DNA from: Candidatus Binatota bacterium | Lineage (GTDB): Bacteria > Desulfobacterota > Binatia > UBA1149 > CAITLU01 | Assembly: GCA_024276575.1 (NCBI GenBank) | Contig: JAJRWY010000312.1 | Location: forward strand, 1,161-65,160 | Length of the DNA: 64,000 nt | Direction of reading: 5' to 3' | Part shown: positions 1-64,000 of the stretch, piece by piece | Layout: every line of letters starts with the position of its first letter | Position numbering within the stretch: the stretch's first letter is position 1 | The notes under the pieces: generated by a model | Told to the model about the DNA's origin: nothing | Databases searched by the model: none | What the model saw: only the letters and a program-made list of their open reading frames with translations | Translations under genes and position numbers: made by a program

Positions 1-4
1 GCGC

Positions 5-1909
5 GTGATGACGATGTTCGACCAATCTGCAGACGGCGAGATCTACTCGTTCTTTCTGGAGCCGGGGTTGATCGCCGGTGTGCACGGGGAGGCCCGCGAA
101 GAGCGCCGGGAGATGACGCTCGATGAGATCCCTACCGCCTTGGTTCGCGCTGTAGTGGCGGTAGAAGACCGGCGTTTCTTCGATCATGCAGGTGTTGATT
201 TGCGCGGGCTTGGACGCGCGCTACTGGTCAATATCAGCAGCGGCAGTGTGCAGCAGGGCGGTTCGACCTTGACGCAGCAACTGATGAAGAATTTTTTTCT
301 CAGTTCCGAACGCAGCATCAGCCGTAAGCTTCGAGAGGCGGCGATGGCGATGGTGGCCGAGCGGCGTTACTCGAAGTACGAGATTCTCGAAAACTACTTG
401 AACGAGATCTACCTGGGGCAGGATGGCGCCTCGGCCATTCACGGGGTGTGGGAGGCTGCGAAGTTTTATTTCGGGCGCGAACCCGCCGACCTCAGTGTCG
501 CGCAGATGGCGACGATTGCCGGTTTGATTCGCGCGCCCAACTACTACTCTCCCCACCGCCACCCCGACCGCGCCGAGCAGCGTCGCAACGTGGTTCTGGA
601 TCTGATGCACAGGCAGGGAGATATAGACGACGCTACTTATGCGGCGGCACTGGCCGAGAAGATGGATGCCGTAGATCCACCGAAACCCGCTATCGAAGCG
701 CCTTATTTCGTCGATTTCGTGCGCGATGAACTGCTTGATCGCTACCCGCGTGAGGTTCTGACCAGCGAAGGCTATCGGATCTTCACTTCACTCGACGCCG
801 AGTTGCAGACTATTGCTGAGCGTGTAGTTCGCGATAATTTGGAGGAAATAGAACAGGACATAGGCGAAGCCATCGAGCGGGCGGGCGGGCAAGCGCTGCA
901 GGCTGCGCTCATCGCGATCAATCCACGTACCGGAGCGATCCGGGCCATGGTCGGTGGGCGTGACTACGGCGAAAGCCAGTTCAACCGGGCCACCGAGAGC
1001 CGGCGCCAGCCGGGGTCGACCTTCAAGCCCATTGTCATGCTGGCGGCGCTCGGCAGTGAGCATGTCGGCGCCGTGCACATGCTTCCGACCACCAAAGTCC
1101 TGGATGCTAAATTCGAGTGGAAGTACGAAGGCCAGGTGTGGTCGCCCTCGAACTACGAGAACAAGTTTTATGGAGAGGTAACGGTGCGCGAGGTAATCGA
1201 GCACTCTCTCAATTCCGCGACGGCTCGTATTGCCCATAGTGTCGGAATAGTTCCGATCCGTGACCTTGCCGTAAGACTGGGAATGGATCCGCAGATGCAA
1301 GCCTTTCCGGCGATCGTGCTCGGTGGCTGGGAAGTACCTCCTTTCGAGTTGGCCAAAGTGTTTGGTGTGTTTGCCAATGGTGGCATGGCGGCGACGCCGA
1401 TTTCGGTGAAAAAAGTGATCGACCGCAAAGGGGGCCTAGTGGAAGGCCACCGTCTTGAAATGAAGCGTGTGATTCCTGCTGCGGATGCTTATCTGGTCAC
1501 CCATCTGCTTGAAGGAGTAATGGAGCGTGGCACCGGTGCCGGTGCACGGCGAAAGGGCTTCCGGCATCCAGCGGCGGGAAAGACCGGGACCTCCAACGAT
1601 TACAAGGACGCTTGGTTTGCCGGCTACACGCCGGATCTGTTGGCGGTGGTGTGGGTTGGTTTCGACCGCAAGGCGGGAATGGGGCTGGCAGGCTCGGAGG
1701 CCGCACTTCCGATATGGACTGACTTCATGCGCCAAGCTTTGGCGGATGCGCCGCACCGTACATTCGATGTTCCCGAAGGGGTCGTGTTGGTTGATATCGA
1801 CGAGGAGACCGGCGGCCGGGCGGTGCGTGACTGCCACAAGGTAATACGCGAGTCTTTCCTTGCCGGAGAGGAACCGCGGGAGTTGTGCCCGGAACATGCT
1901 TTGTTCTGA
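5..1909 (+). CDS. Class A penicillin-binding protein (PBP1A family, glycosyltransferase + transpeptidase), 5'-truncated by the window edge
   Basis: GT51 motifs EDRRFFDHAGVD and GGSTLTQQL are present, as are the transpeptidase motifs STFK (SxxK), SLN (SxN) and KTGTS (KTG). There is no membrane anchor and the frame is open to nt 2, so the N-terminus lies upstream. Confidence 0.9.
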   Translation: MMTMFDQSADGEIYSFFLEPGLIAGVHGEAREERREMTLDEIPTALVRAVVAVEDRRFFDHAGVDLRGLGRALLVNISSGSVQQGGSTLTQQLMKNFFLSSERSISRKLREAAMAMVAERRYSKYEILENYLNEIYLGQDGASAIHGVWEAAKFYFGREPADLSVAQMATIAGLIRAPNYYSPHRHPDRAEQRRNVVLDLMHRQGDIDDATYAAALAEKMDAVDPPKPAIEAPYFVDFVRDELLDRYPREVLTSEGYRIFTSLDAELQTIAERVVRDNLEEIEQDIGEAIERAGGQALQAALIAINPRTGAIRAMVGGRDYGESQFNRATESRRQPGSTFKPIVMLAALGSEHVGAVHMLPTTKVLDAKFEWKYEGQVWSPSNYENKFYGEVTVREVIEHSLNSATARIAHSVGIVPIRDLAVRLGMDPQMQAFPAIVLGGWEVPPFELAKVFGVFANGGMAATPISVKKVIDRKGGLVEGHRLEMKRVIPAADAYLVTHLLEGVMERGTGAGARRKGFRHPAAGKTGTSNDYKDAWFAGYTPDLLAVVWVGFDRKAGMGLAGSEAALPIWTDFMRQALADAPHRTFDVPEGVVLVDIDEETGGRAVRDCHKVIRESFLAGEEPRELCPEHALF

Positions 1910-1988
1910 GCCGGTGTGTGCGGGGGCGGCGGACGAGCGCGATTTGATGGTGCTGCCCATTGCCTGGATTTGGTTGCCGGAGGTTTAG

Positions 1989-2711
1989 TTGTTTCGAGTT
2001 TGTGACGATCGAGTGGTTCCGGCAGCGTCGCCTTCAGTACTGGCGCTTTCTTGCGCATCCTTCCGCAGGTTTCTCCGGGTTTCGGTGCATGGCCACTCGG
2101 TAGGGCCGGGGCCGGCCGCGTATCTCGCCTGTGGACTCGGTCCCGGCCTGTGCCTGGGCCTGTGCCTGATTTTCGGCATACTCTCGTGTACACCGCGCCG
2201 CTTGCCTGCACCTGCGCCGGTAGCGTTTCCGGAGCCGGTGTCTTCACCGGAGACCGCAGAAGTCGAGGCACCCGTGGAGCCGGTTTCCATCGAAGCCCTG
2301 CGGCCTGAGCCGGAGCATGTGGAAAACTGGGAAGCTTTTAGCAATTCCGTACGGATGTTGCGTGGGGAAATCCAACGCGGGGGCTACGCGCTGAAGATTC
2401 GCGGTGCCGATGAGGCACCGGTGGGGTTGGCAAGTCTGCGTCTTTGTCTCGATGCTTGGGACTTGATTCAAACGGCGGATAACGAGCGCGCCGTCGACTT
2501 GCTGGAGCGAGCCATCAGCCTGGACGGGCGCAACGGTTTCGCCTACCTTTTCCTGGCCTATGCTTATCACCGAAGCGCCCGTTTCGAGCAGGGTAGGCTG
2601 TTTTTAGGGCAGGCTTGGCGCTACCTGCCTTACGATCCACGTGTTCTCGGTGAGTTCGAAGGGCTGAAGCAGTCGATTGAACTCAACACCGCAAGCTCGG
2701 CGGTCGATTGA
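1989..2711 (+). CDS. Hypothetical protein, possible lipoprotein with TPR-like C-terminus
   Basis: A hydrophobic stretch ends in a lipobox-like ILSC (GLCLIFGILSC). A Pro/Glu-rich linker follows, then a helical-repeat-like C-terminus (AVDLLERAISLDGRNGFAYLFLAYAYHRSARFEQG). The start is uncertain (TTG 1989 or GTG 2085). No family recognised. Confidence 0.45.
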   Translation: MFRVCDDRVVPAASPSVLALSCASFRRFLRVSVHGHSVGPGPAAYLACGLGPGLCLGLCLIFGILSCTPRRLPAPAPVAFPEPVSSPETAEVEAPVEPVSIEALRPEPEHVENWEAFSNSVRMLRGEIQRGGYALKIRGADEAPVGLASLRLCLDAWDLIQTADNERAVDLLERAISLDGRNGFAYLFLAYAYHRSARFEQGRLFLGQAWRYLPYDPRVLGEFEGLKQSIELNTASSAVD

Positions 2712-2756
2712 TGAAAGCGGCACGGTTACGCAGCCAAGGATATCGAGATTTATAAG

Positions 2757-3776
2757 ATGCTGTTGTTGGCGGTGGAAAGCTCCTGCGACGATACTTCTGC
2801 GGCTGTACTCGACGGACGCCGGCTGAAGTCCAATGTGGTTACGTCGCAAGACTCACTGCACGCAGATTATGGCGGTGTGGTTCCCGAGCTTGCGGCCCGC
2901 CGCCATCTCGAGAGCATCGATGCGGTGATAGCTTCGGCGCTGGATAGGGCCGGTGTCGAGTTGTGCGAGATCGAGGCGATTGCGGTCACGCGCGGGCCGG
3001 GTTTGGTCGGATCTTTGCTCGTGGGTATGGCGGCGGCCCAAGGTTTGGGTCTGCGGCTCGGCGTCCCGGTGACCGGGGTTCACCACCTGGAAGGCCATGT
3101 ACTGTCGCCTTTGATGGATTCGGAAATACAGTTGCCGCTACTGGCGATGGTGGTGTCCGGCGGGCATACGGCCGTATATTTGCTTCGTGACATAGGAGAC
3201 TATGCGGAACTTGCCTCGACTCGCGACGATTCGGCGGGGGAAGCGTTTGACAAGGGCGCCAAGATGTTGGGCCTCGGTTACCCGGGCGGCAAGATCGTTG
3301 ATGAAATGGCGGCCCGCGGCGATTCCAGAGCTTTTCGTTTTCCACGCGCCGTGGTCAAAGCCGACCCTTGGGCTTTCAGTTTTTCGGGATTGAAAACGGC
3401 TCTATGGAATCAACTCGGCGAGTTGCACGGGGCTTCCAGGCCGTCGGATTCCCTGCCCTTGGCCGATATATGTGCGTCTTTTCAAGAGGCTATTGTCGAC
3501 GTGCTCGTCGACCGCATCATGAGTTTGGCGCTACGCCTCGAGATTCCGCGCCTAGCCGTTGCCGGCGGGGTTTCCGCCAACAGTAGGTTGCGCGAGCGGA
3601 TGAAGGAGGCCTGCGACGGGGCGGGTTTCGAGTTGGCGTTTCCGAGCATGCCTTTATGTACCGACAACGCGGGGATGATCGGCTATGCGGCGCAACGGCG
3701 TTTGGAATTGGGCTTGCCCGGACAGCCGCTGGCCGCAGTCTCGCGGTTGCCGCTCGGACCCGTCCTGCGGCCGTGA
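2757..3776 (+). CDS. tsaD: tRNA N6-adenosine threonylcarbamoyltransferase (Kae1/TsaD family)
   Basis: N-terminus LLLAVESSCDDTSAAV, HHLEGH metal site, VSGGHT, and C-terminal LCTDNAGMIG. Confidence 0.92.
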   Translation: MLLLAVESSCDDTSAAVLDGRRLKSNVVTSQDSLHADYGGVVPELAARRHLESIDAVIASALDRAGVELCEIEAIAVTRGPGLVGSLLVGMAAAQGLGLRLGVPVTGVHHLEGHVLSPLMDSEIQLPLLAMVVSGGHTAVYLLRDIGDYAELASTRDDSAGEAFDKGAKMLGLGYPGGKIVDEMAARGDSRAFRFPRAVVKADPWAFSFSGLKTALWNQLGELHGASRPSDSLPLADICASFQEAIVDVLVDRIMSLALRLEIPRLAVAGGVSANSRLRERMKEACDGAGFELAFPSMPLCTDNAGMIGYAAQRRLELGLPGQPLAAVSRLPLGPVLRP

Positions 3777-3840
3777 AGTCAGCGTTTCAACTTGGTATTC
3801 GCGGCTTCTGGGCGGCATCGTCGACCGGGGACGAGGAGCG

Positions 3841-4647
3841 GTGAGCGCACGGACGGTACGTTGGGGCCAGAACTTTCTGGCCGATCGCAGCATCGCCTGT
3901 GATATTGTCGATTGGGCCGCTATCGAGGGGAAGGCGGTAGTGGAGGTCGGGCCCGGTCGCGGTGCTCTGAGCGGCTTGCTCGCCGAGCGGGCACAACGTT
4001 TGATCATGGTCGAGATCGATCCGCGCTTGGCGCAGCGCGGGTGCGATCTTGCGGCCGGCGATCCGCGCATTTCGGTGGTAGAAGCCGACGTGTTGAAGCT
4101 CGACCCATCGCAGCTTTGTAGCGGTCCGTACACGATGGTTTCCAATCTTCCCTACGAAAGCGGCACTGCCATCGTAGATCTGTTTTTGCGCCGCAGCCGG
4201 GGGCTCGAGCGCATGGTGGTGATGCTCCAGCGCGAAGTCGCTGCGCGTCTACAGGCCCCTCCGGGTTCGCGCAGTTACGGCATCCTGTCGGTAATGACTG
4301 CGTTGCGCGCCGATGTCGAAACCGGGATGGACGTGCCGCCGGCGGCATTCAAGCCGGCGCCCAAAGTGTGGTCTCGGGTTTTGCGTATCAGCCCTATAGC
4401 CGCCCCCCGCTATCAGTTGGGAGACGAAGCCTTGTTCTCCGATTTGCTGAAGAGCGCCTTTAGGCATCGGCGCAAGATGCTTCGCAATACGCTACTACCC
4501 CGGATGGCGGCGCTGGTTGGGGAGGAGGCTGCGGTTGGCGTGCTCGAATCCGCCGGGGTCGAAGCCGAGCAACGGCCGGAGCAAGTTTCGGTATCGGCCT
4601 TTGCGTCGATCTCACGGCAAGTCCACGGCTTGCTCGAAGGGGCGTGA
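3841..4647 (+). CDS. rsmA: 16S rRNA (adenine1518/1519-N6)-dimethyltransferase
   Basis: WGQNFL, SAM loop VVEVGPGRGALS, and SNLPY. The ORF-track start at 3685 overlaps tsaD, so the in-frame GTG at 3841 (VSARTVRWGQNFL) was chosen. Confidence 0.85.
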   Translation: MSARTVRWGQNFLADRSIACDIVDWAAIEGKAVVEVGPGRGALSGLLAERAQRLIMVEIDPRLAQRGCDLAAGDPRISVVEADVLKLDPSQLCSGPYTMVSNLPYESGTAIVDLFLRRSRGLERMVVMLQREVAARLQAPPGSRSYGILSVMTALRADVETGMDVPPAAFKPAPKVWSRVLRISPIAAPRYQLGDEALFSDLLKSAFRHRRKMLRNTLLPRMAALVGEEAAVGVLESAGVEAEQRPEQVSVSAFASISRQVHGLLEGA

Positions 4648-4669
4648 GGGGAGGGTGTAGGGAGCGATA

Positions 4670-5491
4670 GTGCCCGAGCTTCCGGAAGTAGAGACTATCG
4701 CGCGTTCGTTGGCGCCGTTGCTGACCGGTCGCCGGGTGCGGAGGCTAACCCTGCGGGCGACACGCTTACGCAAGCCGCTCGATTCGTCTTTGGCCGAAGC
4801 GGTTTACGGCCGTCGTATTGAAGAGGTTGGGAGGCGTGGCAAGTACCTTCTGTTGCATCTCGACGATGGTTTTACATGGATCTGGCATATGGGAATGAGC
4901 GGTTGCTTGGTCCACCAGCGTTTGGGTGAAACTCAGGCTGCACGCAAGCACGACCATGTGATTGCCGAACTCGACGATGGAGGCCGTTTGGTGTTCAACG
5001 ACCCGCGCCGTTTCGGTTTGTCGCTGGTTGATCGCATGGCCACTTGCGGCTTGTTTTCCGCCATGGGTCCGGAACTTCTCGATGTGCAGGCCTTTAATGG
5101 GCCCTACCTAGCGTCCTGGCGCCGCCGCACCGGCCGTAACATCAAGGATGTGCTGATGGATCAACGCGTCGTCGCGGGCTTGGGCAACATTTACGCCAGC
5201 GAGATACTGTTCGTGTGTGGTTTGCGTCCCACACGCCGTCTTGCACGGATGTCGCGGGCGGCCTGCGATGCTGTGGTCGTGGCAGCCAGAGAGATCATCA
5301 GCGAGGCCATAGAGCATCGCGGCACCTCAGTATCGGATTTCCTCGACGGCATCGGCAAGCCCGGAGGCTATCAGTGGCGTCTGCGGGTCTACGGGCGGCG
5401 GGGTCAGGCCTGTCCTCGCTGCGGTAGTGCTATAAAGTCGGTGCTTATATCCCAGCGTTCCAGCTTCTACTGCCCTCGCTGCCAGAAGTAG
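4670..5491 (+). CDS. mutM: Formamidopyrimidine-DNA glycosylase
   Basis: (M)PELPEVE N-terminus with catalytic Pro2/Glu3, GRRGKYL, and a C-terminal zinc finger CPRCGS...YCPRCQ. Confidence 0.92.
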   Translation: MPELPEVETIARSLAPLLTGRRVRRLTLRATRLRKPLDSSLAEAVYGRRIEEVGRRGKYLLLHLDDGFTWIWHMGMSGCLVHQRLGETQAARKHDHVIAELDDGGRLVFNDPRRFGLSLVDRMATCGLFSAMGPELLDVQAFNGPYLASWRRRTGRNIKDVLMDQRVVAGLGNIYASEILFVCGLRPTRRLARMSRAACDAVVVAAREIISEAIEHRGTSVSDFLDGIGKPGGYQWRLRVYGRRGQACPRCGSAIKSVLISQRSSFYCPRCQK

Positions 5492-5511
5492 CGGCAGCAA
5501 CCGGCTGCAAG

Positions 5512-6345
5512 TTAAGCCCCGCGCACGTCGAGGGCTTCCCGCAATGCGTCTCCCAGTGTGTTGAGAGCCAGCACGGTCAAGCTGATGGCGATTCCGGGAA
5601 AGACGGTCAGGTGCGGGGCAATGAGGAGAAAACTGCGGCCTTCGTTGAGCATGGAGCCCCAGGATGCTTGCGGCGCTTGCACTCCCAGGCCCAGGAAACT
5701 CAACCCAGCCTCTGCGGTTATTGCTCCCGCCAACCCGAAGCTGGCCTGAACCGTCAAAGGTCCGGCTAGCATAGGCATTATGTGGCGGCTGAGTATGCAC
5801 AACGGCGTTACGCCCAGTGATCGGGCCGCTTCGACGTGCTCGCGTTTCTTCAGCGCCAGCACTTCGCCGCGGACCAAGCGAGCGTAGCCCGTCCATCCGA
5901 TCAGACTCAAGGCTAGCACCACGTTGACCAGCGACGGGCCCAGCACTGCGCTCATTGCGATTGCCAGCAGTATCCCGGGGAAGGCCATCAGTATGTCGAT
6001 GAAACGTGAGATCCAGAAATCGACCGCAGCTCCGGCATAGGCTGATATGGCGCCGACGGAAACTCCGATAAGCAATGAAAAACTAATAGTTAGCAGTCCA
6101 ACGTAAAGGGATACACGAGCCCCGTGCAGGAGCCGGCTAAGTTGGTCCCTGCCCAGCTTGTCCTGCCCCAACGGATGCTCGATGGAGGGTGGCGCGAGGT
6201 TCTCCGCGAGTTGTTGGCGGTCGGGCGGGTAGGGCGCGAGCAGGTCCGCACCGATCGCGGCGGTGCATAGTATCGCGATTACTGCCGATCCGAAGGCAAT
6301 GCCACGCCGGCGAGCCCTGCCTTTGTTTTCAGTCGGAGTCGTCAA
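5512..6345 (-). CDS. ABC transporter permease, peptide/nickel type (DppC/OppC-like)
   Basis: Multi-TM BPD-type permease with EAA loop EAARSLGVTPLCILSRHIMP. It overlaps the upstream permease gene by 17 nt. Confidence 0.85.
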   Translation of the reverse strand: MTTPTENKGRARRRGIAFGSAVIAILCTAAIGADLLAPYPPDRQQLAENLAPPSIEHPLGQDKLGRDQLSRLLHGARVSLYVGLLTISFSLLIGVSVGAISAYAGAAVDFWISRFIDILMAFPGILLAIAMSAVLGPSLVNVVLALSLIGWTGYARLVRGEVLALKKREHVEAARSLGVTPLCILSRHIMPMLAGPLTVQASFGLAGAITAEAGLSFLGLGVQAPQASWGSMLNEGRSFLLIAPHLTVFPGIAISLTVLALNTLGDALREALDVRGA

Positions 6346-7258
6346 GGCGGATTCGCGGGTCGGCCAGCGCGTAGGCCAGGTCAGTGAGCAGGTTTATCAA
6401 TACGTAAGCCATGGCAATTAGCAACACGCAGCCCTGAACCAGGGGGTAGTCGCGTGTTTGAATGGCTTCGAGAGTGAGGCGGCCGATGCCCGGCCATGCG
6501 AAGATAGTTTCGGTGATCACGGCGCCGGCAAGTAGCGAACCGAACTGAAGGCCGAGCAGTGAGATGAGCGGCGTAAGTGCGTTCGGGAAGGCATGGACCA
6601 GGATGATACGCCGCCGGGTCAAGCCCTTGGCCGCTGCGCTACGAACGTATTCTTCCTGCAACGATTCGAGTACCGCGGCGCGGGTCATGCGGGTCAGTAT
6701 CGCCGCCATCGATGCGCCTAAGGTCAGTGCCGGCAGTATCAGGTGCTGTGGGCTACCGTTGCCGGAAACGGGCAGCCACCCCAGTTCGATCGAGAAAGCC
6801 ATTATGAGCATCGGTCCCAGCCAGAAGTTGGGAATCGCTACGCCCAGGAGGCTTATTCCAAGCGTGATTCTGTCGCTGGGCGAATGTGGCCGGGCGGCCG
6901 AAAGTAAGCCGAGCGGTAGCGCGATCAACACTGCGAATGCGCCCGCGGCCAAGCTCAATCGCAGGGTTGCGGGGAAGCGCTCGGCTAGCAGTTCACGCAC
7001 CGGACGTCCGCTGTGCACCGACTCCCCGAGATCTCCGCGTGCAAGGCCGCTGAGGAAAGTCCCGTATTGCACGAGTAGCGGGCGGTCGAGCCCGAGCTTC
7101 TCGCGCAGTTCCTGGCGATCCGCGTTGGCGGCGCTCTCGCCGAGCATGATGTCGACGGGATCGCCGGGAATGAGATGGAGCAGGAGAAACACCACGCTGG
7201 CCACGCCGATTATGGTGGGCACGAAGAATGCAAGACGTTTAGTTAGGTAACTTGACAC
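6329..7258 (-). CDS. ABC transporter permease, peptide/nickel type (DppB/OppB-like)
   Basis: Typical N-terminus YLTKRLAFFVPTIIGV, LIPGDP, and EAA-like loop YVRSAAAKGLTRRRII. GTG 7258 is preferred over the ORF-track start at 7318 (uncertain). Confidence 0.82.
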   Translation of the reverse strand: MSSYLTKRLAFFVPTIIGVASVVFLLLHLIPGDPVDIMLGESAANADRQELREKLGLDRPLLVQYGTFLSGLARGDLGESVHSGRPVRELLAERFPATLRLSLAAGAFAVLIALPLGLLSAARPHSPSDRITLGISLLGVAIPNFWLGPMLIMAFSIELGWLPVSGNGSPQHLILPALTLGASMAAILTRMTRAAVLESLQEEYVRSAAAKGLTRRRIILVHAFPNALTPLISLLGLQFGSLLAGAVITETIFAWPGIGRLTLEAIQTRDYPLVQGCVLLIAMAYVLINLLTDLAYALADPRIRLDDSD

Positions 7259-7575
7259 TGTCGTTCCCGGCGTTGGCTGAGAGGGTGGCGGTGCCCGGCG
7301 TGTCACTACTCGTTCCATTGCCGGCGCCAGCGCGTGTGACTAGTGATTCCCACGCCGCCGCTTTCGTTTATGATACAGGAATTGCGCCTGGGTGTTCGGG
7401 TGTTGCCGCGCTAGGCCGGGACCGGCCATTGATCGCCGGGCTTGGCGTGCCGGACCTCGCGCCGCGTCCCTGCCGCCGAGCCGGCGGCTGCGTGGCAGAC
7501 CTGGAGACGTCGAGAGGGCGATGCGCGCGGGCCCGCGGTTCTTGAACGCGATTCGCCGGGCGCTCGAAGATAGCT

Positions 7576-8886
7576 GTGGAAGGACTCACTAAGTTTTTGT
7601 TCGAAGATCTGTGGAGCGCCGGCATGACCGGTGCTTCAAGGTTCAGCCGTTGGGCGATACAGGCTCTGCGTGTCGCGGTGTTGACGGTCGAGGGCTTTCT
7701 CGACGATCTTTGTTTGTTGAGAGCCTCCGCGCTTACTTACGCGTCATTGATGGCGCTGGTTCCGGTTTTGGCGATTTCCTTCGCGGTCCTGCGCGGGCTC
7801 GGTTGGCGGGGCGCGCGACTGGAGACGCTGATTCTCGAAAAACTCACCATTCTTTCTCCCGAAGCCATCTCCACAGTGGTCTCCTATATAGACAACACCA
7901 GTCTGACCGGTTTGGGAATATTTGGTGGGATTTTGTTGCTGGCCATCTTCCTTTCGCTGATGAGCAACATCGAGCACTCGTTTAACGCGATCTGGGGAAG
8001 CCCGCCGCCGCGAAGTTGGCTGCGCAAGGCCAGCGACTATCTTGGGCTGAGTGTCGCTGCGCCCCTTCTTCTGGCCTCGGCCACCAGTATCACCGCAGCT
8101 TTGCGGCGGGACGCGTTCGTGCAGAGCCTCGAGGCGACTTGGGGTCTCGGAGGCCTTCTCGAAGCATCGATGGCGATGGCGGCGCATGTATTGGTCTGGT
8201 TACTGTTCGCGTTCCTCTACATGTTCGTGCCTAACACAAAAGTTCGCTTGTTTCCCGCAGTGCTGGGGGCGGTGGTGGCCGGTAGTATTTGGGAACTAAC
8301 GCAGGCGGCCTACATCAATTTCCAGATCGGGGTGGCTAATTACAACGCTATCTACGGTGCGATGGCGCAGTTGCCCGTGCTGATGGCATGGGTCTATGTA
8401 AGCTGGGTTATCGTGTTGTTGGGCGCCGAACTCGTTGCCGCGGTGCAGAACCTGGGTTTCTACAGCCACGAGCGGCGCACGGCGAAGTCCGGCTACGCCT
8501 TGCGCGAGCGTCTGGGCTTGAGCATATGCGCCGAACTGGCCCGTGCCGCCCACGCTTGTTCGCCGACTCCCACGGTCGAAGATCTTGCTCATAAGCTCGA
8601 CGCGCCGGTTAAAAACATTCGCGAAATCGTCAACGATATGATTGCCGGTGGCCTGTTGCACTTCGGGGGTGAGGACGGGGAACTGTGCTTCCTTTCTCTG
8701 GCACCGAGCCGGATCCAGGTATCGAGGGTGCTGGATCTGCTTCGCGGTGCCGATCAGTTGGCGTTGCAAGCGGATGCAGGAGCCGGCACCGCCAAGGTTG
8801 CGGACTTGTGCGAGCAGCTCGACAGCCATCGCATGCAGGCTGTTTCCGGTGCCACCATTGCCGACTTAGCGTCGGAGACGAGCTGA
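7576..8886 (+). CDS. YihY/BrkB family inner-membrane protein with soluble C-terminal extension
   Basis: The multi-TM core (LRASALTYASLMALVPVLAI ... VIVLLGAELVAAV) is typical of YihY. About 140 extra C-terminal residues look winged-helix-like. The start could be ATG 7624. Confidence 0.72.
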   Translation: MEGLTKFLFEDLWSAGMTGASRFSRWAIQALRVAVLTVEGFLDDLCLLRASALTYASLMALVPVLAISFAVLRGLGWRGARLETLILEKLTILSPEAISTVVSYIDNTSLTGLGIFGGILLLAIFLSLMSNIEHSFNAIWGSPPPRSWLRKASDYLGLSVAAPLLLASATSITAALRRDAFVQSLEATWGLGGLLEASMAMAAHVLVWLLFAFLYMFVPNTKVRLFPAVLGAVVAGSIWELTQAAYINFQIGVANYNAIYGAMAQLPVLMAWVYVSWVIVLLGAELVAAVQNLGFYSHERRTAKSGYALRERLGLSICAELARAAHACSPTPTVEDLAHKLDAPVKNIREIVNDMIAGGLLHFGGEDGELCFLSLAPSRIQVSRVLDLLRGADQLALQADAGAGTAKVADLCEQLDSHRMQAVSGATIADLASETS

Positions 8887-10458
8887 AAGAATACCCCATA
8901 GTTGCCCGGAAGGGAGGGGTTCGAAGCCGGTGAGGCGCCGTGAAATGACGGTCACGTTTCGAGGCCACCAAAGCGGAATGTAGGGCAAGCGGCGCGAATT
9001 GCGCCGTTGCAGTCTCGCATAGAGCTTCCGGCGCTTGCCGGGCCGGCTGCGCAGCGCCCGTTCGCTTAGCCGGTCCGTGATAGCGTCGCTGTAGCCCCCC
9101 CTGTTGTTTCCGTCCGGAGGCTGCATTCGCGAGTGGAACACTGTTCTCATCAAGTCGGGATCTTCTATCCCTACCCAAGCTAGTGAGTAGAGATCGAAAT
9201 TCCCGGCTCGGACATCCGCGAAGAAGGTGCCCCATTCGTAGCTCTCGATTTTCAATTCGATACCGACTTCCGACAATTGAGCAGCCAGCACTTCAGCAAT
9301 GCGCCGGCGCAGTTCGATGGTCGTGGTCTTGTAACTTAGCGTCAGCCTCGGGGCCGGTCCTGGTGGGTCTGTGTAGCCGGCGCGCTCGAGCAGGCGGCGT
9401 GCGCGGTCCGGATCGTAGCTGTAGTGTCGCACTTTGTCCGAATAGGCCCAATGGTGCGGAGGCAGCATGGCATCGGCCGTTTGTGCCTGGCCTTTGAGGA
9501 TGTATCTGACGATGGCGTTGCGGTCGATCGCGTAAACCAGGGCGCGGCGCACCGGTAATTTGGCCAGGGCCGGGTGCCGCAGGTTGACTCCGATATACTG
9601 ATAGGCGTTGTAGTCGCCGAGTCGAACTTCGACTCCTTTCTCTTCTCGATCAAGCCAGTCGACGGTGTCCGGATCGATCGCGTTCTGCACGATGTCGACG
9701 CTGCCGTGCCTTAACTCCAACGCACGCATGACCGAGTCGGGAAGGACCTTGAAGATCAGCGTCTCTATCGTAGGATCGCCGGCTGCGGAGCCTTGGACCG
9801 CCTCGAGCCGGAGGCGGTCGCTATCGAAGGAGGCTAGGCGGTAGGGTCCCGAGCCAGTCAGTTCGAGCGCTGCAACCGGCTCAATGCCGAGGCCGTCGGC
9901 CGCTAGGATGCCGATACCGGTGCTGTGCATAAAGGCGGCGTCGGGCTTGCTCAGCCGGAATATGACGGTGGTTGCGCCCTCGGCTTCGACGCTTTGTAAA
10001 GAAGCGAGCGCAGCTCTTTTCGGGGACGATGACCGGTGGTCCAGGATGCTGCGGTAGGTGGCTACGACGTCGCGTGCACGCAACCGCCTACCGTCATGGA
10101 AACGCAGATCGTCGCGCAGTTCGAAGATGTAGGTCTTGCGGTCCGGCTGCCACCATTTCGAGGCGGCGTAGGGCAGTGGTCTTGCGTCGACGCCGCTGCG
10201 TGTCAGGGAAGCGAAAAGCAAGCTCCCTATGCGCGACGAGTAAGCGTCAATGCTGTAGCGTGGGTCAAGCTGGGTGGGAGAGGCCTCTATCGCTATCACC
10301 ACCGCGTCGGGGTCCCGGACTACGCTATCCGCGCACCCCCCCAGCAGCGTGAGCCCCCAGGCTACTACCAGCAACGGGGCGGAAGGAATCAAATAAAATA
10401 AGCAAGCTTTTCTCAAAGGAAATAGAACACAGTGCTTCGCTTTGGTACCATAGTGCAT
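8866..10458 (-). CDS. ABC transporter substrate-binding protein, family 5 (peptide/nickel)
   Basis: Length and sequence pattern fit DppA/OppA-type binding proteins, and there is a lipoprotein signal ...LTLLGGC. The likely true start is TTG 10416 (MRKACLFYL...), preceded by an AT-rich patch. Confidence 0.85.
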   Translation of the reverse strand: MHYGTKAKHCVLFPLRKACLFYLIPSAPLLVVAWGLTLLGGCADSVVRDPDAVVIAIEASPTQLDPRYSIDAYSSRIGSLLFASLTRSGVDARPLPYAASKWWQPDRKTYIFELRDDLRFHDGRRLRARDVVATYRSILDHRSSSPKRAALASLQSVEAEGATTVIFRLSKPDAAFMHSTGIGILAADGLGIEPVAALELTGSGPYRLASFDSDRLRLEAVQGSAAGDPTIETLIFKVLPDSVMRALELRHGSVDIVQNAIDPDTVDWLDREEKGVEVRLGDYNAYQYIGVNLRHPALAKLPVRRALVYAIDRNAIVRYILKGQAQTADAMLPPHHWAYSDKVRHYSYDPDRARRLLERAGYTDPPGPAPRLTLSYKTTTIELRRRIAEVLAAQLSEVGIELKIESYEWGTFFADVRAGNFDLYSLAWVGIEDPDLMRTVFHSRMQPPDGNNRGGYSDAITDRLSERALRSRPGKRRKLYARLQRRNSRRLPYIPLWWPRNVTVISRRLTGFEPLPSGQLWGILSARLRR

Positions 10459-10485
10459 CTACCTGTGCCTGCCGGAGGTTAGCGA

Positions 10486-12465
10486 GTGAAGGGGAGAGGT
10501 TTTGCAGCAAAGGTAACCATGGCTACGCTGATACCGGCGTTGCTCCTGTGTGCGGGTTACGCTTGCGCCACTCAGGAGTTGCCGCGTTTCGAGCAACTTG
10601 CCCCCAACGTTGAGTTCTGGAGCGACGTTTTTACCAAGTACAGTGACGAGAAAATCGTTTTTCACGATCCCTACCGGCTCGAATTAGTCTACTCGATTCT
10701 CGATGTAGGCGACATAATGAACGGCGAAGGAAGCGAGCGGCGGCGTGCTCATGACGTTGCCAAGCGCCGTGTTGCCGAAGAACGTCGTATCAAGGCGATG
10801 CTCCGGCGCTTGGCTGTTTCCCCGCCGCGCAACGCAGAAGAGAAGGAGTTGGTTTCCGCGATCGCAGGAATCTTCCATGAGGCCAAGTTCGCGAAGGTGC
10901 TGGCTGATCGGGTTCGTTCCCAGCGGGGATTGGCGAACAAGTTCTGCCCGGCTATGGAGCGGGCGCACGCGTATATGCCGAAAATGAAGCGCATCCTTGC
11001 CGCCAAGGGAGTTCCCGGCGATCTCGCCGCACTTCCCCTGGTCGAGTCGGCCTATCAGGTCGGGGCGCATTCTAGCGCGGGTGCGGCCGGGATTTGGCAG
11101 TTCACCTATGGGACCGGGCGCCTATTTTTGAAGATCGACGGTTACCGTGACGAGCGGCGCGATCCTCTGAAAGCGACTGAAGCGGCAGCGGCGTTGCTTC
11201 GGCAGAATTTCGATAAGCTCGGGAGTTGGCCGCTAGCCATAACCGCATATAACCACGGGTCTGCAGGTATGGCGCGTGCGGTGCGTACGGTGGGGACCAA
11301 GAACCTCGGCATCATCTCCGAGTCCTACAAGAGCCGCAGCTTCGGGTTCGCGTCCCGTAATTTCTACGCTGAGTTTCTCGCTGCACGTGATGCGGTGGCG
11401 AGGGCGGAAGAGATCTGCGGACCGATTTCCGTGGATGCCTATGCGCCGGACCATTTCGAACTCGACTCGTACGTCTCTCTTGCCGATCTCTCGCGAGCTT
11501 CGGGGATTTCCACCTCGCGGTTGATCGAACTCAACCCAGCGCTGCGGCCGGGCGTGGTTTCCGGAGTTCACCGCGTGCCCAAGGGGTATCGTCTCAACTT
11601 GCCTGCGGGGGCGGGCCGCGAGTTCGGCCGGCGCTATGCGAGTCTGCCGGCCTCGGTGAAGTTCGTTACTCAGCCGGAGACCCGCTATCGTGTGCATCGC
11701 GGCGAGACCTTGAGCCATATAGCGAGGCGCCACGGGACCAGCGTGTCCAGTTTGCTGAGTTTCAACGGTTTGCGCGATCCCCGGCGCTTGAGGGCGGGAC
11801 AGATAATTCGGATCCCGAGCCGGGCTTCGGCTGCTAAGACGGCTGTCGCCAAGGTATCGGTTTCTTCTCGCAGCTCCTCAGCCGCCCCGCCGCCGGCGGT
11901 CAAGGATAGCCACAACTCCTCGGGCGCTGCGTTGGCCTCATTGAGGTTCCCGCCCGGGAAAAACTTTTCCGAGCACCGAGTAGGGCGCGGCCAAACACTT
12001 TCCGAGATCGCCCGCATGTATAAGTCTTCGGTTGCTGAACTCAAGAGGCTCAATGGAATCAGCGATCCCCGCAAGCTTCGGCGCGGAGCGACGCTCAAGG
12101 TGCCGCTACGTGGTGCCGCAGTTCCGGCCGCCACTTCGGCCTTGCTGACCCGCACCCACCGGGTCGGACGGGGGGAGACGCTGTGGAGCATAGCCCGCAA
12201 TTACCGTACCACGGTAGATACGTTACAGCGGCTTAGCGGCATACGGAATCCGTCGAGACTCAAGATCGGGCAAGTCATAACAGTGCCTGATTCTGCCGTG
12301 GCCACGCGCTCAGGCAGCTACCTCACCCATACTGTTCGTAAGGGACAGACGCTATCGCATATCGCCAAGATGTACCGAACTTCGGTGCTGACGCTCAAGC
12401 GGGTGAACCGTATCAGCGACCCTCGAAAGCTGCGTCCGGGACAAACTTTGAAAGTCCCGAACTGA
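10486..12465 (+). CDS. Lytic murein transglycosylase (MltD-like) with four C-terminal LysM repeats
   Basis: SLT-type catalytic region (LPLVESAY, AGIWQFTYGTG, AYNHG) plus four LysM units (e.g. HRVGRGQTLSEIARMYKSSVAELKRLNGISDPRKLRRGATLKVP). The start may be ATG 10519. Confidence 0.85.
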   Translation: MKGRGFAAKVTMATLIPALLLCAGYACATQELPRFEQLAPNVEFWSDVFTKYSDEKIVFHDPYRLELVYSILDVGDIMNGEGSERRRAHDVAKRRVAEERRIKAMLRRLAVSPPRNAEEKELVSAIAGIFHEAKFAKVLADRVRSQRGLANKFCPAMERAHAYMPKMKRILAAKGVPGDLAALPLVESAYQVGAHSSAGAAGIWQFTYGTGRLFLKIDGYRDERRDPLKATEAAAALLRQNFDKLGSWPLAITAYNHGSAGMARAVRTVGTKNLGIISESYKSRSFGFASRNFYAEFLAARDAVARAEEICGPISVDAYAPDHFELDSYVSLADLSRASGISTSRLIELNPALRPGVVSGVHRVPKGYRLNLPAGAGREFGRRYASLPASVKFVTQPETRYRVHRGETLSHIARRHGTSVSSLLSFNGLRDPRRLRAGQIIRIPSRASAAKTAVAKVSVSSRSSSAAPPPAVKDSHNSSGAALASLRFPPGKNFSEHRVGRGQTLSEIARMYKSSVAELKRLNGISDPRKLRRGATLKVPLRGAAVPAATSALLTRTHRVGRGETLWSIARNYRTTVDTLQRLSGIRNPSRLKIGQVITVPDSAVATRSGSYLTHTVRKGQTLSHIAKMYRTSVLTLKRVNRISDPRKLRPGQTLKVPN

Positions 12466-12577
12466 CTCTGCTATCCGCGGATATTGCCGGCAGCGGACAT
12501 GATTGTCGCTCCGGTGTGAGTTTGCTGAGCATCAGACACAGCTTCGGCGTCGGGTCTTCATGTGCTAGTTTCCTTCC

Positions 12578-13297
12578 GTGGCCTATCTCCCTGTATTTTT
12601 GAATGTTAAGGATCGCCGTTGCTTGGTTGTCGGGGGTGGCCCGGTAGCTGCGGGCAAGACCCGGCTACTGCTGGAGTATGGGGCGAAAACCGTCGTGGTC
12701 GGCAAGCATTTGTGTCCTGCCTTGGTGGAACTCATAGGGCGGTGGGGCCTAGAGTTCAGTGAGCGCGAGTACCGGCCTGATGACCAGCAAGGGGTCATGC
12801 TGGTGTTTGCGTGCACCGATTCTCCGGACGTACAGGCTCAGATATTAAGTGATGCACGACGATTCGGTGTGTTGGCCTGCCGTGTGGACGACGGTTCCGT
12901 TTCCGACTTCTGCAGTGCGGCGCTCATCCAACGAGGAGAGGTCTGCGTGGCGGTATCTACCTCAGGCTCGAGTCCGGCGCTAGCCGCCCGGATAAAGCGA
13001 GAGTTGGAGCCATACATAGGTTCCCACTATGGTGTGGCGGCGACACTCCTCGGGCGTGTTCGCGAGCAGGGCTACCGCGGCGTGGCGGTAAATTCGGACG
13101 CCGGCTTGGGAAGCGGCCCCCCCGTAGACCCGGAAGTTTTTGCGGAATTATTCGGACGCGGTTTTTTGGACTTGTTGGCTCGAGGGCAACTACAACAAGC
13201 AGTCGCTTTGCTCGAGGAGTTGTGCGGGTGGCGGCACGATGCGGGGCCGGTGGAGCCTGTAGGGCCTGAGATACGACGAGGGAAGCGAAAGGATTGA
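12578..13297 (+). CDS. Precorrin-2 dehydrogenase / sirohydrochlorin ferrochelatase (CysG N-terminal domain type, SirC-like)
   Basis: YLPVFLNVKDRRCLVVGGGPVAAGKTRLLL Rossmann N-terminus and VAVSTSGSSPALAARIKRELE, characteristic of siroheme synthase N-domain proteins. Confidence 0.8.
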   Translation: MAYLPVFLNVKDRRCLVVGGGPVAAGKTRLLLEYGAKTVVVGKHLCPALVELIGRWGLEFSEREYRPDDQQGVMLVFACTDSPDVQAQILSDARRFGVLACRVDDGSVSDFCSAALIQRGEVCVAVSTSGSSPALAARIKRELEPYIGSHYGVAATLLGRVREQGYRGVAVNSDAGLGSGPPVDPEVFAELFGRGFLDLLARGQLQQAVALLEELCGWRHDAGPVEPVGPEIRRGKRKD

Positions 13298-13300
13298 GAA

Positions 13301-14131
13301 TTGGAACTGCTGGCTCTCGAGTTTGCTTGCTTTGCTTACCTTACGGCTGCGGCTGCCTACATGACAGGCATAGCCTATCCATCGGATTGGACGCGGCGTT
13401 TGGGGCCCTGGGCGCTGGGAACGGCCTTTGTTCTGCAATCTCTTTCCGTCGTCCTACACGTCATCGATACCGGCGTGATCCCGGTCGAAGGGTTTACTGA
13501 GGGACTCGCATTCTTCGCTTGGCTTCTGGTTGCCACCTACGTCTTCGTACAGCGCAAGCAGGAGGTGTCAGTACTGGCTGCGGCAATAGCACCGATGGCT
13601 TTCCTGTTTACTCTGCTGGCGATCGAGTTTTATTCCGAAAGGACGGTGCTGCCGGAGTCATGGCAGACTCCATGGCTGACGGTGCATGTAACCCTGGCTT
13701 TTCTCGGCAACGCGGTGTTTGGCCTCGCCTTTGTCGTCAGCCTCGTCTACCTGGTCCAGGAACGACTGCTCAAATCTCACCGCAGGGCTTGGATGATCCG
13801 CCGCTTGCCCGCTCTGGAAACTATGGACAGGCTCGGATACCTGTTCTTGTTCTGGGGCTTCCCCCTGCTTTCGCTGGGAATGGTAAGTGGCGGGGTCTGG
13901 GCTTTGAGTATGCTCGGCAAGTTCTGGACCTGGGAACCGCGCGAGATTCTTTCGGTTATCACCTGGGTTCTGTACGCCGGCTTGCTCGAGTTCCGCCTAG
14001 TCGGCGGCCTGCGGGGTAAGCGAGCCGCCTACCTCACTATTTTGGGCTTTATGGTGCTGGTGGTTTCCTACATCGCCGTCACCCTGATTTCCGTGCCCGG
14101 CGCCAGGCACGGCGGTGTATACACTTCTTGA
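13301..14131 (+). CDS. Cytochrome c assembly protein family membrane protein (CcsA/HemX-like)
   Basis: Eight-TM-like profile with a Trp-rich segment (GKFWTWEPREILSVITWVLYA). It sits immediately upstream of hemA, as in hemAX-type clusters. Confidence 0.72.
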   Translation: MELLALEFACFAYLTAAAAYMTGIAYPSDWTRRLGPWALGTAFVLQSLSVVLHVIDTGVIPVEGFTEGLAFFAWLLVATYVFVQRKQEVSVLAAAIAPMAFLFTLLAIEFYSERTVLPESWQTPWLTVHVTLAFLGNAVFGLAFVVSLVYLVQERLLKSHRRAWMIRRLPALETMDRLGYLFLFWGFPLLSLGMVSGGVWALSMLGKFWTWEPREILSVITWVLYAGLLEFRLVGGLRGKRAAYLTILGFMVLVVSYIAVTLISVPGARHGGVYTS

Positions 14132-14143
14132 GGAAGCCGGGTA

Positions 14144-15418
14144 GTGTCACGCCAACTATCGATACTGGGGCTGAATCACCGCACTGCGCCGGTCGAGCTG
14201 CGCGAGAAGCTGGCCATGACCGAAGGCCGCGGCGAAGGCGTGCTCGCGTCTCTTCTTACTCACGACCACATAGAGGAAGTGGTGTTGCTCTCCACCTGCA
14301 ATCGGGTCGAGATTGTCTACTGCAGCCGCGAAGGTCCGATTGAGACTGAGGAGATGACCGGCTTCCTAGTCGAGGGCACCGGGCTGAGTGTGGATGAATG
14401 CGTGCCTTACCTTTACAGTTTCGAGAACCGGGAAGCGGTCAGGCATCTGTTCCGTGTGGCCTCTAGCCTGGACTCCATGGTTGTGGGCGAGCCGCAGATC
14501 CTCGGCCAAATGAAGGAGCAGTTTGACGCGTCGGTGGACGCGCATAGTGCCGGTCCTGTACTTCACCGTGTCTTTCACAAGAGTTTCTCGGTGGCCAAGC
14601 GGGTGCGTTCGGAAACCGGAATCGCCTCGAGAACGGTTTCGGTCGCCTCCACGGCGGTGGATCTGGCCAGTCATATCTTCGAGAGCCTGGAGGGCCGGAC
14701 CGTGCTGCTGATCGGCGCCGGCGACATGGGGGAGACTGCCGCGCGCCATTTCCAGGGCGCGGGGGTCAAGGACATCATGGTGGCCAACCGCACTTTTGAA
14801 AACGGCGTAGCCCTGGCCAGGGAGTTGGGAGGGACGCCGATTCCGCTCGAGCGCCTGTCCAACTACTTGCCGCTCGCCGACCTAGTGGTGGGTTCAGCCG
14901 GGGGTGGGGAGATGCTCAGCGCCAAGGAGGTCAAGGGCCTCATGCGTGAGCGCAAGGGCCGTGCGGTATTCTTCATAGATGTCGCGGTTCCCCGCAACTT
15001 CGATCCTGCGATAAACAAGATCGACGGCGCTTATCTTTACGACATGGACGACCTCTCGTCGGTGGTAGAGGAGAACCTCGAGGAAAGGCAGCGTGAGGCG
15101 GTAAAAGGCGAGGCCATAGTGGAGGGGGAGGTCGACCATTTCTGGTTGTGGTTCGAGAAACTCGGGGTAATTCCCACGATCGTTGCTTTGCGTGAGTATG
15201 CCGAGGAGATTCGCAATCAAGAACTGGAGCGTACCGTTGCCAAGCTCAACGGCATCAGCGAGGAAGACAGGATACGTATAGACCATATGACTCGTTCTAT
15301 CGTCAATAAACTACTGCATAGGCCGACCAGCGTATTGAAACGTGAAGTTCGCCCGGATGAAGAAACTCGTATGTTGAGCGCGGTTCGCAAGCTTTTTTCC
15401 TTGGAGGACGAACTGTGA
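14144..15418 (+). CDS. hemA: Glutamyl-tRNA reductase
   Basis: LSILGLNHRTAPVELRE, catalytic Cys in LLSTCNRVEIVY, VGEPQILGQ, and NADPH loop GAGDMGE. Confidence 0.93.
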   Translation: MSRQLSILGLNHRTAPVELREKLAMTEGRGEGVLASLLTHDHIEEVVLLSTCNRVEIVYCSREGPIETEEMTGFLVEGTGLSVDECVPYLYSFENREAVRHLFRVASSLDSMVVGEPQILGQMKEQFDASVDAHSAGPVLHRVFHKSFSVAKRVRSETGIASRTVSVASTAVDLASHIFESLEGRTVLLIGAGDMGETAARHFQGAGVKDIMVANRTFENGVALARELGGTPIPLERLSNYLPLADLVVGSAGGGEMLSAKEVKGLMRERKGRAVFFIDVAVPRNFDPAINKIDGAYLYDMDDLSSVVEENLEERQREAVKGEAIVEGEVDHFWLWFEKLGVIPTIVALREYAEEIRNQELERTVAKLNGISEEDRIRIDHMTRSIVNKLLHRPTSVLKREVRPDEETRMLSAVRKLFSLEDEL

Positions 15419-16359
15419 AGCTTCGTGTGGGTACGCGGAGGAGCCCCCTTGCCTTGGCCCAGGCCGGCCAAGGTATGCGCTCGGTAGTGGACAAGGCCGG
15501 GGGCGGTGAGTGGGAGTTGATTGAGATGGTCACTACCGGTGACCGCGTTCAGGACCGTCCGTTGCGCGACGTCGGAGGTAAGGCCCTGTTCGTGCGTGAG
15601 CTTGACGATGCCCTGCTGCGTGGAGATGTCGATTGCGCCATTCATTCGCTGAAAGATGTCCCCAGCGATTTGCCGGCCGGCATCGTAATTGCCGCAGTGC
15701 TCGAACGTGCCGACGTGCGTGATCTGTTGATCAGCAAACGGGGCCTGGCGCCGGCGGAGCTTGCGCCGGGGGCGCTGGTCGGCACCACTAGTTTGAGGCG
15801 TGCATCGCAACTGCTGGCCGTAAACCCGCAGGTGAAAGTCGAAACCATACGAGGCAATGTAGCCACGCGCTTGGGGCGCTTGATGGATGGGGATTTCGAC
15901 GCGACCTTTTTGGCTGCTGCGGGTATCGCGCGGCTCGGTGCCGACCTCGGAGCGGCAAAAGCCCTAGCATTAGATCCTTGGGAGTTTATTCCTGCTCCCG
16001 GGCAGGGGGCGCTGGCCATTACTGCACGTGAAGACGACCGGAAATGCAGGGATTATCTGGCTATGGCCGAGGATGGGGCGGCGCGTGCGGCGGTTGAGGC
16101 GGAGCGCGCGCTGGCGAGAGTTTTCGGCGGCGGTTGCCATCTGCCCATCGGCGTCTATGCCGAGGCCGGGCCGGGCAGCTTAAGGATGATCGCGGTCGTG
16201 GTTTCATCTGATGGGCGCCGTTTGCTGCGCGACGAGGCTTCAGGCGAGGCTAGTCACGCGGCTGCCGTGGGTGAGGCTTTAGGCCGGCGTATGCTGGAAA
16301 ACGGCGGTGCTGAGATCGTTGCCGAAGCGGAAGCGGCTGCAGCTGGGGGGCTGGTCTGA
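15415..16359 (+). CDS. hemC: Hydroxymethylbilane synthase (porphobilinogen deaminase)
   Basis: LRVGTRRSPLALAQ, IHSLKDVP, GNVATRL, and cofactor Cys in GGGCHLPIG. 4-nt overlap with hemA. Confidence 0.9.
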   Translation: MKLRVGTRRSPLALAQAGQGMRSVVDKAGGGEWELIEMVTTGDRVQDRPLRDVGGKALFVRELDDALLRGDVDCAIHSLKDVPSDLPAGIVIAAVLERADVRDLLISKRGLAPAELAPGALVGTTSLRRASQLLAVNPQVKVETIRGNVATRLGRLMDGDFDATFLAAAGIARLGADLGAAKALALDPWEFIPAPGQGALAITAREDDRKCRDYLAMAEDGAARAAVEAERALARVFGGGCHLPIGVYAEAGPGSLRMIAVVVSSDGRRLLRDEASGEASHAAAVGEALGRRMLENGGAEIVAEAEAAAAGGLV

Positions 16360-16376
16360 GCGGGCGGGTCTATCTT

Positions 16377-17852
16377 GTGGGTGCGGGGCCCGGAGATCCC
16401 GGCCTGCTGACTCTTCGCGGGAAAGAGGCCCTCGAGCGGGCTGATGTAGTCCTCTATTACGCGCTAGCGAACTCCCGCCTGCTCGATTTTGCCCCCGCCG
16501 GGGCTGAACGCATACTCGTCGGACATCGCCACGGTCAGGAGACGGTCGGGCAGAACAGCATCGAGGAGATGCTGGTGGACTACGCTCGACGCGGTAAGAG
16601 CGTGGTTCGGTTGAAGGGCGGAGACCCCTTTGTATTTGGCCGGGGCGCGGAAGAAGCCCAGGCTTGTGCGATTGCGGGGGTGCCATTTTCGGTGATACCC
16701 GGCGTGAGTTCGGCCTCGGCCGCTCCCGCCTATGCAGGCATAGCCCTGACCCACCGTGACCTGTCTTCTTCGTACACAGTGGTGACCGGCCGTCCGGGAC
16801 GCAACCGGGACGGTGAAGAGGTAGAGGCCGACTGGGAATCTTTGGCGCGAGGTGGCGGTACTTTGGTACTGCTGATGGCGATGACGCGAATCTCAGAGAT
16901 CTCCGCGAAGCTAATCGGTGCCGGTATGTCTGCGGAAACTCCTGCGGCTGCGGGTCGCTGGGGAACTCTGCCCCGGCAAAAGACAGTGACCGGATGTCTC
17001 GGAGATATTGCGAATACGGCCGCCGCGGAGTTGATACGGCCGCCGGTGGTTTTCGTGATAGGAGACGTGGTGCGGCTCGCTGAAAGCATCTACTGGTACG
17101 AGAAACTGCCACTGTTCGGGCGTCGCATCGTGGTCACCCGCGCCCGCCATCAAGCTGCGGAATTTTCGCGTCGTCTGGAGGAATCCGGTGCCTGGGTGCT
17201 CGAGTATCCGACCATAGAGATCCGGCGGCTCGAGATAGCCGATAGCCGTCTGGACGAGGTTGCGGGTGCGGATTGGCTCTTGTTCAGCAGTGTCAACGGG
17301 GTCGAGCATTTCTTCGCGAGTTATCTCGCAGCCGGGCGTGACCTGCGCGAGCTTGCCGGCGTAGGAATTGCCGCTATCGGACCGGCCACCGCCGCGGCGG
17401 TGAAGCGGCGTGGCCTGAAGGTGGACGTGCAGCCTTTAGAGTATCGAGCGGAGGCCTTGCTCGAAGCCTTGGGGGAAGTCCGCGGAATGCGGATGATACT
17501 GGCGCGGGCCAAGGTGGCTCGTGAGGTGCTGCCCGAACAGCTCCGGGCGCGCGGCGCCGAAGTCACGGTGCTTCCGGTCTACCAGACCGTGGTGCCGCCT
17601 GATTCTTCGCAGTTCACGGAGTTCGGCGAAGTCGACATGGTTACTTTTACCAGCGCGAGTACCGTAGGGAACTTCGACCGTATAAACGGAGGACGGGCCG
17701 CCGAACTCCTGGCCGGAGTCAAGGTCGCGGCGATCGGACCGATTACCGCTGCGGCTCTCAGGGACAAGGGTATTGGGGTCGACGCCATGCCGCACGATTA
17801 TACGATTCCCGCGCTAGCCGCCGAGATAGAGCGCTGCTTTGCAAATGGCTAA
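16377..17852 (+). CDS. Uroporphyrinogen-III C-methyltransferase fused to uroporphyrinogen-III synthase
   Basis: The N-terminal half is CobA/SUMT-like ([35 protein letters not shown]). The C-terminal half is HemD-like ([21 protein letters not shown] ... FTSASTV). Confidence 0.88.
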
Positions 17853-17875
17853 GCGCTAAACTAGCATTTTGCATC

Positions 17876-18844
17876 ATGCCTTTTCCTGAGCAACGGCCTC
17901 GAAGACTACGTCGCAACGAAACCATACGCCGTATGGTTCGCGAAACTTCTGTGGGTAGCGACGATCTCATGCTGCCGCTTTTCGTGGTTCCTGGTAGCAG
18001 CGTGGAAAATGAAGTGGCTTCGATGCCCGGAGTGTTTCAGCAATCGGTCGATAAAGTGGTGGAGACCGCCAGGCGTGCCGCCGGTCTCGGAATTCCCGCG
18101 GTGCTGCTGTTCGGTATTCCTGAGCACAAGGACCCGCGGGGCAGCGAAGCCTGGCGACGGGACGGAGTCGTGCAGAACGCTGTGCGGGCGATCAAGGAGG
18201 CGGTCCCGGAGCTATGTGTAACGACCGATGTCTGTCTTTGCGAGTATACCGACCACGGGCACTGTGGAGTACTATCCGGCGATAGTGTCGACAATGACGA
18301 AACCTGCGAGCTATTGGTTGCCGAAGCGGTTTCTCACGCCGAAGCAGGAGCCGATCTCATCGCGCCTTCGGATATGATGGATGGACGTGTGGACGCGATC
18401 AGGGAAGGACTCGACGACAAAGGTTTCGAGGAGATTCCGATAATGTCTTATGCCGCCAAGTACTGTTCGGGTTTTTATGGACCCTTCCGGGACGCGGCGG
18501 AGTCGGCTCCGCGCTTCGGCGACCGGCGCTCATACCAGATGGACCCGTCCAACTCCGACGAAGCGTTGCTCGAGGTCGAGCTTGATATCGAGGAAGGCGC
18601 CGACATTCTGATGGTGAAACCGGCGATGCCTTACCTCGACATAATCCGCCGGGTCAAGGACGAGTTTCAACGTCCACTGGCCGCCTACCAGGTCAGCGGT
18701 GAGTTCGCGATGATAAAAGCGGCGGCGGCGAGGGGATGGCTTGATGAGCCGCGTGTGGTTGCCGAAAGCCTGACTGCGATAAAGCGTGCGGGGGCGGACA
18801 TCATAATTAGTTATTTCGCGTTGGATTTCGCGAAGGGGGTTTGA
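17876..18844 (+). CDS. hemB: Porphobilinogen synthase (zinc type)
   Basis: Cys-rich zinc site [14 protein letters not shown], and active-site lysines in [16 protein letters not shown] and [12 protein letters not shown]. Confidence 0.93.
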
Positions 18845-18877
18845 ATCGAGCTGTCGCGGAAGTTTCTCGCCTGCGTT

Positions 18878-20302
18878 TTGGCGCTAGTCTGCGTGGGGCA
18901 TCCGGCTCTTGTTCATGCTTCGATTAGCCAAGAGAAGAAGATGGGGGAAGAGTTTCTCGCGCAGGCGCGCCTGCAGATCCCCCTGGTTCATGACTACGAG
19001 GTTTTGAGCTTCGTCCGAGAACTCGGAACCCGCTTGGTCGCCACGTTAAAGGATCAGCCTTTCGACTACGAGTTCTTCGTGGTTCGCTCGGACGATATAA
19101 ATGCCTTTGCGGTGCCGGGAGGAAAGATATTTTTTAATGCGGGGCTTATTGCGAGAGTCGAGAGCGAAGACGAGTTGGCTGGTGTCATGGGCCATGAAAT
19201 CGCCCACTCTCATGCTCACCACATAGTTCGGCAAGAGCAAAAGAGTGCCCCAACCAACTATGCAGCTCTGCTCGGCATGCTGCTCACCGTCATTCACCCG
19301 GCACTTGGTGTCGCCGCCCTGTCGGCGGCCAACGCACAAACGCTGAAATATCAGCGTGATTTCGAACGCGAAGCGGATTTCCTGGGAGTCGGCTATGCGC
19401 GCGCAGCCGGTTTCGAAGAGGAGGCTATAATGCACTTGCTTCGCAAGTTGTTTGCGGAGCAGCAACTCAATCCCACGCTTGTTCCTCCCTATTTGAGTTC
19501 GCACCCCTTGACCGGCGAGCGTTTGAGCAACTTGGAGGCGGTGCTGGGGAATAACGAGTGGACGGGTAAGAAACTCGAGCGAAGTTACCGGCTGAAGCGT
19601 GTGCAGGCCATCGTGCGTGGGTTGTCTCAGCGTCGTGAGCAGGTAGTGCCTGAGTTTGAAAGAATGCTCGAGAGCGCCTCTGCGACCGAACGCCCCCTAG
19701 CGCTGGAACTCATGGGAATAATGATGACCCATGGCGAGGACTATGCGCTTGCACGGCCCTACCTCGAACAGGCGCGAGACGCCGGACGTAACGTGGATAG
19801 AGAACTCGGGAGAGTCTATGCACGGCTGGGAATGTCGGAGAAGGCGCTCGAGTATCTGCAGAGGGCTGCCGAGGCGCACCCGGACGATTGGAACGTTTTG
19901 GCGGACCTTGGACGCACGGAGTACCAACTCAAAGACTACGAGGGTGCGAAAGAACACCTGGAGAAGTCGGTACGTTTGTATCCCTACCTGCCGGAGGTGT
20001 TGCGTACTCTGGGAAGAGGGCTTGGAGCCTCGGATCAGGAAGGCGAGGGCTTCTACCGGTTCGGCCAGGCCTCGGAGTTGGAAGGGCATCTGGCGCAGGC
20101 GCACTATTACTACACGAAGGCGCTGGAAACATTGCCCGAAGATCATCCGTTGCGCAAGGAACTCTCCACGCACATGACGGAAGTAGAGGAAGAGGTGGGG
20201 GAAACGGAACCGGTCCCGCATCCGCGCCGCAGGGGAGACCCACCGCGTGACCCCCGCCGCGGGAGGTTCCGGCCTCAGGAAATAGGGCCGGGTATTCAAT
20301 GA
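18878..20302 (+). CDS. M48 family metalloprotease with TPR domain (BepA-like)
   Basis: HEIAHSHAHH (HExxH), a downstream ER..E region, and C-terminal TPR repeats. The signal-peptide-like N-terminus seems to begin upstream of the TTG at 18878 (see findings). Confidence 0.8.
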   Translation: MALVCVGHPALVHASISQEKKMGEEFLAQARLQIPLVHDYEVLSFVRELGTRLVATLKDQPFDYEFFVVRSDDINAFAVPGGKIFFNAGLIARVESEDELAGVMGHEIAHSHAHHIVRQEQKSAPTNYAALLGMLLTVIHPALGVAALSAANAQTLKYQRDFEREADFLGVGYARAAGFEEEAIMHLLRKLFAEQQLNPTLVPPYLSSHPLTGERLSNLEAVLGNNEWTGKKLERSYRLKRVQAIVRGLSQRREQVVPEFERMLESASATERPLALELMGIMMTHGEDYALARPYLEQARDAGRNVDRELGRVYARLGMSEKALEYLQRAAEAHPDDWNVLADLGRTEYQLKDYEGAKEHLEKSVRLYPYLPEVLRTLGRGLGASDQEGEGFYRFGQASELEGHLAQAHYYYTKALETLPEDHPLRKELSTHMTEVEEEVGETEPVPHPRRRGDPPRDPRRGRFRPQEIGPGIQ

Positions 20303-21333
20303 CCTCTTTGTTAAGTGAGCGGGTGGCGCGCATGAAGGGCTACGTTCCGGGAGAGCAGCCCCGCGCAGGCACGCTACTGAAGCTCAACACCAACGAAAAT
20401 CCGTATCCTCCTTCGCCGCGGGTTCTGCGGGCGGTGGGGGAGGCCGCCTCTCGAGACCTACGCTTATACCCCTCGGCGCGCGCCGACGAACTGCGCGAGG
20501 CGGCGGCTCAATGTTACGGATGTAGGCCGGAGCAGGTATTGGCAGCCAATGGATCGGACGAAATTCTGGCGCTGTGCCTGAGAGCCTGTGTCAGTGAAGG
20601 TGACGTGGTGGCCTTCCCGCGGCCCACGTACTCGCTTTACCCGACTTTGGCTGAGGCAGCCGGTGCCAGCATCGTCGAGGTTCCCGCTTTGCCCGGCGAG
20701 ATCCCGGCCGGCCTGCTCGAGGCCGGCGCCGCGGTTACTTTTCTGTGCAGTCCCAACTCTCCGAGCGGTGCGAGCCTGCAACTACAGGAAATATCGCGCT
20801 TCGCCCAGGCGGCGGGTGGCCTCGTGGTGGTCGATGAAGCCTACGTCGATTTTGCTTCGCACAGCGCCTTGGAGATTCTCGACCGGCATTCGAACCTGCT
20901 GGTAAGCAGGTCTTTTTCCAAGTCTTTCTCGATGGCCGGAGTAAGGCTAGGGCTTGGCTTCGCCGCTCCGGATCTGATCGAGGGGCTGAACCGGGTAAAG
21001 GATTCCTACAATGTTTCGCGTTTGGCGGCAGCGGCCGGTGTGGCTGCCCTGGCCGACTATCGCTGGATGCGTGACAGCGCTGCCAAGGTTTGTGCCACCC
21101 GGGATCGTACGATCTCCCGGCTTCGCCAGGCCGGTTGGCAGGCGGCCGACTCCGATGCAAATTTTTTCTGGCTGGACTGCGGCGGGGAAGGGGGGCTGAG
21201 CGTTTACCGGCGCCTGCGTGACGGCGGGGTTTTGGTTCGCTACTTCAACACAGAAGAACTTCGCGGGGGTGTACGTGTTAGCGTCGGTACGGATGAGCAG
21301 ATGGAGCGTTTCTTGGCAGTACTCGGAGTGTGA
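20299..21333 (+). CDS. hisC: Histidinol-phosphate aminotransferase
   Basis: Class-II aminotransferase pattern: LNTNENPYPPSP, NPNSPSG-like CSPNSPSG, and PLP lysine in SRSFSKSFSMAGVRLG. Confidence 0.85.
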   Translation: MTSLLSERVARMKGYVPGEQPRAGTLLKLNTNENPYPPSPRVLRAVGEAASRDLRLYPSARADELREAAAQCYGCRPEQVLAANGSDEILALCLRACVSEGDVVAFPRPTYSLYPTLAEAAGASIVEVPALPGEIPAGLLEAGAAVTFLCSPNSPSGASLQLQEISRFAQAAGGLVVVDEAYVDFASHSALEILDRHSNLLVSRSFSKSFSMAGVRLGLGFAAPDLIEGLNRVKDSYNVSRLAAAAGVAALADYRWMRDSAAKVCATRDRTISRLRQAGWQAADSDANFFWLDCGGEGGLSVYRRLRDGGVLVRYFNTEELRGGVRVSVGTDEQMERFLAVLGV

Positions 21334-21479
21334 GCGGCGCGTGCTCTAGCTTGGACCGCTCACAAGACGGCGCGCTGCGGAGTCTGATAAAGGCTGATGC
21401 TATCTCGAACCGTACGCCGCTCGCCGGGTAGAGGCTCACCTTTGGAGTTTCCGTTGCGAGCTTTCACGAACGGTTCAAG

Positions 21480-22952
21480 TCAATCGCTCTGTGTCTTTGC
21501 GGATGCAGCGCCGGAGCTGGGGTCCGTTTTCGCGGCAGTGGCCTGAGGAGCTGCTTCGAGGAAGTCGTCCGGCTTGAAATCCAAGCGAGAGAATAAATGA
21601 CCGCCTCCTGACATGATGGTGGGGCTGCCCGCACGCTTGAAGTAATACACGGGTTGTTCGGCGCCGGGGTCCGGGGAGCCTGCCGATGCGGCGGCGCATA
21701 CATTGCCTTCGCTGTCGGCGACGCTCACCTCGACCAGGGGCCGGTATAGGCCGAAACGTTTCAGGGCCTCCGCTTCGTTGCCCTCGTCGCTCACGATATG
21801 CTCGGCCTGCAAGCGGGCAAGACCGCTACGCACTCGCAGCGGTGCCGCCTGTTTTAGCTTGCGCTGCTGCGGCGGGTCTATGGACCAGTTCCCATCACTG
21901 TCTTCTCGAAGGACGAAGGCGGTAGATGAACTTGGCCGGAAGCGCAACTCTTTTACGGTGTCGAAGTCGCAGCGAAAAACGGATTTGTCTCTCATCTCAT
22001 TGGGGTCTTTGGTGAAGATCCGTACGGAGCTGTTGGCAACCTTTGCGATCTGCCCGTCGCCGAGCCGTCTTAGGTAGTGGCCGCTCGGTTGTTCCTCGGC
22101 GACGTCGCTCATCGCGAAACCACGGCGCTCCCCACCTTTTAACTCCACCGTTACTTCGAGAACGGGTTTATCGAGACCGAGTTCGGCAAGATCAGGTTCG
22201 TAGCCATCGGTGCCGGGATCCACGAAGGCCATAGCGCGCAAGGCGTTGATCGAGGAGACTAGAGATCTAAGTCCCGACGAATCCGCCAGATCTCTGATGG
22301 GCGCCACCATGTTCCAAGTATCCCCATTGCGCTGGAAACGCACCTCGCGATCCTTTCCCCGTAGGTTGAGACTCAGGGCTTTGTCGAAGTCGATATCGAA
22401 AAGACTCTTGTCTCGTAAGTCGAAGAGCGTTTTCTTGACTCCGGAGTGAAACAATAGCGGCGTAACCACCACCTCGTCGCTGTCTTCGAGCCTAGCGAAA
22501 GCCGAGAAGCCTACGGGGGTGGTGCGCCCGACTATAATGGCCGGCAGTTCCTGGCCGTCTTTCAAACCGAACTGTATGCGGGCCTGTGTCCCGTCGCCCT
22601 CGAGCCCGTAGCTCGAAAGCTCCAAAGTCTCGCCAGCGTCCAGGCGTCGCTGAAGTTCGAGGTCAGCGGCAGCTTTGACCAAGTTGTTTACGGTTCGCTG
22701 TTCAGCGGGGTATTCCAGCGGAGCTTCGATCTGCCATTTTCCAGCCTTTCGCCTTATCAAAATCGGCTCAGCGTCCGGATACGAAAGACGTATAGTATCG
22801 ACGTCCTCAGCCGCGAAATTCAGCAATTTGTCCGGCGCCGCTTCTGCCTCCATCTTCGGCCGTTCGACGAAATAAATATATGCGCCGAAGATCAAAGACA
22901 GGGCGGTGGCCAGAATCGCCTTCCACGGTTTCACAACGAGGAGCGCCTCCAC
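21480..22952 (-). CDS. DUF4340-like protein, accessory to GldG-type ABC system
   Basis: Single N-terminal TM followed by a long soluble region. Position and size match the DUF4340 gene that usually follows gldG-like genes. This is a family call from memory, not a motif proof. Confidence 0.55.
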   Translation of the reverse strand: MEALLVVKPWKAILATALSLIFGAYIYFVERPKMEAEAAPDKLLNFAAEDVDTIRLSYPDAEPILIRRKAGKWQIEAPLEYPAEQRTVNNLVKAAADLELQRRLDAGETLELSSYGLEGDGTQARIQFGLKDGQELPAIIVGRTTPVGFSAFARLEDSDEVVVTPLLFHSGVKKTLFDLRDKSLFDIDFDKALSLNLRGKDREVRFQRNGDTWNMVAPIRDLADSSGLRSLVSSINALRAMAFVDPGTDGYEPDLAELGLDKPVLEVTVELKGGERRGFAMSDVAEEQPSGHYLRRLGDGQIAKVANSSVRIFTKDPNEMRDKSVFRCDFDTVKELRFRPSSSTAFVLREDSDGNWSIDPPQQRKLKQAAPLRVRSGLARLQAEHIVSDEGNEAEALKRFGLYRPLVEVSVADSEGNVCAAASAGSPDPGAEQPVYYFKRAGSPTIMSGGGHLFSRLDFKPDDFLEAAPQATAAKTDPSSGAASAKTQSD

Positions 22953-24505
22953 CAGACCGCAATGCCGGCCAACAGTATCAGTTCAGGTAAGACCAGCACC
23001 GACAAGTAAAAGACAGTGCGTGCTTGATCAGGTTCGAGATAGGCTCGCGACGCCCGGATTGCGCGCGGACCTATTGATATCAGTTGATCCTCACCCGCAA
23101 GCCAAGCCACTACGCTCAAGGCGAGGTCTCCGTTGAAAAGCTGCCTGATATAACGGTTGCTGACGAAACTCGCATCGCCGAAAACCGCGAAACGCATCTC
23201 ACTGTCTTGCTCTTGGCCGAAAGTTCCCGGGGGGGCGCTACCCGCCGCCGCTAACGGTACGGGGCCTTTCTTGTCGTTCTCGTCAAGTTCCGCTTCACCG
23301 GCCTCGAAGACGCGCGCGACATCGGTCTCGGCCCAACTCGATTCGGCGGTGAAAGCCAGCGGTTTCAACGTGATGCCAGGTCTCGGATCGGAAGCCATCG
23401 ATATCGACCGTGCTACCGAGAATAGTGTGCGGTTCTTGATCGGCGACACCGCCGGATGGTCCGTGTAGTGGCTGACCACCGGATCGGTGCCGAGCGTCAT
23501 ACCTTCGAACAGACGCATTTGGCGGTCGAGAATGAGATCGTCGCCAGGGAAAATCCCAAAGGCTCCAAGAACTCCGTTGAGTTCGGCACTCTTTTGCGGT
23601 TCCAGCAGGAACAACACATGCCCGCCTTCTTCCATGTAGCTGCCGATCATCTTCAACTCAGCGGGAAAGTACTCACGGTCGGCCGCACTGACTATCAGCA
23701 AGTCTGCATCGTCCGGGATCGCGCCCGCCTCGGCGGGAAATACAGAGGCTACCTCATAGTTCTGTCCGCGCAGATCAGTCGCAAACAGTCCAAGGCCCGC
23801 AGGGCTTTCGCTGTCGTCGATAGCGCCTTCTCCGTGGCCTTCAACGAAATAGATCTTCTTTTGTGTGTCCGCGGTTACGCGGTTGATACCGTTGGTTATC
23901 GATTCCTCGTCGATCTTCCTTACTACCGTAGACCGCTCGCCCTTCTTGATCTTTAGCGTTGGAACTTGAGTGACCATCTCTCGTTGGGCTAGTTCGGGGT
24001 TTACCTGAGGGTCGATGATCCGGAATTTTAGACGGTCGCTGTGGTAGTCATAGATGTCGATTACTTCACGCAAGAACTGCTCGTCGCGTGGGTCTACGAA
24101 GGCCAGGATTTCCACGTCGCCATCCAGTCGCGACAGCACCTCCCGGGATTGCTGCGAAAGGCTGTTGACTGCCGAGGCCGTCATGTCGAAGCGCTTGTGG
24201 TAGCGTACTCCCATGAAATTGGCCATTGCTATTATCGCGACAAAAGCCAGTGAGTATATCGCTGCGTTCACTCCGTAGCGCGTTGAGCGTGCTTTGGCGA
24301 AAGCAGTGATCGATCCGCTGCCAGCCCAAAAGTACCAAATCAATGCCGCGACGCCGGCGATCAGATGGGCGCCGGCGTACCAGCCGATACTTAAATATCC
24401 GGCGCGTGGATCGTAGGTCATCCAATGTTCGAGCAGTGCGAAGACGATGAAGACCAGCCCGACGATGCCCAGTATTGGAGTGCGCCTGCCCATGCTTACT
24501 TCCAC
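22931..24505 (-). CDS. GldG-family ABC-system auxiliary protein
   Basis: N- and C-terminal TM anchors flank a large periplasmic region, immediately downstream of an ABC-2 permease. The pattern is typical of the Gldg/ABC_transp_aux family. Confidence 0.68.
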   Translation of the reverse strand: MEVSMGRRTPILGIVGLVFIVFALLEHWMTYDPRAGYLSIGWYAGAHLIAGVAALIWYFWAGSGSITAFAKARSTRYGVNAAIYSLAFVAIIAMANFMGVRYHKRFDMTASAVNSLSQQSREVLSRLDGDVEILAFVDPRDEQFLREVIDIYDYHSDRLKFRIIDPQVNPELAQREMVTQVPTLKIKKGERSTVVRKIDEESITNGINRVTADTQKKIYFVEGHGEGAIDDSESPAGLGLFATDLRGQNYEVASVFPAEAGAIPDDADLLIVSAADREYFPAELKMIGSYMEEGGHVLFLLEPQKSAELNGVLGAFGIFPGDDLILDRQMRLFEGMTLGTDPVVSHYTDHPAVSPIKNRTLFSVARSISMASDPRPGITLKPLAFTAESSWAETDVARVFEAGEAELDENDKKGPVPLAAAGSAPPGTFGQEQDSEMRFAVFGDASFVSNRYIRQLFNGDLALSVVAWLAGEDQLISIGPRAIRASRAYLEPDQARTVFYLSVLVLPELILLAGIAVWWRRSSL

Positions 24506-25320
24506 CGTGCGGCTTCAACCGCCCTATGAGTCAGAAAAAGGAACAACGATGTGAGGCTCGCGAAGTACAGCAGGTCTGCTGTGTCGATCACTCCTTTGAC
24601 CATGTTGCGGAAATGTTCGGTTACCGACAGGTAGTTGAGAACGGCCTTCATCGTTTCTCCCGCACCTTCAGCCGGCCAGTTGATGACGAACAGCAGCAGT
24701 AGAATTACCAGCGAGGTGATGGTCGCGATTATCTGGTTAGAAGTCAGCGCCGAGGTAAAGTTGCCAACCGCGACGAAAGACAACGCCATCAAGTAAAGCC
24801 CCAGGTATCCGCTGAAGATGAGCCCCATCTCCGGGTTCCCGTAAACACTGACTACTGCGGGGAAGACCAGGGTGATAGCCAACATCAACGTCACCAGTGC
24901 GGCGCCGGCCAAGAACTTTCCGCCCACGATCTCGGCTACGGAAAGCGGGGAGGTAAACAGCAATTCGTAAGTGCCGGAACTGCGCTCTTCGGCGAAACTG
25001 CGCATGGTTATCATCGGACTTACGATCAGCAACACCGTCGACATGTTCTGCAACAGAGGCCCAATTACGGCATCGTTCAAATTCAACCAGGTGGTGTCCA
25101 TGCCTTGTAGCATAGAGTATTGGGCCACCAGCCGGTTGAATTGCCCGAGTAGGTTGAAGAAGAACCACCCCGACAGCAGCAGGAAGCCGGTAAGCACCAC
25201 GTAAGCGATCGGTGAAACGAAAACCGAACGGAGATCCCGCCAAGCTATGGTCAGCAGGTTACGCATCTGCGCTACCTCGCTCATCTCTAGCCCTGTCCAC
25301 GGCCTTCCCTTCTCCGGCAT
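24496..25320 (-). CDS. ABC-2 type transporter permease (GldF-like)
   Basis: Six-TM ABC-2 profile. The true start is probably ATG 25266 (MRNLLTIAWRDL, GAGG 8 nt upstream) or 25284, which gives only a short overlap with the ATPase stop. Confidence 0.75.
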   Translation of the reverse strand: MPEKGRPWTGLEMSEVAQMRNLLTIAWRDLRSVFVSPIAYVVLTGFLLLSGWFFFNLLGQFNRLVAQYSMLQGMDTTWLNLNDAVIGPLLQNMSTVLLIVSPMITMRSFAEERSSGTYELLFTSPLSVAEIVGGKFLAGAALVTLMLAITLVFPAVVSVYGNPEMGLIFSGYLGLYLMALSFVAVGNFTSALTSNQIIATITSLVILLLLFVINWPAEGAGETMKAVLNYLSVTEHFRNMVKGVIDTADLLYFASLTSLFLFLTHRAVEAARWK

Positions 25321-26086
25321 TCCCCGCCGCGGTAGCGGAAGTCCTCCCGGATCCTCCAGTGACGCCTCTGCTTTGCGCGCTGTCGCGGCCGACGTGGCGC
25401 AGGTATTCCTGCTCGAGGCTGCCGTGGCTGGTCAAATCGGCGATGTCGGTCTCCAGCGCGACGCGGCCTTCGTTGATTATGACCACTCGCTGACAGATCT
25501 GAGCGACCTCGGGAAGTATGTGCGTTGACAGGATGACTGTACGCTCGGCGGTCAAGCCTTTGATCAACTCGCGTATTTCTATGATTTGAGCAGGATCCAG
25601 CCCGATGGTCGGTTCATCGAGAATCAGTACCGCAGGCTCATGGATCAGCGCTTGCGCGAGGCCTACACGTTGCCGGTAGCCCTTGGAGAGATGCCCGCAC
25701 AACCGGCCGGCTACTGCTTCGAGTCCACATTCCGAAACTACCCGCTCCGTGGCTTGGCGAATCTGCTTGCGGGCGACGCCTTTGAGCTTGGCGACATGTT
25801 GCAAGTAACGGTCCACCTTCATTTCCAGGTATAGGGGCGGAGTTTCCGGTAGATAGCCGATGCGGCGGCGTACCTCGAAGGAATCGTCGAAGACGTCGAA
25901 GCCGTCGACGGTTACCGTACCTTCCGTAGCCGGCATGAAGCCGGTGATGATGCGCATGGTGGTGGTGTTTCCGGCCCCGTTGGGCCCGAGAAAGCCGGTT
26001 GCCTGCCCGGTTTTCGCCTGGAAACTGACGCCGGATACAGCGGTGACCGATCCGTAACTCTTACTCAGGTTCTTTACGTCTATCAT
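25259..26086 (-). CDS. ABC transporter ATP-binding protein (GldA-like), Walker A lysine replaced by Asn
   Basis: MIDVKNLSKSYG start at ATG 26086, signature LSKGYRQRVGLA, Walker B VLILDEPTIGLD, and H-loop STHIL. Walker A reads GPNGAGNTT. The ORF-track N-terminal extension to 26368 was rejected. Confidence 0.88.
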   Translation of the reverse strand: MIDVKNLSKSYGSVTAVSGVSFQAKTGQATGFLGPNGAGNTTTMRIITGFMPATEGTVTVDGFDVFDDSFEVRRRIGYLPETPPLYLEMKVDRYLQHVAKLKGVARKQIRQATERVVSECGLEAVAGRLCGHLSKGYRQRVGLAQALIHEPAVLILDEPTIGLDPAQIIEIRELIKGLTAERTVILSTHILPEVAQICQRVVIINEGRVALETDIADLTSHGSLEQEYLRHVGRDSAQSRGVTGGSGRTSATAAGNAGEGKAVDRARDERGSADA

Positions 26087-26357
26087 TTCTTGCGCGAAGG
26101 TGGCGTCGCGTCTTGATGCAACCGTCTTAGCACAAGCAAGGTGGCTGTCAAGAAAACGCGGCGACGGCGAATATAGCGACGGCGAACGCAGGGCAGGCGA
26201 ACGAAGGGGAAGTAAACTCAGCGGCGGTAAGTGGAGTCGCAGAAAGCGCAACGCCGGCACCGAACCCGGCCTCGGCACAATCGAATCCGCTTTTGATCCT
26301 CGCGGGTGCCACGCAGCCCCGGTTGCAATTGGCAATATACTGCCCGAGTGTGGCAAG

Positions 26358-29174
26358 GTGAGCGGCAACCCCGGCAGCCCGGTTTACCTGATCGACGTCA
26401 GTTTTTTCGTTTTTCGGGCCTACCACGCGTTGCCTCCGTTGAACACCTCATCGGGGCAGGCTACCAATGCGGTTCACGGGGTCGCGACCATGCTCGAGCG
26501 GCTGCTGCGCTCGGAAAGGCCCATCTATGTCGGAGCCTGCTTCGATTCTTCCGGCGACACCTTCCGCCATGAAATCTACCCCGACTACAAAGCCAACCGC
26601 GACGAACCCGATGAAGATTTGAAGCTTCAGTTCCCGTTGGTACGGCGCCTGATTCGCGCGATGAACATAACGTGTTTCGAGCACGCGGGCGCTGAAGCCG
26701 ACGATATTCTCGCGACTCTGGCGCTGCGTTGCTCGCGGGCCGGGCATAGTGTGGTGATCGTCACCGGGGACAAGGATCTCATGCAGTGTGTCAGTGACCG
26801 GGTCTCTCTGTCGGATCCGGTCAAGGGGCGGCGGGTCGGCAAGCCTCAGGTTCTGGAGAAGTTCGGTGTGGCTCCGGAGAGTGTTCCCGATGTGCTCGGT
26901 TTGATGGGGGATTCTTCCGACAATATTCCGGGTATCAAGGGTATAGGGCCAAAGAGTGCGGCGGTATTGATGGCCCATTTCGGATCTTTGGAGCAAATGT
27001 ACGAAAGGCTCGATGAGATTGAGTCGCTTTCTCTTCGCGGCGCCAAGGCGGTGCGCAAGAAGATCGAAGAAGGCCGGGCCATGGCCTTGCTGTGCCGCCG
27101 TCTGGCGACCGTCGACTACGAAATACCGGTGGATGCGGAACTCGAAGATCTACGCCTCTGTAAGCTCTCGAGCCCTGAACTCGAGGCTTTGGCTGAAGAA
27201 CTGGAGATGAGAAAGCTGCCGGTTCGCATGCGGGAGTTGGCGAGCAACCTAGGGCTCGAGATCGACAGTGGTGGTGTGGACCGTGAAGGCCATGGCGAGG
27301 CGGCGATCGAGAAGGATGGTGAAGTGCCGGGCAGATCCGCGAGTCCGGACGCAAAGATGCCTAAGCGGTCCGGGAACGGAGCTGAGGATCTCGGATTCGC
27401 GAATTCAGGGTCCGGTGAGGCTACGGGGTCAGGGATAGAGACCGGGGCTACCAGGGACCTTTTTACGACAGTTACAGATGCCGCGCAGCTGCGGAGCTGG
27501 GGAGATTGGCGGGCCATGGCCGGCGCCAGGGTCTACGTTGTTTTGATCACCGGCGGAGATTCCGCTCCCGGCCCGGCCGTACTGGCTGTCGGCCGTCCGG
27601 CGGGTGGGGAAGGGGAGTTCTTCGAGTCGGCCCTCCTGGTTGGCGAGGCGGTCCTGACACAGTGCCTGTCCGCCTACGCGGAAGCGGAAACAGATTTGGT
27701 TGGAGTGGATATCAAGGGCCTGTGCCGTGATTTCTCGGCGCGGCCGGGAAGCGACGGCCTCGATCTGGGAGTCGCTTCGTATCTGATCGACGCTTCAGCC
27801 GGGGATCACGGCCGCGAAGACATGGCCCGCCGCTTGCTCGGCGAAGAAGCTGTCGCGCTCGAAGCACGGCCTGATGCGGTCGAAGCCGCGCTTGCACAAT
27901 TACGTAGGCTCGAGTCGCGCGTGCTCGAATTGCTGAAGGAGCGTGAACAGACAAAGCTCTACCGAGAGCTTGAACACCCACTGCTTTCCTTGCTCGCCGC
28001 CATGGAAGCGCGTGGCATAATGCTCGACGTTGAGGCTCTGCACGCGATGTCGCGGGATCTGGAAGCAAGCATGGCCGAGTTGGTGGGCCGGGTCTATGAA
28101 GCCGCGGGTTGTGAATTCAACATTCTTTCGCCGCTGCAGTTGCGAGAGATCCTGTTCACGCGTCTCGGGCTGCCGAGCAAGGGGATCAAGAAGACCAAGA
28201 GCGGCCCCTCGACCGACAGCGATTCGCTGGCGGCACTGGCCGGCAAGCACCCTCTGCCCGATCTTGTCCTCGAGTACCGCGGTATGGCCAAGCTGAAGTC
28301 GACTTATGTGGACGCGTTGCCGCGCTTGGTCGACGAGCACGGGCGGATTCATACGAGACTCAACCAGACCGTGACTGCCACCGGCCGGCTCAGTTCCAAG
28401 GATCCTAACTTGCAGAACATTCCGGTGAGAACCGAGGAGGGTTCGCGTATAAGGGCGGCCTTCATCGCGCCGCCGGGAAGGCGCTTGGTGTCGGCGGATT
28501 ACAACCAGATAGAATTGAGGGTATTGGCCGAGTTGTCGCGCGACGAGAATCTGATCGCCGCTTTCGAGCAGGGGCTGGATATCCATACTGCGACTGCGGC
28601 CGAGTTGCTCGAGTTGCCGGCTGCGGAGGTGACGCCGGCGATGCGTCGTGAAGCCAAGGTGGTAAATTACGGGATCGTCTATGGTATGGGGCCGTCGCGC
28701 CTGTCACGAGAGCTTGGGATCAGCCGTGCGGCCGCTGCCGACTACATAGAGCGCTACTTCGAACGCTACGCCGGGGTTGCCCGCTACTACGAGCAAATGC
28801 TCGAGAGGGCGCGTGAACAGGGCTACGTATCTACGCTGTTTGGGCGCCGCCGCTATTTGCACGACATAAACAGTTCCCACGGAGGCCTTCGGCAAGCTGC
28901 GGAGAGAGTCGCGACCAACACCACCATTCAGGGTAGTGCCGCCGATTTGATCAAGCGCGCCATGGTCGATCTCGAGGCAGCCCTTGAAGCCAGTGGCGCA
29001 CCCGGCGCGGATCTCATTCTACAAATTCATTACGAGCTGTTACTCGAATGCGACGTGGGGGATGTCGATGCGGTTTCGGCCCTGCTGGTCGAGGTCATGG
29101 AGGGAGTTGCGGACCTCGTTGTTCCCGTTGCGGTCGAGGTGGGTAGCGGAAGCAATTGGGCCGAGGCCCACTGA
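26358..29174 (+). CDS. polA: DNA polymerase I
   Basis: 5'-nuclease domain (GAEADDILATLA, VTGDKDL, GDSSDNIPGIKGIGPK). Pol motifs A (SADYNQIELRVLA) and B (RREAKVVNYGIVYG) are present, but motif C reads QIHYELLLE. Start set at the in-frame GTG 26358 (VSGNPGSPVYLIDVS). Confidence 0.9.
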   Translation: MSGNPGSPVYLIDVSFFVFRAYHALPPLNTSSGQATNAVHGVATMLERLLRSERPIYVGACFDSSGDTFRHEIYPDYKANRDEPDEDLKLQFPLVRRLIRAMNITCFEHAGAEADDILATLALRCSRAGHSVVIVTGDKDLMQCVSDRVSLSDPVKGRRVGKPQVLEKFGVAPESVPDVLGLMGDSSDNIPGIKGIGPKSAAVLMAHFGSLEQMYERLDEIESLSLRGAKAVRKKIEEGRAMALLCRRLATVDYEIPVDAELEDLRLCKLSSPELEALAEELEMRKLPVRMRELASNLGLEIDSGGVDREGHGEAAIEKDGEVPGRSASPDAKMPKRSGNGAEDLGFANSGSGEATGSGIETGATRDLFTTVTDAAQLRSWGDWRAMAGARVYVVLITGGDSAPGPAVLAVGRPAGGEGEFFESALLVGEAVLTQCLSAYAEAETDLVGVDIKGLCRDFSARPGSDGLDLGVASYLIDASAGDHGREDMARRLLGEEAVALEARPDAVEAALAQLRRLESRVLELLKEREQTKLYRELEHPLLSLLAAMEARGIMLDVEALHAMSRDLEASMAELVGRVYEAAGCEFNILSPLQLREILFTRLGLPSKGIKKTKSGPSTDSDSLAALAGKHPLPDLVLEYRGMAKLKSTYVDALPRLVDEHGRIHTRLNQTVTATGRLSSKDPNLQNIPVRTEEGSRIRAAFIAPPGRRLVSADYNQIELRVLAELSRDENLIAAFEQGLDIHTATAAELLELPAAEVTPAMRREAKVVNYGIVYGMGPSRLSRELGISRAAAADYIERYFERYAGVARYYEQMLERAREQGYVSTLFGRRRYLHDINSSHGGLRQAAERVATNTTIQGSAADLIKRAMVDLEAALEASGAPGADLILQIHYELLLECDVGDVDAVSALLVEVMEGVADLVVPVAVEVGSGSNWAEAH

Positions 29175-29375
29175 GCAACCCGTTAGTCGTAGTCTCGCGG
29201 TGCTTTGCTGCACTTTCTGACCCTTGGGCGCTTCGTTGGCACCGTCTACGGGTCCGGCTTTGGGATCCGCTGCTGTTTTTTACCAAAGTTATTGGATTGC
29301 ATGGAGTTTCTTCGGCTTTGATGTGAATATGGCGTGATTGGTGGCGTCTACCGCTACTGATATGGAGCTGCATAC

Positions 29376-29945
29376 GTGGAATCAGATGATGGGGAACTCG
29401 TCGGCCGCGCCAAGAACGGTGACCGGCAGGCCATGCAGCAGCTCATGGAGCGCTACCAAGGGCGTCTCACAGGTGTTGCCGTTGGTATGCTCAAGAATCC
29501 CGACGATGCCAGTGAGGTCGTTCAAGAGACCTTCATTCGTGTCTTTCGCAACCTCGCCGGTTTCAAAGGCGACTCTTCATTCTACACGTGGGTGTACAGG
29601 ATAGCCGTGAACTTGGCGATTGATTTCAAGCGCCGCCAAGCTAAGCGGCCGTTAGTTGAGTTCGATGAGAGTCTCCCCCCCAGCGAAGAGCCCATTGGTT
29701 CCGGGGCCCACGATCTCGGCGAAGATCCTTTCAAGCGTGTCAGGAATAGAGAGTTGGGCCGCAAGATTTTTCAGGCGATGGACGATTTGACCCCTGATCA
29801 CCGGGCGGTCATACTTTTGCGGGAGATCGACGGACTCTCTTACGAGGAAATCAGCAAGGTTCTCGACTGTTCGATGGGAACCGTGATGAGCCGCCTTCAT
29901 TACGCGCGCAAGAAGCTGCAGACGCGCTTGACGGAGTTATTGTGA
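29376..29945 (+). CDS. ECF-type RNA polymerase sigma factor (RpoE-like)
   Basis: Region 2 (EVVQETFIRVFRNLAGFKGDSSFYTWVYRIAVNLAIDFKRR) and region 4 HTH (LSYEEISKVLDCSMGTVMSRLHYARKKL). Confidence 0.88.
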   Translation: MESDDGELVGRAKNGDRQAMQQLMERYQGRLTGVAVGMLKNPDDASEVVQETFIRVFRNLAGFKGDSSFYTWVYRIAVNLAIDFKRRQAKRPLVEFDESLPPSEEPIGSGAHDLGEDPFKRVRNRELGRKIFQAMDDLTPDHRAVILLREIDGLSYEEISKVLDCSMGTVMSRLHYARKKLQTRLTELL

Positions 29946-30829
29946 AGGCTGTTATGAGTGAGTGCGACAAAGCTTCTGCCAACGTGATGAACTGCGCTGA
30001 GTTCAAGAAGAACTTCGATCTTTATGTAGACGATGAACTTGTCGTGACCGTTCGTGATGCGGCTGCCATGCACATTGCCTCGTGCCCGGCGTGTGAAGAG
30101 GCAGTGACCCGCTTCCAACAAAACCGCTGCATGTTGACGACGGCCGTAGCTGAACTAGCTGCGGCCGTTGACGTTTCCGGAATGTGGGAGAGAGTCGAGG
30201 CGGCTCTGGGAACGCCCGTGGCCGTAGCTGTGGAGCCGGTGCCGTCGCGGCCGCCGGCTTTCGCGAATCCGGCAGCGGGCGATATGGCGGATGCCGCGTC
30301 AAGCTCTTTGGGTAGGCGCTTGGCCGCCGCTTTCGGTTTGCGGCCGCTTGGTTATGTGTGGCGTCTGGGAACTGCTGCGAGTTTGTCGGCGGTGGCTGCG
30401 GCGATGTTGTTTTTGTTGTTTGCTGCGCCTGGTGTGGAAGTGGCCGACAACTCCGCTTCCCGATTGCAGGGTAGTTGGGGGGCACTGAGCCGCCTAGCCG
30501 CCAACTCAGATTTGCCCGTTAGCGGATCATCAAGATTTTCCTCGAGGTTTTCCCATGGCACCGGTTCGCACGTTAAGCGGGTCGCGTCCCGGCGAGTGAA
30601 GGCTGGCGGCTTTAGTGATTTTGGAGTGCCGGTTTCTTTGTCGTTGCCGTCTAAATTCTCGACGGCACTTGGTGCGCAAGCCGTGAGCCAGGCCGTTCGC
30701 GTGGATGCCATTGAGGCGGGTCCGGGCAGTTCGGTTTCCACATGGGAACTTCCGCGCAGCGGCGGCCGCGTGATATGGGTTTCCTCTACTGCCCGCACGG
30801 CGGCGTCCGCCGAAGCATTCGGTCGATGA
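29942..30829 (+). CDS. Anti-sigma factor (zf-HC2 type), membrane-anchored
   Basis: 4-nt overlap with the sigma gene, N-terminal HxxxCxxC (HIASCPACEE), and a central TM (LGTAASLSAVAAAMLFLLFAA). Confidence 0.7.
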   Translation: MKAVMSECDKASANVMNCAEFKKNFDLYVDDELVVTVRDAAAMHIASCPACEEAVTRFQQNRCMLTTAVAELAAAVDVSGMWERVEAALGTPVAVAVEPVPSRPPAFANPAAGDMADAASSSLGRRLAAAFGLRPLGYVWRLGTAASLSAVAAAMLFLLFAAPGVEVADNSASRLQGSWGALSRLAANSDLPVSGSSRFSSRFSHGTGSHVKRVASRRVKAGGFSDFGVPVSLSLPSKFSTALGAQAVSQAVRVDAIEAGPGSSVSTWELPRSGGRVIWVSSTARTAASAEAFGR

Positions 30830-31392
30830 ACAAGCCTTTGCTCCGTGCCGTGGCTTCGGCGTTGCTGGCCTGTCTGGCTTCGTACCCGGCCAGTGTCACG
30901 GCAGAGGAGCGTGCTTCGGTTGCACAAAGTGCACAAAGAGTCGCACTTCGGGTGTCGATGGTAATGGCTTCCAACGAGTCGAGGTATTTCGACCCCCGGC
31001 TCAAAGATCTCCGTGCCCAGTTAAAGCCGCTTCCTTTCAAGAATTACCGCCTTTTGGGTGTTGAAACCCGAGACCTCAGTACCTGGGCCCAGTGCGGTTT
31101 CCGCATCCCCGGCGGCCGTTACTTGCACGTCACGACCCAGGAGCGAACCGCGGACCACATCAAGATGAGGGTACTGTTGAATGAACACAACCGCCCTTTG
31201 CTAAATGCCGATGTCAAGCTCGACCACGACTCTGTCATAGTGCTGGGCGGGCCGCAGGAAGAAGAGGGCACGTTGATCATAACCATACGTGCGGTTTCCG
31301 GCTTGATGGAGCACGCACAGCCGGCGGCGGTGCATGCCGGCGGCGATTTACTGGATAGCGTAGATTCAGCGCCAGACGAGGGGAGTGAGTAG
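30826..31392 (+). CDS. Hypothetical secreted protein (third gene of the ECF module)
   Basis: ATG 30826 overlaps the anti-sigma stop (ATGA). Signal peptide MNKPLLRAVASALLACLASYPASVTA. No family recognised. Confidence 0.5.
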   Translation: MNKPLLRAVASALLACLASYPASVTAEERASVAQSAQRVALRVSMVMASNESRYFDPRLKDLRAQLKPLPFKNYRLLGVETRDLSTWAQCGFRIPGGRYLHVTTQERTADHIKMRVLLNEHNRPLLNADVKLDHDSVIVLGGPQEEEGTLIITIRAVSGLMEHAQPAAVHAGGDLLDSVDSAPDEGSE

Positions 31393-31397
31393 CGGCG

Positions 31398-31703
31398 ATG
31401 TGGCCTTTCGACAATAGCTTCTATGAGGAAATATCGGCTCGGTTCGAAACTCTGCTCAAGGACGGTGAGGACGCCGGAAATACCAATGATCTGTCGGCTT
31501 TGCTTGCTCCGGTGGATCCTTTCAACCGTTCACCCTTGTTTACACCGGTCGTGAAAGCTCTGGGCGTCGCTGCGTTGGTAGCAATGACCGGGCTTGCCGC
31601 AGCCGGTTTAGTCGTGGCCTTCGTTGCTTTCCTCGGTCTTTACTTCTTGCTTACCGAAGTATTCGGTTACGAGCTTTCTCTGGCACCGCTGCAACCGATG
31701 TAG
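31398..31703 (+). CDS. Hypothetical small membrane protein
   Basis: Begins 5 nt after the previous gene. The acidic N-terminal half is followed by two hydrophobic helices (ALGVAALVAMTGLAAAGLVVAFVAFLGLYFLL). No homology support. Confidence 0.4.
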   Translation: MWPFDNSFYEEISARFETLLKDGEDAGNTNDLSALLAPVDPFNRSPLFTPVVKALGVAALVAMTGLAAAGLVVAFVAFLGLYFLLTEVFGYELSLAPLQPM

Positions 31704-32332
31704 ATTGCGTCTTGCCGTACGGCGAGACCGAGTATTAGAGCACAGGCGACGGCTGCCGCATCGCATGCCGCCACCGCGTGCCGCCACTGGCGCAGGTGCT
31801 TGTCGTAGCCACCGGCCTGCCGGCTGCGGTCTGAATAACGCGCGGGGAAATCGAGACCGGATGGTCCGTGATCTTGCGTTCGACGGTGGCTTGGCAAGGC
31901 GCCGTAGTTACGACAATCGCTAAACAGATCAGGAAGCGGTGCCTGTGGATGCACTCCGCAAACGAAACCGCAACCACCGCCATCCGGCTCAAAAGTGTAC
32001 CATACAATCGGTACCGAAGTTTTGCGGGCATGTTCGATTTGGTTCAGATCCGAATGCTCGACTCCCGCTACTATGTAGCAGGCGATAGAAGTGGATGTTT
32101 GTGTAGCTTTGCGACCTCGTCCCCGGAGGCTTTCAATGCCTGGACCATCGCTGCGCGAGGATACGCTGACCCCCGCTGCTCTCAAGTAAAGGGATGCTTG
32201 TTCCACGCCGCGAGGGTGCCCGAGCAGTACCACTGTCGCCGCCAGTAACTTTCCCTGGCCTTCCGCACCGATGCCGGGGATGATGATCTGTCGCGCATAG
32301 CGTTCAATGCTCTCATCATCGAGAGTAGCCAT
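31667..32332 (-). CDS. ThiF/MoeB-family (E1-like) protein with degenerate nucleotide-binding site; possibly a pseudo-enzyme or decaying gene
   Basis: The N-terminus IERYARQIIIPGIGAEGQGKLLAATVVLLGHPRGVEQASLYLRAAGV aligns with ThiF MRYSRQILL..I..DGQQKLL...VLIIGLGGLG..AALYLAGAGV, but GxGxxG is replaced by GHPRGV and the DxxxxSNLQRQ segment is missing. Later segments (VPIVWYTFEPDGGGCGFV, LPDLFSDC) still follow the ThiF pattern. Confidence 0.5.
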   Translation of the reverse strand: MATLDDESIERYARQIIIPGIGAEGQGKLLAATVVLLGHPRGVEQASLYLRAAGVSVSSRSDGPGIESLRGRGRKATQTSTSIACYIVAGVEHSDLNQIEHARKTSVPIVWYTFEPDGGGCGFVCGVHPQAPLPDLFSDCRNYGALPSHRRTQDHGPSGLDFPARYSDRSRQAGGYDKHLRQWRHAVAACDAAAVACALILGLAVRQDAIYIGCSGARESS

Positions 32333-32359
32333 ATCGCTAGCGAGGTCGTAGAGCAGATC

Positions 32360-32599
32360 TCATTCTATGACGTTCTTCTCTATCGGCTCGACAGTGACGC
32401 CTTGCTCGGCGATCCATCGTACGGCCCGGTCAATCTCGTCTTGCTCACCTTCGAGTTCGAGAGCCATGATGCCCACATGCTCAGAAATCGAAGCACCGCG
32501 TATATTGGTGACCACGCGGAACTTGTGTCCGACGTGGTAAACGATCGGCTCCTTTATCTTCTCTTGGCTGTAGGTCAGGTAGAAACGTTGAAGTGTCAT
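32360..32599 (-). CDS. Free-standing NIL-domain protein
   Basis: The 79-aa sequence (IVYHVGHKFRVVTNIRGASISEHVGIMALELEGEQDEIDRAVRWIAEQGVTVEPI) resembles the C-terminal NIL domain of MetN. ATGA overlap with the cysM-like stop. Confidence 0.7.
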   Translation of the reverse strand: MTLQRFYLTYSQEKIKEPIVYHVGHKFRVVTNIRGASISEHVGIMALELEGEQDEIDRAVRWIAEQGVTVEPIEKNVIE

Positions 32600-33579
32600 T
32601 GGTTCTCCTCCGCGGCGGCGAGTTCATGGCGGTCGCGCCAGCCGGTCCACAGATTCGTAGATAAGTAGCGGTCGCCAAAATCGGGTAGCACTACCACCAC
32701 GCACCCGGATTGCAACTCCGCAGCCACTTCCAGTGCTGCGACTACCGCGGCACCGGAGGACTGTCCGACCAGCAGACCTTCTTTGGCGGCCAACTCGTAA
32801 ACCATCTCGTAAGCGGCATCGGTAGCCACACCCACCTTGCGGTCGAAGCCGGATTCGTCGTAAATACCCGGCACGATCGAGCTGCCCATGTGCTTCAAGC
32901 CTTCTATCCCGTGGAAGGCGTCGTCGGGCTCCACGGCTATTATTTCGACCTCAGGCTTGCGCGATCTCAAGTAGCGGCCGCAGCCCATTACGGTTCCGCT
33001 GGTACCGATCGTGGCGAGAAAGTGAGAGACGCGGCCGGCAGTTTGCTCCCAGATCTCGGGTCCTGTGGTCAGGAAGTGGGCCTCCGGATTGGCCGGGTTG
33101 TAGTACTGGTCGGGTTTGAAGTACGCGTCGGGATCGGCGTCGAACATCTTTTTGGCCAAGACGATGGAGCCGTCGGACCCTTCCATCGGATCGGACTCGA
33201 CTATTTCGGCGCCGTAAGCCGCAATCACCCGCAATCGTTCGCGTGAGGCGTTGGCGGGTATCACTAATTTTACCGGATATCCCAGCGCAGCGCCGATCAT
33301 CGCCAGCGCGATGCCGGTGTTGCCGGAAGTAGAATCGAGAATGGTTTTGCCGGGGCGTAAGTGTCCGTCTTCCAATCCACGACGCACCATGTTCCAGGCC
33401 GGGCGGTCTTTGACCGAACCGCCGGGGTTGAAGCCCTCGACTTTGGCGTACACTTCTACACCGCCGGCCAAGTGCGGGGTTACACCTCGCAGTTGGAGCA
33501 ACGGTGTGTCGCCGATCAAGTCGAGTATGCCTGTGGCCTCCGCCTCATTAAGGGTCGGCTGTTGGCGAGTCCGGTGCAC
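32596..33579 (-). CDS. cysM: CysM/CysK-family PLP-dependent sulfhydrylase (cysteine synthase B-like)
   Basis: IGDTPLLQL, PLP lysine in NPGGSVKDRPA, STSGNTGIALA, and GTSGTVMG. GTG 33579 is the only usable start upstream of the conserved ILDLIGDTPL. Confidence 0.85.
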   Translation of the reverse strand: MHRTRQQPTLNEAEATGILDLIGDTPLLQLRGVTPHLAGGVEVYAKVEGFNPGGSVKDRPAWNMVRRGLEDGHLRPGKTILDSTSGNTGIALAMIGAALGYPVKLVIPANASRERLRVIAAYGAEIVESDPMEGSDGSIVLAKKMFDADPDAYFKPDQYYNPANPEAHFLTTGPEIWEQTAGRVSHFLATIGTSGTVMGCGRYLRSRKPEVEIIAVEPDDAFHGIEGLKHMGSSIVPGIYDESGFDRKVGVATDAAYEMVYELAAKEGLLVGQSSGAAVVAALEVAAELQSGCVVVVLPDFGDRYLSTNLWTGWRDRHELAAAEENQ

Positions 33580-33854
33580 GCGCCGCCGGCGATAGCGGGA
33601 ACGATGGAGATTTCGTCGCCGTCTTTGACGGCGGACTCCAGGTCATCAAGAAAGCGAATGTCATCGCCGTTCACGTAAACATTTACGAAACGCCGTACTG
33701 AACCGTCGCGTTCGCAGATGCGCTCCTTGAGGCCTGGATGGGCTGCCTCGACGCTGTCGAGAACCGCGGCCACGGTCGAGCCTTCTGCGTCGACGGCTTC
33801 GTTGCCGCCTGTAAACTTTCTCAGGGGTGTGGGGATTCTTACCCGGACTGCCAT
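33516..33854 (-). CDS. MoaD/ThiS-family sulfur-carrier protein (CysO/MetO-like) with 21-codon extension beyond Gly-Gly
   Basis: ATG 33854 is preceded by AGGAGGAAC. The 91-aa beta-grasp-like sequence ends ...DGDEISIVPAIAGG, which is typical carrier length, and then the ORF continues ACTGLANSRPLMRRRPQAYST to TGA 33516. Confidence 0.8.
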   Translation of the reverse strand: MAVRVRIPTPLRKFTGGNEAVDAEGSTVAAVLDSVEAAHPGLKERICERDGSVRRFVNVYVNGDDIRFLDDLESAVKDGDEISIVPAIAGGACTGLANSRPLMRRRPQAYST

Positions 33855-33891
33855 GTTGTAGTTCCTCCTAAGTCGAATTCCGCCGATCCTA

Positions 33892-35184
33892 TCACGAACC
33901 GGTGGCCGGAGAAGCAATCGTGGAAGCCTGATCGCCGCCGGCTGTCTTGCCGGCTTCAAGACGCTCGTAAAGACGGTCGAATTCGTCGAGACGTGCTGCG
34001 ATATCGTGGGTGACCGGAACCGAATCACGAACCGCCTCGAGGGTCTTGTAGCCGTTGCCGGTAATAGAGATGACGATCGACTCATCTCGGGGTATGCGGC
34101 CTTGCTCTATGAGTTTCTTGGTAACCGCCACCGTGGTGCCCCCGGCCGGCTCGGTAAACACACCTTCCGTACGCGCCAGTAGTTTGATTGCTTCCACTAT
34201 TTCTTCGTCGCTAGCTGATTCACCCCATCCTCCGGAATCCCTGACCGCTCCGAGAACGTAATAGCCGTCGGCCGGGTTGCCGATCGCGATCGACTTGGCG
34301 ATGGTATGAGGCTTTACCGGTTCGATAAGGTCGGTTCCCCGGTGAAGGGCGTTGACGACCGGAGCGCAACCGGCGGCTTGCGCGGAGTATATCTTGAATC
34401 CGCTCTGCTCGACCAAGCCTACCCGCTGCAGCTCTTCAAAGGACTTGGCGACTTTGGGCAAGATGGTGCCGCCGGCGGTAGGAACGACGATGTGTTGGGG
34501 GAGCTTCCAGCCGAGTTGTTCGGCCACTTCGAATCCGTAAGTTTTGGCTCCTTCGGTGTAAAAAGGCCGCAGGTTGATGTTTGCGAAAGCCCAGCCGTAC
34601 TTGTCCGCGATCTCGGTGCACAGGCGGTTAACGTCGTCATAATTGCCGGAGATCGCGACCGGGACCGGGTTGTATATGGCCGATCCCACCACCTTGCCTT
34701 GTTCGAGGTTGTCGGGGATGAAGATGAAGCACCGCAGGCCGGCGCGTGCTGCATGGGCGGAAACGGAATTGGCTAGGTTGCCGGTAGAGGCGCATGCGAC
34801 GGTTTCGAAGCCGAACTCGACCGCTTTGGTCAGCGCGACCGAGACTACGCGGTCCTTGTAGGAGAAGGTCGGGTGGTTGACCGAATCGTCTTTTACGTAG
34901 AGTTCCGAGACGCCGAGCACTTCTGCCAAGCGATCGGCTTTGAGCAAGGGAGTAAAACCTGAATACAGGCCGATACGCGGCTCGGACTCCACCGGAAGCA
35001 ACTCGCGATATCTCCACAGGTTGGGTGGCCTCGCTTCAATGGTCTTGCGATCGACCGCAGCCGATATCTTGTCATAGTCGTATTCTACTTCGAGGGGGCC
35101 AAAGCAGTATTCACAGACGTGGTAGGGCTTGAGTTCGTAAGCCTCGCCACATTCACGGCACTTGAGGCCTTTTACAAAAGACAT
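33892..35184 (-). CDS. Threonine synthase-family PLP enzyme with N-terminal zinc ribbon (candidate carrier-dependent homocysteine synthase, MetM-like)
   Basis: ATG 35184 is preceded by AAGGAGA. Zn ribbon CRECG...CEYC, PLP lysine in HPTFSYKDR, and CASTGN. The functional split between ThrC and MetM cannot be decided from sequence here. Confidence 0.85.
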   Translation of the reverse strand: MSFVKGLKCRECGEAYELKPYHVCEYCFGPLEVEYDYDKISAAVDRKTIEARPPNLWRYRELLPVESEPRIGLYSGFTPLLKADRLAEVLGVSELYVKDDSVNHPTFSYKDRVVSVALTKAVEFGFETVACASTGNLANSVSAHAARAGLRCFIFIPDNLEQGKVVGSAIYNPVPVAISGNYDDVNRLCTEIADKYGWAFANINLRPFYTEGAKTYGFEVAEQLGWKLPQHIVVPTAGGTILPKVAKSFEELQRVGLVEQSGFKIYSAQAAGCAPVVNALHRGTDLIEPVKPHTIAKSIAIGNPADGYYVLGAVRDSGGWGESASDEEIVEAIKLLARTEGVFTEPAGGTTVAVTKKLIEQGRIPRDESIVISITGNGYKTLEAVRDSVPVTHDIAARLDEFDRLYERLEAGKTAGGDQASTIASPATGS

Positions 35185-35198
35185 GGTAGTTATCTCCT

Positions 35199-35957
35199 TC
35201 AGCGGTCGATGCCGGGCGCTGCAGCGGCGGGCTCGTAACCGCGGGGTCGTGAACGGGTTTCCCCCGAGCGGGAGCATCGCGGGCAAGCGGGATCCCTGGG
35301 GAAATATACATGGCGCCAACGGCACCCTGACAATTCATAGATATTCATGCGGCCGGGACACAGGCTTTTGTCTCCACCAAGGTAACGAAGCGCGTCTTGC
35401 GCTTGTGCGGTTCCCACCAAGCCGGCCACTGGTGCGAGAATGCCCATAGCTGAACAGCCGCCGTCGGCTTCCTGCGGGTGGTCGTCGGGGAAAGCGCATG
35501 CGAGGCAGGCCGACACGCCCGGCACCACGGTCATCCATTGGCCGGTGGTTCTGATCACACCGCCGTAACAGAAAGCGGTGCCGGTCGAGACTGCAACGGC
35601 GTTTATCATGAATTTCGTGGCCGGGTCGTCACAAGCGTCGATCACGAAATCATGAGAGGAAACGAGGCTCTCGGCGTTGCCGGTGTTCAACGTATCTTCG
35701 ATGGGACGAATTTCAGTGGTAACAGGGCCGCCGGCGGATGCGGCTAGAGCCTTACGCGCGGCCTCGGCCTTGGGTGCTCCGACGTCGCTGTCGCCGAACA
35801 AGACCTGCCGCTGCAGGTTCGAAAGCTCGATGCGGTCGGGGTCGATAATCGTGAGTTTGGCAACTCCGGCGCCCACGAGCATGCGCGCGGCAGCGCAACC
35901 GAGGGCGCCGACGCCCACCAACAGAACCGAATCTTTTGTTTGCTGCTGCAAGTACAA
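35199..35957 (-). CDS. ThiF/MoeB-type adenylyltransferase (E1-like sulfur-carrier activating enzyme)
   Basis: VLLVGVGALGCAAARML, IIDPDRIELSNLQRQVLF, IDACDD, and zinc cysteines CLAC...CPRC. The N-terminus is very short (only 15 aa before the glycine loop) and the start is TTG. Confidence 0.85.
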   Translation of the reverse strand: MYLQQQTKDSVLLVGVGALGCAAARMLVGAGVAKLTIIDPDRIELSNLQRQVLFGDSDVGAPKAEAARKALAASAGGPVTTEIRPIEDTLNTGNAESLVSSHDFVIDACDDPATKFMINAVAVSTGTAFCYGGVIRTTGQWMTVVPGVSACLACAFPDDHPQEADGGCSAMGILAPVAGLVGTAQAQDALRYLGGDKSLCPGRMNIYELSGCRWRHVYFPRDPACPRCSRSGETRSRPRGYEPAAAAPGIDR

Positions 35958-35990
35958 AAAAACCTCTTCCAGGCGGGATAAGGAAGAGGT
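35956..35990 (-). terminator. Intrinsic terminator forming the riboswitch expression platform
   Basis: Minus strand: ACCTCTTCC - 11-nt loop - GGAAGAGGT, a perfect 9-bp stem followed by a run of T (7 consecutive T counting the last stem base). The 5' arm region CCTCTTCCTTAT can alternatively pair with the 3' P1 strand ATAAGGAGAGG as an antiterminator. Confidence 0.8.
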
Positions 35991-36013
35991 ACTGGGTCGC
36001 GGCGACAGGCCTC

Positions 36014-36164
36014 TCCTTATCTTTCACCCTCTTTGCATTTGCGTGAACTCGATTACGCGCTCACCGCAACGCTAAGGTGCGGGACTTAGCACCTGCCGCC
36101 CGCTTGCGCAGGCCGGTTGCTGTGGCTTCACAGGGCCCATTCCCTCCGCCACTCTGAATAAGGA
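36014..36164 (-). promoter_or_regulatory. SAM-I (S-box) riboswitch aptamer
   Basis: Minus strand: P1 TCCTTAT...ATAAGGA. The conserved core reads TTCAGAGTGGCGGAGGGAATGGGCCCTGTGAAGCCACAGCAACC, then GGTGCTAAGTCC, then GAAAGATAAGGA. It closely matches the S-box consensus (CTTATCAAGAG.GGTGGAGGGACTGGCCC.ATGAA.CC.GCAACC ... GGTGC.AATTCC ... AGATAAG). Confidence 0.9.
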
Positions 36165-36170
36165 ACGGAA

Positions 36171-36199
36171 AGGGTAGCGGCACTAGGCCTCACTGTCAA
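36171..36199 (-). promoter_or_regulatory. Sigma70-type promoter for the riboswitch operon
   Basis: Minus strand: TTGACA, a 17-nt spacer, then TACCCT. It ends 6 nt before the first P1 base of the riboswitch. Confidence 0.6.
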
Positions 36200-36332
36200 A
36201 AGCTTTCGCTGCGGTGCAGCATGAACGGCGCAAGTCTGGCGGCGGACGCGGGTTCCATCTGACGATGTTTCTACATACTGTTGCCGTGCGTGGGTGTGAA
36301 TCGTCGGCAGTCCCGGTGTAGTAGAGCCGGAT

Positions 36333-37067
36333 ATGTCGCGTCGTGTAGAGTTACAGGGGCTTCGCAATTTTCGAGATCTGGGTGGGTTTAACACCCACGA
36401 CGGGCGCCGTACGGCTACCGGGCGCTTGTTTCGCTCCGACGGCTTGCACCGTGTCAGCGCCGCCGACCTTCGCTTACTCGAAGCGATGTCGATACGCAGG
36501 GTCTACGACCTGCGTAGCCAGATCGAGTTGGATAATGACGGAGTCGGGCCGTTTGCAGGGGCCGCCGGACGGCACCGGCATATGCCTCTTATCAAGGTCA
36601 GTTTGAACCCTTACGATCCCGATCTCGATTGGAAAACGATGGACTTGCGCAACCGCTACTACGAAATGCTGTGCGAAGGCGCTGCAACTATAGCCGCCAT
36701 ACTCGGTGAACTGTCGGTGGCCGGTTGCGAGCCTGCGGTTTTTCACTGCAGTGGGGGCAAGGATCGCACGGGAGTGCTCGCTGCGGTTATTCTGCGGAGT
36801 TTAGGGGTAGCCGATGATGATATCGTAGCCGACTATGCTCTGTCGGAACGCTATCTCTCGCCGGTGGTCGAGCGCTACCGGGAGGCTATGGAGGCCGGAG
36901 GTATAGACGAAGAGACGGTTTCGTATCTTATCTCGAGTCCGCCCGAGCGAATGATTCATACCCTGAACAAGATGGACGAGTGTTGGGGCGGGATCCGCGG
37001 TTACTTGGATGCGATTGGGGTGAGCGAACGACAGGTCCGCGGTCTCGAGCGCAATCTGTTGATATGA
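36333..37067 (+). CDS. Protein tyrosine/serine phosphatase (Y_phosphatase3-like)
   Basis: NFRDLGG N-terminal motif and CX5R active site HCSGGKDRTG. Confidence 0.8.
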   Translation: MSRRVELQGLRNFRDLGGFNTHDGRRTATGRLFRSDGLHRVSAADLRLLEAMSIRRVYDLRSQIELDNDGVGPFAGAAGRHRHMPLIKVSLNPYDPDLDWKTMDLRNRYYEMLCEGAATIAAILGELSVAGCEPAVFHCSGGKDRTGVLAAVILRSLGVADDDIVADYALSERYLSPVVERYREAMEAGGIDEETVSYLISSPPERMIHTLNKMDECWGGIRGYLDAIGVSERQVRGLERNLLI

Positions 37068-37245
37068 TGTTGATCTGAACCGGCTCGAACTGCCGGTCGC
37101 GGGGACTCTGGCCCGGCTCCAGAAGGGCGGGGAGTCGTTGCAACCGCCCCCCTTCTGCACTGTCCATGTCGACTCGACTCAGCCAGCGCCTCCCGGCACT
37201 TTCGACGGGGCCTCGGGCCTTCAGTGACTGGCTGCGCCGCAGGGG

Positions 37246-37947
37246 CTATAGCGATCCGCTTGGTCCCGAGTCCTCTTGCACCGCAAGAGGACTCGCACTC
37301 CCGCGCAATTCAGCGAGCTTGCGCTGTGCCTCGAGCGCGCTCTCGCTGTCCGGGTAGGTGTCGAGAACATACGAGTAGCGCGCCATCGCCGCTTCCTTGC
37401 GGTCGTGTTCCAGATAATAGTCGCCGACGTAGAGCTCATGCCTAGCGAGATGCTCGATGCTCTGCCGTAGCCGGAAGCTGGCTAGTGTAGAGTAGATGGA
37501 ATCGGGATACCTTTGCAGCAGGCGCTCGAACTGTCGTTTGGCCTGGGCAGAAGCCGAAGTGTCACGGTCTCCGTCAAGCGCCCGGTCGAGGTGGCACATT
37601 CCCACAGTGTATTCCACGAAAGGAAGGCGGTCGCTGACCGGGTAGAGCCTCTCGAAGTCGTTGAAAGCCGCGATGGCCTTCTCGTATTGGGCGGTTAGGT
37701 AGTAAGCCTGCGCGATCTTGATGCTGGCGCTCTCAGCGTATTCAGAGAAGGGGAACTGCTCGAGCAACTCTTCATAGTTACCGATGGCTTGAATGTAATT
37801 GCGGTGTTCGAAATAACGCGAAGCTTCGTCTTCCAGCTCGTCCTCGGTGAGTGGGGCGGGCGCCCCGCAAGCCGAGATCAGTATAAGGGTGGAGACTATG
37901 AGCAGGGCGCTTCGGTAGCGCCGCAATATGTGCTTAGGGCCGTTCAT
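37246..37947 (-). CDS. bamD: Outer membrane protein assembly factor BamD (YfiO family lipoprotein)
   Basis: Start ATG 37947 with lipoprotein signal LIVSTLILISAC, followed by TPR-like repeats (YFEHRNYIQAIGNYEELLEQFPFSEYAESA, IAQAYYLTAQYEKAIAAFNDFERLYP). The ORF-track N-terminal extension was rejected. Confidence 0.75.
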   Translation of the reverse strand: MNGPKHILRRYRSALLIVSTLILISACGAPAPLTEDELEDEASRYFEHRNYIQAIGNYEELLEQFPFSEYAESASIKIAQAYYLTAQYEKAIAAFNDFERLYPVSDRLPFVEYTVGMCHLDRALDGDRDTSASAQAKRQFERLLQRYPDSIYSTLASFRLRQSIEHLARHELYVGDYYLEHDRKEAAMARYSYVLDTYPDSESALEAQRKLAELRGSASPLAVQEDSGPSGSL

Positions 37948-37984
37948 ACTTGTGTAAAGCTTAGCGATGTTACGCTGCCCGGTC

Positions 37985-38014
37985 CACAGCAACCGTGGGC
38001 ACAGCAACCGTGGG
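37985..38014. repeat. Perfect 2 x 15-nt tandem direct repeat in the divergent bamD / arsA-like intergenic region
   Basis: CACAGCAACCGTGGG occurs at 37985-37999 and again at 38000-38014. With the preceding C, each unit contains the inverted half-sites CCAC-N7-GTGG (GCAC-N7-GTGG in the second copy). Confidence 0.9.
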
Positions 38015-38229
38015 CAAGAGTCCGCGGGCTGGTGTCCGGCGCTTCTTCGAGACGGTGTCTCCGGCAGGATCGGTGGCGGCCTGTTCGGCAGTGTATCGTT
38101 GCATGGTCCACAAGACAGCAAGGGGACGCCGGCAAGCCTGCAACCGGCAAGGCAAGCCTGCACACAGTGCGCTGGCCTGCATCCCGGTTGACCCGCGAAT
38201 GGGCAAGAAGTAAGGCCGGGAGTGTTTTG

Positions 38230-39198
38230 ATGAGCAAACGGCTGCAGTTCGTCGTCGGTAAGGGGGGAGTGGGCAAATCTACAGTGGCGGCCGCACTTGC
38301 CGTCGCTGCCGCCGGCCCTAACGAGCGGGTCTTACTACTGGAGTTGGGCGCGCCTGGAGGAGCCGCGCGATTGTTGTCTCCGGGTAAGCCCGGCCGGGGC
38401 CCGGTCGAAGTCCTCGACGGGCTCTATCTGGACTGCGTGGAAGGCGATGCTGCGCTGGCGGAGTACCTGGAGTTGGTCGTTCCCATACGCCGTCTTCTGC
38501 GTTTGGTTTTCGAGAGTAATCTTTACCGTAGTTTCGTCGCGGCAGCGCCAGGTCTCAAAGAGCTGATGACGATGGGAAAGATCTGGTTCGAAGCCGAGAG
38601 ACGCGATGCCGCCGGCAAGCCGCTATGGGATTGTATAGTGGTCGATGCCGGGGCATCCGGGCACAGTCTGAAGTACTTACAGATGCCGGCTACTGCCGCG
38701 GCGACCTTCAAATCGGGTTTGGTACATCGAGAGTCTCAACGCGTGGAAGCGCTACTCGAGGATCCATCGCTCTCGGTGGTGCACGTGGTCGCGTCTCCCG
38801 AAGACATGCCGCTGTTTGAAGCTGCCGAGATCGTCGAGAAACTCAACGGCCCTTTGTCGATGCCGTTCGGAAAGTTGTTCGTCAACCGTTGCCGGGAGCG
38901 ACCGCCTGAAGGCGCCGGTACGGCTGTCGACAGCTTGCGGCGGTTTACCCCACTTCCCGAGCAGCGGGCCTTGCGTGACGCTGTCGTCGATGCCGCGGCA
39001 TCCTGCCTGGGCTGGTACCGGGTGCAAGAGCGCGGTATCGCGGCGGTCGAGGACCGCCTAGGTCTGCGGGTCTGCAGGCTTCCCTTGCAGCAGAGCGAAG
39101 AATTCGGCTTAGCCGAGTTACGCCTGCTGGCTTCACTGGTCAAGGACGCGGTGCAGGACCCCGGGGGCACTAGCGACTCCCGCGACGAGGTTTCATGA
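38230..39198 (+). CDS. ArsA/Get3-like P-loop ATPase, divergent member
   Basis: ATG 38230 gives MSKRLQFVVGKGGVGKSTVAAALA (deviant Walker A). The DTAPTGH-equivalent is degenerate (VVDAGASGHSL). The ORF-track start at 37789 was rejected. Confidence 0.75.
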   Translation: MSKRLQFVVGKGGVGKSTVAAALAVAAAGPNERVLLLELGAPGGAARLLSPGKPGRGPVEVLDGLYLDCVEGDAALAEYLELVVPIRRLLRLVFESNLYRSFVAAAPGLKELMTMGKIWFEAERRDAAGKPLWDCIVVDAGASGHSLKYLQMPATAAATFKSGLVHRESQRVEALLEDPSLSVVHVVASPEDMPLFEAAEIVEKLNGPLSMPFGKLFVNRCRERPPEGAGTAVDSLRRFTPLPEQRALRDAVVDAAASCLGWYRVQERGIAAVEDRLGLRVCRLPLQQSEEFGLAELRLLASLVKDAVQDPGGTSDSRDEVS

Positions 39199-39299
39199 AT
39201 AATGCGGGATAAGGAACATCCCCGCGATGCTATGACCGAGCATGACATTGTCGGGGCGGTAGAAGAACCGGCTGCAGGTGTATTGGAGGACTCTAGCGA

Positions 39300-40436
39300 G
39301 TGAGCTTGGCGCAACTACTTGATGGCCACCGGGTGGTTGTTTGTGTGGGAACCGGCGGCGTGGGCAAGACCACAGTTTCGGCGTCGCTCGCACTGCACGC
39401 AGCGATGCAAGGCCGCCGCGCGATGGTTCTGACCATCGATCCAGCCCAGCGCCTGGCACAATCGCTGGGTTTGGACACCCTGCGGTCGGGCGGAGAAGTG
39501 ATCCCCGAACGGCTCGTGCACGAAGCTGGACTCGAACTGCCGGGCGAGCTGAGCGCGGGAATGCTGGACCAGAAAAGCGCCTGGGATGATTTCATAGGAC
39601 GTCATGCTCCCAACTCCGAGATTCGCAATGCCATTTTGGACAACGACTTCTATTTGCACTTGTCGCAATCGTTTGCGGGATCGGTGGAATACATGGCTAT
39701 CGAGGAGCTTTGCCGGGTCGAGGAGTCGAACGATTATGATCTCATCGTGCTCGACACCCCCCCTACGGGCCATGCCCTGGACTTCCTAGAAGCTCCGGCG
39801 CGGCTCGAGGCTTTTCTGGACCGCAATGTGGTCAGTTGGTTGGTCAAGCCCTATGTGTCCGTGGGCTGGTCTGCGTGGAAAGGCGGGAGCAGGACAGTGC
39901 AGTTTCTATTGCAAAAGATAGAAGATGCTACGGGGCTACAGACCCTTTCCGACGTATCCAAATTTTTCATTGCCATGGAAGAGTTGTTCGACGGCATCGC
40001 CGATCGAAGCCGCAAGGTGAGGGCCCTGTTGCGAGGAGATTCTACCGCCTTCGTGCTCGTCGCCGCTTGCGAGGAGCAGGTCCTCGGGGAAGCGGAGGAT
40101 CTGACCGCTAAGATGGAGAAGCTCGGAGTCAGCTTGAAAGCGGTAGTTATGAACCGCGTGCATCTGTCGCCGGCCGTAGACGCCGAGGTCTCAGCCGATG
40201 CTGTGTCTGATTTGCTGGAGCGGGCATCTGTGGCCGGAGCGGACCCCGCGTTAGCCGGTTGGTTGCGGCAAACTTTCTCGAACGCATACCGTACGGCGCT
40301 TGCCGAAGCAGTCAGACGCGAGGCTTTCGAAGCTGAATTGCCTAGCGGTGTCGTCAGCGCAGCGATTCCCGAAATGCCGCACGACGTGCATGATCTTCGA
40401 GCTCTTGCTGTGATCGCCTCTTATTTGTCGGCGTGA
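39300..40436 (+). CDS. ArsA/Get3-like P-loop ATPase
   Basis: VVVCVGTGGVGKTTVSASLA, TIDPAQRLAQSLG, and the signature LDTPPTGHALDFL. Confidence 0.8.
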   Translation: MSLAQLLDGHRVVVCVGTGGVGKTTVSASLALHAAMQGRRAMVLTIDPAQRLAQSLGLDTLRSGGEVIPERLVHEAGLELPGELSAGMLDQKSAWDDFIGRHAPNSEIRNAILDNDFYLHLSQSFAGSVEYMAIEELCRVEESNDYDLIVLDTPPTGHALDFLEAPARLEAFLDRNVVSWLVKPYVSVGWSAWKGGSRTVQFLLQKIEDATGLQTLSDVSKFFIAMEELFDGIADRSRKVRALLRGDSTAFVLVAACEEQVLGEAEDLTAKMEKLGVSLKAVVMNRVHLSPAVDAEVSADAVSDLLERASVAGADPALAGWLRQTFSNAYRTALAEAVRREAFEAELPSGVVSAAIPEMPHDVHDLRALAVIASYLSA

Positions 40437-41641
40437 GTTCCGGATTCTTCCGCCGCTGCGAGATCGACGCCGAGGGATGCCGAAAGAGCCTTGCGGTAGC
40501 ATTGCTCGGCCAGCCGGTCTTGGGAACGCAAACGGTGCAGTTCTCCCTCCAGAGCAAGCTTCAAGGGCGGGTTGAACCCCGGGTCGACTTCGCTTAGGAG
40601 CCGCTCGGCATCTTCCAATCGTCCGTCTTTCAAAGCGTAACCAGCGATGTGGAGTTTGAGGGCTTGGTCTTCGGGGCGGGAGGCTAGAAGCTTGCGATGA
40701 ACTTTCAACAAGCGGCTACGCCGGCCGCTGTCCGCGAGCTGTTGCTCCAACTCTTCGAGTATTCCCAGATGTGCGACCGTTTTTAGGCCTTTCTCCAGGA
40801 CCCGCAATGCGGCACGCCGCGCGCCTCGTTCAGACAGCAGCTTGGCACGAAGGATGATCGCCGGGGCGAAGCCGGGAGCAGATGATATTATGGATTTCAG
40901 CGCGGCTTCCCGCCGCTCGCTTTCCATGTGTTTGGCTACAGAGAACCGGTAGCGTATCAGCCTGTGTTTTTCGTCTTCGTCGTCCGGCTTTAGAGCGGTC
41001 AGACGGTACTGGATCTCCTCGAGTCGTTGCCAGGATCCCGCCGCTTCGAGGACGTCACGCAGTAAAGTTATCAAGGCCGCACTGGCGGGGTAGGTGGCCA
41101 GCGCCCGTTCCAGAGCCACTGCGGCAGCCGCGTAATCGCCTAGGGCATAGCAGACTTCGCCGATAGCGTGCAGCAGAAGGGGATCGTTGCCGAAGTCATC
41201 GATGCCGTTCTCCAACACCTTGCGGGCCTCTTTCAGCGCGCCCTCGCGGCGGTAGCTCTCCGCGTATTCGAGCAGGTCGAGAAGCGTCGACTCGCTTCTC
41301 TTGGTGGCACGGGTGAGCAGAGTGCGTGCACGCAGGTGCTGGCCGGCCAGAGCGAGAGATCGCGATTCGGTCTTCAAGCGGCAGTTTCGCTCGGCGTGGC
41401 GGCGCTCACGATTCATCGACCAGCGCCGTAGCGCCCAGCGGCCTTCTCTGAGCAGGAGCAGCAAGAATACCAGTGCAGCGCCGAGCATGGTGCTGGCTAT
41501 GATGATGGCCCCGAGAGAGAGTTCGTAACGGAAGGCCGGCGGCAGCTTGACTACCGAGGGTTGCGGGTTGAGGTAGACCAAGCTCGCGACGGCGGCGATC
41601 AGGGCGACGATCAGTAGGAAGGTGGCTGTGCGGCGGATCAT
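40421..41641 (-). CDS. Membrane-anchored TPR protein with LapA/DUF1049-like N-terminal two-TM domain
   Basis: N-terminus TATFLLIVALIAAVASLVYLN...LSLGAIIIASTMLGAALVFLLLLL followed by TPR-like helical repeats. There is no C-terminal Cys-rich (rubredoxin-like) module. 4-nt overlap with rsfS. Confidence 0.6.
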   Translation of the reverse strand: MIRRTATFLLIVALIAAVASLVYLNPQPSVVKLPPAFRYELSLGAIIIASTMLGAALVFLLLLLREGRWALRRWSMNRERRHAERNCRLKTESRSLALAGQHLRARTLLTRATKRSESTLLDLLEYAESYRREGALKEARKVLENGIDDFGNDPLLLHAIGEVCYALGDYAAAAVALERALATYPASAALITLLRDVLEAAGSWQRLEEIQYRLTALKPDDEDEKHRLIRYRFSVAKHMESERREAALKSIISSAPGFAPAIILRAKLLSERGARRAALRVLEKGLKTVAHLGILEELEQQLADSGRRSRLLKVHRKLLASRPEDQALKLHIAGYALKDGRLEDAERLLSEVDPGFNPPLKLALEGELHRLRSQDRLAEQCYRKALSASLGVDLAAAEESGTHADK

Positions 41642-42030
41642 TGTGAGCCTGAAGCAGTCTTCTTAGCCGACCCGTCCTCGTAGTTCCAACGCGGCGACTG
41701 TCCCCATAGCCTTTCGAGGTCGTAAAGAGCGCGGAACTGTTGTTGAAAGACGTGAACTACGATGTCGCCGTAGTCGAGAAGGGCCCAAAGCCCGTTTTCC
41801 AAGCCTTCTGTGGACAGGGGCCGCTTGGCCGAGCGGTCGCGCATGCCTTCTTCTATGCGGGCACAGATCGCGTCAACTTGAATGTGGGAGCGTCCGGTGC
41901 AGATGATGAAATAATCTGCTACCGAGGATCGCTCTGCTATATCTATTATGGTGATGTCCTGGGCTTTGCGCTCAGCGGCAAGATCGGCAATAGCGAGCGC
42001 TTGCTGCCGGGTCGATAAAGTTTCGCTCAA
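41638..42030 (-). CDS. rsfS: Ribosome silencing factor
   Basis: Iojap/RsfS pattern: DITIIDIAERSSVADYFIICTGRS..QV, WALLDYGDIVVHVF, and YDLERLW. Confidence 0.88.
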   Translation of the reverse strand: MSETLSTRQQALAIADLAAERKAQDITIIDIAERSSVADYFIICTGRSHIQVDAICARIEEGMRDRSAKRPLSTEGLENGLWALLDYGDIVVHVFQQQFRALYDLERLWGQSPRWNYEDGSAKKTASGSQ

Positions 42031-42036
42031 GTTTCG

Positions 42037-42741
42037 TCAACTCCGTTTGACTGCTCGGTACAGTCCATGTTCGAGGATGTAGCGGGCTACCGCAGGCCCG
42101 CACAGATCGGCAATTTCCCCGTCTTGACGGGCCCTTCGCCTGATTTCAGTCGAAGATATATCGAGGGCTGTGATTTGCTGGCCGATCACTCTGTGGCCGC
42201 TGCTGTGCAGGTAGCAGCCGGCTTCAGAATCATAACAAGCGTCGGACAGGGCGGCAATTGCAGGGAAAGGGGGCAGCTTAGCCTTTCCCCGGGGTTGGCT
42301 GCTGCCGCGGCCACCGGCGCGATCCAACTCGTGTCCGGGCCTGCCGGTTACTAACAAATGGCATAGCTCGAGGATCTCGCCCGCGCGGTACCAGGTGTCC
42401 AATTCGACGAAAGCATCCACGCCCAGAATCAAATACAACTCGCAGCCGGGGTAGCGCGTTCTCAGTGTCTTCAGCGTGTCGTATGTGTAGGAAAGGCCGG
42501 GCCGTCCGGCCTCCAAAGCGCTCGGCTCGAGGCGGGGGTCTTCGGCGGTCGCAAGACGTAACATTTCCATGCGGCATTGAACCGGGGCGGGTGTTTGGCC
42601 GGGTTTGTGGGGCGGGCGGGCCGAGAGCACCAACAATACTTTAGATAAATCGAAGTTGTGCGCACTGTCGCGGGCGCACGCGATGTGCCCGCGATGTACG
42701 GGATCGAAGGTGCCGCCGAGAATCCCCAGCTGCATCACCAC
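42037..42741 (-). CDS. nadD: Nicotinate-nucleotide adenylyltransferase
   Basis: GILGGTFDPVHRGH and ISSTEIRRR motifs, with a moderately long internal insertion. Confidence 0.87.
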   Translation of the reverse strand: MVMQLGILGGTFDPVHRGHIACARDSAHNFDLSKVLLVLSARPPHKPGQTPAPVQCRMEMLRLATAEDPRLEPSALEAGRPGLSYTYDTLKTLRTRYPGCELYLILGVDAFVELDTWYRAGEILELCHLLVTGRPGHELDRAGGRGSSQPRGKAKLPPFPAIAALSDACYDSEAGCYLHSSGHRVIGQQITALDISSTEIRRRARQDGEIADLCGPAVARYILEHGLYRAVKRS

Positions 42742-43998
42742 TTAACGCAACTGCCCCTGGCCGCGAACCACGTACTTGTAAGTGGTCAACTCTCGAAGCC
42801 CCATCGGTCCGCGGGCATGCAGGCGGTTGGTCGAAATACCGACTTCGGCTCCGAAACCGAACGCGAAGCCGTCGGTGAAACGAGTGGAGGCATTCACGTA
42901 TACGACGGCGGAGTCTACCCGGTCGAGGAACTTATCCGCCGCCACTTCGTCTACGGTGACGATGCTGTCGGAATGGCCGGACCCGTAGTGATTGACGAAA
43001 TCGATGGCTTCGTCGAGCGAGGAGACGACCTTGACTGCGACTATGAGGTCCAAATATTCACGCGACCAATCGTCTTCGACGGCTTGACGGGCACCGGGCA
43101 GTAGGGTGCAGGTTTTATCGTCGCCGCGTATCTCTACCCCGGCCTCTTCGAAGCGCGGCCCGATTGTGGCAAAGAATTCCTCGGCTACGCTTTCGTGGAC
43201 CAGCAGATTTTCCATCGCGTTGCACACGCCGGGCCGCTGGACCTTGGCGTTGAAGGCGATATCGGCAGCCATGGCCAAGTCGGCGGCGCTATCAACGTAG
43301 ACGTGGCAGACCCCTTCATAGTGCTTGATGACAGGAATGTTGGAATGTTGCGCCACCGCACGGACCAAACCGGGGCCTCCGCGGGGAATTATCACATCAA
43401 TGAATTCTTCCGCTTCGAGCATCGCCTGGGTGTCACTTCTTTCGGTGCTGCGTATCAGCTGAACGGCATCTTCAGGCACTCCGGCCGAGCAAAGTTCTTC
43501 AGCCAAGAGATCGGCGATGATGCTGTTCGAGGCGATAGCCTCTTTGCCGCCCTTCAGCACCACCGCGTTTCCGGATTTTACGCATAGGGCTGCGACGTCG
43601 GCGGTCACGTTGGGACGCGATTCGTAGATGACGCCGATTACTCCGATCGGGATGCGGCGTTGCTCTATGTCCAGCCCTGAAGGTGCCTGCCAGCTCCGTA
43701 TGGGCTCGAGCAGAGGATCGGGAAGTTCGGCCACCGCTTCCAGGCCTGCCGCCATCGACTCTATTCTTTCGCGACTGAGCAGCAGGCGATCCAGAAGTGC
43801 GGCGGAAAGGCCGCCGGCGCGCCCCGCTCCCAGGTCTTTGCGATTGCGTTCTTCGATCAAGGCCGCATCCCGGCGCAACCGTGTAGCGGCAGCCTGCAAG
43901 GCGGCACTACGCGTATTATCGTCGATCTGTGATAGCCGCTGCGCCGCGTGACGTGCGCGACGGCATAGATCGAGCACCGTCCCGTTGTTGTCGTTCAC
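42742..43998 (-). CDS. proA: Glutamate-5-semialdehyde dehydrogenase
   Basis: IGVIYESRPNVT, VLKGGKEA, catalytic Cys in GVCNAMENLLVH, and ASTRFTDG. Confidence 0.93.
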   Translation of the reverse strand: MNDNNGTVLDLCRRARHAAQRLSQIDDNTRSAALQAAATRLRRDAALIEERNRKDLGAGRAGGLSAALLDRLLLSRERIESMAAGLEAVAELPDPLLEPIRSWQAPSGLDIEQRRIPIGVIGVIYESRPNVTADVAALCVKSGNAVVLKGGKEAIASNSIIADLLAEELCSAGVPEDAVQLIRSTERSDTQAMLEAEEFIDVIIPRGGPGLVRAVAQHSNIPVIKHYEGVCHVYVDSAADLAMAADIAFNAKVQRPGVCNAMENLLVHESVAEEFFATIGPRFEEAGVEIRGDDKTCTLLPGARQAVEDDWSREYLDLIVAVKVVSSLDEAIDFVNHYGSGHSDSIVTVDEVAADKFLDRVDSAVVYVNASTRFTDGFAFGFGAEVGISTNRLHARGPMGLRELTTYKYVVRGQGQLR

Positions 43999-45170
43999 TT
44001 TCGGCCTCCTCGTTCACTGTTTCCTCCGCTTTGCTCCTCGACGTCGCGAAGCAGAACTAGGTCGTCTCGATGTATCAGTTCATCGCAAATGTAGTAACCC
44101 AACTCGCTCTCGATCGCGGAACTGGATTTGCCCAGTAGCGCCCGGCAGTCGCCGGCGTCATAGGAGACCAGTCCGCGGGCCACTTCGACGCCGTCTGCGG
44201 ATTCGCAGGCAACGCAAGCACCGGCACGGAAGTCACCGTGGGCTGCGGTCACACCTGCGGGCAACAAGCTTGCCCCACGTTCGCAGATTGCCTTGACCGC
44301 GCCCTCATCGAGCAGCAGGCGCCCCTGGACGGGTACTCCGTAGGCGATCCAGTACTTACGATTGGAGATCGGAGAATCCGACGGTAGGAACAGGGTGCCT
44401 ACCGAATCGTCCGCGCTCAAGATGCGCCCGAGAGTGCCCGCTTCGAGACCGTTGGCTACTACGACCGGTATGCCGCGATGGCCGGCGCTTCGCGCTGCGA
44501 GTAGCTTGCTTCGCATCCCGCCGCTTCCCAACCGGCCGGACTGTCCGCCCCCTGCGAGGTCGAGGCCTGGTCCTTTGATCACCTCGACGAGCTTGGAGCC
44601 TTGGGTCTGAGGGTCGCCCGAGTAGACCCCGTCGACGTCCGTGAGCATGATCAGTAAATCGGCCTCGGCGAGTCCGGCAACCAGCGCCGACAGGCGGTCG
44701 TTATCGCCGAACTTCAACTCGTCGATGGCTACCGAATCGTTTTCATTGACGATCGGGACGATGCGGTTCTCGAGTAGGTGGTTGAGCGTTCGTTTGGCGT
44801 TGATGTACTGGCTGCGATCGCGCAGGCCGGTCGCGGTCAGTAGCACCTGCCCAACGTGCTTGCCATGGTCGGCGAAAAATTCCTCGTACAGCGACATCAG
44901 GCCTATTTGGCCGATCGCCGCCGCCGCTTGCTGTTCGGGGATTCTAGTGGGCATGCGTTTCAAGCCCAGGCGCGCCAGCCCGGCTGCCCGCGCCCCGGAA
45001 GTGACGACGACGATCTCGTATCCGTCCTCGTGCAGCCTCGAGATCTCCGCGACGATGCGGCCTACGCGTTCGCGGTGCACTCCCGACTCGGTAGCAACGA
45101 TGCTGCTGCCCAGCTTGACGACCAAGCGTCGTGCCTGCCGGAACAGGCTGTGCTTATATTGCCTGTGCAT
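43995..45170 (-). CDS. proB: Glutamate 5-kinase (with PUA domain)
   Basis: VVKLGSS, IVNENDSV, FGDNDRLSA, GSGGMRSKL, and a C-terminal PUA-like region. 4-nt overlap with proA. Confidence 0.93.
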   Translation of the reverse strand: MHRQYKHSLFRQARRLVVKLGSSIVATESGVHRERVGRIVAEISRLHEDGYEIVVVTSGARAAGLARLGLKRMPTRIPEQQAAAAIGQIGLMSLYEEFFADHGKHVGQVLLTATGLRDRSQYINAKRTLNHLLENRIVPIVNENDSVAIDELKFGDNDRLSALVAGLAEADLLIMLTDVDGVYSGDPQTQGSKLVEVIKGPGLDLAGGGQSGRLGSGGMRSKLLAARSAGHRGIPVVVANGLEAGTLGRILSADDSVGTLFLPSDSPISNRKYWIAYGVPVQGRLLLDEGAVKAICERGASLLPAGVTAAHGDFRAGACVACESADGVEVARGLVSYDAGDCRALLGKSSSAIESELGYYICDELIHRDDLVLLRDVEEQSGGNSERGGRK

Positions 45171-45284
45171 CTCTCGTCTCTCGTCGATTCCTGCCGTCCC
45201 TACGGTTCCTGCAAATTCTATTGCCGCTGCGATCCGAGCCCCCCGGCTCCGTTACCGCTGCTATGGCGCCGGCGTGTTTTTACA

Positions 45285-46334
45285 TCAGTCGGTAGCGGCA
45301 GAACCCGGGTCAACCTCAGCCTGCCTCGCTCGCAGTTCCACAACTTTACGGCCGAGCATGGAGATAATTTCCCGGCAGCCTTCGCCGGTGGCCGATGACA
45401 GCGCGAGGAGTTCGAGTCCACGCTGTTCGAAGTATCGTTTCAGTTCGGGAAACATCGCCGCCGATTCCGGCAGGTCTAGCTTCGACATCGCGACCACCTG
45501 CGGACGTCGCACTATCTGTGGCGAGTAAGACTCCAATTCCGCGTTCACCGCGTCGAAATCCCTCATTACCTGCTCGGGGCCCTTCATGCTGGCATCGAGC
45601 AGGTGCAGTAGCATGGCACTGCGGCTTACATGCTTGAGAAACTGCAACCCCAATCCGTGGCCTTCGTGGGCGCCCTCTATCAAGCCGGGGAGGTCGGCGA
45701 TTACGAAACTTCCTCCATCCTCGTTCCACTTTACCACGCCGAGCGTGGGGGCGAGCGATGTGAATGGATACGCGCCGATCTTGGGCTTGGCTGCACTTAC
45801 GCGTGCCACCAAGCTCGATTTCCCGGCGTTCGGCAAGCCTATCACTCCGACATCCGCCAGTAGCCTGAGTTCCAGACGCAAGTTACGTTTCTCGCCAGGC
45901 GTGCCAGGGTCGGCCCGGCGCGGAGCCTGATTGACCGAGGTGGCGAATCGAGCGTTGCCACGGCCGCCGCGGCCACCGTACACCAGTACCGCCTCCTGCC
46001 CAGGACGCGTCAAGTCGGCTATGGTTTCGCCACTGCTCTCGTCGATGATCAAAGTTCCGACCGGAACCGTCAGGACCGTGTCCCGTGCGGCCGCGCCGTG
46101 CCGGCTCTTGCCGCTACCGTTTTCTCCGCGGTCGGCCTTGATCAAGTCTTTGTAGCGGTAGTCGAGCAGGGTGCTCATGCCGGCATCGGCGATGGCGATG
46201 ATGGAGCCCCCGTCGCCCCCGTCGCCCCCGGCAGGGCCACCCTTGGGCCGGTACTTCTCCCGCAGAAAAGCGCTACAGCCGTCGCCCCCGTCGCCTGCCC
46301 AAACCCGAAGCCGGGCTTCGTCGACGAATGTCAT
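45285..46334 (-). CDS. obg: GTPase Obg/CgtA
   Basis: Obg fold N-terminus FVDEARLRVWAGDGGDGCSAFLREKYRPKGGPAGGDGGDGG, G1 GLPNAGKSS, and G3 DLPGLIEGA. G4 reads SKLD instead of NKxD. Confidence 0.92.
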   Translation of the reverse strand: MTFVDEARLRVWAGDGGDGCSAFLREKYRPKGGPAGGDGGDGGSIIAIADAGMSTLLDYRYKDLIKADRGENGSGKSRHGAAARDTVLTVPVGTLIIDESSGETIADLTRPGQEAVLVYGGRGGRGNARFATSVNQAPRRADPGTPGEKRNLRLELRLLADVGVIGLPNAGKSSLVARVSAAKPKIGAYPFTSLAPTLGVVKWNEDGGSFVIADLPGLIEGAHEGHGLGLQFLKHVSRSAMLLHLLDASMKGPEQVMRDFDAVNAELESYSPQIVRRPQVVAMSKLDLPESAAMFPELKRYFEQRGLELLALSSATGEGCREIISMLGRKVVELRARQAEVDPGSAATD

Positions 46335-46358
46335 GGATTCCGCCTGTCGCGAGCGCGA

Positions 46359-46613
46359 TCAGGCCGGGTAGACGCTGACTTTCTTCCGGCTACGCCCGTA
46401 GCGCTCATAGCTGATGACGCCGTCAGTGGTGGCAAACAAAGTGTAGTCACGGCCCATGCCCACGCCGTTGCCTGGATGGATGCGCGTGCCGAGCTGGCGT
46501 ACGATGATATTGCCGGCTACCACCGACTCTCCCCCGAACTTCTTCACGCCGCGTCGCTGGCCGCGGGTATCGCGACCGTTGCGGCTGCTGCCTTGACCTT
46601 TTTTATGTGCCAT
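46359..46613 (-). CDS. rpmA: 50S ribosomal protein L27
   Basis: [23 protein letters not shown]...GRDYTLFA. The conserved RQRGT reads RQLGT. Confidence 0.93.
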
Positions 46614-46668
46614 TTCGCTATTCCGCGGTATCGGGACAAGCCCGTAGTTGACGTCTGCAGCGACGCTG

Positions 46669-46980
46669 TTAGTTGACGGCGGTTATCTCCACCGTGGTTT
46701 CCCACTGCCGGTGCCCTTGGCGCCGGCGGTAGTTCTTGCGGCGTTTTTTCTTGTAAACCAGGATCCTATGGCCACGGCCTTGGTGCAGGATCACCGCTTT
46801 GACCGAGGCGCCGGGAACCAATGGTGTCCCTACTTCCACGCCGTCACCGCCACCGCGAAGGAGTACTTCCTCGAACTCCACCGCGTCGCCGGGGGCGCCG
46901 TCGCACTTCTCGATCGTAAGCCGGGTGCCTGGAGCCACCCGGTACTGTTTTCCACCGGTCTTTATTACTGCATAGCTCAT
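46669..46980 (-). CDS. rplU: 50S ribosomal protein L21
   Basis: [15 protein letters not shown] ... [13 protein letters not shown]. Confidence 0.93.
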
Positions 46981-47114
46981 CGCCGTTTCCTCGAAAGCTA
47001 GCCAAATTGGCGTGGTTACCGTGTGATGTCAATCCCCGTGCCTAGAGTCTGGAGGCCCTCGATAACGAAGGCCTGGGTTTGCCAAGGCCGGCTGTTGCGG
47101 GTTTGGAAGGAACT

Positions 47115-47849
47115 ATGAGCATGGGAGCCGCTAGATTGCGAGAAACGGTTGTGAAAGAGGTTCCATCCTATATTTTCGCGAAGGAGCCGGTCGAGGGACG
47201 GGTCAAAACCCGCTTGTGTCCACCGCTAAGCCCACAGCAAGCCGCACGCTGCCACCTTGCCTTCGTCTCGGATATCGTTACGCGTACGGCGAAGCTCGAT
47301 GGTGCGGCCGTCCACCTTGCCTGTTCTCCCGATGGGGCAAGCCCGGTGTTGGCTCGGCTGGCCGGAGAGGCGGGCGTTGAACTGGTGGCCCAAGGCGAGG
47401 GTGATCTTGGTGAGCGCATGGGCCGGGCGCTGCAGCGGTCGGTGGGAGATTCCGGCGCTGGGTTGATCCTGGGCGCCGATGTGCCCGATCTTCCATTGGG
47501 TGTTCTGGAGCGCGCTCTGTGGCAGGTCAGCACAGGCGGTAGCGACGTAGTGTTGGGGCCGGCTGAAGACGGAGGATACTACTTGATCGGCGCCCGTTGC
47601 GAGGTGCCGGGGCTTTTCGATATCGAAGCTGAATGGGGTGGCAGCGGCGTTCTCGAGGCGACCGTGCGTAGGATCGAAAATGCGGGGGCTTCTTTTGCAT
47701 TGCTCCCGCGCTGGTGCGACGTAGACTCATACGGGGATCTAGTGCGCTTGGCCGGGCGTTTGCGTGGCACTGCGCCGGGTGCGCAAACGGACAGCCGGGC
47801 TACGCGCAAGCTGCTTGGGGAATTGGTTGCCGAAGGAGTCTCGCTCTGA
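47115..47849 (+). CDS. DUF2064 / TIGR04282-family nucleotidyltransferase-fold protein
   Basis: FAKEPVEGRVKTRLCPPL, LGADVPDLP, and VVLGPAEDGGYYLIG. ATG 47115 is preceded by GGAAGGAA. Confidence 0.7.
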   Translation: MSMGAARLRETVVKEVPSYIFAKEPVEGRVKTRLCPPLSPQQAARCHLAFVSDIVTRTAKLDGAAVHLACSPDGASPVLARLAGEAGVELVAQGEGDLGERMGRALQRSVGDSGAGLILGADVPDLPLGVLERALWQVSTGGSDVVLGPAEDGGYYLIGARCEVPGLFDIEAEWGGSGVLEATVRRIENAGASFALLPRWCDVDSYGDLVRLAGRLRGTAPGAQTDSRATRKLLGELVAEGVSL

Positions 47850-48904
47850 GGCGTATCGCAGTCTTTCGCTGGGACATCGACAAGACCTACCTCGATTCGG
47901 ACTTCGAGTCGTTGCGCGCACTGATGCGTGTGCCATTTGAAAAAGGCCGCGATAAAGTGGCGCTGCCGGGTGTGGTGGAACTGATAAAGGGATTGCGCAC
48001 GACTGCCTCGAAGCAGGGGCGCGACAGCCGTCTCTTCTTCATCACCGCGTCACCTCCGCAGATCGGGACAGCCATTCGCGACAAGCTCGAGCTTGATGGT
48101 ATCGACTACGATGGTATCGGCTTCAAAAACCAGTTCCGCCATTTGATGCGCGGAGACTTCGGAGCCTTACGCGAGCAACTTGGCTATAAGCTCAGTGAAC
48201 TGCTCGGCGGCCTCGCGCAGATCCCTCCGGGATCCCGGGAATACCTGTTCGGTGATGACTGGGAGTCGGATCCTTTCGTGTATTCGCTCTATGCCGACAT
48301 CGTGGACGGCCGCGTCGGCGCGGGCCGGGTCCTGAGTTTGCTCGAGAAAGCGGGTGTGGAGGATCTTTACGTATCCAAGGTCGAGAGGTTCCTGGCGCTT
48401 CGTGAGGATCGCGGACATCGCGTTGGCGGGATCTATATTTTGCGCCAGCGCATGCGCCGGGCCGAGGAACTCGAGTGTTTCGGCCGCCGCTTGTCTTGGT
48501 TCGATGACTATTTCGAAGCGGCGCTCTTGCTCCATTGTGAACGGCTGCTGTCGTCCGAGGCGGTTTGTGAGATTGCCGCCGCCACGCGGTTCGGGCCTGC
48601 GCACTTGAGCGCTTGCTTAGAGGGGGTGGCTTCGGGCGGAAATCGCCGCAGTTTCAAGGTACCGGCGTCGTTGCGACGACAGCTATTTGGCGCCGGCTTG
48701 CTGGAACCCAGCTCCGGGGCCGGGCCGGTCGCTGCCTTCTTCGCCCCGGCGCTGCAGTCATGTAGACGGGCGCTGAACGCCTTGCGAGCAGCCGGTGCAG
48801 TGCCCGCCTACGAGCGTTTGCTCCCGACTTGGTCGAAGCGTGCCAAACGTGGTGCCGAGTCGGAGCTGGGAGAGAAGCATGAAAGTCGAGAAGCCGCAGA
48901 ATGA
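47714..48904 (+). CDS. HAD-superfamily-like phosphatase (App1/DUF2183-like); start uncertain
   Basis: DxDxT motif WDIDKTYL, FFITASP, and FGDDWESDPFVY. The conserved region begins right after the DUF2064 stop, and the only canonical upstream start (GTG 47714) implies a 136-nt overlap. See findings. Confidence 0.55.
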   Translation: MRRRLIRGSSALGRAFAWHCAGCANGQPGYAQAAWGIGCRRSLALRRIAVFRWDIDKTYLDSDFESLRALMRVPFEKGRDKVALPGVVELIKGLRTTASKQGRDSRLFFITASPPQIGTAIRDKLELDGIDYDGIGFKNQFRHLMRGDFGALREQLGYKLSELLGGLAQIPPGSREYLFGDDWESDPFVYSLYADIVDGRVGAGRVLSLLEKAGVEDLYVSKVERFLALREDRGHRVGGIYILRQRMRRAEELECFGRRLSWFDDYFEAALLLHCERLLSSEAVCEIAAATRFGPAHLSACLEGVASGGNRRSFKVPASLRRQLFGAGLLEPSSGAGPVAAFFAPALQSCRRALNALRAAGAVPAYERLLPTWSKRAKRGAESELGEKHESREAAE

Positions 48905-49223
48905 TCCCGCGTTGTTGGTGCTGAGTACCACAGCCGACGAGGAGTCGGCACGGAAACTGTCGTCTGCGTTGGTCGAGGAAGGGCTGGCCGCATGCGTTAC
49001 CCGAGTTGCCGCAGCGTCCGTGTATCGTTGGGAAGGCAAGGTCGAGAGCGGGCCCGAATGTCTACTGCTCATAAAGACACTTGCGAGCAATTGGGAGCGG
49101 CTTGTCGAACGCCTAAAACAGTTGCACGCTTACGAAACCCCGGAGTTGATATCTTTCGAAGCGGCGAAAGTCGAGAGCGCTTATTTTTCTTGGCTGCTCA
49201 GTAGTTGCAGATCTTCTTCGTGA
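48879..49223 (+). CDS. cutA: Divalent-cation tolerance protein CutA
   Basis: ATG 48879. LVLSTTADEESARKLSSALVEEGLAACV, YRWEGKVE, and HAYETPE are typical of CutA1. Confidence 0.8.
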   Translation: MKVEKPQNDPALLVLSTTADEESARKLSSALVEEGLAACVTRVAAASVYRWEGKVESGPECLLLIKTLASNWERLVERLKQLHAYETPELISFEAAKVESAYFSWLLSSCRSSS

Positions 49224-50008
49224 TCTGCGGTGCCGGCGAGCGCCGATCCCGCGGGTTCTTGTCCCGGGATGAAGCTTTCGCGGACGATCAAAGTGTCGAA
49301 ACCGCGTGATTGTAATTGAGCAGACGCGGCGCGGGCTGCAGCCTTGTTTGCAAAAAGTCCCAAGCGCACCCGGTAGAAACGTGAGAGCAAGTCCGGGTCT
49401 TTTATGTAGAAAGCCGCATCGCCCGCGGTGTCCAGGCCGATTCCATCGATGAATGTTCGCGCGCGTCCGGGAAACTTGAAGGCGCCGATCTGCACCGAGA
49501 AAGCCTGCTCCGGCCAACTCGTAAGGCGTTCGTCGAGTACCTCGAGTTCGACTTCAGCGACTCCCTTTTCGAGTATCCCGAGCCGGATGGCGGCGGCACG
49601 CGAGATGTCAAGTATGCGTTCCCGTACGTAGGGCCCGCGGTCGTTCACGCGAACATCCACGCTGCGCCCGCTTGCTAGGTCCCGCACTCTTATCTTGGTG
49701 TCGAAGGGCAGTGTCCTGTGAGCTGCGGTCATAGCCTCGCGGTCGAAATATTCACCGTTGGCGGTCCGCCGCCCATGAAAGGCATCGCCGTACCAAGAGC
49801 ACAGCCCTTTCTGGGTGAGCGCGGGACGCGGCGGTGGGGGAGTTTGCTCGGCGGCGGCTTTCACGGGGAGGGTGGCTTGGGGAGCCGGCGTGGCCCGCAG
49901 CGGCTCTGCTGCCGGCGGTTTGCCCGCCGAGCAGGCGCTCAGGGTCAAAGCTGCCAGCGCTGCCGCGGTAGCGTTAGGAATGCGCTGCCATGATTCTACC
50001 GACAACAT
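49181..50008 (-). CDS. rlpA: Septal ring lytic transglycosylase RlpA family lipoprotein with SPOR domain
   Basis: ATG 50008, lipobox LTLSAC, DPBB domain GLCSWYGDAFHGRRTANGE...TAAHRTLPF...VRVNDRGPY, and a C-terminal SPOR-like repeat. Confidence 0.8.
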   Translation of the reverse strand: MLSVESWQRIPNATAAALAALTLSACSAGKPPAAEPLRATPAPQATLPVKAAAEQTPPPPRPALTQKGLCSWYGDAFHGRRTANGEYFDREAMTAAHRTLPFDTKIRVRDLASGRSVDVRVNDRGPYVRERILDISRAAAIRLGILEKGVAEVELEVLDERLTSWPEQAFSVQIGAFKFPGRARTFIDGIGLDTAGDAAFYIKDPDLLSRFYRVRLGLFANKAAARAASAQLQSRGFDTLIVRESFIPGQEPAGSALAGTADHEEDLQLLSSQEK

Positions 50009-50182
50009 CGCGGTGCGAGTGTGGCTGAAATCTGCGAGATCACGCAAACGCACCCTGTGTAGCTTTCTTTCGCATAGGCACGCGATTGCCCGACCGCAGT
50101 GGCGGGCTAGCCCACGTTTACTAGCGGCGGCTGCTATGCTATCGATGCGAACAAGAGGCAAAAGGAGCAGGCGAGTAAGTAA

Positions 50183-50932
50183 ATGTCAGGTCACTCTAAG
50201 TGGAGTTCCATCAAGCACAAGAAGGCGGCCAACGATGCCAAGCGTGGCAAGCTGTTCACCAAGCTGATCAAGGAACTTACCATCGCGGCGCGATTGGGCG
50301 GTAGTGATGCCGACGCGAACCCCAGGCTGAGAACGGCGATCAATAACGCCCGTGCTCAGAGCATGCCCAACGACAACATCGAGCATGCGATCAAGAAGGG
50401 CGCCGGGGAACTCGAAGGCGCCGACTATGTGGAGGTTACCTACGAAGGTTACGGCGCCGGGGGGATGGCGGTGATGCTCGAGGCCTTGACCGACAACAAG
50501 AATCGCACAGTGGCCGACATCAGGCACCTTTTCAGCAAGCACGGCGGTAATCTAGGGGAGAATAATTGCGTGAGTTGGATGTTCGACCGGGTCGGCCAGA
50601 TTCGCGTTGCTGCCGAGGGAGTGGAGGAAGAGGATGTCTTTGAGATGGCGGTGGAAGCCGGGGCCGACGATGTAGCCGGCGAAGACGATTCCTTCGTGGT
50701 GACTACCGCCGTGGACCAACTTGAAAACGTGCGCTCGGCTCTAGAAGCGGGCGGACTTCGAATCGAGGCCGCCGAGATCGCGTTGGTTCCGCAAAACTTC
50801 GTCAAGCTGTCGGGGGGGGATGCAGCGAGAGCGCTGAAGCTCATCGACGCCCTGGAAGACAACGACGACGTCCAAAGAGTCTCGGCCAATTTCGAAATCG
50901 ACGACGAGGAACTCAAACGGCTTTCCGCTTGA
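50183..50932 (+). CDS. YebC/PmpR family DNA-binding transcriptional regulator
   Basis: MSGHSKWSSIKHKKAANDAKRGKLFTKL, the canonical YebC N-terminus. Confidence 0.92.
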   Translation: MSGHSKWSSIKHKKAANDAKRGKLFTKLIKELTIAARLGGSDADANPRLRTAINNARAQSMPNDNIEHAIKKGAGELEGADYVEVTYEGYGAGGMAVMLEALTDNKNRTVADIRHLFSKHGGNLGENNCVSWMFDRVGQIRVAAEGVEEEDVFEMAVEAGADDVAGEDDSFVVTTAVDQLENVRSALEAGGLRIEAAEIALVPQNFVKLSGGDAARALKLIDALEDNDDVQRVSANFEIDDEELKRLSA

Positions 50933-51080
50933 GCCAGGAATCCTTTGACCAGATTGTCTCAGGCGCCTGCTTGGGGCCGGAGCCGGGCGCGAATCGTTTC
51001 GGTGGGCCGGCCGCTTGTTGGGCGGCCTTCTCGTTTGCGCGGAGTCGGCACGCTGCCGGCCCTCGTTGCCGGATTTCGCC

Positions 51081-51626
51081 ATGCGCATAATGGGCATTGA
51101 TCCGGGTACCATTATTACCGGCTGGGGAGTAGTCGAGGCCCAAGGCTCGCGTCTGACCTGCGTGTCTTCGGGCGTGCTGCGCGCCGGCCATGGTGAGATC
51201 GGTGACCGCCTAGCGCAAATCTATGCAGGGCTGGCTACTTTGATCGCCGAGTACCGGCCCGATGGTGTCGCTTTGGAACGGAACTTTCTGGCCAGGAACG
51301 TGCAGTCTGCTTTTCGTTTGGGTGAGGCCAGGGGGGTGGCGATGGCGGCGGTAGCCGCTGCGGGTTTGCCGCTGAACGAGTATGCCCCGATGAGTGTCAA
51401 GAAAACCGTAGTCGGCTATGGGCGTGCCGACAAATCTCAAGTGCAGGCCGGCGTGGCGAGATTGCTGGCACTCGACAGCTTGCCGCTCGAAGATGAGGCC
51501 GATGCGCTCGGCGTAGCACTTTGTTACGTTCTTAGCGGTGGTTTCGAGAGCAAGGTGCAGCAGGCGCTGGCTGCCGCGCCGGCGCCGCGGCGAAGACCCG
51601 TACGACGTAGACGGGGCGGGGGTTGA
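51081..51626 (+). CDS. ruvC: Crossover junction endodeoxyribonuclease RuvC
   Basis: MRIMGIDPGT, ALERNF, and EDEADALGVAL catalytic acidic residues. ATG 51081 was chosen over the ORF-track start at 51015. Confidence 0.9.
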   Translation: MRIMGIDPGTIITGWGVVEAQGSRLTCVSSGVLRAGHGEIGDRLAQIYAGLATLIAEYRPDGVALERNFLARNVQSAFRLGEARGVAMAAVAAAGLPLNEYAPMSVKKTVVGYGRADKSQVQAGVARLLALDSLPLEDEADALGVALCYVLSGGFESKVQQALAAAPAPRRRPVRRRRGGG

Positions 51627-51632
51627 TTCAAG

Positions 51633-52208
51633 ATGATCGCGCGTCTCCGTGGAGAACTGGAGGAGAAGTGCCCTAACGAGGTGCTCATCGACGTTGCCGG
51701 CGTTGGTTATGGTGCTGCGATCTCCCTGAATACTTTCAACAAGCTTCCCGAGTGCGGAGAGGAAGTCTCTTTGTACGTGGTGACGAACTTGCGCGAAAAC
51801 GCGCTGGAATTGTTTGCTTTTGCCGATGGTGCAGAGCGGAGCCTATTTAATGTGTTACGTACAGTATCCGGGATAGGACCTCGATTGGCAATGGCTATTC
51901 TGTCCGGCATCGACAGTGATGAGTTTCCGCGGGTGGTCGCCGAGCGCGACCTTGCGCGCCTGGTGTCAATCTCTGGAGTCGGCCGCAAGACCGCCGAACG
52001 CATCCTCGTAGAGCTTACCGACAAGATGCCGGAGCCGGGTCCGGTCAAAAGCGAGAGCGGCCCGTCGGCCGATGCCGTCGCGGCGCTGTGCTCCTTGGGC
52101 TACAAGAGAGGGGAAGCGCTCAGAGCGGTAAGCGCGGTTCGCGCCGACGGTGGCGACGGCGGCGGGGTCGAGGAGTTGATACGCGGCGCCTTGGCTAGAC
52201 TGTCGTGA
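51633..52208 (+). CDS. ruvA: Holliday junction DNA helicase subunit RuvA
   Basis: MIARLRGEL, paired helix-hairpin-helix motifs (VSGIGPRLA, ISGVGRKTAERI), and a C-terminal domain III. Confidence 0.9.
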   Translation: MIARLRGELEEKCPNEVLIDVAGVGYGAAISLNTFNKLPECGEEVSLYVVTNLRENALELFAFADGAERSLFNVLRTVSGIGPRLAMAILSGIDSDEFPRVVAERDLARLVSISGVGRKTAERILVELTDKMPEPGPVKSESGPSADAVAALCSLGYKRGEALRAVSAVRADGGDGGGVEELIRGALARLS

Positions 52209-52231
52209 GCACACTGCGTGGTTGTTGAAAG

Positions 52232-53266
52232 ATGCGAAGCAACGAGAATAGAGATGCTCTGAGCGAAGCTTCCGAAACGGATCCGGATTTTTCGCAAGAA
52301 CCGAGCCTTCGGCCGCAAACACTCGACAGTTACATCGGGCAGCGCCGCATCTGCGAGAATCTCGATATCGCGATACGGGCAGCTTCGCGGCGCAACGAGC
52401 CTCTCGACCACCTACTGCTCATCGGGCCGCCTGGTCTCGGCAAGACTTCGCTTGCCCACATCGTCGCGCGTGAGATGGGCGGCCGTGTGCATCAGAGTAG
52501 TGGCCCGGTAATCGAGAAAGCCGGTGATCTGGCGGCCATACTGACCTCGCTGGAGCGCGGCGATGTATTGTTCATCGACGAAATCCACCGCCTTGGTAAA
52601 GCCATAGAAGAGATACTTTACCCGGCGATGGAGGATTTTCGCATCGATTTGGTGATCGGAGAGGGGCCTTCGGCACGCTCGGTGTCCTTGAACTTGGCTA
52701 GGTTCACGCTGGCCGGTGCCACCACGCGCTCCGGTTTGCTCAGTGCTCCCTTGCGCTCGCGCTTCGGCAATACCTTCCGGCTCGATTTCTATGATGAGAA
52801 GGAACTCGCGGCTATCATCACACGCTCGGCGGCTTTGATGGAGGTAGAGATCGAGCAGGACGCCGCCCGCGAAGTGGCCTCGCGTTCGCGCGGCACGCCA
52901 CGCATCGCCAATCGCCTGTTGCGGCGCTTGCGCGACTTTGCGGAAGTTCGCGCCGCCGGGCGTATCGACCTCGAGGTAGCCCGGCAAGCGTTGGAAACCT
53001 TGGGGGTCGACGAAGCGGGCTTCGATACCATGGACCGTCGTTTGCTGTCGGTCATTGCAGAGAATTTCGAGGGTGGCCCGGTCGGGCTCGACACGCTTGC
53101 CGCTGCCGTAGGTGAAGATGCCAGCACCATCGAGGAAGTATACGAGCCCTATCTCATTCGCTGCGGGTATTTGCAGAAGACGCCGCGTGGCAGGGTCGCC
53201 ACGGCGCGCGCTTATGACCATCTGAAGCTCAACTCTCCCGTGCCACAGGAGAGTCTGTTCGAATAG
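52232..53266 (+). CDS. ruvB: Holliday junction DNA helicase RuvB
   Basis: [12 protein letters not shown], Walker [10 protein letters not shown], Walker [29 protein letters not shown], and [11 protein letters not shown]. Confidence 0.94.
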
Positions 53267-53284
53267 CATGCGCGGCGGTTGTTT

Positions 53285-55516
53285 ATGAGCGGCGCACCTA
53301 GGCCGGACATCTCCATTTCGCGCGAGGAAAGGGCGCGCCGACGCCGTGAGGTTGCGGTGATTCTCGCGGCCGGTCTTGCGGTGGTGTTCTTTGCCGTGTG
53401 GGAAATCGGCCGGCCGGCTGGGCGTGGAGCCACCGGTAACGTTGTCTCCTTCCTACTGGTAAACCTCAACATAGTTCTGCTTCTAGTCGTGGCGTTCCTG
53501 GTTTTGCGAAACATCGTGAAGCTGGTGATTGACCGGCGCCGGCGTGTCCCGGGTAGCCATCTTCGCGGGCGGCTGGTCTTTGCTTTCGTTACCATTGCGC
53601 TATTCCCGGCGGGTTTGATGCTCGTCATTTCGTATCAATTCGTGACCAGCAACATCGATGATTGGCTCGACAGCGAGGTCGAGCAGTCGCTCGAAGGTGC
53701 CTGGGAACTGGCCCATACCTACTATCGGGATTCTGCGGATGCGGCGCTTGCGCATGCGCGGGCCCTGGCTGCGGAGGCTGTGGAGAAGCGGCTGCTGCAG
53801 CCGTCTTCACGGACGAAATTGCGAGAGTTGGTTCTCGAACACCAGCGCGCTTACAAGCTGGGAACCATCCAGATAGTCAACTCCTCAGGCGAACAGGTAC
53901 TGGCTTTGTTCAACGAATCCACTCCTACCGGGATGCCGCTATATCCGGACGCTGAATTGATGTCAGAGAACCTCGAAGGGCGTGAGGCTACCAAAGTAGA
54001 GGCTTACGGCGAAAGTGACGTGATCAGCGGTGCGGTGCCGATACTCGACAGTAAAGGAAAAGTGCTGGGTGCGGTGGTGGTTGATTATTTCGTTGAGCGC
54101 AGTATCCGGCGCTGGAGTGAAGACATACTGAAATCCTTCAGCGAGTTCCGCCAGCTAAAGCTCAGCAAACAGCCTTTCAAGAATCTCTACGCGATTACTC
54201 TTGCTCTGGCCGCGGTCGCGGTAGTGTTCTCGGCTACATGGCTGGGTATTTATATGGCCCGGGGGGTTACCGACCCCATTGGGCGGTTGGCGGAAGCTAC
54301 TGAACGGGTTGCCGGCGGTGACTGGGAGGTTCGGCTCGAAGAAGCAGGCGGTGACGAAGTCGGCATGCTGGTCAGTGCTTTCAACACCATGACTTCACAG
54401 CTCAAGGCAACCCACGATGATCTCGATGAGAGGCGCCGTTACATCGAGAATGTGCTCGGACATATCGAAGCGGGTGTCGTGTCCATCGATGAAGAGGGGC
54501 GCATCGGTACCGTGAACTCAGCCGCAGTGTCGTTGTTGGGCCTCGACGCTGAAGGGCTTGCGGGGCTAGCTGCGGTAGAGACGTTTCAGGAGGCCGGTTA
54601 CTCGGAAATGGCGTCGCTGTTGAAAGATTTGAGTGCCGGAGTCGTAGCTTCCGGCACCCGTATCAACGTCAAGCGGGAACAGGAAGGGCGGACGCTACTG
54701 GTTACTGCGACTGAGTTGAAGCGCGTGAGTGGTGAGCGGGCGGGCTTCGTTCTTTTTGTCGAAAACGTATCACAGATAGTCGAAGTTCAGAGGATGGAGG
54801 CCTGGCGCGAGGTTGCTAGGCGTATCGCCCATGAGATCAAGAATCCACTGACTCCCATCCAACTGTCGGCGCAAAGGCTGGGCAGGCGCTTGCGTTCACG
54901 GCTCGGCGGGGAAGACGCCGAGCTACTGGAGCGCAGCGTGGAAACGATCGTCTCTCAAGTAGACACATTGAAGCAGTTGGTCAACGAGTTCTCGCGCTTT
55001 GCGCAAAAGTCGGAAGGAGACAAGCGCCTACACGATTTGAACCAGTTGGTCGAGGAGACGATCCCTTTGTACAGCGAGTCGCGCCCTGACATCAAAGTGG
55101 AATTCTCCCGTGCCGAAGAGCTTCCGGCACTGATGTTGGACCGGCAGTCGGTAAAGCGCGTTCTGATCAATCTGCTCGATAATGCGGTGGCGGCTCTTTC
55201 GGCGGACGAGGCCGTGCGTGAAAGCGGCGTCGAGCCGCAAATAGAACTTCGGACCTCTTTTGATGAAAGAACCTCGCGCGTGGTTCTCGAAGTCGCGGAC
55301 AACGGCCCAGGAATCGCTGCCAAGGACAAACCGCGGGTATTCGAGCCGTACTTCTCGACCAAGGACGATGGGACCGGCCTCGGCCTGGCTATTGTTGCTT
55401 CGGTGGCTGCCGACCACCAAGCCTTCGTTCGAGTCAGGGACAACCATCCGCGAGGCAGCCGTTTCGTGATAGAATTTCCCATCGTGCCCAAGGAGAGAGA
55501 GGTCCGAGATGCCTGA
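53285..55516 (+). CDS. Sensor histidine kinase, NtrY-like architecture (TM block - HAMP - PAS - HisKA - HATPase)
   Basis: N-terminal TM helices, HAMP (DPIGRLAEATERVAGGDWEVRLE), a PAS-like segment, H-box HEIKNPLTPIQLSAQRL, N-box LINLLDNAV, G1 DNGPGI, and G2 GTGLGLAIV. ATG 53285 (TTG 53279 is possible). Confidence 0.85.
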   Translation: MSGAPRPDISISREERARRRREVAVILAAGLAVVFFAVWEIGRPAGRGATGNVVSFLLVNLNIVLLLVVAFLVLRNIVKLVIDRRRRVPGSHLRGRLVFAFVTIALFPAGLMLVISYQFVTSNIDDWLDSEVEQSLEGAWELAHTYYRDSADAALAHARALAAEAVEKRLLQPSSRTKLRELVLEHQRAYKLGTIQIVNSSGEQVLALFNESTPTGMPLYPDAELMSENLEGREATKVEAYGESDVISGAVPILDSKGKVLGAVVVDYFVERSIRRWSEDILKSFSEFRQLKLSKQPFKNLYAITLALAAVAVVFSATWLGIYMARGVTDPIGRLAEATERVAGGDWEVRLEEAGGDEVGMLVSAFNTMTSQLKATHDDLDERRRYIENVLGHIEAGVVSIDEEGRIGTVNSAAVSLLGLDAEGLAGLAAVETFQEAGYSEMASLLKDLSAGVVASGTRINVKREQEGRTLLVTATELKRVSGERAGFVLFVENVSQIVEVQRMEAWREVARRIAHEIKNPLTPIQLSAQRLGRRLRSRLGGEDAELLERSVETIVSQVDTLKQLVNEFSRFAQKSEGDKRLHDLNQLVEETIPLYSESRPDIKVEFSRAEELPALMLDRQSVKRVLINLLDNAVAALSADEAVRESGVEPQIELRTSFDERTSRVVLEVADNGPGIAAKDKPRVFEPYFSTKDDGTGLGLAIVASVAADHQAFVRVRDNHPRGSRFVIEFPIVPKEREVRDA

Positions 55517-56780
55517 GACGATTTTGCTTGTAGATGACGATGCCAAGGTTCGCGAATCGATACGTGGCGTTCTCGGAGATGAAGGCTATGAGGTCGTAAC
55601 TGCATCCAACGGCGTTCAGGCCATGGATGCGGTTGCGGTGCATAACCCCGATCTCATCTTGCTTGATTTGTGGATGCCGGAGATGGATGGCATCGAGTTC
55701 TTACAGCAGGCTGGGTCCGGGGACTCGGCGATTCCGGTGATCGTGATCTCGGGCCACGGCAACGTGGAAACGGCGGTCCGCGCGACCAAGCTTGGAGCCG
55801 TGGATTTCGTCGAGAAGCCGTTTTCCATCGACGGGCTTCTAGCGGCGGTAAACGGAGCCTTGAATCGTTTCTCCCCCGACGAAGGTGCCGCTAGCGTCGT
55901 GGCCGGGCAATTGCCTTCGGCCGGTGGCGCGACGGCTGGTGTCAGCCAGCGCACGTTGGCGCAAAGCGTGGTCGGTGGCGGACTCGGCTTACATAGCGGG
56001 GTGAGGACCGGATTGATCTTGCAGCCGATGCCGCCGGGGAGCGGGATAAGTTTTGCGAGTATAGCGGGCGAGGGCAAAGTGCTCGCACATGTGGACAACG
56101 TGGATTCCACCGGCTACGCGACCACACTGTTCGACAAGGGGACGGTTGCGCGAACGGTAGAACATCTCATGGCGACCCTGCACGCTTATGGGATCACCAA
56201 TCTGCTGGTGAAGATAGAAGGCGAAGTGCCGATTCTAGACGGCTCAGCGGCCGAACTCTGCCAGTTGATAGACTCGGTTGGTGTAGAAGACCAGCCCTCG
56301 GCCATCGCTCCCATAGTGATCGAGGAGGAAGTGCGCATAGACGCCGGTCCGGACGAATTCATCGTGATTCGTCCTCATGACGGTTTCGAAGTAACCTACG
56401 AACTTTCTTATCCGCCGCCGGTGGGGGAACAGAGTTACACATTTTGCTTCGAAGGAGCCGGGTCGTTTCGTTCGCAGATCGCTCCGGCGCGTACCTTCGG
56501 CTTTGTCGAGGAGATCCGCGCGTTGGAAGGAGCGGGGCTAGGCCAGGGAGGACAGCTGAGCAACTTTATACTGATCGGCGAGGGCAGGATCGTCAACACC
56601 GAATTACGCTTCCCCGAGGAACTCGCGCGCCACAAGATCCTTGATATCATGGGAGATTTCTATCTCCTCGGGGCACCGATACGAGGCTCGCTGCACGCGC
56701 GAAAAACCGGGCATTCGCAGAACATCGCGTTGATGCGATTGCTAAGCGAGGGCAGAGGGAGAAGCGCGTCGAGTCGTTGA
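55509..56780 (+). CDS. lpxC: Response-regulator receiver domain fused to UDP-3-O-acyl-N-acetylglucosamine deacetylase (REC-LpxC)
   Basis: REC: DDD 9-11, D53 (LILLDLWMPEMDG), S81, K103 (EKPF). LpxC: QRTL at residue 147, GLGLHSG, TVEHL (E218/H219), PILDGSA, ARTFGF, RHKILDIMGD (H375, D379, D383), KTGHS (H402). The start overlaps the kinase stop (ATGCCTGA). Confidence 0.85.
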   Translation: MPETILLVDDDAKVRESIRGVLGDEGYEVVTASNGVQAMDAVAVHNPDLILLDLWMPEMDGIEFLQQAGSGDSAIPVIVISGHGNVETAVRATKLGAVDFVEKPFSIDGLLAAVNGALNRFSPDEGAASVVAGQLPSAGGATAGVSQRTLAQSVVGGGLGLHSGVRTGLILQPMPPGSGISFASIAGEGKVLAHVDNVDSTGYATTLFDKGTVARTVEHLMATLHAYGITNLLVKIEGEVPILDGSAAELCQLIDSVGVEDQPSAIAPIVIEEEVRIDAGPDEFIVIRPHDGFEVTYELSYPPPVGEQSYTFCFEGAGSFRSQIAPARTFGFVEEIRALEGAGLGQGGQLSNFILIGEGRIVNTELRFPEELARHKILDIMGDFYLLGAPIRGSLHARKTGHSQNIALMRLLSEGRGRSASSR

Positions 56781-56800
56781 GTCTCGCCGGCGAGACTCAA
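56777..56800. repeat. 24-nt perfect palindrome between convergent operons (possible bidirectional terminator hairpin or binding site)
   Basis: TTGAGTCTCGCC|GGCGAGACTCAA. It overlaps the TGA stop of the REC-LpxC gene. There is no flanking U-tract on either strand. Confidence 0.5.
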
Positions 56801-56838
56801 CGTAGCCGCCCGTCGTGCGGCAAGCCTTAGCTGCATGT

Positions 56839-57639
56839 TTACTTGAGCCCTAGCAGGCGGGGTCTACCGAGGGGGCCGCTTAGACGGTAGCTGCGCCAGC
56901 CCTCTGTGTTCTCGGTGGCTTTGGGAAGCAGGCCGAGCAGGACCCGCGCTTTGGCCGAAGAGTCAGCGGCTCGCACCTTGAAATACAGATCTGTTTGGTA
57001 GCTACCGTCGTCCCTGCGCGAGATGTGGCCGCGGGTCAGATGCCATTGCAGGCCGGCGGCCCTAGCCTCTGCGGATTCGATCTCGAGCTTGCCGTTGCTC
57101 AACCGACCCTTGGCTGAAACCGCATCGAACTCCCATTCGCCGATGGCCATGCCCGCCTTGCTGATGCCGCGCCCGTCCGCGTTGGCGAGCGGCAGGTGCC
57201 CGCTCACGCTGCCATCATTTGCTTCGAGCTCCATACTGCCGTTTCCGTCCGTTACGTCGATTCGTGCGTTGAAGTCGCCGCTTAGAGAAAGAAACCCCAA
57301 GCGAACGCACTTGGCGGGGTCGCCGTCAAGCAAGCGCAGTTGGAAATCGTCGGGGCCCGTAAAGTTACCCTCGATCGACCCTCCGCAGTAATCGGTGTGG
57401 AAACCTCCGAACAGTCCCAGGTATGCCGACTGAAGGTTCAATTCATAACCGTCTTTGGCAAGCCGTAGCCCACCTACTCTATAACCGAAGGGAAACGCCG
57501 GCCGTGCCGAAAGCAGCGATACTTGAACACCGCGTGGTGAAAGGCCCGCACGCAGTACGCTGGCGAGAAGACGCTCGTGCGGAAAGGTGACGGCTGCGAA
57601 AAGCGCCAGCAGGGCCGCGAACACCAGCAAGCGTTTCAT
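56839..57639 (-). CDS. gspN: Type II secretion system protein N (GspN-like)
   Basis: Last gene of the gsp operon. It has a single N-terminal anchor (MKRLLVFAALLALFAAV) and the size of GspN. The call rests mainly on position. Confidence 0.55.
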   Translation of the reverse strand: MKRLLVFAALLALFAAVTFPHERLLASVLRAGLSPRGVQVSLLSARPAFPFGYRVGGLRLAKDGYELNLQSAYLGLFGGFHTDYCGGSIEGNFTGPDDFQLRLLDGDPAKCVRLGFLSLSGDFNARIDVTDGNGSMELEANDGSVSGHLPLANADGRGISKAGMAIGEWEFDAVSAKGRLSNGKLEIESAEARAAGLQWHLTRGHISRRDDGSYQTDLYFKVRAADSSAKARVLLGLLPKATENTEGWRSYRLSGPLGRPRLLGLK

Positions 57640-58193
57640 GTCTTGGACAGCGTTGCGGCCAGCAGTACCAGGTCGAAGCGATCGCGGTCGTCGTAGCGCT
57701 TCTTCATGTCGAGCCTTCGAACGTCGATCGGCCTTTCCGCGTTCTCGATGCGCTTGAGCAGTGCCACGATCTCGGCCAATGACACTTGAGACAGCTTGAT
57801 CTCGACGGTGCTCTCCAAAGTTCCATCCTCGAGTTCCCGGCGGCTAGGATTCATCGACGCTACGCTTTCGGCGCTGACGGCCGCCGCAGTGGCTTTGTCC
57901 ATGAAAGAGAATAGTGAGAAATTCTTCGCGTCTTTCTCCGCTCCGGGCTTGCGCGCGGTGGCACCGGATTGTGCGACTCTGATCTGGCCGGCGAGTATCT
58001 TCATCTCGGCTAGGTCTCTGCGTAAAGAGGCAATCTCGGCCTCTATGCGGCGGCGTCCGGCAGTCAGGGGTTGTATGACCAGCGAGTAGGCTACGACCGC
58101 GGCGACGATAGTGCCGAGTATTGCCAACAAGCGCTGTTCCCGGGGACTGAGACGGGCAAGAATCGCGCCCAGCTTGCGCAGAAGTTCGTTCAT
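57636..58193 (-). CDS. gspM: Type II secretion system protein M
   Basis: LSPREQRLLAILGTIVAAVVAYSLVIQPL TM followed by a coiled coil and a small C-terminal domain. 4-nt overlaps on both sides. Confidence 0.7.
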   Translation of the reverse strand: MNELLRKLGAILARLSPREQRLLAILGTIVAAVVAYSLVIQPLTAGRRRIEAEIASLRRDLAEMKILAGQIRVAQSGATARKPGAEKDAKNFSLFSFMDKATAAAVSAESVASMNPSRRELEDGTLESTVEIKLSQVSLAEIVALLKRIENAERPIDVRRLDMKKRYDDRDRFDLVLLAATLSKT

Positions 58194-59653
58194 CCCTTAG
58201 CGCCTCCACGGAGCGAAGCGGAGCCCAAGGGCTCGAGCAGAAGTTGGAATGCGACGCCGTTGCCGCCGGCTGCCGCGTGTACGTCTTTGACCTCCACTTC
58301 TCCGAAGTGGCCGCTGTCGATCAGCGCTTGTTGCAACAGAGTGACGGCTTCGAAGGAGGCCCCGTTTCCGTTGAGCCTTACATTGTTGCCGCTCACGTAG
58401 AATCCGTCGAACTCGACATCCACATCCTTTGGAACGGCTTGAGACATGAGTGCCAGCACCGTTAGGGGTGTTACTGAAGCGCCGCCCGGGGTTGCCCTTG
58501 CGCCGTTGAGTTCGCGCAGCCGCATCTCCATTTTCAGCCGTGCGCCCTTGCCCTGGCGCATTCCGGGCATTGCCTTGGCGAACACGGCCTCGCTTTGTTT
58601 GCGCAGTTCGGCTCTTTCGGAAGCAAGCCGTACATAGCTGACAGTCGAGGCGAGCAGGGCCAGGCCTAGCGCAGTACCCGCCCAGGGCAATAAAGGCCTG
58701 AGTTCGCTCGATAACTCCGACCAGCGGCCGAAGGTTCCCGAACGCCGTGGCGAAAAATCAAGTAGCGGGGAAGCGATGCCGCCGGTGGCGGCGAACAGTA
58801 GCCCGACCGCCGGCGCACAAGTTCTCCAACGAGCGTCGTCCACACCTTCTAGCGGGCAGCGCTCCGGCAGTTGTTCGATGCTGAAGTGATCGCCGTCACG
58901 ATTCAGATTCTGCGCGATGGCTGCCGCACGCGGCCCTCCCAGCACTATACGCCGGGGGCAGGTCTTCATGCTACGCAGCGCGTACAGCACGTTCCTCGAA
59001 AGTAGAGCGTCGTCACAGGCGCCTATAACGCGCAGGTCCAGCAGTGCTTCCCCACCGAGAACTCCGATGGTAGCGCCGTCGACGGATGCGTCGACAATGG
59101 CTACAGTGCCTTTGTCTTCGTAACTGATTGAGCGGCGATAAATCTCCAAGGTTGCACAAGGAGCCCAGACTATGCGGTCCGCGGACAGCCCCCACTCGGA
59201 AAGACGATTCCCGAGCTTCTCGATGGCCGAGTTCGCGGCCATGGCCGCCAGTACCGGACCTCTGCGGCGGGAGTCGGTAAAGTCGTAGGCGGTAGTGGCT
59301 TCATCGAGCGAAAGCGGGACATGCTCCTCGAGCGCCGGTCCGACGGCTTGTCCCAGCCTCCTGCGGTCGCGGAAGGGGAGGTCGAGGAAGCGGTACAGCG
59401 CTGTTTCAGCCGGCAAGGTGGCGATGACACGGTCCCACGAGTCTTTGCAGAACTCTGGTATCGCCGCGTTGCCGTCGAACTCGGCGTCGCTCAGGGAAAG
59501 CAGCTTGAACGAGCCGATGGTGGCTTCGGCTCTGGCTGCGCACAGCCTCCGGCTGCTCAGGTGTAGGGCAAGTATCTTGGTGCTCACTCCGCTTGCGTTC
59601 CTATGGAGCCGGCTTTCCGCCGGAGCCGAAAAGGCGCGGCCCGAGATCGGCAA
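58190..59653 (-). CDS. gspL: Type II secretion system protein L (actin-like N-domain, TM, PilN-like C-domain)
   Basis: Architecture and position between gspK and gspM. Start uncertain: TTG 59653 overlaps gspK by 53 nt, and GTG 59587 is the alternative. Confidence 0.7.
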   Translation of the reverse strand: MPISGRAFSAPAESRLHRNASGVSTKILALHLSSRRLCAARAEATIGSFKLLSLSDAEFDGNAAIPEFCKDSWDRVIATLPAETALYRFLDLPFRDRRRLGQAVGPALEEHVPLSLDEATTAYDFTDSRRRGPVLAAMAANSAIEKLGNRLSEWGLSADRIVWAPCATLEIYRRSISYEDKGTVAIVDASVDGATIGVLGGEALLDLRVIGACDDALLSRNVLYALRSMKTCPRRIVLGGPRAAAIAQNLNRDGDHFSIEQLPERCPLEGVDDARWRTCAPAVGLLFAATGGIASPLLDFSPRRSGTFGRWSELSSELRPLLPWAGTALGLALLASTVSYVRLASERAELRKQSEAVFAKAMPGMRQGKGARLKMEMRLRELNGARATPGGASVTPLTVLALMSQAVPKDVDVEFDGFYVSGNNVRLNGNGASFEAVTLLQQALIDSGHFGEVEVKDVHAAAGGNGVAFQLLLEPLGSASLRGGAKG

Positions 59654-60650
59654 ACCGTGCCGGTGCCGAATCGTCGATGTCGGCTATGTTGGGCCCCCGC
59701 CTCGGCAGAAAATAGACTACATGTATTTCGTCCAAATCGCGATAAAGCACGGCCTCCACCGATTGGAATACGCCGTCAACTTCGCCGCTAGACAGCACTC
59801 GGAAGTAACTACTGCTGTATCGAAACATCTTGTCCAGCTTGCTCTTGCTGCGGAATGCGGTCTTCCAACCCTCGAGTTCGAGCAGCATCTGCGAGTTTCG
59901 TATCGGTGTTTGCTCGCGGTAGGCCAGGAGAGTGCCGACCAGCACACCGTCACGCAAGGCCGGGTCCAAGGCTTCGAGCACTGCGGCCGGCGCCGTATTG
60001 GGATTGATCTTGTCCTGGGTTTCCGGAAGCACCGTACACAGTGGGCGCAGGGCACTCAGGCGGTGAGTGTCGAATCCGCGGATGAGGGCGAGTTCGGCGA
60101 AGCTGCGCAAGGCGGAGTTTCTCGGTGGGTAAGGCACGCCGATACTTTGATAGTAGTCGCGCTCGGCGCCCACAGGATCGCTGCTTACCGCGTTGTTGCG
60201 GTCGAGCCAATCCGCCAACGCAGCGGCAAGCTCAGGTTCGAATTCGAGCTGGGCCAGAATCTCCATGAAACGCCGGCCGTTCGTCGAATGGACACCCGAA
60301 CCCAGTAGATTCAGGTTGAAGCGTGCGTTTTCGTCACTGATACGCAGGAAGATGGTGCCGTCCTCGCTCTGTATGGGAGGTAGCGGAGCGGCCCACAGTT
60401 CACTCAGTGCATCCACCGTCGACATGCGAGCGTCGAGCCTCAGTATCTCCGAGGCCAGTTCGATTCCCGATTCGGCCAGTAGCGCGGCACGCCTTGCCTT
60501 GAGCCAGTGGGCGGTGCGACGGTAGTCGACCTGGGCATCGTAGGTGAACTCGATCACCAGCAAGGTCAGTAGCGACATTGCCACCAATGTCATCAGCAGT
60601 GCGATCCCACGCTGGCTCCTGTTCGCGGCCGCCCCGCAGCAGCGTGTCAT
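59601..60650 (-). CDS. gspK: Type II secretion minor pseudopilin K
   Basis: ATG 60650. Prepilin-like QRGIALLMTLVAMSLLTLLVIEF lacks Glu5, as in GspK, and there is a large C-terminal domain. ATGA overlap with gspJ. Confidence 0.8.
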   Translation of the reverse strand: MTRCCGAAANRSQRGIALLMTLVAMSLLTLLVIEFTYDAQVDYRRTAHWLKARRAALLAESGIELASEILRLDARMSTVDALSELWAAPLPPIQSEDGTIFLRISDENARFNLNLLGSGVHSTNGRRFMEILAQLEFEPELAAALADWLDRNNAVSSDPVGAERDYYQSIGVPYPPRNSALRSFAELALIRGFDTHRLSALRPLCTVLPETQDKINPNTAPAAVLEALDPALRDGVLVGTLLAYREQTPIRNSQMLLELEGWKTAFRSKSKLDKMFRYSSSYFRVLSSGEVDGVFQSVEAVLYRDLDEIHVVYFLPRRGPNIADIDDSAPARFADLGPRLFGSGGKPAP

Positions 60651-61357
60651 CGCGTTCCCGTTTCCGCAGCCAGCGGCAGCAGTACCGCAGAGGTCAACTC
60701 TACTGCGGGACCTTCTTCCGCCGTTACCGCAACGGTAGTTTCGACCAGGGCCGGTGCAATATCTTTGTCGGCTCCGGGGCCTACCGAATCCCACTGCTCG
60801 AGCCACCGCTTGCGGTTGTAGAAACGAAGACTGAGTTCCGTTACCGAATCATCGAGCAACACACCCGGTGTCTCCTCAAAATCCACTTCTTCCCGCAACG
60901 GAGGCCGGATTTCGTAGCGCCATAGTTGGGTCCGGTCTTGAATTCTATAGACGACGCGGACCTGGTCGCCCCTGGCCGGACCGGCCCAGGACGCCTCGAT
61001 AGGAGCTTCGGGCGAAGGCACACCGCGTGCCGAGAGGCAGGTAAAATCCAGTACAGTGGCGCTATCGGAAGATAGTTCGAAGCGGTCCGGACCTGGGTAG
61101 AAGAATCGTTTGAGATCCCTGTTGTAATCCTGGGTCATGAAAGAAGCCCGCAGGTCTCTTTCGATGATGTCGATCAACGTACGTGCCCTCGAGTAGGCTT
61201 CGCTACGTTGGCCGACGTATCTGCGCGTGGAAACCGTGCGTGTGAAGGTGCCGTAGAGTCCGGCCGCGAGTAGTGCGAAGATCGCCATGGCTACGGTGAG
61301 TTCGAGCAAGGTCATGCCCCGTTGCCGCTGCTCGGCGCTGTAGGCTACGGCAGCCAT
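60647..61357 (-). CDS. gspJ: Type II secretion minor pseudopilin J
   Basis: ATG 61357. Prepilin N-terminus QRGMTLLELTVAMAIFALLAAGL. Confidence 0.8.
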   Translation of the reverse strand: MAAVAYSAEQRQRGMTLLELTVAMAIFALLAAGLYGTFTRTVSTRRYVGQRSEAYSRARTLIDIIERDLRASFMTQDYNRDLKRFFYPGPDRFELSSDSATVLDFTCLSARGVPSPEAPIEASWAGPARGDQVRVVYRIQDRTQLWRYEIRPPLREEVDFEETPGVLLDDSVTELSLRFYNRKRWLEQWDSVGPGADKDIAPALVETTVAVTAEEGPAVELTSAVLLPLAAETGTR

Positions 61358-61767
61358 CAATAGGACTGTTGCCTCATCACAACGGCCATGGTCGCCAGCA
61401 CTTGCGGGTCGCCGCTTCTCGATACACTTACCCGCACGCGCCGTAGCGTTTCGATGGCAGTGGGCATGACTTCGCGTGTCCATACGAAATCTTCACTGCC
61501 GGCTCCTCCGTAGCGAAGGTCCGAGGTCCCGAAGAGATCCTTGTCGCTGCTGAAGCGCCCGTGTTCAATACCGAGTTCCGGATACTCGTCTACTCGCGTC
61601 ATTGTGATCAAATGAGAGGCCAGCAAGCCGGCGCGGGTCAAGTCCAGTGTTTCGGCACTGAGCCTTATGTTGCGAGCGTGCAAGCCCAGCAGGCTTACGA
61701 TTGCGATTCCCAACAGCGCGGTTGCGATCAGAACCTCGAGCAGCGTAAACCCACGGCGATCAGCCAT
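61357..61767 (-). CDS. gspI: Type II secretion minor pseudopilin I
   Basis: MADRRGFTLLEVLIATALLGIAIVSL prepilin N-terminus, 136 aa. Confidence 0.8.
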   Translation of the reverse strand: MADRRGFTLLEVLIATALLGIAIVSLLGLHARNIRLSAETLDLTRAGLLASHLITMTRVDEYPELGIEHGRFSSDKDLFGTSDLRYGGAGSEDFVWTREVMPTAIETLRRVRVSVSRSGDPQVLATMAVVMRQQSY

Positions 61768-62344
61768 TGCCGTTCTCCAGGCCGGAGACTGTCACTTTCC
61801 CGTTCATCATGTTTATCGCGATGTGTTTGCGTTCACCGTTATCGGCCACCACGTCGAAGCTCCACTCGCCGAAGCCGCCTTCGGGTAGGAAGTAGAGATC
61901 GGCCAAGCCGCTATAGCTCGTCCCTTCCGCACCGGCGAAAGAGTCGAATTCGACCCCCGCCGGGAACTGCAGCGGTTCTGAGTATGGGTCCCATACTTGA
62001 CGAAATCCAGGATCCTCGCCGACGCTGGAGTCGCTATCTGCCGGCTCGGCGGAAGCCGTCCGGTCCTGTTGCCCGGTTTGCTCGAAAGGAAGGAATACAC
62101 TTACCGTATAGAAGTCGCGATCGAGATCCGCCCGCAGCCTATAGACCCGGCCGCGAAGCGCCGCCTCGTCGTAGAGATAAGAGATCTGTGCAGCTAGGCG
62201 CCGGGTGGTGGACTTGAGCCGCGAAGAACCGAGTTCCGGAAAACGCGGCGCGACCACCGACAAAAGAATGCCGATTATCACGATGACTAGGGTCACCTCT
62301 ATCAGGGTAAACCCCGCTCGTGGGTTACGGTTACATGCGGCCAT
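61760..62344 (-). CDS. gspH: Type II secretion minor pseudopilin H
   Basis: ATG 62344. PRAGFTLIEVTLVIVIIGILLSVVAPRF. Confidence 0.75.
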   Translation of the reverse strand: MAACNRNPRAGFTLIEVTLVIVIIGILLSVVAPRFPELGSSRLKSTTRRLAAQISYLYDEAALRGRVYRLRADLDRDFYTVSVFLPFEQTGQQDRTASAEPADSDSSVGEDPGFRQVWDPYSEPLQFPAGVEFDSFAGAEGTSYSGLADLYFLPEGGFGEWSFDVVADNGERKHIAINMMNGKVTVSGLENGNG

Positions 62345-62403
62345 ACCGGCTTTTTTCGATTCGTGATTGAGCGGCCGCGGGCCTGGCACTGAACTATCCT
62401 TGG

Positions 62404-62859
62404 CTAGAAATCTCGCGAGTCGATATCCGCGTCGAAATCTTCGCCCCCTTCTTCGCCGTCGGCACCGAGACTTCTGAGGACGTAAGTCTTTCCGTCACTT
62501 GCGAACAAGAATTCACCACCCCAGGGGTCGATGGGCACCCGCTCCATATAGCCGCCTTTGCGCCAGTTACGCGGCAGTGGCGCGATTTCCGGTTCGGTCA
62601 CCAAGGCTTCGAGCCCCTGGGCCGTGGTCGGGTATATGCCCGAGTCCAGCTTGTACATTTGCAGGCCTTCTTCCAGCGCGCGTATGTCGGCTTGCGCCTT
62701 TACCACCCTGGCTTCATCGGTCCGGCTTATGAAGCGAGGCGCAGCCAGAGATATAAGGAGTCCGAGAATCAGTACGACCACCAGGATCTCAATGAGCGTG
62801 AAGCCCGCTTCGCCTGTACGGCGGCCAGACCCGAACGGTAGCAACGTCTTTTTGTCCAT
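62404..62859 (-). CDS. gspG: Type II secretion major pseudopilin G
   Basis: ATG 62859. GEAGFTLIEILVVVLILGLLISLAAPRF, EARVVKAQADIRALEEGLQMYKLDSGIYPT, and DPWGGEF. Confidence 0.9.
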   Translation of the reverse strand: MDKKTLLPFGSGRRTGEAGFTLIEILVVVLILGLLISLAAPRFISRTDEARVVKAQADIRALEEGLQMYKLDSGIYPTTAQGLEALVTEPEIAPLPRNWRKGGYMERVPIDPWGGEFLFASDGKTYVLRSLGADGEEGGEDFDADIDSRDF

Positions 62860-62918
62860 GCGGCAAAAACCCCGGCGACAGGAAAATCTTGTGTAGCAAA
62901 AAAACACGATGGTAAATC

Positions 62919-64000
62919 CTAACGAACCAATTGGTTCATCTCAAAAACCGGAAGCATGATGGCGAGCAACACAAACAGAACCACTCCAGCCATCAGCACT
63001 ATCATCGCCGGTTCGGCCAGCCTTGCAAGTGTGTCGATCTGCTCCCCGACTTCTTCGTCGAGAGCTTCGGCCGCTTTGGCGAGCATTCCTTCGAGGTCGC
63101 CGCTACGCTCTCCGACCGCCAGCATGTCCACTATCATAGGGTGAAAAAGTGGGTTGCCTTCGAGGTGCTCAGCCAGTGACTCTCCTTCGGATACTGCCGT
63201 TTCTGCGCGTGCGAGCGCGTCATTGACCAGTAGGCTGCCCGAAGCGCTGCGGCTTATGCGTAAGGCGTCTACCAGGGTGAGGCCGCCCGAGACCATAGTG
63301 GATAAGGTTTGCGCGAATCGCGCTACCGCAAGGTCGCGGAACAGGCCACCCGCAACCGGTGTGGCCAGCAACAGGCTTTCGAAGCGGCGGCGCCCTTCGT
63401 CTCTGGACACCGCGACTCGAATTCCCGCCAGCAACGCCAGCAAGCCCAGGAACATGACCGCTCCGTAGTTGCCCACCGCCGAGCCTGCGGCCATCAACAT
63501 GCGCGTGGGTAGCGGCAACTGCTGGTTGGCTTCGGCAAAAACGCGGGTTACCTGTGGAACCACATAGGCGAGCAAAAACAGAACGATGCCACCGCCGACC
63601 AGGGACATGATGGCGGGGTATGTCATTGCCGCCCGTGCGCGCGACTGGAGCCGGGCGCTGGCTTCTGCGTGGTCGGCGATGCGTTCACACACGGAATCGA
63701 GAGCGCCGCTGGCCTCGCCGGCCTCGACCATTGCCACGTAGATTGCCGGGAACACTGACGGATGTCGCGCGAGCCCCGCGGCGAAGCTTTCACCTTCCAG
63801 TAGCCGTACGCGGATGTTGTCGAGTGCGGCTCCCAGGCGCGCTTCCACTCCGCGTTTGCGGATCGAAGCCACAGCCTCGACCAATGGTACACCGGCACGT
63901 AGCAGCGTCGCCAACTGCCGCATTGCCCGCGAGAGAACGCGTGGGGAGATGCGCCTCGAGAACAACGTCAATGGGTGGTTGAAGAGCGATCGATCGCTCT
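62919..64000 (-). CDS. gspF: Type II secretion inner-membrane platform protein F, 5'-truncated by the window edge
   Basis: Two GspF repeats (LSRAMRQLATLLRAGVPLVEA; LAVARFAQTLSTMVSGGLTLVDAL) and three TM segments. The frame remains open upstream of the TTG at 63971 to nt 64000. Confidence 0.88.
   Translation of the reverse strand, partial: SDRSLFNHPLTLFSRRISPRVLSRAMRQLATLLRAGVPLVEAVASIRKRGVEARLGAALDNIRVRLLEGESFAAGLARHPSVFPAIYVAMVEAGEASGALDSVCERIADHAEASARLQSRARAAMTYPAIMSLVGGGIVLFLLAYVVPQVTRVFAEANQQLPLPTRMLMAAGSAVGNYGAVMFLGLLALLAGIRVAVSRDEGRRRFESLLLATPVAGGLFRDLAVARFAQTLSTMVSGGLTLVDALRISRSASGSLLVNDALARAETAVSEGESLAEHLEGNPLFHPMIVDMLAVGERSGDLEGMLAKAAEALDEEVGEQIDTLARLAEPAMIVLMAGVVLFVLLAIMLPVFEMNQLVR

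Follow-up and report, generated by a model that had tools for sequence, protein, structure and literature searches.

An extended sulfur carrier overlapping cysM in a Candidatus Binatia-like operon: a probable read-through tail in a carrier family that routinely runs beyond Gly-Gly

The window analysed here is a stretch of DNA of 64 kb. The operon of interest lies on its minus strand, as do all of the features described below, and its closest synteny is with Candidatus Binatia genomes. It comprises, in order, a SAM riboswitch, a ThiF-type E1 enzyme, a ThrC-like enzyme, a sulfur carrier, a CysM-like enzyme, a NIL protein and a reduced E1-like protein. The riboswitch (RF00162; 36014..36164) forms the operon head. 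It covers the full model (positions 1-108) and scores 75.8 bits, the gathering score being 44.4; a SAM riboswitch is also present upstream of the homologous operon in five of the seven relatives tested. The E1 gene (35199..35957) encodes a ThiF/MoeB-type adenylyltransferase of 252 aa (Pfam ThiF, 204 bits) which has no rhodanese domain. The protein matches the NCBIfam models for ThiF, MoeB and UbaA, all under their equivalog cut-offs. With the MoeZ model it reaches 118 bits against a cut-off of 647; it is not a MoeZ-type enzyme, in which the adenylyltransferase is fused to a rhodanese. The ThrC-like gene (33892..35187) encodes a PLP enzyme with an N-terminal zinc ribbon (PALP, 216 bits), and it scores 312.6 bits with the 'threonine synthase' model PRK08197 (cut-off 303). 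A ThrC-like gene is found directly 5' of the carrier in most related loci which retain upstream sequence. The enzyme is a probable MetM-like homocysteine synthase.

The remaining genes lie 3' of the carrier. The CysM-like PLP enzyme (32596..33579 from its homology-supported GTG start; PALP, 235 bits) belongs clearly to the CysK/CysM subfamily; with the NCBIfam cysM model TIGR01138 it scores 361.5 bits, the equivalog cut-off being 394.2. It is followed by a stand-alone NIL-domain protein of 79 aa (32360..32599; NIL, 55 bits). The last gene (31667..32332) encodes a reduced E1-like protein in which the RYARQ motif survives and the ATP-binding Gly loop is gone; its match to MoeB/MoeZ is confined to residues 3-56. 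This 221-aa ORF (32332-31667) was considered as a hidden peptidase or as the casualty of a frameshift. Both ideas were rejected, as it aligns end to end as a conserved reduced E1-like protein, and homologues of about 160 aa are conserved at the same operon position. Each of the neighbouring genes matches its relatives in a single frame along its length, so neither frameshifts nor low sequence quality are indicated in this region.

The carrier gene is a ThiS-family ORF of 112 codons, running from an ATG at 33854 to 33516 and encoding 112 aa. An AGGAGG ribosome-binding site lies 5' of the ATG. The carrier domain proper comprises residues 1-91 (33582..33854). Pfam ThiS (PF02597) matches residues 5-91 at 68.5 bits (threshold 22.5) and reaches its final profile position; the NCBIfam models SAMP1 (69.4 bits, cut-off 60) and moaD_arch (55.5 bits, cut-off 49.5) both stop at residue 91. 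Residues 83-91, ...SIVPAIAGG, are the same as the family motif, and the Gly-Gly (residues 90-91) is encoded by GGC GGC at 33587-33582. The closest relative (locus L001, protein P0001) is identical at 84 of these 91 residues (92%). At the nucleotide level the two carrier bodies are 77% identical and differ mostly at synonymous positions. The resulting pN/pS of 0.065 indicates strong purifying selection on a selected gene. The carrier probably belongs to a MetO/CysO-like clade of ThiS-family sulfur carriers.

No stop codon follows the Gly-Gly. The carrier frame goes on as ACTGLANSRPLMRRRPQAYST until a TGA at 33518-33516, and the primary translation product does not have Gly-Gly at its C-terminus, there being 21 residues beyond it. 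The tail and its stop codon together occupy 33516..33581. The cysM GTG at 33579 begins at the third base of the Ala codon which follows the Gly-Gly, so that 64 nt (33516..33579) are shared by the carrier tail and the N-terminal leader of CysM. The sequence-only reading of this locus had described the position of the Gly-Gly, the run of 21 further codons and the overlap of the two frames in this way, and the coordinates hold.

The dual coding depends on where cysM starts. The public gene model of the source contig gives the carrier as 112 aa and starts cysM at a TTG (33518..33520), which overlaps the new TGA of the carrier as TTGA and yields a protein of 307 aa. This 307-aa form is present in the NCBI-derived collection; the 327-aa form which starts at the GTG is absent from it. 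Upstream of the conserved core of CysM, GTG 33579 is the sole canonical start codon in frame. Relatives conserve the motif [VI]-[LF]-D-L-[IV]-G-N-T-P, of which the residues I-L-D fall just upstream of the Leu encoded by the TTG, and their CysM proteins have leaders of 17-25 residues. The GTG start is therefore better supported than the TTG, which makes it probable that the 64 nt are truly read in two frames. It should be noted that a coincidence such as the TTGA overlap is to be expected: the offset between the two frames was set by the original GTGA overlap, and any later NTGA in the carrier frame will be in frame with cysM.

Extensions beyond the Gly-Gly proved to be common. The carrier was compared with its best 120 protein homologues and with 163 related loci from genomes and metagenomes. 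Among the best 120 homologues, 115 (96%) have residues beyond the Gly-Gly: exactly one residue in 97 of them and between 2 and 38 in 18, while five have none. At the related loci, residues follow in 123 of 163 (75%). Here the tail has one residue at 75 loci, two at 27, 3-7 at 16 and 10-26 at five; the 40 loci with no tail are, in the genome scan, mostly from Verrucomicrobiota. Where a single residue is added, its identity is nearly unrestricted (R, A, N, D, L, C, V, F, H, K, I, S, Y, T and Q all occur). Stop/start overlap was considered as the source of the extra residue and discarded as a general explanation, since one-residue tails occur equally often at loci with a spacer of 30-40 nt before the next gene. 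Two of the homologues (P0002 and P0017) are natural head-to-tail di-carrier fusions in which a Gly-Gly is internal, so a long sequence after the Gly-Gly does occur in the carrier family. The sequence-only reading had taken the Gly-Gly to be the normal end of such proteins; alignment with the orthologues contradicts this, and the expectation does not hold for this carrier subfamily.

Long tails are rare. Those of 10-38 residues are found in about 3% of family members; they are mutually unrelated and none is conserved. A tail similar to that of the window was sought in the 120 proteins and the 163 loci, and none was found. A conserved functional tail was rejected on this count (0 of 120 proteins or 163 loci have the same tail). 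In the metagenome scan, tblastn gave apparent matches extending as far as residues 104-112, which are alignments passing through stop codons and not shared tails. The proposal that the tail is unselected is thus sustained, similar conserved tails in orthologues having been looked for as the sign of the opposite. From these comparisons the 21 residues appear to be an unselected by-product.

The junction itself points to how the tail arose. In L001 the carrier ends GGA GGC GCG TGA, and the TGA overlaps the cysM GTG as GTGA. The same stop/start overlap is seen in L005 and L009, where it comes after the tails ASA and AE. The window has GGC GGC GCG TGC. The critical base is 33576, which is C in the window (codon TGC; context GGCGCGTGC) and A in the closest relative (codon TGA, the carrier stop; GGCGCGTGA). 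From this homology of position we infer that the stop lost in the window was a TGA after Gly-Gly-Ala. The earlier suggestion of a lost stop is supported by the TGA of L001 against the TGC of the window, with the correction that the stop stood after Gly-Gly-Ala and not directly after the Gly-Gly. The length of the tail, 21 codons, calls for no special explanation once the stop was lost: with a G+C content of 60%, chance read-through would average about 31 codons, and a run of 20 codons would be free of stops with a probability of about 0.5. An event of the same type has recurred independently in a metagenome pair, L092 and L093, which share 98% identity over 181 nt. Where L092 has TCA TAG, L093 has TCA CAG; the loss of the stop in L093 gives a 12-aa tail which runs over the cysM ATG.

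The relative from which the ancestral TGA is read has 77% nucleotide identity, and it is the nearest available in place of a near-identical sister sequence. An independent assembly of the same population was sought and none was found, the best genome match being 77% identical and the best metagenome match 76%.

Residues beyond the Gly-Gly raise the question of a peptidase. A motif scan of the 64-kb window found no JAMM/Prok-JAB gene. A JAB HMM was built from five Pfam-verified Prok-JAB proteins of related loci and run against every ORF of 50 aa or more in the six frames of the window; it detected no JAB domain, the best E-value being about 1. This agrees with the sequence-only reading, which had seen no JAMM peptidase here. 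Its absence in cis is no anomaly and is instead the norm: with the same HMM, only five of the 163 related loci show a JAB gene at 10 kb or less from the carrier, and these are the same five which supplied the model. A JAMM gene in trans would thus be the rule in this carrier family, including lineages whose carriers always have tails. The related proposal, that the carrier is a pro-protein whose peptidase is encoded elsewhere, fits the data; it does not set this gene apart, as it describes almost the whole subfamily.

A JAB profile search for a Mec homologue in Binatia was uninformative, the top 120 matches being mostly from Poribacteria. Among these matches are JAB-NIL fusion proteins of 237 aa, encoded in Poribacteria immediately 3' of a 92-aa ThiS carrier. 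Between the NIL half of the fusions and the stand-alone NIL protein of the window, sequence identity is 43% (E = 2e-21). Fusions of JAB and NIL which adjoin a carrier tie the NIL protein of the operon to the JAMM step.

The reading which we prefer, at a probability of roughly 0.65, is that the extension is a harmless read-through tail which would be trimmed by a Mec-like JAMM hydrolase encoded outside the operon. The norm of the lineage would be a carrier ending Gly-Gly-Ala-TGA, with the TGA overlapping the GTG of the downstream cysM as GTGA. A change of the A of this TGA to C would have let translation run for 21 codons to the next TGA, passing through the CysM leader, which is poorly conserved, in its +1 frame. 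The pathway would already need a Mec-like JAMM hydrolase that cuts off anything attached beyond the last glycine of the carrier. Its usual substrates would be the carrier-cysteine or carrier-homocysteine adduct and the one-residue cap: the PLP enzyme is expected to leave the new amino acid on the last glycine, from which the JAMM enzyme would remove it. In chemical terms, a single encoded residue on the last glycine makes the carrier a substrate of the same type as the adduct, which would leave that residue unconstrained and drift of the stop codon tolerated. Mec+ is known to hydrolyse the CysO-cysteine adduct (PMC3227635), and JAMM enzymes are reported to cleave linear fusions irrespective of what comes after the Gly (PMC8832034). 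After cleavage, the ThiF E1 would adenylate the free Gly-Gly and the carrier would become thiocarboxylated. The ThrC-like (MetM-like) enzyme and CysM could then use the thiocarboxylated carrier to make homocysteine and cysteine under the control of the SAM riboswitch. We infer the cleavage of the tail, the presence of a JAMM gene elsewhere in the genome and the specificities of the enzymes. The tail is most likely a neutral or nearly neutral read-through product.

Known systems resemble this operon in different respects. CysO of Mycobacterium tuberculosis ends at Gly-Gly and mec adjoins cysO; unlike it, the window's carrier is extended, has no JAMM gene nearby and is followed by a CysM which scores under the NCBIfam cysM equivalog cut-off. 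The likeness to CysO/CysM/Mec+ (PMC3227635) lies in a ThiS-family carrier followed by a CysM-like PLP enzyme, and in chemistry which implies a carrier-amino-acid adduct for JAMM hydrolysis. The MetO/MetM/Mec/MoeZ system of Streptomyces albulus (Hasebe et al. 2024) offers a second parallel. According to two accounts (10.1101/2024.10.14.618325; PMC12172450), MetM is homologous to ThrC and frequently annotated in error as threonine synthase; from O-phosphohomoserine and the thiocarboxylate of the carrier it makes homocysteine. Maturation of MetO is reported to require Mec (10.1101/2024.10.14.618325), and S. albulus metM is reported to have a SAM riboswitch (PMC12172450). The window is like this system in that a ThrC homologue adjoins a ThiS-family carrier with a SAM riboswitch upstream; in the proposed reading the carrier, like MetO, would be matured by a Mec-type hydrolase. 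Unlike the S. albulus MetO/MetM system, the window has a short ThiF E1 without rhodanese, has CysM, NIL and reduced E1-like proteins in the operon, lacks a Mec gene in 64 kb and carries the 21-residue tail.

Carriers made with extensions are also known. HcyS-Ala/HcyD of Wolinella is a system with a pro-carrier that has a C-terminal extension. QbsE ends in Gly-Gly-Cys-Phe and is processed by QbsD; CxnE has a 10-residue tail, SEAARAEESR, after its Gly-Gly, and its removal by CxnF has been proposed (PMC5925218). As in QbsE, CxnE and HcyS, where the extensions have up to about ten residues, the residues beyond the Gly-Gly of the window's carrier would need to be removed before adenylation. The differences are that those systems have their JAMM gene in the cluster, and that the tail in the window, which runs into the next gene, appears to be peculiar to this gene and not a trait of its lineage. 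JAMM enzymes are also documented to cleave linear Ubl fusions, namely DRJAMM on MoaD-MoaE, and HvJAMM1 and PfJAMM1 on SAMP fusions (PMC8832034). These cases are alike in that a beta-grasp carrier can be released from long C-terminal attachments by a cut after the last Gly; their substrates are conserved fusions to functional partners, whereas the tail described here is apparently accidental.

Other explanations were weighed against a trimmed read-through tail. The simplest is an error of sequencing or assembly, in which the true minus-strand base at 33576 is A, the carrier ends Gly-Gly-Ala-TGA with no tail, and the two genes overlap by only 4 nt. A single base does restore the exact junction of L001, and the source is apparently a contig of a draft assembly; we nevertheless regard this as unlikely, since substitution errors are rare in consensus assemblies, the neighbouring genes align in a single frame without disruption, and stop-to-sense change is independently seen in L092/L093 in a family of which some 3% have long tails. 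The change could also be a real mutation with a tail that is removed inefficiently, leaving a carrier which is impaired or becoming a pseudogene, with other routes to cysteine and homocysteine in use. In favour of this, no JAMM gene lies in the window. Moreover, several relatives have a GGAGG Shine-Dalgarno-like sequence at the Gly-Gly codons, which the GGCGGC of the window lacks; the moved stop could disturb translational coupling to the cysM GTG, and together with the missing GGAGG it may make the base change costly, in that a shifted stop and a weak Shine-Dalgarno-like GGCGGC might lower the expression of cysM. Decay of the carrier is quite improbable all the same, because the carrier domain, E1, ThrC-like enzyme and CysM, along with the NIL protein and the riboswitch, are each conserved and undamaged, the pN/pS is that of a gene under constraint, and relatives with tails of 1-38 residues keep the operon, likewise with no JAMM in cis.

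Function has also been considered for the extension. It might be a regulatory pro-peptide, might serve termination-reinitiation at the TTGA (33520-33516) to give a shorter CysM, or might reflect a programmed frameshift that makes a carrier-CysM fusion. The new stop does create a TTGA with an in-frame TTG of cysM, at which the public gene model starts, and carrier fusions cleaved at an internal Gly-Gly exist (PMC8832034), as does an internal Gly-Gly in P0002 and P0017. Against this, no relative has a similar tail, the TTGA follows from the frame offset, a TTG start would drop the I-L-D residues which relatives conserve, and inspection of the sequence around 33590-33570 reveals no canonical slippery heptamer; a functional extension is accordingly very hard to credit. 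It is just as far-fetched that the shifted stop is adaptive, with the long tail as a stronger 'cap' which holds the carrier inactive until JAMM is available, or with leaderless CysM made via the TTGA in a fixed ratio to the carrier.

A trimmed read-through tail therefore remains the preferred reading, and the tail is apparently a tolerated accident which says nothing new on mechanism. The case is of a kind already known: the carrier family is routinely made as a pro-protein and its JAMM gene would routinely lie elsewhere. The gene in the window is a rare long-tailed variant which probably results from the loss of a stop codon overlapping the start of the next gene. Its context is more informative than its tail, with an operon headed by a SAM riboswitch in which one carrier is paired with both MetM-like and CysM-like enzymes, a link between NIL and JAMM, and a cysM start which is probably mis-called. 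Overlaps of this sort can mislead gene callers into a truncated cysM start. In annotating the carrier family, Gly-Gly should not be taken as the expected end, and extended forms should not be flagged as broken. For pathway reconstruction of the GapMind type, the one-residue cap and the rarity of JAMM genes in cis mean that the Mec step must be sought genome-wide.

The public gene model of the contig takes a TTG at window 33518-33520 (minus strand) as the start of the cysM-like gene, which gives a protein of 307 aa beginning MIGDTPL. This start cuts about 20 residues off CysM, some of which relatives conserve. The extended carrier ORF has probably forced the gene model into a wrong start here. 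In several related loci (the junctions of L001, L005, L008 and L009) the Gly-Gly of the carrier is encoded by GGAGGN or GGGGGA, which resembles a Shine-Dalgarno sequence and lies 5-9 nt 5' of the overlapping cysM start. The corresponding codons of the window are GGCGGC (33582-33593 region, minus strand), a weak match.

A comparable long-tailed carrier is found in a pair of related contigs which are 98% identical (L092, 2340-2520; L093, 5716-5896). The carrier stop is TAG in L092 and CAG in L093, where a 12-residue tail results and overlaps the cysM ATG. This pair is the same phenomenon as the window carrier, arisen independently. Carriers also occur as head-to-tail ThiS-ThiS tandems (P0002, P0004 and P0018, 182 aa; P0017, 188 aa), a layout resembling polyubiquitin. 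The internal AIAGG of these proteins runs straight into the second domain; tandem carriers would require cleavage after the first Gly-Gly.

Among 163 related loci, a Prok-JAB gene is present within 10 kb of the carrier in only five: L048 (10209-10763), L054 (4706-5209), L035 (11590-12126), L052 (10615-11022) and L065 (1911-2318). These genes comprise two subtypes; one is short (about 135 aa), and the other (about 145-167 aa) has an inserted NIQN..H..DP..PR..R..Y segment. JAB is also found fused to NIL in proteins of 237 aa (L164, 6001-6714; database proteins P0184-P0186, P0197, P0216 and others). In Poribacteria, the JAB-NIL gene lies immediately 3' of the gene for a ThiS carrier of 92 aa, and the operon encodes Rrf2, PALP, PAPS reductase, ThiS and JAB-NIL. 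The stand-alone NIL protein of the window operon (32360-32599, minus strand) shares 43% identity with the fusions over their C-terminal half. Because it resembles the NIL half of fusions which adjoin carriers, the NIL domain is suggested to be a partner of a JAMM hydrolase, perhaps with a role in methionine or cysteine sensing.

The operon encodes two E1-related proteins, neither of which is fused to a rhodanese domain in the window. The catalytic ThiF (35199-35957, minus strand) begins at about profile position 20, without the usual N-terminal RYxRQ segment; this segment is essentially the sole part kept in the downstream reduced E1-like ORF. The latter (31667-32332, minus strand) is conserved. 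The N-terminal RYARQ motif and a C-terminal helix are retained, whereas the GxGxxG ATP loop is gone; the protein is possibly a non-catalytic subunit which binds the carrier. Versions in L002, L004, L005, L089 and L091 are about 160 aa; compared with these, the window copy has two insertions.

A SAM riboswitch (RF00162, 75.8 bits; 36014-36164, minus strand) is located at the head of the E1/ThrC-like/carrier/CysM/NIL operon, and the same riboswitch precedes the homologous operon in L002, L004, L005, L010 and L012. The MetM-like and CysM-like enzymes both appear to be served by one carrier under SAM control.

Follow-up and report, generated by a model that had tools for sequence, protein, structure and literature searches.

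An NtrX-derived receiver fused to LpxC and encoded next to an NtrY-like kinase: a candidate phospho-regulated enzyme of lipid A synthesis

The open reading frame at 55509–56780 on the plus strand of the window (the whole 64-kb stretch of DNA analysed here; all features described below lie on this strand) encodes one protein of 423 amino acids, which consists of a complete receiver (REC) domain, a disordered linker of about 27 residues, and a full LpxC deacetylase domain. As comparisons with its relatives show at the level of sequence, this protein is an NtrX-derived, reduced regulator. Together with the NtrY-like kinase encoded immediately upstream, it probably forms a genuine two-gene module, in which the reduced NtrX would place LpxC under phospho-control at the protein level. 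The function that we consider most likely is that the NtrY-like sensor controls LpxC directly by phosphorylation; phosphotransfer between the kinase and the fusion, any resulting effect on catalysis, and the kind of signal sensed are inferences. More tentatively, at slightly less than an even chance, we propose that a sensor of NtrY type, responsive to envelope or redox state, determines how fast the committed step of LPS synthesis runs by directly phosphorylating LpxC's own receiver. A literature search found no published description of a REC-LpxC fusion, in agreement with the original prediction, which knew of no characterised example, although regulation of lpxC at the level of transcription has been published for NtrYX and for DVU2934.

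The fusion gene is preceded by the kinase ORF (53279/53285–55516), and both ORFs are as first described. The presence of both domains in a single polypeptide, as had been proposed, was borne out by the Pfam profiles, with Response_reg at residues 5–115 (E 2e-31) and LpxC at residues 147–412 (E 2.2e-77); NCBIfam profiles and the relatives define the same gene. Reading of the sequence across the gene junction (55490–55516) revealed AAGGAGAGAGAGG, a purine-rich stretch resembling a Shine-Dalgarno sequence, and after it an 8-nt start/stop overlap, ATGCCTGA, at 55509–55516, where the start codon of the fusion lies over the stop codon of the kinase, as predicted. The corresponding junction in relatives is a 4-nt overlap at locus L004 and a gap of 10–20 nt at L001, L087, and L089, and at most loci for which gene calls were read, the two genes either overlap stop to start or are separated by about 10–20 nt. 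The kinase gene itself starts 12–18 nt past the ruvB stop. A weak terminator-like hairpin is located at 56814–56837, inside the 58-nt gap before a convergent type II secretion gene; the number of terminator-like sites in the region equals the chance expectation.

The REC domain (residues 5–115; 55521–55853) matched Pfam PF00072 with 108.9 bits (cutoff 30.2) over profile positions 1–111 of 111, and the AF2 secondary structure contains five strand-helix pairs in residues 4–119. All of the hallmarks from which the receiver had been recognised (DDD at 9–11, D53, S81, and K103) were found in the fusion, as was F100. D9, D10, D53 (codon GAT at 55665–55667, by sequence reading), F100, and K103 are invariant in the best 120 relatives, and S81 is kept in at least 90% of them. 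The NtrX flavour that the original prediction had assigned to the receiver was also recovered, as the top NCBIfam receiver model was the NtrX equivalog NF051870 and the best solved relatives were the Brucella NtrX structures 4d6x and 5m7n. This equivalog describes a REC domain, an AAA+ domain without GAFTGA, and a Fis-type HTH, with a cutoff of 600 bits. The fusion aligned only with profile positions 3–120, lacks the AAA+ and HTH parts, and scored 128.4 bits; because this value lies below the cutoff, the fusion is not itself an NtrX.

The receiver is followed by a low-complexity linker rich in Ala, Gly, Ser, and Pro (residues 120–146; 55866–55946), which was delimited from pLDDT and the alignment. 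In the AF2 model, residues 121–141 have pLDDT values below 50; the Gly/Ala-rich linker noted earlier is confirmed, and disorder is predicted for it. Its length across the family ranges from 28 to 48 residues, and in the alignment it sits where longer relatives carry their AAA+ and HTH modules. The model of the whole chain has a pTM of 0.78, which by a rough estimate may exceed the expectation for two freely tethered domains.

The LpxC domain (residues 147–412; 55947–56744) matched Pfam PF03331 with 260.6 bits over profile positions 1–266 of 268 and the NCBIfam equivalog TIGR00325 with 228.1 bits (cutoff 187.25). E218, H219, T329, F330, H375, K376, D379, D383, and H402 are all present, and the motifs TVEHL, ARTFGF, RHKILDIMGD, and KTGHS align identically with Pseudomonas aeruginosa LpxC, so that the zinc and catalytic set was correctly read as intact. 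The residues that we take, from LpxC enzymology, to be the zinc ligands (H219, H375, and D379), the catalytic pair (E218 and H402), and the helpers (T329, K376, and D383) are invariant among the relatives. The fusion was also compared with the bifunctional LpxC/FabZ model PRK13188, which it matched with 181 bits (cutoff 465), over the LpxC region only and with no C-terminal FabZ. Proteins of this family are currently annotated as "LpxC" by NCBI or as "NtrX" by JGI, and both names conceal the fusion.

For the kinase (53285–55516; 743 residues from the ATG at 53285, with an in-frame TTG at 53279 as a possible alternative start), all five Pfam domains of the NtrY architecture that had been proposed were found in the order NtrY_N, HAMP, PAS, HisKA, and HATPase_c. 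A hydropathy scan predicted three N-terminal membrane segments (residues ~24–42, 53–76, and 97–118; 53354–53638), which lie within the NtrY_N match, and a fourth at 54191–54259. The topology inferred from hydropathy places a periplasmic loop of about 175 residues between the third and the fourth segment, and this predicted sensor domain (residues ~123–300; 53651–54184) is Cache-like, with dCache_3 just over its Pfam cutoff and sCache_3_2 just under. The HAMP domain (54254–54406; PF00672, E 5.6e-16) is followed by a cytoplasmic PAS domain (54443–54763; PF00989/PF08448), by the HisKA dimerisation and phospho-acceptor domain (54803–55015; PF00512), in which the H-box HEIKNPLTPI was located, and by HATPase_c (55139–55483; PF02518, E 4.9e-20) with boxes N, G1 (DNGPG), and G2 (GTGLGL). 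The H-E-x-x-N pattern of the H-box is typical of bifunctional kinase/phosphatases. The NtrY_N match is marginal (25.7 bits, cutoff 23.2); the kinase shares 35–39% identity over its full length with the NtrY of locus L087, whose NtrY_N match is strong.

The fused LpxC domains form their own clade of N-terminally extended LpxCs, which score at least 216 bits against at most 214 for ordinary LpxCs, and eight residues are specific to the clade, including K235 (E or D in ordinary LpxCs) and C251 (V in ordinary LpxCs). The clade contains long forms of about 730 residues, in which a whole NtrX-like regulator (REC, Sigma54_activat, AAA_lid, and a Fis-type HTH-like segment) is joined to LpxC. For these proteins, the NtrX equivalog was the best match over the whole profile (positions 3–452), with 249–335 bits, below the cutoff of 600, and their genes sit downstream of DUF4390 and a strongly scoring NtrY. 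REC-HTH-LpxC intermediates of about 500 residues also occur, downstream of DUF4390 and an NtrY-like kinase. The gene downstream of the NtrY-type kinase in the window retains only the receiver of the NtrX parts, whereas the partner in the long-form relatives matches NtrX from end to end.

For REC and for LpxC alike, the closest relatives of the short and intermediate forms are long forms, and the transcription-factor part therefore appears to have been discarded repeatedly. Nearest-neighbour identities show at least three independent losses of the AAA+/HTH module with REC and LpxC kept joined, which argues that the selected coupling is that between receiver and enzyme. The original prediction had held that the enzyme replaced the output of an NtrX-like regulator. 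The NtrX origin is upheld, but the change was not a simple replacement, as a complete REC-AAA+-HTH protein first gained LpxC. The ancestor would have arisen by fusion of LpxC to the C-terminus of such a protein, whose gene followed ntrY. Loss of the AAA+ domain and later of the HTH, in the Binatia lineage and independently in several others, would then have left receiver, flexible linker, and enzyme.

In the mechanism that we propose, the kinase/phosphatase would sense a signal from the periplasm or envelope, or a redox signal through PAS, and set the phosphorylation of D53 accordingly; the state of the receiver would in turn alter the output of LpxC at the protein level. A CheB-like route, with the receiver docking on the catalytic domain or being released from it, would be the most probable; the disordered, length-variable linker of the fusion resembles that of CheB-type regulators. 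Alternatively, phosphorylation might drive dimerisation through the alpha4-beta5-alpha5 face of the receiver. Protein-level gating of lipid A flux by phosphorylation is plausible and would fit the conservation pattern.

A different role is possible, though we consider it unlikely, if REC-LpxC is an accessory paralogue that adds conditional flux or acts on a variant substrate, while a stand-alone lpxC elsewhere in the genome is the essential gene. The separate clade and its eight specific residues would fit a paralogous lineage. However, the LpxC domain scores over the equivalog cutoff with every catalytic residue kept, and its similarity to P. aeruginosa LpxC is about that usual for orthologues from different phyla. 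Housekeeping synteny is stable, with ruvCAB in Binatia and lolA-rseP in Entotheonella, no second lpxC was found within the 64-kb window, and those clade members that seemed to be stand-alone were, on the contigs examined, truncations or frameshift artefacts.

The receiver of the fusion could also control the abundance of the enzyme and not its catalysis, with phosphorylation exposing or hiding a degradation signal or recruiting a protease or unfoldase, so that regulated proteolysis, the usual control of LpxC, would be driven by a two-component system. We regard this as rather improbable. LpxC is subject to FtsH or Lon proteolysis in other bacteria (PMC12444477). Only 11 residues lie past the LpxC domain, and as the C-terminal tail is short and variable in the family, an E. 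coli-type FtsH degron is absent and another handle would be needed. At the Aminicenantes-type locus L021, a gene for a ClpB-like double-AAA+ protein overlaps the REC-LpxC start; such a neighbour occurs in one lineage only. No conserved protease or adaptor gene was found beside the Binatia-type loci, and no degron was identified in the fusion sequence.

The receiver might also have no regulatory function at all and be an evolutionary relic that contributes only to structure or solubility, in which case LpxC would be constitutive and the kinase would signal elsewhere. In Entotheonella and its relatives, the fusion is retained even though the acceptor aspartate is replaced by E or N (the Entotheonella subclade), or the whole pocket is degenerate. 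No adjacent kinase gene was found at the loci examined in Entotheonella genomes or in Aminicenantes-type lineages. As kinase-less lineages exist and Entotheonella has lost the acceptor aspartate, the fusion can persist without phosphorylation. Substitution of D by E is, however, the classic phosphomimic change, and the Entotheonella lineage therefore looks locked in one state, not decayed.

Among the best 120 relatives, which are of Binatia type, neither the phospho-acceptor pocket nor the active site of LpxC varies. Across the wider clade, the acceptor position was readable in 70 members, and 65 of these retain an intact pocket. In the survey of REC-LpxC architectures and their neighbouring kinases called for earlier, a homologue of the kinase described here lay directly upstream in every Binatia-type locus examined, including L002, whose neighbours are otherwise different; the kinase gene is kept in this place across divergent genomes and different neighbourhoods. 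No other receiver that could serve as partner of the kinase was found in the 64-kb window, and REC was retained at each deletion of the AAA+/HTH module. These results make a mere leftover very unlikely. An assembly or gene-calling artefact joining a receiver gene to lpxC, which only the metagenomic origin of the contig raises a priori, is refuted, since the frame is continuous with no internal stop and the best 120 database relatives (57–70% identity; many independent assemblies from NCBI, JGI, ENA, and Logan) all carry REC and LpxC in one protein, as do about 30 species-representative genomes.

LpxC catalyses the essential, flux-controlling step of lipid A synthesis and is a major antibiotic target, and how LPS synthesis is matched to the state of the envelope is an active question. 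The known routes of LpxC control are proteolysis (FtsH/LapB/YejM and Lon), effects of partner proteins, and transcription. If phospho-control by the fused receiver is correct, a receiver on LpxC that answers to a kinase facing the periplasm would add a fourth and very direct route, for which we found no published precedent. The surviving NtrX::LpxC "Rosetta stone" fusions would then imply that LpxC/LPS homeostasis is an ancient core function of NtrYX, which would explain the over-expression of lpxC and over-production of LPS in ntrYX mutants of Alphaproteobacteria. The series from NtrX::LpxC through REC-HTH-LpxC to REC-LpxC, with several origins, is an unusually clear conversion of a transcription factor into a directly regulated enzyme, and across phyla it ties the control of LPS to NtrYX, a pleiotropic system. 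The fusion is also experimentally tractable, being small and soluble, amenable to standard phosphomimic tools, and available in natural D-to-E and D-to-N variants.

Among known systems, the module most resembles NtrY/NtrX of the Alphaproteobacteria Brucella, Rhodobacter sphaeroides, and Caulobacter crescentus: the kinase shares the domain order of NtrY, the receiver is nearest to that of NtrX, and the long relatives follow DUF4390-ntrY and match the NtrX model throughout. NtrYX lowers lpxC transcript and LPS levels (PMC7240162, PMC12444477), and the two systems therefore share a physiological target. NtrX, however, has DNA as its site of action and influences the transcription of lpxC, an influence that is indirect in R. 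sphaeroides, whereas in the fusion LpxC is covalently attached and the AAA+ and HTH parts are absent. In the DVU2931-DVU2934 system of Desulfovibrio vulgaris Hildenborough, a related lineage, lpxC is the sole target of the DNA-binding regulator DVU2934, and in S. fumaroxidans lpxC adjoins the orthologous operon (Rajeev et al., 2011; PMC3333781), an arrangement of genes that could give rise to a regulator-LpxC fusion. That system is a dedicated two-component input to lpxC, as the fusion module would be to LpxC, but its regulator and enzyme are separate and the control is transcriptional. As NtrYX represses lpxC and DVU2934 targets lpxC alone, a dedicated two-component input to LpxC has a transcriptional precedent.

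At the protein level, CheB, PleD/WspR, and RpfG are built like the fusion, with the receiver at the N-terminus, the enzyme at the C-terminus, and a flexible linker between them. CheB, in which the unphosphorylated receiver blocks the active site, may offer the best mechanistic parallel for LpxC as a monomeric hydrolase, although the output enzymes are unrelated and LpxC serves an essential biosynthetic pathway, not signalling or adaptation. The bifunctional LpxC/FabZ is likewise a natural fusion of LpxC with a second domain; there the partner is a C-terminal pathway enzyme, making it a metabolic fusion, whereas REC-LpxC carries a candidate signalling input. Control by FtsH/LapB/YejM in E. coli, by Lon in some Alphaproteobacteria, and by other means (PMC12444477) acts, as the fusion would, after translation at the step that irreversibly commits the cell to lipid A. 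These systems work through proteolysis or partner proteins, in E. coli by way of a C-terminal degron, whereas the fusion family has a short, variable tail and a phospho-receiver.

The open reading frame at 55509-56780 (+ strand) encodes a single 423-aa product, REC-LpxC, in which both expected domains lie in one polypeptide. In the Pfam scan, Response_reg covered residues 5-115 with its entire profile (E 2e-31), and LpxC covered residues 147-412 with profile positions 1-266 of 268 (E 2.2e-77). The score against the curated lpxC equivalog TIGR00325 was 228 bits (cutoff 187). The motifs TVEHL, ARTFGF, HKILDxxGD, and GH matched those of P. aeruginosa LpxC exactly when the two proteins were aligned, so that the zinc and catalytic motifs are intact, as originally read; in established LpxC enzymology, these motifs contribute the three zinc ligands, the catalytic Glu, the oxyanion Thr, the general-acid His, and the helper residues Lys and Asp. 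The product qualifies as an LpxC on each of the sequence criteria applied.

Among receiver models, the NCBIfam NtrX equivalog scored best, at 128 bits over the receiver part alone, and the best solved relatives of the receiver were Brucella NtrX (4d6x and 5m7n), in agreement with the NtrX-like flavour first noticed. REC-LpxC itself is outside the NtrX family, because it scores under the equivalog cutoff and the AAA+ and HTH modules are absent. It is a receiver-enzyme response regulator, a known kind of protein, with an output domain not previously described. A full-text literature search found no published description of a receiver-LpxC fusion, consistent with the earlier statement that no characterized example was known, and the words "receiver" and "fused" are absent from a 2025 review of lipid A regulation (PMC12444477).

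The possibility that REC-LpxC is a chimeric join or an artefact is excluded by its relatives: the closest 120 database proteins (57-70% identity, 417-447 aa), drawn from NCBI, JGI, ENA, and Logan assemblies, all contained both Pfam domains, and about 30 full-length fusions were recovered from species-representative genomes. In the alignment of the best 120 relatives, the receiver residues D9, D10, D53, F100, and K103 and the LpxC residues E218, H219, T329, F330, H375, K376, D379, D383, and H402 were invariant, and S81 was conserved in at least 90%. The taxon labels of the approximately 30 fusions were Binatia, Deltaproteobacteria, Myxococcales, Polyangiaceae UTPRO1, Bacterium HR30, Thermodesulfobacteriota, Nitrospirales, Desulfurellales, Aminicenantes, and Candidatus Entotheonella. 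Hyphomicrobiaceae, Limnocylindrales, Clostridia, and Promethearchaeota also occur as labels among MAG records (proteins P0013, P0029, and P0055; loci L021, L030, and L036). These labels conflict with the Binatia- or Desulfobacterota-like gene sequences, and for P0055 also with the gene context, and probably reflect mis-binning or mislabelling.

AlphaFold2, supplied with the relatives' alignment, predicted two confident domains; the mean pLDDT was 81.5, and the pTM of 0.78 was the only inter-domain information in the model. Residues 121-141 of the linker were predicted to be disordered (pLDDT <50). Across the family, the linker spans 28-48 aa, with Ala, Arg, Gly, Pro, and Ser as its prevalent residues, and the tail past the LpxC domain is 4-17 aa and unconserved. 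In E. coli LpxC, the FtsH degron is carried on a long C-terminal tail (PMC12444477). The tail of only 4-17 unconserved residues therefore indicates that the REC-LpxC family lacks the long degron-bearing tail of E. coli.

For the upstream kinase, the open reading frame runs from 53279 (TTG) or 53285 (ATG) to 55516 (+). Pfam assigned NtrY_N, HAMP, PAS, HisKA, and HATPase_c domains, with NtrY_N scoring slightly over its cutoff (25.7 versus 23.2 bits). Four hydrophobic segments were predicted, an arrangement that would place about 175 residues (123-300) facing the periplasm. The kinase retains intact N, G1, and G2 boxes and has HEIKNPLTPI as its H-box. The junction with REC-LpxC reads ...GAG ATG CCT GAG...; the kinase ends with TGA at 55514-55516, giving an overlap of 8 nt (ATGCCTGA), and a Shine-Dalgarno-like purine-rich run lies 5' of it. 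The original prediction was thus correct on both reading frames, on the NtrY architecture, and on the overlap of the fusion start with the kinase stop. Because scans for promoters and terminators near the operon returned site counts at chance level, no transcription unit is claimed beyond the tight gene spacing.

The gene order in the window is obg, APP1-like, rlpA-like, yebC, ruvC, ruvA, ruvB, kinase, and REC-LpxC, followed by a convergent type II secretion cluster (56839-63971, - strand; a 266-aa gene, GspM, GspL, GspK, ... GspG, GspF). The 266-aa gene has no Pfam hit and occupies a possible GspN-like position. The same gene order, with the convergent secretion arrangement, was found in three long contigs from other samples (L001, L004, and L005). 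Neither a second lpxC nor a receiver other than that of REC-LpxC was found within the 64-kb window. The sole Rfam family at threshold in the window was RF00162, a SAM riboswitch at 36014-36164 (- strand; 75.8 bits, gathering score 44.4).

In tblastn searches, a homologue of the window kinase lay directly upstream in every Binatia-type locus examined, whereas none was found in the Aminicenantes-type or Entotheonella loci. A Nitrospirales-labelled member, 57% identical, has very different neighbours, yet an NtrY_N-HAMP-HisKA-HATPase kinase is still upstream. In the Nitrospirales-labelled genome (L002/L024, 1-2400), an Omp85/BamA-like gene fragment lies directly 5' of the kinase, and a short ORF (46 aa) that weakly matches the prepilin N-methylation motif lies between the kinase and REC-LpxC. 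The neighbours of the Entotheonella fusion are mutS, lolA, and rseP. In the Aminicenantes-type locus L021 (2972-7341, in a record labelled Clostridia), a ClpB-like double-AAA+ gene of 1009 aa, in which a tetratricopeptide repeat scored weakly, has a stop that overlaps the REC-LpxC start, and upstream is a divergent gene for a Ser/Thr protein kinase. The arrangement may hint at unfoldase-linked LpxC turnover in that lineage.

An exhaustive HMMER search of 1.84 billion cluster representatives, with the LpxC domain alone as the query, showed that proteins with an N-terminal extension make up nearly all of its closest relatives (>=216 bits), and that ordinary LpxCs of 270-320 aa appear only at <=214 bits. 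The extended proteins fall into three length groups, of about 400-460, 480-510, and 590-736 aa, in which LpxC starts near residues 140-185, 205-235, and 310-460, respectively. Pfam identified REC-LpxC (P0121), REC-HTH_8-LpxC (P0131 and P0143), and REC-AAA+-lid-LpxC (P0123 and P0124); the proteins of 535-615 aa that were scanned were long forms with the N-terminus missing. Two loci first read as LpxC-only in fact contain a 728-aa ORF in which Response_reg is followed by Sigma54_activat, AAA_lid_14, a Fis-type HTH-like segment, and finally LpxC.

The long forms have an intact Walker A motif, a Walker B motif reading D-S, and no GAFTGA loop, a loop that NtrX is likewise not known to carry. Their top NCBIfam match was the NtrX equivalog over the full profile (249-335 bits, cutoff 600), and they are named NtrX by JGI and LpxC by NCBI. 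In the long-form locus, a DUF4390 gene and an NtrY gene with a strong score directly precede the fusion gene, and the REC-HTH-LpxC form lies 3' of DUF4390 and an NtrY-like kinase. The DUF4390 gene 5' of ntrY is at 5047-5631 in the long-form locus L087 and at 3028-3627 in the intermediate-form locus L089; it is absent from Binatia-type loci, where ruvB precedes the kinase. Along its full length, the window kinase shares 35-39% identity with the L087 NtrY. L067, a Binatia locus in which only a receiver was hit, was rejected as a canonical NtrX, its ORF being just 270 aa. The relatives indicate that the ancestor of the REC-LpxC module was an NtrX::LpxC fusion within an ntrY-ntrX operon. The proposal that the enzyme took the place of an NtrX-type output is therefore supported as to anatomy and ancestry, but its history is refined: the NtrX::LpxC fusion came first, and the AAA+ and HTH modules were lost later.

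In a rough neighbour-joining tree, a single clade contained the extended LpxCs, and within it the long, intermediate, and short forms were intermixed. Because this tree has no support values, nearest neighbours were checked in REC and LpxC, and the following claim of repeated loss is based on identities in these two separate domains, not on the tree alone. The REC-HTH-LpxC proteins P0143 and P0131 were nearest to the long forms P0137 (LpxC 81%, REC 73%) and P0145 (69% and 57%), respectively, and the REC-LpxC protein P0150 was nearest to the long form P0139 (72% and 64%). The receivers of P0143 and P0131 were just 49% identical to each other, and those of P0150 and the window protein just 48%. 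That the reduced forms are nearest to different long forms indicates at least three independent losses of the AAA+ module; some lineages lost the HTH as well. Throughout these reductions, the receiver remained joined to LpxC.

Candidate stand-alone LpxCs within the fused clade were also inspected. P0140 and P0125 proved to be truncated gene calls on contigs of about 1 kb; P0164 is likewise on a contig of about 1 kb. P0151 came from a frameshift-rich contig with the receiver and kinase present but split across reading frames: in this ENA contig of Binatia-type synteny (L086, 5400-8900), frame breaks occur in each of ruvB, the kinase, and the receiver, and these frameshift errors led to the false stand-alone call, a caution for domain-architecture censuses. 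No sign of natural fission was seen among the members whose contigs were inspected (P0140, P0125, and P0151). In the rough tree, P0170 (283 aa) clustered with fused proteins of basal position, and the only named one among the nearest stand-alone LpxCs was from a Manganitrophaceae MAG.

Of the 70 fused proteins with a readable acceptor position, 65 have an intact pocket, and the exceptions were all in one subclade. Glu occupies the position in both Entotheonella genomes (L027, 5983-7314, and L028) and Asn in P0150, and the pocket of P0153 is fully degenerate. Among these exceptions, only the two Entotheonella genomes had readable surroundings, and neither has an adjacent kinase. Because D to E is a classic phosphomimic substitution, this lineage seems to be fixed in a single signalling state and not to have decayed. 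In the LpxC domain, eight signature residues (T167, G168, L/M174, S200, Y227, K235, C251, and L355) distinguish the fused clade from ordinary LpxCs, in which K235 is E/D and C251 is V. These residues may form a candidate receiver-contact surface.

REC-LpxC and its kinase are interpreted as a two-component system with LpxC as the response-regulator output. The invariance of the acceptor pocket, the tight linkage of the kinase gene, the absence of any other receiver near the kinase, and the retention of the receiver whenever the DNA-binding machinery was discarded argue that the selected function is phosphorylation-driven coupling of the receiver to the enzyme.

In R. sphaeroides, NtrYX lowers lpxC transcript and LPS levels, and the lpxC transcript is up 8.8-fold in the mutant; the effect is indirect, since lpxC has no NtrX binding site (PMC7240162). 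In C. crescentus, lpxC is repressed by NtrYX (PMC12444477). In D. vulgaris, lpxC is the sole target of the regulator DVU2934, and in S. fumaroxidans it adjoins the operon orthologous to that of DVU2934 (PMC3333781).

Compared with NtrX, the window protein has an NtrX-like receiver but lacks the AAA+ and HTH modules. For the mechanism, CheB would be the best analogy, because the linker is long, disordered, and variable and the output is a monomeric hydrolase. The receiver of CheB covers the catalytic domain until phosphorylation, and the REC-LpxC receiver would similarly occlude the LpxC catalytic domain until phosphorylated. Phospho-dependent dimerisation and control of protein stability are the alternatives to such occlusion.
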